This document shows, one piece after another, positions 1 through 12,667 of a stretch of 12,667 bases of DNA. The translations under genes and the position numbers were made by a program. This stretch comes from Planctomycetales bacterium. Its GTDB lineage: Bacteria > 4484-113. The first letter of the stretch is position 1; every line of letters starts with the position of its first letter. The notes beneath the pieces are model-generated. The model was not told the DNA's origin and made no database searches. It worked only from the letters and a program-made list of their open reading frames with translations. The stretch lies in contig JBBIJQ010000055.1 of the NCBI GenBank assembly GCA_037445915.1, forward strand, positions 1 through 12,667, read 5' to 3'.

Positions 1-1
1 C

Positions 2-1984
2 GACCTGAACGAGAACAACCTCACGCTTGTGGATAAGTTATGTTCGCGGCTGAACGGAGTTCCGCTGGCGATTGAATTGGCGGCCGGCTGGGTGGACAGC
101 CTGACGCTGCCGGAGCTGCTTGACGAGGTCGGCAAGCAAGTAAGCCTTACTGCGAGAATGGCTGATGTCCCCGAGCGGCAAAGAAGCATCCGCGCATCGC
201 TTGACTGGTCTTACGGCATGCTCGCTGAAGACCAGGCAGAAGTGCTTCTTGCGGTTTCTGCATTCAAAGGAGGGTTTTTCCTTGATGCGCTGGCTTCAGT
301 GGCAAGCGTCAAGGGCGACTTAAGGCTGCTCCTCAGCCAGCTTTGCGATAAAGGATGGCTGTTTACTCGCGAAGTACTCGGCAAGACGCGCTACTTCGTG
401 CGCGACGCAGCTATGAAGGTTTACGCTGTGGAGAAGTTCTGCGAGTCGGACCAGTCCAAGCGCATCGCGCGTGGGCACGCGCGTTTCTTCTCGGAACTCG
501 CCGGGCGCGAAGGCGCGAAGCTAGAAGGCGAAGGCCAGGTTGAAGCGTACAACCTCCTTGAAGTTGATGTGGAGAATATATATCGCGCCTTGAGCGCTGC
601 AATAAGGCGTAGGGAACCAAGCCTGCTGTTGCCGTTTACTAAGTACATGTATAAATTCCTTGAACTTGGCAGTAGGTATCAAGACGGCCTCACGTGGTAT
701 ATCAGGCTCACAGAAGTCGCTGACCTGCTGCCAGACGTGGCGCTCAAGGAATATTCACTCATCGGATTATCATCATTTCTTCACCGGCTTGGCCAATACG
801 ATGAATCCGCCAAGGCCGCTGAAGAAGCGTTGCGGTATGCACGAGTTGCTGGAGATAAAGAGCAACAAGCCGATTGCCTCTACAGCCTTGGGCTGATCGC
901 GCAAAGCCAAGGGCGTTATGCTGAAGCGGCTAACCTATGCCAGGAAGGACTCGCCATTTACCGCGAAATTGGCAACCAACCGGGCGTTGCGGAGTGCCTG
1001 AGTAACATGGGGCTGGTTGCAAAGCACCAAGGGCGTTACCAGGAAGCCCAAAAGCTGCACGAGGAAGCGCTTGAAATCCAGCGTAACAGGGGAAACCGCC
1101 TGGGAATCGCTACCGCGCTAAATGACCTTGGAGTGCTGGCGCGAGAACAGGGAAGCTTCCAACAGGCGGAAAAGCTGCACCGCGAGGCAATGCAGCTGTT
1201 CGGTGATATTGGCAACCGGCACGGCATCGCAGCGTCGCTGAACAACCTAGGAATAATCGCCTTTGACCAATCGCGTTTCGCCGAGGCCGACAGGCTTTAC
1301 GGCGAAAGCTTGCAGATAACGCAGGAACTCGGAGACCGACACGGCATTGCTTCAGCGCTAAATAACCTTGGCAACAGCGCATATTGCCAGTGGAACTACT
1401 GGGATGCCGAGAAATTCTACAGGGACAGCCTGGAAATCAAGATTGAAATCGGCGACCGACGCGGAGTAGCGGCATGCCTTGGTAACCTAGAGTTCACCTC
1501 TTATTGCCAGGGGCATTACGACGTTTCCGAAAGGCTGCACAAAGAGAGCTTACAGATAAAGCGCGAGATCAACAGCGTTTGGGGCATCGCCCATTCGCTT
1601 GGCAGCTTGGGAGCCGTCTATATCAAACAAAAGAAGATGAGAGAAGCGCGGCGTTGTCTGCTTGAAGCGCTGAAAACCGCAAAGGAAATCAAGAACCACC
1701 CTTTGATGACCGAGATCCTCGTCGTTAGCGGGCACATGCTGTCCTTGACCGACTTCCAGGGCGCGGCCGCGATCATTCTCGCCGGCGCTGAAAACCATGT
1801 GAAGACGATGAACTATCCGCTTGACCCGATTGAGCATGGCCTTTTGGAGGATGGGAACAGCAATCTGAGAAAAGCGTTGTCGGAAGATGAGCGAGCCGCA
1901 CATAAGGCAAAAGGGCTTAGCACATCGCTTGACGAATTAATTGACTTGGCGATGAAGTCCTTGGGTGGGCTTGGGAAGGGCTAG
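2..1984 (+). CDS. STAND/NB-ARC-like predicted ATPase with C-terminal TPR array (5'-truncated by the window edge)
   Basis: The frame is open from base 2 (DLNENNLTLVDKLC...), so GTG at 29 is probably not the true start. It has LCSRLNGVPLAIELAA (GxP motif), PERQRSIRASLDWSY, a winged-helix-like segment (FKGGF...LSQLCDKGWL) and then TPR repeats. The Walker A/B motifs lie outside the window. Confidence 0.88.
   Translation, partial: DLNENNLTLVDKLCSRLNGVPLAIELAAGWVDSLTLPELLDEVGKQVSLTARMADVPERQRSIRASLDWSYGMLAEDQAEVLLAVSAFKGGFFLDALASVASVKGDLRLLLSQLCDKGWLFTREVLGKTRYFVRDAAMKVYAVEKFCESDQSKRIARGHARFFSELAGREGAKLEGEGQVEAYNLLEVDVENIYRALSAAIRRREPSLLLPFTKYMYKFLELGSRYQDGLTWYIRLTEVADLLPDVALKEYSLIGLSSFLHRLGQYDESAKAAEEALRYARVAGDKEQQADCLYSLGLIAQSQGRYAEAANLCQEGLAIYREIGNQPGVAECLSNMGLVAKHQGRYQEAQKLHEEALEIQRNRGNRLGIATALNDLGVLAREQGSFQQAEKLHREAMQLFGDIGNRHGIAASLNNLGIIAFDQSRFAEADRLYGESLQITQELGDRHGIASALNNLGNSAYCQWNYWDAEKFYRDSLEIKIEIGDRRGVAACLGNLEFTSYCQGHYDVSERLHKESLQIKREINSVWGIAHSLGSLGAVYIKQKKMREARRCLLEALKTAKEIKNHPLMTEILVVSGHMLSLTDFQGAAAIILAGAENHVKTMNYPLDPIEHGLLEDGNSNLRKALSEDERAAHKAKGLSTSLDELIDLAMKSLGGLGKG
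752..1711 (+). repeat. Eight tandem 40-aa (120-nt) TPR-like repeats within the ATPase-TPR gene
   Basis: Exact 40-aa period with consensus xxLxNLGxxAxxQGxYxEAxxLxxEALxIxxExGNxxGIA. A DNA echo is visible, e.g. CAAGGGCGTTA at 908 and 1028. Confidence 0.9.
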
Positions 1985-2065
1985 GCCCGAAGAGTTTTCC
2001 TTGGATATCCTCCCTGCCGCCAGTTTCTCCTGACGCTTGTCACAAAACCTGGCGTGTCCGCTTGT

Positions 2066-2094
2066 TTAACCTTCGCTGTGTTTCAGGCGATAAT
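2066..2094 (+). promoter_or_regulatory. Possible sigma70-type promoter for the 2111 gene
   Basis: TTAACC (2066-2071), 17-nt spacer, GATAAT (2089-2094). This would give a roughly 10-nt leader with no Shine-Dalgarno. Confidence 0.35.
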
Positions 2095-2110
2095 ACACTG
2101 CTGGCTAACT

Positions 2111-2707
2111 ATGGAGAAGGATAAGCTAAAACGGCTGTCGCACTGGTGGCGCGAGGTAGAAACGGCCTCCGACGAAGAAGCGCTGCGGCGCAAGCTTCAC
2201 TTAATGGAAGCCGAGATACGCCACACCCTTCGCGGCGCGCACGCCGCCAGGAAGCGCCAGGTTCTCCGCAACTTCTACGCCGCGGGGCTGCTTGGAGTAG
2301 TGCTGCTGCTTTCGCTTGGCATTGCCCGCGTTGTTCCCCCAACGGATTCCCTCCGGTATGCCACAACCGAAACCGGCGAAAAGTATCCTGCCGTATCGGA
2401 AGAAGTAATCCTGGCTGCGCCTGTGCAACAGCCCCCTTTAGCGGCGCCTGCGCCTGATAAGCCAAAAGCGTCAATCCGCGAAGCCCGGCAGGCCTCCGCA
2501 AGCGTAAGGCCGAAACGCCCGCATGCCGTAGCCCGCCAAATTGCGCCGCCTGCCGTTATGCCCACGCCTCCCGCCGAAGCCCCCGCCTCCGTTGAGCCAG
2601 CATCCCTAGCGCCTGCGCCTTCTACGGCTAAGACGAAAGCTGAGCCTGAGATGGGGCTGGATGCGCTGGCGCTTTTATCAAGTTTGGAGAGCGAGTTTGA
2701 GAAGTAG
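2111..2707 (+). CDS. Hypothetical single-pass membrane protein with Pro/Ala-rich extracytoplasmic linker
   Basis: ATG at 2111 is preferred over GTG at 2054. It has a charged helical N-terminus, a basic patch (RKRQVLR) followed by a hydrophobic helix (FYAAGLLGVVLLLSLGIA), a long Pro/Ala-rich region and an amphipathic C-terminal helix (LDALALLSSLESEFEK). Confidence 0.75.
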   Translation: MEKDKLKRLSHWWREVETASDEEALRRKLHLMEAEIRHTLRGAHAARKRQVLRNFYAAGLLGVVLLLSLGIARVVPPTDSLRYATTETGEKYPAVSEEVILAAPVQQPPLAAPAPDKPKASIREARQASASVRPKRPHAVARQIAPPAVMPTPPAEAPASVEPASLAPAPSTAKTKAEPEMGLDALALLSSLESEFEK

Positions 2708-2726
2708 CCAGTTAGGCTGCTATAAT
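2697..2726 (+). promoter_or_regulatory. Sigma70/sigmaA promoter with extended -10 for the bamA operon
   Basis: TTGAGA (2697-2702), 18-nt spacer, TGcTATAAT (2718-2726; perfect extended -10). The RBS AGGAGG follows at 2745-2750. Confidence 0.7.
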
Positions 2727-2755
2727 CACTAGGCTTGGATTCCCAGGAGGGAGGT

Positions 2756-4510
2756 ATGGTGAACCGGTCCCTATACAAACTTGCTGCATTAGCGCTTTTA
2801 TTATCGCTTGCCTTCAGCGCAACGATGTCGGCCCCTTCATTCGCGCAAGGCGTTATCGTCAACAACATTCAGGTTATCGGACTAGTTAACCTAGACCAGA
2901 GTATCGTTATTAACGCGCTGACGATTAAGCCGGGACAAGAGATTCCCGGCAATGTCTTGAGCGAACTGAACAAGAACAGCGAAACGCTCTACAACACGGG
3001 TTACTTCCAGGCTCCCCCAGAACTTGCCTTGGACTACTATGAGGGCAGGACAATACTGCTCATCAAGGTGTTGGAGAACCCAGTTTTCAAGGATGTCGTC
3101 TTCAGCGGCAACACTATTTTCAGCACTGAACAACTGCGCGCCCTTATCACGCTAAAGCCTGGGGAAGTCACCAACCTCAAACAGCTTGAGCAGGACATCT
3201 CCGAAGAAATCCTCGGCCTATACGCCAGGCAGGGATATGTCGGCGCATACATCCAGGAGTTCGCGCTGAGCACGCTGGAAGAAGATGCGGGGACTGTTTA
3301 CATCACACTCTCCGAAGGCGTGATTGAAGACATCGTCTTTGAGGGCAATAGGAAAACTAAGACATCGCTCCTTAAGATGATTGTCGGCCGGCAATTGAAG
3401 GTCGGCGAAACCCTGAAGGAAGAGCGCGTTGAGAAGGCGATGCAGGACCTATTCAATACCGGCGTCTTTGAGCAGGTTGAGCCGACTATGGAGCCTGCGC
3501 CGACCGGCGGCAACATCATCGTCAAGTTCAACCTGGCAGAGACGACGACCGGCCAGGCTGGCATCGGCATGGGCTTTTCCACCGCCAACGGCTTGCAAGG
3601 AACGCTCTCCTACGGCGAGCGCAACCTAATGGGCGAGGGCAAGACTATTTCGGCCCAGCTTGTTTTCAGCAAGAACAATCCCGGTTACCAGATTAATTAC
3701 TCCGACCCTTACCTGAACGAAAAGAACTTCCTATCCGCCAGCCTCTACGACCTTAATTACCGCCAGCAGCGCGACCCCGGTTCCCCTGCAGAAAGCGAAA
3801 TTGATGTTGACAGCATCGGCGGCGATTTCAGCCTCGGCCACCGCTTCAGCGACACGCTCTCCGGAAGCGTTGCGCTAGGGGTGGTTGATTACGACTACAC
3901 AATACTTAAGGGCGACCCGTTCCACGATTACGACCCTATCCGCCGCGGCAGGCTCCAGCAAACGGGCCAGAACCGGAGCGTAACCATTGGCTTGATAAAC
4001 GACACGCGCGACAGCATATTCACCACTCATGAAGGCAGCTACCTCAGCACCTCCGCGCAAATTGCAGGCTTCGGCGGCGACTTTGACTTCCGCAAATACA
4101 TCATTGACGGCAGGCTGTTCCTGCCGCATATGAAGACGAACACAGTAGCCCTGCGTGCCCGCGCGGGCATCGCCGATGGCGACACACCAGTCTTTGAGGA
4201 GTTCCGCGTCGGCGGAGTAAGCTCGGTTCGCGGCGTCCCTGAGGATTACCTTACCGGCACGAAGATGCTGCTTTTCAACGGCGAATACCGTTTCCCCATA
4301 GACAAGAAGAAGAGCTTTACGGGCGCCATCTTCACTGACTGGGCGATGGTCGGCGAAAGCTTCGGCGATACTGATGACATCTATACCGCCGGCATTGGCA
4401 TCCGCTTCCGCGTGCCCGCGCTGGGGCTTGGCTCAATCCGCCTTGACCTTGGCTGGGATTTGCGCGAAGGCGGCACACGCCTCCACTTTGGCATCGGCGA
4501 AATGTTCTAG
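2756..4510 (+). CDS. bamA: Omp85/BamA-family outer membrane protein assembly factor (3 POTRA + beta-barrel)
   Basis: ATG 2756 follows AGGAGG. A signal peptide ends ...PSFA-Q. Three POTRA starts are visible (NNIQVIGL, KDVVFSGN, EDIVFEGN). The barrel has GERNLMGEG, FRVGGVSSVRG and a terminal LHFGIGEMF. The gene lies upstream of lpxD. Confidence 0.92.
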   Translation: MVNRSLYKLAALALLLSLAFSATMSAPSFAQGVIVNNIQVIGLVNLDQSIVINALTIKPGQEIPGNVLSELNKNSETLYNTGYFQAPPELALDYYEGRTILLIKVLENPVFKDVVFSGNTIFSTEQLRALITLKPGEVTNLKQLEQDISEEILGLYARQGYVGAYIQEFALSTLEEDAGTVYITLSEGVIEDIVFEGNRKTKTSLLKMIVGRQLKVGETLKEERVEKAMQDLFNTGVFEQVEPTMEPAPTGGNIIVKFNLAETTTGQAGIGMGFSTANGLQGTLSYGERNLMGEGKTISAQLVFSKNNPGYQINYSDPYLNEKNFLSASLYDLNYRQQRDPGSPAESEIDVDSIGGDFSLGHRFSDTLSGSVALGVVDYDYTILKGDPFHDYDPIRRGRLQQTGQNRSVTIGLINDTRDSIFTTHEGSYLSTSAQIAGFGGDFDFRKYIIDGRLFLPHMKTNTVALRARAGIADGDTPVFEEFRVGGVSSVRGVPEDYLTGTKMLLFNGEYRFPIDKKKSFTGAIFTDWAMVGESFGDTDDIYTAGIGIRFRVPALGLGSIRLDLGWDLREGGTRLHFGIGEMF

Positions 4511-4536
4511 GGCCGGCGTAACGCCGCAAACGCTAA

Positions 4537-5892
4537 ATGCGCGCATTGGCTGTAACATATGCTGGCAAGCTTGCGCTTGCCTTTATCGCCGCAACAGCGG
4601 CGCTATTCAGCCTGTATTCACCCGCAACGGCGCAAGACGCGCAGCGTGACACGATTACTTCCGTTGAACTGGAGATAGACTGGGCAGACGGCAAGCCGGG
4701 CGAAGGCATAGCCGCCGAGGTTAATGAAGCCATCCAGCGTACATTGCAGCTTGCGATAATGGAACAGCTCGGCGCATCCATCCCGCGCCTTGAAGCCAAC
4801 AAAGAACAGATTACTTCAACTCTGCTAAACGTATTTGACCTCGTCCTTGATAAGCGCGGAATGAAGCTTACGGATATCGCAATAACCCCGGCTGAAAACA
4901 CGCTTGTCCGCCTTGCAATCTCTCTCATCGGCGATAAGCTGGAATCCGTCTCGGTGGACTTCCGCTTTCCCAGCGACACCCCGCTTCTCGGGGCAGTAAC
5001 CGCTTCCGACCGGGATGCAATCAGCGCGGCGCTGGAGGCGAAGTTAGGGGGCGCGCCTGTCAGCGACCTTTCCTGGGTGGAAAAGCTCATCGTACGCGAA
5101 GTTCTAGCAGAGCTGGCCGCACGCAACGAGTATGTGGGCTTTGACCCGCTAGTGCTGACAATCCCCGACGCGCAGGCGAAAGTTATTATAACGCTGCTTC
5201 CCCGGTTCGGCGAGGCGGTTGTAGAGCGGTATTTTGTGAAGCTGCGCTCCGGCACGATGCTCAACCTACAGCTTTCAGATGTTGGCAGCTTTGTTGGCGC
5301 GAATATGGAAAGCCTGCGCGGGCTGCCAGTGGGCTTTGTCAAGGGGAAAAACAGCCTTATTTGCGGCTATCTTGAAAAGGAAACCGTTTTCGCTCCCGAC
5401 CTGGCAATCGCATCGCCGGTGGCGACGGCGGAGCTGTATATCGCCGGCGCAGATGCGTCGCTGGTGTTCACCGTGGAATCGCAGAAGTTTCGCTTAAGCG
5501 CGAGCGGCCGCGTGGACTTCAACCGCCCCACAGATAATGCGCGCCTGGACTTTAGCGCGGGCCTGCGCGTGCTGCCTACTGCGGACGTCTGGGCGCACGG
5601 CACGTTCTATCCCGGCGAGTTTGAGCTGCGCCCGCAGGCGGGCATCGGCTACCGGAATAGGGACCGCGCATTCGCAGAGTTCGGCTACGACTTTAAGATG
5701 AACAGCGCCATCGCGCGCGCCCAGCTCAATGTGCTGCCCGACTTCTACTTGTCAGCCGAGGCTTATGCCGAGGACAAGCTGAAGGACGAAAACGAATACG
5801 GCATTACTTACATATTCAGGAACATCTACGAACTGAAGGTCATAACCGACTTTCGCGATGAGATTTTCGCCTCGCTAGGGGTAAGGCTATGA
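4537..5892 (+). CDS. Uncharacterised exported/outer-membrane-associated protein (POTRA-like alpha/beta repeats + C-terminal beta-strand domain)
   Basis: A 451-aa ORF 26 nt after bamA, with its stop overlapping the lpxD start (ATGA). It has a signal peptide (...SPATA-QD), and the last ~135 aa are short amphipathic strands ending ASLGVRL. Confidence 0.8.
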
Positions 5893-6923
5893 CGGTCAAG
5901 CTGGAACAACTTGCGAAATTCGTTAGCGGCGAAGTCAAAGGCGGCCTTGCCAGCGGAACGGTCAAGGGCTTCTGCTCGCTCTTGCGCCCGCAGGCAGGGC
6001 ATATTGCGTTTGTGGAAAAGCCGCTGGAGCGCGGCCAACAGCCCCCGGATTTCGTCATCACTACCGCCAAGCTCGCGCCACGCTTTTCCAACGCCATCAT
6101 CGTTGAAAATCCGCGCCTCGCGTTTGTAATGGCGATGGAGTACTTCCTAAGCCTCAAAGCGCCTGCGTGCAAGCCCACTATCAGCGAGCTTGCATCCGTG
6201 CACCCGGATGCCAAGCTAGGCAAGGGCGTTAGCGTCGCCGCTTTCGCAGTAATTGAGAAAGGCGCGCGCATCGGCTCCGCTGCCGTCATAGGCGCGAATT
6301 GCTTTGTCGGCGAAGACGCGGCAATCGGCGAAAGGTCACGCCTTCACGCCGGGGCCGCGGTGATGGACAGGTGTGAGATAGGAGCGGGCTGCGTCATAAA
6401 CTCCGGCACTGTTATCGGCTCGCAGGGCTTCGGCTTCGTGTCCACGCGGGAAGGCCACCGCAAGTTTCCGCAAGTAGGCATCGTCGTCGTTGAAGATGAC
6501 GTGGAAATCGGAGCGTGCTGCGCTATTGACCGCGCCGCCCTTGACGAAACGCGCATCGGGCGCGGAACCAAGATAGACAACCTGGTTCAGATAGCGCACA
6601 ACGTCCGCATCGGCGAGCACACACTCATCGCGGCGCAGTGCGGCTTCGCGGGAAGCTCAAGCGTCGGCTCATGGTGCGTCATCGGCGGGCAGGTCGGCGT
6701 CGCGGGCGGGGTGGAGATTGGCGATGGCTGCGTGGTCGCAGGGCAAAGCGGCGTCTTCTCGTCAATTCCGCCGAAGAGCAAAGTGTCGGGATATCCAGCG
6801 CGACCGCACCAGCAGGCAATGCGCGTGCTGGCGCTCACATACCGCTTGCCGGAACTGACAGAGAAGATAAAAGCGCTGGAGGAAGCGCTAAAGGAGCTGA
6901 AGCGCGCCAAGAAGGCCCGCTAA
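5889..6923 (+). CDS. lpxD: UDP-3-O-(3-hydroxyacyl)glucosamine N-acyltransferase
   Basis: NPRLAF, hexapeptide left-handed beta-helix repeats, [40 protein letters not shown] (catalytic His), GGQVG, SGYPA and a C-terminal helix. Confidence 0.96.
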
Positions 6924-7621
6924 GCCAGCACAGTCCCGTTTACAACCAACCGGAACTCGCAAGCCAAATAGCGCACCGCGTCCCGGGTCATCATCATCCT
7001 GCTCGTGAATATCTGGAAGTACTCCATTACCGAGGCGATCTGCGGGTCAATCTTCAGGTCAAGCGTAATGAGCTTGTTCTCCCTGTCAATTCTCAGCGCG
7101 GATTCCACGCAGGCATAGTTCACGTCGTCATGTATATCGTGGAATTCAGGATAGTAGCTGCGCACGCGCGAGCGGTGGACGTCCGCCTTGTCGGCGATAA
7201 TGACCGCGGCGCAAACAGGATTTAGCGGCGGCGAGTCCTCCTCTTCATGGCTGCCAATAGCTCCCATAACTACGCCCGTTTGGTGGGGCGTGAAGCCGGT
7301 GCGGCGCAAGATAGGGTAAGCAAGCATGGCGCCGCTTCGTGTGTGGTCTTCGCGCCCCACGAGGTTGCCGATGTCGTGCAGCAGCCCTGCGCACTTTGCA
7401 AGCTGCGCCTGCTCAACGCTGTACCCAAGCTCGGAAAGGACATTCCCAGCGGCTTCCGCGACCAGCGTCACGTGCCGCAGCCCGTGCTCCGTGTAGCCGA
7501 TGGCTTCCATCGCCGCATCGGCAAGCTCAATGAACTCGCGGACTTCCGCGTCCTCGCGCAGCAGCTGGTAGAGCGTGTCCACCGGCGGCGAATAGACTTG
7601 CGCTTGTTTGTGTTCCATCAT
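6920..7621 (-). CDS. HD-superfamily metal-dependent phosphohydrolase
   Basis: Motifs [34 protein letters not shown] and [17 protein letters not shown] (complement of 7628-7632) lies 6 nt before ATG 7621. Confidence 0.9.
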
Positions 7622-7646
7622 GCGGTACTCCTAATTGCGCTCATCC

Positions 7647-8171
7647 CTAGCGCGGGCTCTCTTCGGGAAACACGATGCGCCCCGGCGTGGCCTGCGGCAC
7701 GGCAGCTTCGCTTGCGAGCGCAGGCTGCGGCTGCGGCGCAACGTGCTGCCTGCCTGCAAGCGCCGGGTTCTTGGTTTCAAGCATGCGGATGAAGCCGGTA
7801 AGCAGCCCGTAGAATTCGTATTCAAAACGTTCGCGCTCTGATGCGATTTCGGATGCGCGCGAGTTTAGCTCAATGCTTTGCAGCCGCGCTTCCTTGACGA
7901 TGTTCTCGGCTTCATGCCGCGCATTGGCGATGATTTCGTCGTGGGATTTCTGGGCGAGCATGATGGAGTTGCGAAGCGTCTCCTCGTTGTCGCGGTTGCG
8001 CTGGATATCCGCCTCGCACTCGGCGATCTTGTGCTTGAGGCGCTCGATCTCGTCCACGTGCTCTTGCAGCGCCGCCGCAACTAGCGCTACGAACTCCTCC
8101 ACGTCGGCCTTGCTCACGCCGAACATGGCTGACCCGAATTTGTAGTTCTCAACGTCGTTGATTGTGAGCAT
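7647..8171 (-). CDS. divIVA: DivIVA-family coiled-coil cell division/polarity protein
   Basis: The N-terminus MLTINDVENYKF...FGVSKADVEEFV matches the DivIVA domain. The coiled coil has EETLRNSIMLAQKSHDEIIANARHEAENIVKEA. RBS GGAGGT is the complement of 8176-8181. Confidence 0.88.
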   Translation of the reverse strand: MLTINDVENYKFGSAMFGVSKADVEEFVALVAAALQEHVDEIERLKHKIAECEADIQRNRDNEETLRNSIMLAQKSHDEIIANARHEAENIVKEARLQSIELNSRASEIASERERFEYEFYGLLTGFIRMLETKNPALAGRQHVAPQPQPALASEAAVPQATPGRIVFPEESPR

Positions 8172-8194
8172 TTATACCTCCAGCGCGCACCTGG

Positions 8195-8200
8195 ATTATA
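8195..8200 (-). promoter_or_regulatory. -10 box of the divIVA-HD operon promoter
   Basis: Perfect TATAAT on the minus strand (ATTATA at 8195-8200), 23 nt upstream of the divIVA start. There is no convincing -35. Confidence 0.55.
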
Positions 8201-8236
8201 GCGTATCTGGCAGCGTTTCTATGAATGGACAGGCAG

Positions 8237-8259
8237 GCGGAACTTCAGTTCCGCTCTTT
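8237..8259 (+). terminator. Hairpin GCGGAAC-TTCA-GTTCCGC followed by TCTTT (terminator-like or REP-derived)
   Basis: Perfect 7-bp stem 8237-8243/8248-8254 with a short T-rich tail on the + strand. Confidence 0.4.
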
Positions 8260-8359
8260 AATCTCCGTGCTGGGGATGCTAGCTCGTAGATCGCAGATGG
8301 GATTCCAGAGATTGCTTCAACTAGGGGGGCTGGGCTGACAAGCCCGGCTTTGCTTTGGA

Positions 8360-8440
8360 GTGTAAGGCGCAGACTTGTACCGCGCCAATCGTATTTATGC
8401 CAGAGCGACAGAGGCGGGCATACAAGTTGCCGCCCTACAC
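8360..8440. repeat. Inverted pair of REP-like palindromic units (REPIN-like)
   Basis: 8360-8386 (GTGTAAGGCGCAGACTTGTACCGCGCC) and the reverse complement of 8413-8440 (GTGTAGGGCGGCAACTTGTATGCCCGCC) match at 21 of 28 aligned positions. Each has a GTA(G/A) foot and an internal palindrome. The spacer is 26 nt. Confidence 0.6.
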
Positions 8441-8580
8441 CCGGAATTAAGGCGGCGGGTGTAGAACTTTGACCCTTCAGCAGATTCCAGAGCTGGGCTT
8501 AAGCCCGGCGCACGGTTCTTGGGCGCTGGCAGCTGATTGCGAACTGCCAACCACGACTTACCAGCTATCCCCCCTCCCCC

Positions 8581-8598
8581 ATGTGCCGTTATTCACAA
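8581..8598. promoter_or_regulatory. Possible Rex-type operator upstream of the PFOR promoter
   Basis: ATGTGCCGTTATTCACAA versus the Rex consensus TTGTGAA-N4-TTCACAA: the right half is perfect and 11 of 14 positions match overall. Confidence 0.4.
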
Positions 8599-8650
8599 GG
8601 ATGCCGGCGGCGGAATGTGCTGCTTTTCCTGATTCCCCAACTCCAGCGCT

Positions 8651-8661
8651 TGTGGTATCAT
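8651..8661 (+). promoter_or_regulatory. Extended -10 promoter for PFOR
   Basis: TGTGgTATCAT fits TRTGnTATAAT with one mismatch. The -35 is weak (TTCCCC). The predicted start site is near 8666-8669. Confidence 0.55.
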
Positions 8662-8836
8662 ATGCGCTGCTGAAGCCCCGCGCGATAACCCTCGGCGACG
8701 CGAATGTGATTTGCGTCACGAGTCCATGGGGAAAGGGTGCTTTCCCAGCTGGCGAGGGCCGGCTGTTTCCGCATCCCCGGCCGCAAACGGCTCAGCGTAT
8801 GTTTAACACTCATTGCTTCGCGACCAGGAGGAAATT

Positions 8837-11800
8837 ATGAAAATACAGCATGTATCCCTTGACGGCAACACGGCGGCTGCTTACACGTCGCATGCCACGA
8901 ATGAAGTGATCGCCATCTACCCCATTACGCCATCGTCGGTAATGGGCGAGCTGGCAGACGAGTATTCGGCGCACGGCCGCAAGAACATCTGGGGACAGGT
9001 TCCCACGGTGGTTGAGCTGCAGTCCGAAGGCGGCGCGGCAGGCTCCATACACGGCGCGCTCACCGCAGGCGCGCTGGCGACAACCTACACTGCATCGCAG
9101 GGACTTCTGCTGATGATTCCCAATATGTTCAAGATATCGGGCGAGCTCGCGCCGACGGTGTTCCACATCTCGGCGCGCTCGGTATCCTGCCAGGCGCTGT
9201 CCATCTTCGGCGACCACTCGGACATCATGGCCTGCCGCAGCACCGGCTTCGGCATCATTATGTCCGCGAATCCTCAGGAAGTCATGGATAACGCGCTGGT
9301 CGCCCAGCAGGCGTCAATGAAAAGCCGCGTGCCCTTTATCCACGCCTTTGACGGCTTCCGCACCAGCCATGAAATCCAAAAGGTCGTGGAAGTTTCCTAC
9401 GACACAATGCGCGCGATGATTGACGAAGAAGACATAGTCGCCATCCGCAACCGCGCGCTTAAGCCTGAGACGCCGACGATGCGCGGAACGGCACAAAACC
9501 CCGACCTTTACTTCCAGGGCCGCGAGTCAGTGAACCTATTCTACGCCAAGTGCCCCGATACCGTGCAGGCCGCATACGACCGTTTCGCCAAGCTGACCGG
9601 CCGCCAATATCACCTCTTTGATTATGTGGGCGCGCCTGATGCTGAAACCGTGATGGTCATTATGGCTAGCGCCGCTGATACAGCCGAAGAAACCGTCAGC
9701 TATATGCACGAGAAGGAGTGCCAGAAGTGCGGCCTCATCAAGATTCGCCTTTACCGCCCGTTCAGCGTTAAGCACTTCCTTGAAGCAATGCCGCCGACGG
9801 TCAAGCGCGTGATTGCGATGGATCGCACCAAAGAGCCCGGCGCCGACGGCGAGCCGCTCTACCTGGACATCAGCGCTGCGATTGTTGCAGGCTACCGCGC
9901 AGGCAAGTTCAAGGAATTGCCTGTCGTCATCGGCGGGCGCTACGGCTTAAGCTCCAAAGAGTTTACGCCGCCAATGGTCAAGGCTGTCTTCGCGCATGCC
10001 AACAGCGGCAACCCCTTTAACGGCTTCACAGTGGGTTTTGACGACGATGTAACGCATAAGTCGCTGGACTACTGCATTGACTGCGACACCGAGCATGAGA
10101 GCACTTACCGCGCAAAGTTCTACGGCCTGGGCGCCGACGGCACAGTAGGCGCAAGCAAGAACACCATAAAAGTCGTGGGCGAGAACACGGAAAAGCACGT
10201 CCAGGGCTACTTCGTTTACGACTCCAAGAAGGCTGGCGGAGTGACCTGCTCCCACCTGCGCTTCTCCGACGCCCCAATCAAGTCAACCTACCTTGTCAAC
10301 CGCTCCGATTTTGTCGCAGTTCATGCCGAGAGCTTCATCGGCCGCATCAACATGCTCAGAGGCGTTAAGGAAGGCGGCACGCTGCTCATCAACACCTATA
10401 TGCCCGCCGAGACGCTTTTTGAGAGCCTGCCCCGCCGCGAACAGGAAGTCATCATTGAAAAGAAGCTCAAGGTTTACTGCATCAACGCATACGAAATTGT
10501 CCTTGAGCTGGGCTTGCCCGGCAGAATCAACACGACGATGCAGGCCGCATTTTTCAAGCTTTCAGGCGTGCTGCCGGAGAAGGTTTACACAGAGGCCATT
10601 GAGGGGGCTATCTCCAAGTCCTATGCCTCCAAGGGCAAGGAAGTCGTGGAGAAGAATATCGCCGCCTTCCGCCGTGGCATGGAAATGATTTGCGAAGTCC
10701 CCGTCCCCGCGAAGATTACCGTTTCCGGCCCGGATGTTAAGTATCCGGAGATTGAGGACCCCATCATCGCTGAGTTCTTTGACGACGTCATCAAGCCGGT
10801 GATGAGGCAGGAAGGCGACATTGTTCCCGTTTCCAAGATGCCCATAGACGGCGTATTCCCGACAGCCACTACGCAGTACGAGAAACGCTCCATCGCCACA
10901 CACCTGCCGATGTGGAACCCTGATTTCTGCATCCAGTGCAACCTGTGTTCCTTCGTTTGCCCGCACGCTGCCATCCGCCCGAAGATAAGCAAGAAGGGCG
11001 ATATCAAGCTGCCTGCGGAGAAGTACCCAACGGTCGCTTACAAGGACAAAGCGGCAGAGGCCGATGATATATTCCACATCCAGGTTTTTCCAGAGGACTG
11101 CACAGGCTGTGAGGCTTGCGCGGTTACCTGCCCCGGCGAGGAGCGGGTCAATAAGGTTAAGACCGGCCGCAAGGCGCTGACGATGGTTCTCAAGGGCGAA
11201 GCTATAGATGGCCTGAAAGAGAGCTTGGAGACATTCCTTGGCTTGCCGGAGACCGACAACAAGTTCATCAAGGTTAACACTGTTAAAGGTAGCCAATTCA
11301 AGCGCCCCTTGATGGAGTTCAGCGGCGCTTGCGCTGGCTGCGGCGAGACCCCTTACCTAAAGCTCGTCACCCAGCTCTTCGGCGACCGGATGCTCCAGGC
11401 GAACGCCACCGGCTGCTCGTCAATTTGGGGAGGCACCGCGCCGACTTCGCCTTATTGCGTGAACGACAAGGGATACGGCCCGGCTTGGTCAAGCTCGCTG
11501 TTTGAAGACAACGCCGAGTTCGGCTACGGGATGCGCTTGGCAATTGACGCGCTGCACGAGAAGGCATACTCCCTGCGCGAGATGATACTGGCTGATTCTG
11601 CTGCGCCCGGCGAGGTTAAAGACCGCCTTGCCAAGCTACAAACCATCGCAAAGCAGGCTGCCGACCCGGCCGTTATTGAAGCGAACATGGAGCTTGCCCG
11701 CGATCTCAAGGCTGTCATTGAGGGGATGGGCGGCAAGGCAACTCCGCAGATCGCCTACCTCAAAGAGATGCTGCCCTACTTCGTGAAGAAGTCTGTGTGG

Positions 11801-12451
11801 ATTGTGGGCGGCGACGGCTGGGGCTATGACATTGGCTATGGCGGCCTTGACCATATTCTCACTTCCGGCGTGGACGTGAACCTGCTGGTTCTGGACACCG
11901 AGGTTTACTCTAACACAGGCGGCCAGCGTTCTAAGTCAACTCCGATGTCCGCGGTTGCGAAGTTCGCCAGCGCAGGAAAGCAGACTGCCAAGAAGGACTT
12001 GGGGCTGATGGCTATGGCCTACCGCTCGGCGTATGTAACGAGCATCTGCTACTCCGCCAAGCCCGGACAAACCGTGCGCGCGATACTTGAAGCCGAGAAC
12101 TTCCCTGGAACTTCGCTGATCCTCGCTTACAGCCACTGCATTGAGCACGGCTTCCCGCTACAGAACATTGAGGCTCAAGGGAGGTTGGCGGTAGCTTCAG
12201 GCTACTGGCCGATTTACCGCTTTGACCCGCGCCTGATTGACGAGGGCAAGAACCCGCTGCAGCTTGACATGGACGAGCCGAAGTTCACCTTCCGCGATTA
12301 CGCGATGAAAGAGAACCGTTTCCTCCGCCTGTTACGCGATTTCCCGCAGGAAGGCGAAAAACTCATCGGGGAAGCCGAGGTTTCCGTCCGCCGCAACTGG
12401 CTTTACTATAAGTCGCTTGCTGCAATGGATTTCTCGCAGTTCGCCCGCTAA
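8837..12451 (+). CDS. nifJ: Pyruvate:ferredoxin (flavodoxin) oxidoreductase, single-chain type
   Basis: ATG 8837 follows AGGAGG (8826-8831). Motifs: YPITPSS, QSEGGAAG, TASQGLLLMIP, FDGFRTSHE, GLGADGTVGA, YDSKKAGG, two ferredoxin motifs (CIQCNLCSFVCP, CTGCEACAVTCP), GACAGCGE, NATGCSSIWGG, TPP-binding GGDGWGYDIG and EVYSNTGGQ. Confidence 0.97.
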   Translation: MKIQHVSLDGNTAAAYTSHATNEVIAIYPITPSSVMGELADEYSAHGRKNIWGQVPTVVELQSEGGAAGSIHGALTAGALATTYTASQGLLLMIPNMFKISGELAPTVFHISARSVSCQALSIFGDHSDIMACRSTGFGIIMSANPQEVMDNALVAQQASMKSRVPFIHAFDGFRTSHEIQKVVEVSYDTMRAMIDEEDIVAIRNRALKPETPTMRGTAQNPDLYFQGRESVNLFYAKCPDTVQAAYDRFAKLTGRQYHLFDYVGAPDAETVMVIMASAADTAEETVSYMHEKECQKCGLIKIRLYRPFSVKHFLEAMPPTVKRVIAMDRTKEPGADGEPLYLDISAAIVAGYRAGKFKELPVVIGGRYGLSSKEFTPPMVKAVFAHANSGNPFNGFTVGFDDDVTHKSLDYCIDCDTEHESTYRAKFYGLGADGTVGASKNTIKVVGENTEKHVQGYFVYDSKKAGGVTCSHLRFSDAPIKSTYLVNRSDFVAVHAESFIGRINMLRGVKEGGTLLINTYMPAETLFESLPRREQEVIIEKKLKVYCINAYEIVLELGLPGRINTTMQAAFFKLSGVLPEKVYTEAIEGAISKSYASKGKEVVEKNIAAFRRGMEMICEVPVPAKITVSGPDVKYPEIEDPIIAEFFDDVIKPVMRQEGDIVPVSKMPIDGVFPTATTQYEKRSIATHLPMWNPDFCIQCNLCSFVCPHAAIRPKISKKGDIKLPAEKYPTVAYKDKAAEADDIFHIQVFPEDCTGCEACAVTCPGEERVNKVKTGRKALTMVLKGEAIDGLKESLETFLGLPETDNKFIKVNTVKGSQFKRPLMEFSGACAGCGETPYLKLVTQLFGDRMLQANATGCSSIWGGTAPTSPYCVNDKGYGPAWSSSLFEDNAEFGYGMRLAIDALHEKAYSLREMILADSAAPGEVKDRLAKLQTIAKQAADPAVIEANMELARDLKAVIEGMGGKATPQIAYLKEMLPYFVKKSVWIVGGDGWGYDIGYGGLDHILTSGVDVNLLVLDTEVYSNTGGQRSKSTPMSAVAKFASAGKQTAKKDLGLMAMAYRSAYVTSICYSAKPGQTVRAILEAENFPGTSLILAYSHCIEHGFPLQNIEAQGRLAVASGYWPIYRFDPRLIDEGKNPLQLDMDEPKFTFRDYAMKENRFLRLLRDFPQEGEKLIGEAEVSVRRNWLYYKSLAAMDFSQFAR

Positions 12452-12460
12452 CTGATAGTA

Positions 12461-12514
12461 AAGGAAAGGGGGCTGCTCCCTGCGAGACGCCCCTCGCAGC
12501 CCCCTTCCTTCTTT
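12461..12514 (+). terminator. Intrinsic terminator-like hairpin after PFOR
   Basis: AAGGAAAGGGGGCTGC (12461-12476) pairs with GCAGCCCCCTTCCTT (12496-12510), followed by CTTT. An alternative inner stem is CTGCGAG/CTCGCAG. Confidence 0.7.
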
Positions 12515-12540
12515 CACGCGAACATCATCTCCTCTTGTGC

Positions 12541-12569
12541 TTGACTAGCTGAAGGAGATTTCCTATAGT
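12541..12569 (+). promoter_or_regulatory. Sigma70/sigmaA promoter of tRNA-Gly
   Basis: TTGACT (12541-12546), 17-nt spacer, TATAGT (12564-12569), 10 nt before the tRNA. Confidence 0.8.
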
Positions 12570-12579
12570 ATCTCGCCTC

Positions 12580-12651
12580 GCGGAAGTAGTTCAGTGGTAG
12601 AACATCACCTTGCCAAGGTGGGGGTCGCGGGTTCGAATCCCGTCTTCCGCT
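12580..12651 (+). tRNA. tRNA-Gly (anticodon GCC), CCA not encoded
   Basis: Acceptor stem GCGGAAG/CTTCCGC, D arm GTTC-AGTGGTA-GAAC, anticodon loop TTGCCAA (GCC at 12612-12614), T loop GGTTCGAATCC and discriminator T at 12651. Confidence 0.97.
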
Positions 12652-12667
12652 TGTCTGATCCTAGCTG

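What the first reader, a model, noticed from the sequence alone, without database searches (positions are those of the whole stretch)
4537..5892. Unknown 451-aa protein between bamA and lpxD looks like three POTRA-like units plus a short beta-strand domain: candidate BAM/LPS partner
Seen: a signal peptide, then three ~90-aa units that read by eye as strand-helix-helix-strand-strand (starting [27 protein letters not shown]; ending ...VRLAISL, ...VIITLLP, ...LVFTVES). From about 5488 come ~135 aa of short alternating-pattern strands rich in Gly and aromatics, ending FASLGVRL. The gene follows bamA by 26 nt and is coupled to lpxD by an ATGA overlap. Established: this slot normally holds the helical chaperone skp/ompH, which this protein does not resemble, and POTRA domains have beta-alpha-alpha-beta-beta topology. 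Inference: it may be a highly diverged or miniature Omp85-like protein, or an accessory subunit of outer-membrane assembly in a lineage lacking BamB-E. Its beta region is far too short for a 16-strand barrel, so it could be a small barrel, an oligomeric barrel, or strands that augment the BamA lateral gate. I recall uncharacterised genes in outer-membrane clusters of other diderm Terrabacteria but cannot confirm homology.
Basis: partly seen in the sequence, partly recalled or inferred. Interest (0 to 1): 0.72.

Follow-up and report, generated by a model that had tools for sequence, protein, structure and literature searches.

The report
SonA-like mini POTRA-barrel protein beside bamA
The unknown gene between bamA and lpxD encodes an outer-membrane protein with three POTRA-like domains on a tiny ten-stranded barrel, the same design as the SonA protein recently described in two-membraned Firmicutes, here found in a different uncultured lineage, and its job is still unknown.

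Summary
ORF 4537..5892 (451 aa) lies 26 nt after an Omp85/BamA gene and overlaps lpxD by ATGA. The three units are homologous to one another (hhalign 93-96%). Foldseek's 49 listed best hits are all BamA/TamA (best E 1.6e-11). The last 136 aa alone fold into a 10-stranded barrel closest to a designed 10-strand transmembrane barrel (TM 0.52). All ten strands have one hydrophobic and one polar face (0 of 2000 shuffles as strong).

No Pfam, NCBIfam or PDB sequence match exists for 70 family members. Profile comparison finds no homology with the neighbouring BamA.

The architecture and gene position match SonA of Acetonema longum (PMC13018214, Feb 2026): 426 aa, three POTRA domains plus a 10-strand barrel, in the operon sonB-bamA-sonA-skp1. 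Here the order small-TM-gene, bamA, target, lpxD is kept in 9 of 9 genomes from MAGs labelled Planctomycetales or 'bacterium'. I could not fetch SonA itself, so direct homology is untested. BamA binding is not shown.

Verdict: new member of a recently described, functionally open kind.

The parts
2054..2707 (+). SonB-like small bitopic membrane protein. The ORF is 217 aa from a GTG, but the probable true start is the ATG at 2111, where the relatives begin. It has a conserved N-terminal helix (RLSHWWREVE...KLHLMEAEIRH), one TM helix, a Pro/Ala-rich linker and a conserved C-terminal LDALALLSxLESEFEK.
   Evidence: No Pfam or NCBIfam hit. Translation. An alignment of 8 orthologues shows the conserved ends and the variable linker. 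The L007 copy is at 4157..4780. The gene sits upstream of bamA in 9 of 9 genomes. No PDB sequence match (best E 0.056). Homology with A. longum SonB was not tested.
2735..4510 (+). BamA-type Omp85 protein of 591 aa. The barrel starts near residue 297, and the N-terminal ~260 aa are long enough for three POTRA domains.
   Evidence: Pfam Omp85 7.8e-35 (297-591) and POTRA 2.2e-26. TIGR03303 1.3e-67, below cut-off. The consensus 'GGVNSVRGLPED' is conserved in 8 orthologues. The count of three POTRA domains is inferred from length, not modelled.
4537..4632 (+). Signal peptide of the target (residues 1-32, with A-T-A before Q33).
   Evidence: Read from the sequence. Model helix at 2-25 and low pLDDT at 27-36. 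'AxAQ' is conserved in the family consensus. No predictor was run.
4648..4932 (+). POTRA-like unit 1 (residues 38-132): E42-49, H56-77, H89-105, E109-117, E121-130.
4933..5214 (+). POTRA-like unit 2 (residues 133-226): E137-143, H149-170, H178-194, E202-209, E213-222.
5215..5484 (+). POTRA-like unit 3 (residues 227-316): E231-237, H243-258, H265-292, E294-303, E306-315. It holds the family-wide conserved RS-T--N and LRGLP motifs.
5485..5892 (+). C-terminal 10-stranded minimal beta-barrel (residues 317-451) plus the stop codon. Turns are 2-6 residues, with one short helix at 413-418. The hydrophobic face carries aromatic residues at strand ends, and the polar face is conserved and rich in charge.
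5889..6923 (+). lpxD, whose start overlaps the target's stop codon (ATGA).
   Evidence: NF002060 8.9e-108 and TIGR01853 2.2e-94. Overlap shown. The same neighbour occurs in 8 of 8 loci.

Best explanation
The gene encodes a SonA-type outer-membrane protein. A Sec signal peptide is followed by three tandem, mutually homologous POTRA-fold domains in the periplasm. These hang from a minimal 10-stranded transmembrane beta-barrel that serves as a membrane anchor rather than a channel.

It is made from one operon with a small bitopic membrane protein (SonB-like), BamA and LpxD.

Most likely mode of action (inferred, not shown): the barrel inserts into the outer membrane. The POTRA arm then binds unfolded or partner polypeptides by beta-augmentation. 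In this way it acts as a barrel-anchored, non-lipoprotein accessory or receptor of outer-membrane protein biogenesis that works transiently beside BamA.

Shown here: gene order, repeat structure, predicted fold, amphipathic barrel pattern and family spread.

Taken from the paper on A. longum SonA: co-expression with BamA and spontaneous insertion into liposomes.

Inferred: outer-membrane location in this organism, the anchor role of the barrel, substrate or partner binding by the POTRA arm, and any link to BamA.
For: Predicted fold:
- Three beta-alpha-alpha-beta-beta units plus 10 strands (pLDDT 86.7).
- The barrel alone models at pLDDT 90.1 with 10 strands.
- For the full model, all 49 listed Foldseek hits are BamA or TamA chains, best 7nri_A at E 1.6e-11.
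- The barrel alone gives no BamA or TamA among its listed hits. Its best hit is the designed 10-strand transmembrane barrel 8uzl_A (E 5.3e-5, TM 0.52/0.50). The Omp85 resemblance therefore sits in the N-terminal units.

Transmembrane-type pattern:
- 10 of 10 strands are amphipathic, and 0 of 2000 shuffles are as strong.
- On the hydrophobic face, aromatics are commoner at strand ends (0.33) than in the centre (0.18). The polar face is more conserved (0.43 against 0.36) and carries 8 R, 5 E and 4 D.
- The last residue is hydrophobic in 70 of 70 members.

Family:
- 88 representatives at E<=1e-3, none longer than 472 aa.
- 70 aligned members are 414-467 aa long.

Synteny: small TM gene, Omp85, target, LpxD in the window and in 8 of 8 loci.

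Literature (PMC13018214; passages, Table 1 and section 12 read):
- SonA (F7NM22) is 426 aa and carries a Sec signal.
- AlphaFold gives it a 10-strand barrel plus three POTRA domains.
- It lies in the operon sonB-bamA-sonA-skp1.
- It is co-expressed with BamA.
- It is protected from trypsin after incubation with liposomes.

Link to Firmicutes:
- ESM Atlas nearest clusters for the target (score 0.96) are 430-432 aa and most commonly Bacillota.
- P0037 is a HMMER relative of the target (E 5.7e-17). Its Atlas model matches the same 157-member Bacillota cluster at TM 0.90.
Against: - Direct homology with A. longum SonA could not be tested because its sequence could not be fetched. The link rests on architecture, gene position and unnamed intermediates.
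- The skp gene that follows sonA in Negativicutes is absent here; lpxD follows in 9 of 9.
- There is no sequence-level POTRA signal: 0 of 70 members hit Pfam POTRA at E<=0.1, and hhalign against the BamA POTRA regions gives at most 7%. This test has little power, because the BamA POTRA regions score at most 31% against each other.
- Foldseek TM-scores for the whole model are low (0.14-0.22), as expected for a flexible multi-domain chain, so global superposition is not shown.
- Soluble 10-strand nitrobindins match the barrel about as well (TM 0.55-0.58).
- In A. longum, cross-linking co-IP with anti-BamA recovered no SonA. This argues against a stable BamA complex.
- No localisation or functional data exist for this lineage.
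Confidence: 0.6

Rival explanations
1. It is a TamA substitute. The three POTRA domains dock the C-terminus of a TamB/AsmA-like bridge protein at the outer membrane, so the protein serves lipid or protein transport across the periplasm rather than BamA.
For: TamA chains give the highest TM-scores among the Foldseek hits: 4c00 at 0.22, and 8us3, 8us1 and 8us2 at 0.21, 0.18 and 0.19. TamA likewise has three POTRA domains; that number is recalled and comes from no call. The SonA paper itself suggests 'possible interactions with TamB' and notes that Negativicutes have TamB but no TamA.
Against: No tamB or AsmA-like gene lies in the window or in the 8-kb flanks that were annotated (only a subset of flank ORFs was scanned). 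The TM differences are small. A 10-strand barrel has no known lateral gate to accept a TamB strand.
Confidence: 0.15
2. It is an autonomous 'pioneer' insertase. The small barrel self-inserts into a naive membrane and, with its POTRA domains, seeds the first rounds of outer-membrane protein assembly independently of BamA. This is the model offered for spore germination in A. longum.
For: SonA and BamA both became protease-protected in liposomes at physiological temperature. [quoted passage not shown]
Against: The paper states that SonA presence does not correlate with sporulation ability. Nothing in the window suggests a sporulating lineage. A 10-strand barrel with a filled, charged interior shows no Omp85-type gate or loop-6 element. 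The model has turns of 2-6 residues only.
Confidence: 0.1
3. It has an LPS-related role. Being translationally coupled to lpxD, it might assist LPS export or the LptD translocon rather than protein assembly.
For: The ATGA overlap with lpxD is seen in the window and at L006 9317-9320. LpxD is the downstream neighbour in 9 of 9. The paper reports an atypical 16-strand LptD without LptE in A. longum.
Against: The order bamA, skp, lpxD is a common arrangement in many diderms (established knowledge, not tested here), so the neighbourhood does not discriminate. In Negativicutes, skp1 follows sonA, not lpxD. POTRA domains are known for protein binding, not lipid binding.
Confidence: 0.08
4. It is a soluble periplasmic protein whose C-terminal domain is a nitrobindin/lipocalin-like ligand-binding barrel, not a membrane anchor.
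For: Nitrobindin structures (3wje_B, 7bbm, 2a13, 3ia8_A) match the barrel model at TM 0.55-0.58. This is slightly above the designed transmembrane barrel at 0.52. A dyad pattern alone does not say which face points outward.
Against: Most other listed hits are outer-membrane barrels: OmpG, porins, OmpX, Ail, KdgM, OmpA, OprF, FapF and PcoB. The family profile's best PDB sequence hit is a variant of a designed 12-strand transmembrane barrel (E 0.003). Aromatics lie at the ends of the hydrophobic face, and the charged face is the more conserved one. All 70 members end in a hydrophobic residue. A. longum SonA was protected by liposomes.
Confidence: 0.05

Closest known systems
SonA (UniProt F7NM22, WP_004097360.1) of Acetonema longum; Nat Commun 2026, PMC13018214
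   Same: Sec-type N-terminus. Size 426 against 451 aa. Three N-terminal beta-alpha-alpha-beta-beta POTRA domains plus a 10-stranded barrel, both by AlphaFold. The gene lies directly after a ~590-600-aa bamA, which is itself preceded by a small gene with one TM helix (sonB). There is no Pfam family.
   Different: The host lineage differs: MAGs titled Planctomycetales or 'bacterium', not Firmicutes. lpxD follows instead of skp1. In the family tree the window's clade sits in a different major branch from the member tied to Bacillota clusters (P0037) (quick tree, unlabelled rows). Direct sequence comparison was not possible.
BamA / TamA (Omp85 superfamily, Pfam PF01103 + PF07244)
   Same: N-terminal tandem POTRA-fold domains are followed by a C-terminal transmembrane barrel. 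They are the best structural matches. The location is periplasm plus outer membrane.
   Different: The barrel has 10 strands, not 16, with no long loop-6 element. No Pfam Omp85 or POTRA match appears in 0 of 70 members. Profile comparison with the neighbouring BamA gives 0.2%. The three units resemble each other far more than they resemble BamA's POTRA regions.
Minimal 10-strand barrels: designed TMB10_163 (PDB 8uzl); small outer-membrane proteins such as OmpX, Ail and OmpA-TM
   Same: Size (136 against 141-143 aa), an up-and-down barrel with very short turns, and dyad amphipathic strands.
   Different: Those have no periplasmic POTRA arm. The natural small outer-membrane proteins listed have 8 strands and long extracellular loops; these properties are recalled and were not computed here.
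Skp/OmpH, the usual occupant of the bamA-lpxD slot
   Same: Gene position only.
   Different: There is no Pfam OmpH match. The fold is alpha/beta domains plus a barrel rather than a helical trimer.

Membership tests
SonA (PMC13018214) | Sec signal peptide, not a lipoprotein | tested here: met
   Read from the sequence: n-region, h-region, then A-T-A before Q33, with no Cys in the first 36 residues. Model helix at 2-25. No signal-peptide predictor was available.
SonA (PMC13018214) | [quoted passage not shown] | tested here: met
   DSSP of the AF2 model. The Foldseek best hits are all BamA/TamA. The units are mutually homologous.
SonA (PMC13018214) | Ten-stranded C-terminal beta-barrel | tested here: met
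   Ten strands in both models. The best Foldseek hit is a 10-strand designed transmembrane barrel, TM 0.52.
SonA (PMC13018214) | Gene immediately downstream of bamA | tested here: met
   Window and 8 of 8 loci.
SonA (PMC13018214) | sonB (small protein with a TM helix) upstream of bamA | tested here: inconclusive
   A ~200-aa gene with one TM helix lies upstream of bamA in 9 of 9. Its homology with SonB F7NM24 could not be tested.
SonA (PMC13018214) | skp1 immediately downstream | tested here: not met
   lpxD follows directly in 9 of 9. No OmpH/Skp hit among the window ORFs scanned.
SonA (PMC13018214) | Sequence homology to A. longum F7NM22 | not testable with these tools
Indirect evidence comes from HMMER relatives of 414-467 aa and from Atlas clusters that are most commonly Bacillota.
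SonA (PMC13018214) | Inserts into lipid bilayers / outer-membrane location | not testable with these tools
   Only sequence patterns are available.
Omp85 superfamily (BamA/TamA/TpsB) | 16-stranded Omp85 barrel domain (PF01103) | tested here: not met
   0 of 70 members hit it at E<=0.1. The model has 10 strands. hhalign of the target barrel against the BamA barrel gives 1.2%.
Omp85 superfamily (BamA/TamA/TpsB) | POTRA domains recognisable by sequence (PF07244) | tested here: not met
   0 of 70 members at E<=0.1. hhalign of the units against the BamA POTRA regions gives at most 7.1%; this is a low-power test.
Omp85 superfamily (BamA/TamA/TpsB) | POTRA fold | tested here: met
   The barrel alone does not retrieve BamA/TamA.
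Skp/OmpH | OmpH helical domain (Pfam OmpH) | tested here: not met
   No Pfam hit. The model is alpha/beta plus barrel.
BamB-E type accessory lipoproteins | Lipobox Cys after the signal peptide; matches to Bam lipoprotein families | tested here: not met
   No Cys in residues 1-36. No Pfam or NCBIfam match.

The most novel reading that the evidence does not exclude
The three genes sonB-like, bamA and sonA-like form an ancient outer-membrane biogenesis module that is not confined to Firmicutes. SonA-type proteins are a separate, old POTRA-plus-barrel lineage whose three POTRA units arose by duplication within the family; they are not a recently truncated BamA. In diderms whose accessory factors cannot be lipoproteins, this protein would be the barrel-anchored accessory subunit of BAM. 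The conserved C-terminal helix of the inner-membrane SonB-like protein would reach across the periplasm to its POTRA arm.
Probability: 0.25. Interest if true: 0.75.

Novelty: new member of a known kind. Interest (0 to 1): 0.45.

Why it matters
BamA accessory factors are unknown outside Proteobacteria and a few other groups. SonA is one of the few candidates, and it was published only in 2026 as a feature of diderm Firmicutes, with no assigned function.

Finding the same design and the same gene order in an uncultured lineage that the records do not place in Firmicutes suggests two things. The module may be old and widespread, with at least 88 clusters at 50% identity. It is also unlikely to be tied to sporulation.

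The work yields comparative data for function tests:
- family-wide conserved positions (G108, P174, W180, S238, G262, P264, G342, G369, E420);
- evidence for an internal triplication;
- a conserved SonB-like C-terminal helix as a candidate binding partner.

The family has no Pfam or NCBIfam model, so it is currently annotated as 'hypothetical' everywhere.

Tried and rejected
- Sequence family searches of the target and of 70 relatives found nothing meaningful: Pfam, NCBIfam and PDB by sequence or profile. The best PDB hit was a designed 12-strand barrel at E 0.003.
- Profile-profile comparison with the adjacent BamA, both whole (0.2%) and domain by domain (at most 7%), found no homology. I do not read this as proof of independent origin, because the 8-sequence BamA alignment is shallow.
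- Two further word-indexed homologue searches, made to obtain organism names for distant relatives, returned no names.
- The first locus scan, with the 18-sequence alignment, failed for lack of a conserved stretch. It was redone with 14 closer sequences.
No complex was folded, so nothing can be said on binding.
- The SonB-like protein against PDB gave nothing.
- The promoter/terminator scan found no more sites than the shuffles did.
- Literature searches for another name for this architecture found only PMC13018214. The Antunes 2016 eLife passages on unknown genes of the OM cluster name other COGs.
- Closed collections (metagenome contigs, viral contigs) were not searched.
- The PDF supplements of PMC13018214, which hold the homologue and synteny tables and figures, could not be read. 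They may list SonA homologues that bear on membership.
Full report
**What is in the window**

The + strand carries four tightly packed genes:
- A small ORF at 2054..2707.
- An Omp85/BamA gene at 2735..4510. Pfam gives Omp85 7.8e-35 and POTRA 2.2e-26. TIGR03303 BamA scores 1.3e-67 but falls below its cut-off.
- The target at 4537..5892 (451 aa).
- lpxD at 5889..6923. NF002060 scores 8.9e-108 and TIGR01853 2.2e-94, both above cut-off.

The target itself matches nothing in Pfam, NCBIfam or the PDB by sequence.

**Anatomy of the protein**

I aligned 18 homologues and predicted the structure with AlphaFold2. The model has mean pLDDT 86.7 and pTM 0.73. Its elements are:
- An N-terminal helix at 2-25, followed by a low-confidence stretch at 27-36. 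By reading, this is a Sec signal peptide with A-T-A before Q33.
- Three units with the order strand, helix, helix, strand, strand at 42-130, 137-222 and 231-315.
- Ten strands between 318 and 450.

The repeats are statistically real. I cut the 70-sequence family alignment (A3) into its units and compared them by hhalign. They match one another at 96.3%, 93.1% and 92.9% probability (E 1.5e-9 to 3.8e-7) over 82-89 columns.

**Are the units POTRA-like?**

- By fold, yes. Foldseek of the whole model against the PDB lists only BamA and TamA chains in its 49 printed rows. The best is 7nri_A at E 1.6e-11, and 96 hits reach E<=1e-3.
- The TM-scores are low (0.14-0.22), as expected when four domains on flexible hinges are superposed as one body.
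- The barrel alone retrieves no BamA or TamA, so the Omp85 resemblance must come from the N-terminal units.
- By sequence, no. 0 of 70 family members hit Pfam POTRA or Omp85 at E<=0.1. hhalign against an alignment of the neighbouring BamA and its orthologues gives 0.2%. Unit against POTRA region gives at most 7.1%.
- The last test is weak, because the BamA POTRA regions score at most 31% against each other in that shallow alignment.

**The C-terminal domain**

I folded the last 136 residues alone, using 9 sequences taken by DNA reference from the window and the 8 loci. They form ten strands at pLDDT 90.1 and pTM 0.78.

Structural matches:
- The best Foldseek match is the designed 10-strand transmembrane barrel TMB10_163 (8uzl_A): E 5.3e-5, TM 0.52/0.50, 143 residues.
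- Soluble 10-strand nitrobindins match at TM 0.55-0.58.
- Most other rows are outer-membrane barrels.

Sequence pattern:
- All ten strands have one hydrophobic and one polar face. The mean difference is 3.54, against 1.63 +/- 0.38 in shuffles, and 0 of 2000 shuffles reach it. The pattern holds for the family means.
- On the hydrophobic face, aromatic residues are commoner at strand ends (0.33) than in the middle (0.18).
- The polar face is the more conserved one (0.43 against 0.36) and carries 8 Arg, 5 Glu and 4 Asp.
- The last residue is hydrophobic in 70 of 70 members.
- The family profile's only sub-0.01 PDB sequence hit is a variant of a designed 12-strand transmembrane barrel.

Together these favour a lipid-facing hydrophobic surface and a filled, charged interior. 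That describes an anchor, not a channel. I could not inspect the coordinates, so the orientation of the two faces is inferred.

**The family**

- The exhaustive HMMER search found 88 representatives (clusters at 50% identity) at E<=1e-3, 30 at E<=1e-10 and 13 at E<=1e-30. None is longer than 472 aa, so no fused or 16-strand form was seen.
- The 70 that I aligned are 414-467 aa long.
- Family-wide near-invariant positions are G108, P174, W180, S238, G262, P264, G342, G369 and E420.
- No member has a name beyond 'hypothetical protein'.
- A quick ML tree puts the window's clade (9 rows, SH-aLRT 100) in one of two major branches. The careful search did not finish, and the rows carry no taxon labels.

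**Genomic context elsewhere**

One scan of species-representative genomes returned 8 loci, at 43-78% identity to the target. Five are titled 'Planctomycetales bacterium' and three 'bacterium' or 'uncultured bacterium'.

In 8 of 8 loci the target is preceded by an Omp85+POTRA protein of 583-594 aa and followed by an LpxD-type hexapeptide transferase. At L006 the LpxD ORF runs off the contig end.

In 9 of 9 genomes, counting the window, bamA is preceded by a ~200-aa gene with these features:
- a conserved N-terminal helix;
- one TM helix;
- a variable Pro/Ala-rich linker;
- a conserved C-terminal LDALALLSxLESEFEK.

**Comparison with the literature**

A full-text search led to PMC13018214 (Nat Commun, Feb 2026). 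I read passages found by term search, Table 1 rows and section 12 in full. I also ran one term search over its spreadsheet supplement. Its PDF supplements were not readable.

The paper describes SonA (F7NM22, 426 aa, Sec/SPI) of Acetonema longum:
- It is encoded in sonB-bamA-sonA-skp1.
- It is co-expressed with BamA.
- It is protected from trypsin after incubation with liposomes.
- SonB is predicted to include a TM helix.
- Cross-linking co-IP with anti-BamA serum found no accessory partner.

The target shares the architecture, the size and the position after a ~590-aa BamA, together with a small TM-helix gene in front of bamA. It differs in host lineage and in having lpxD rather than skp as its downstream neighbour.

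I could not obtain the SonA sequence, so homology is supported only indirectly:
- The ESM Atlas places the target nearest to unnamed 430-432-aa clusters that are most commonly Bacillota (score 0.96).
- P0037, a HMMER relative of the target (E 5.7e-17), is held in the Atlas. Its model matches the same 157-member cluster at TM 0.90.

Three other searches for the architecture under another name found nothing further.

**How it most likely works**

Shown here:
- an operon-like arrangement with BamA and LpxD;
- a tandem POTRA-fold arm;
- a minimal barrel with a transmembrane-type sequence pattern.

Inferred: the barrel anchors the protein in the outer membrane, and the POTRA arm binds polypeptides or partners in the periplasm by beta-augmentation, as POTRA domains do in BamA, TamA and TpsB (established knowledge). 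I therefore favour a barrel-anchored accessory or receptor role in outer-membrane protein biogenesis, acting transiently beside BamA.

The negative co-IP in A. longum argues against a stable complex.

Rivals are:
- TamB docking (a TamA-like role);
- an autonomous pioneer insertase;
- an LPS-related role;
- a soluble barrel protein.

**Novelty and verdict**

The BAM-partner idea remains open.

The kind of protein is already in print as SonA, so this is a new member of a known, functionally uncharacterised kind. It is notable for lying outside Firmicutes according to the record titles.

I recall that GTDB uses '4484-113', the name of one of these MAGs, as a placeholder phylum. One search shows only that papers use that string together with 'phylum'; I did not verify the placement.

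The internal triplication and the lack of any sequence link to BamA suggest an old, separate lineage rather than a recent BamA truncation.

Noticed in passing
window 2054..2707 (+); L001-L008 upstream of bamA; L007 4157..4780: The small gene before bamA encodes a bitopic protein. Its N-terminal helix is strongly conserved (WW-containing motif, KLHLMEAEIRH) and so is its C-terminal amphipathic peptide (LDALALLSxLESEFEK). The two are joined by a TM helix and a variable Pro/Ala-rich linker. It has no Pfam, NCBIfam or PDB match. It is a candidate counterpart of SonB, and its C-terminal peptide is a candidate ligand for a POTRA domain.
   Followed up: partly
window 2697..2726 (+): A near-consensus sigma-70-like site (TTGAGA, 18 nt, TG-TATAAT; 11 of 12) lies inside the 3' end of the small gene and ends 9 nt before the annotated TTG start of bamA. 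The overall count of such sites is not above the shuffles (3 against 2.5). If it is real, bamA may start further downstream or be nearly leaderless.
   Followed up: no
window 7647..8171 (-) and 6920..7621 (-): A DivIVA-domain protein (Pfam 2.8e-22) and an HD-domain protein (6.7e-07) are encoded convergently to lpxD. DivIVA is also present at the same place in L005 and L008. The + strand ORF 7247..7792 overlaps the HD gene and is probably spurious.
   Followed up: partly
window 2..1984 (+); L001 2153..5374: Upstream is a large TPR protein, 5'-open in the window. In L001 it is 1073 aa with weak guanylate-cyclase and AAA_16 matches before the TPR region. In the scanned loci L002, L007 and L008 a 5'-nucleotidase/BsuPI-domain protein lies there on the opposite strand, and L003-L006 have a minus-strand ORF of similar size at that place that was not scanned. 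The conserved block therefore starts at the small TM gene.
   Followed up: no
window 8813..12451 (+): Pyruvate:ferredoxin oxidoreductase (TIGR02176, 1608.8 bits). A similarly sized ORF (1212-1236 aa) lies at the corresponding position in loci L001-L005. It suggests an anaerobic lifestyle.
   Followed up: no
target residues 316-451 (window 5482..5889): Among close relatives the barrel is the best-conserved part of the protein (mean column identity 76%, against 66% for the whole protein). Many charged positions are invariant (R, D, E, N, K). This is unusual for a mere membrane anchor and may mark a functional interior or interface.
   Followed up: partly
L002 2391..3260 (-): Relatives carry Amj (the alternate lipid II flippase, Pfam 6.6e-72) close to the cluster, together with MiaA, Dtd and a RelA/SpoT-like fragment.
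   Followed up: no
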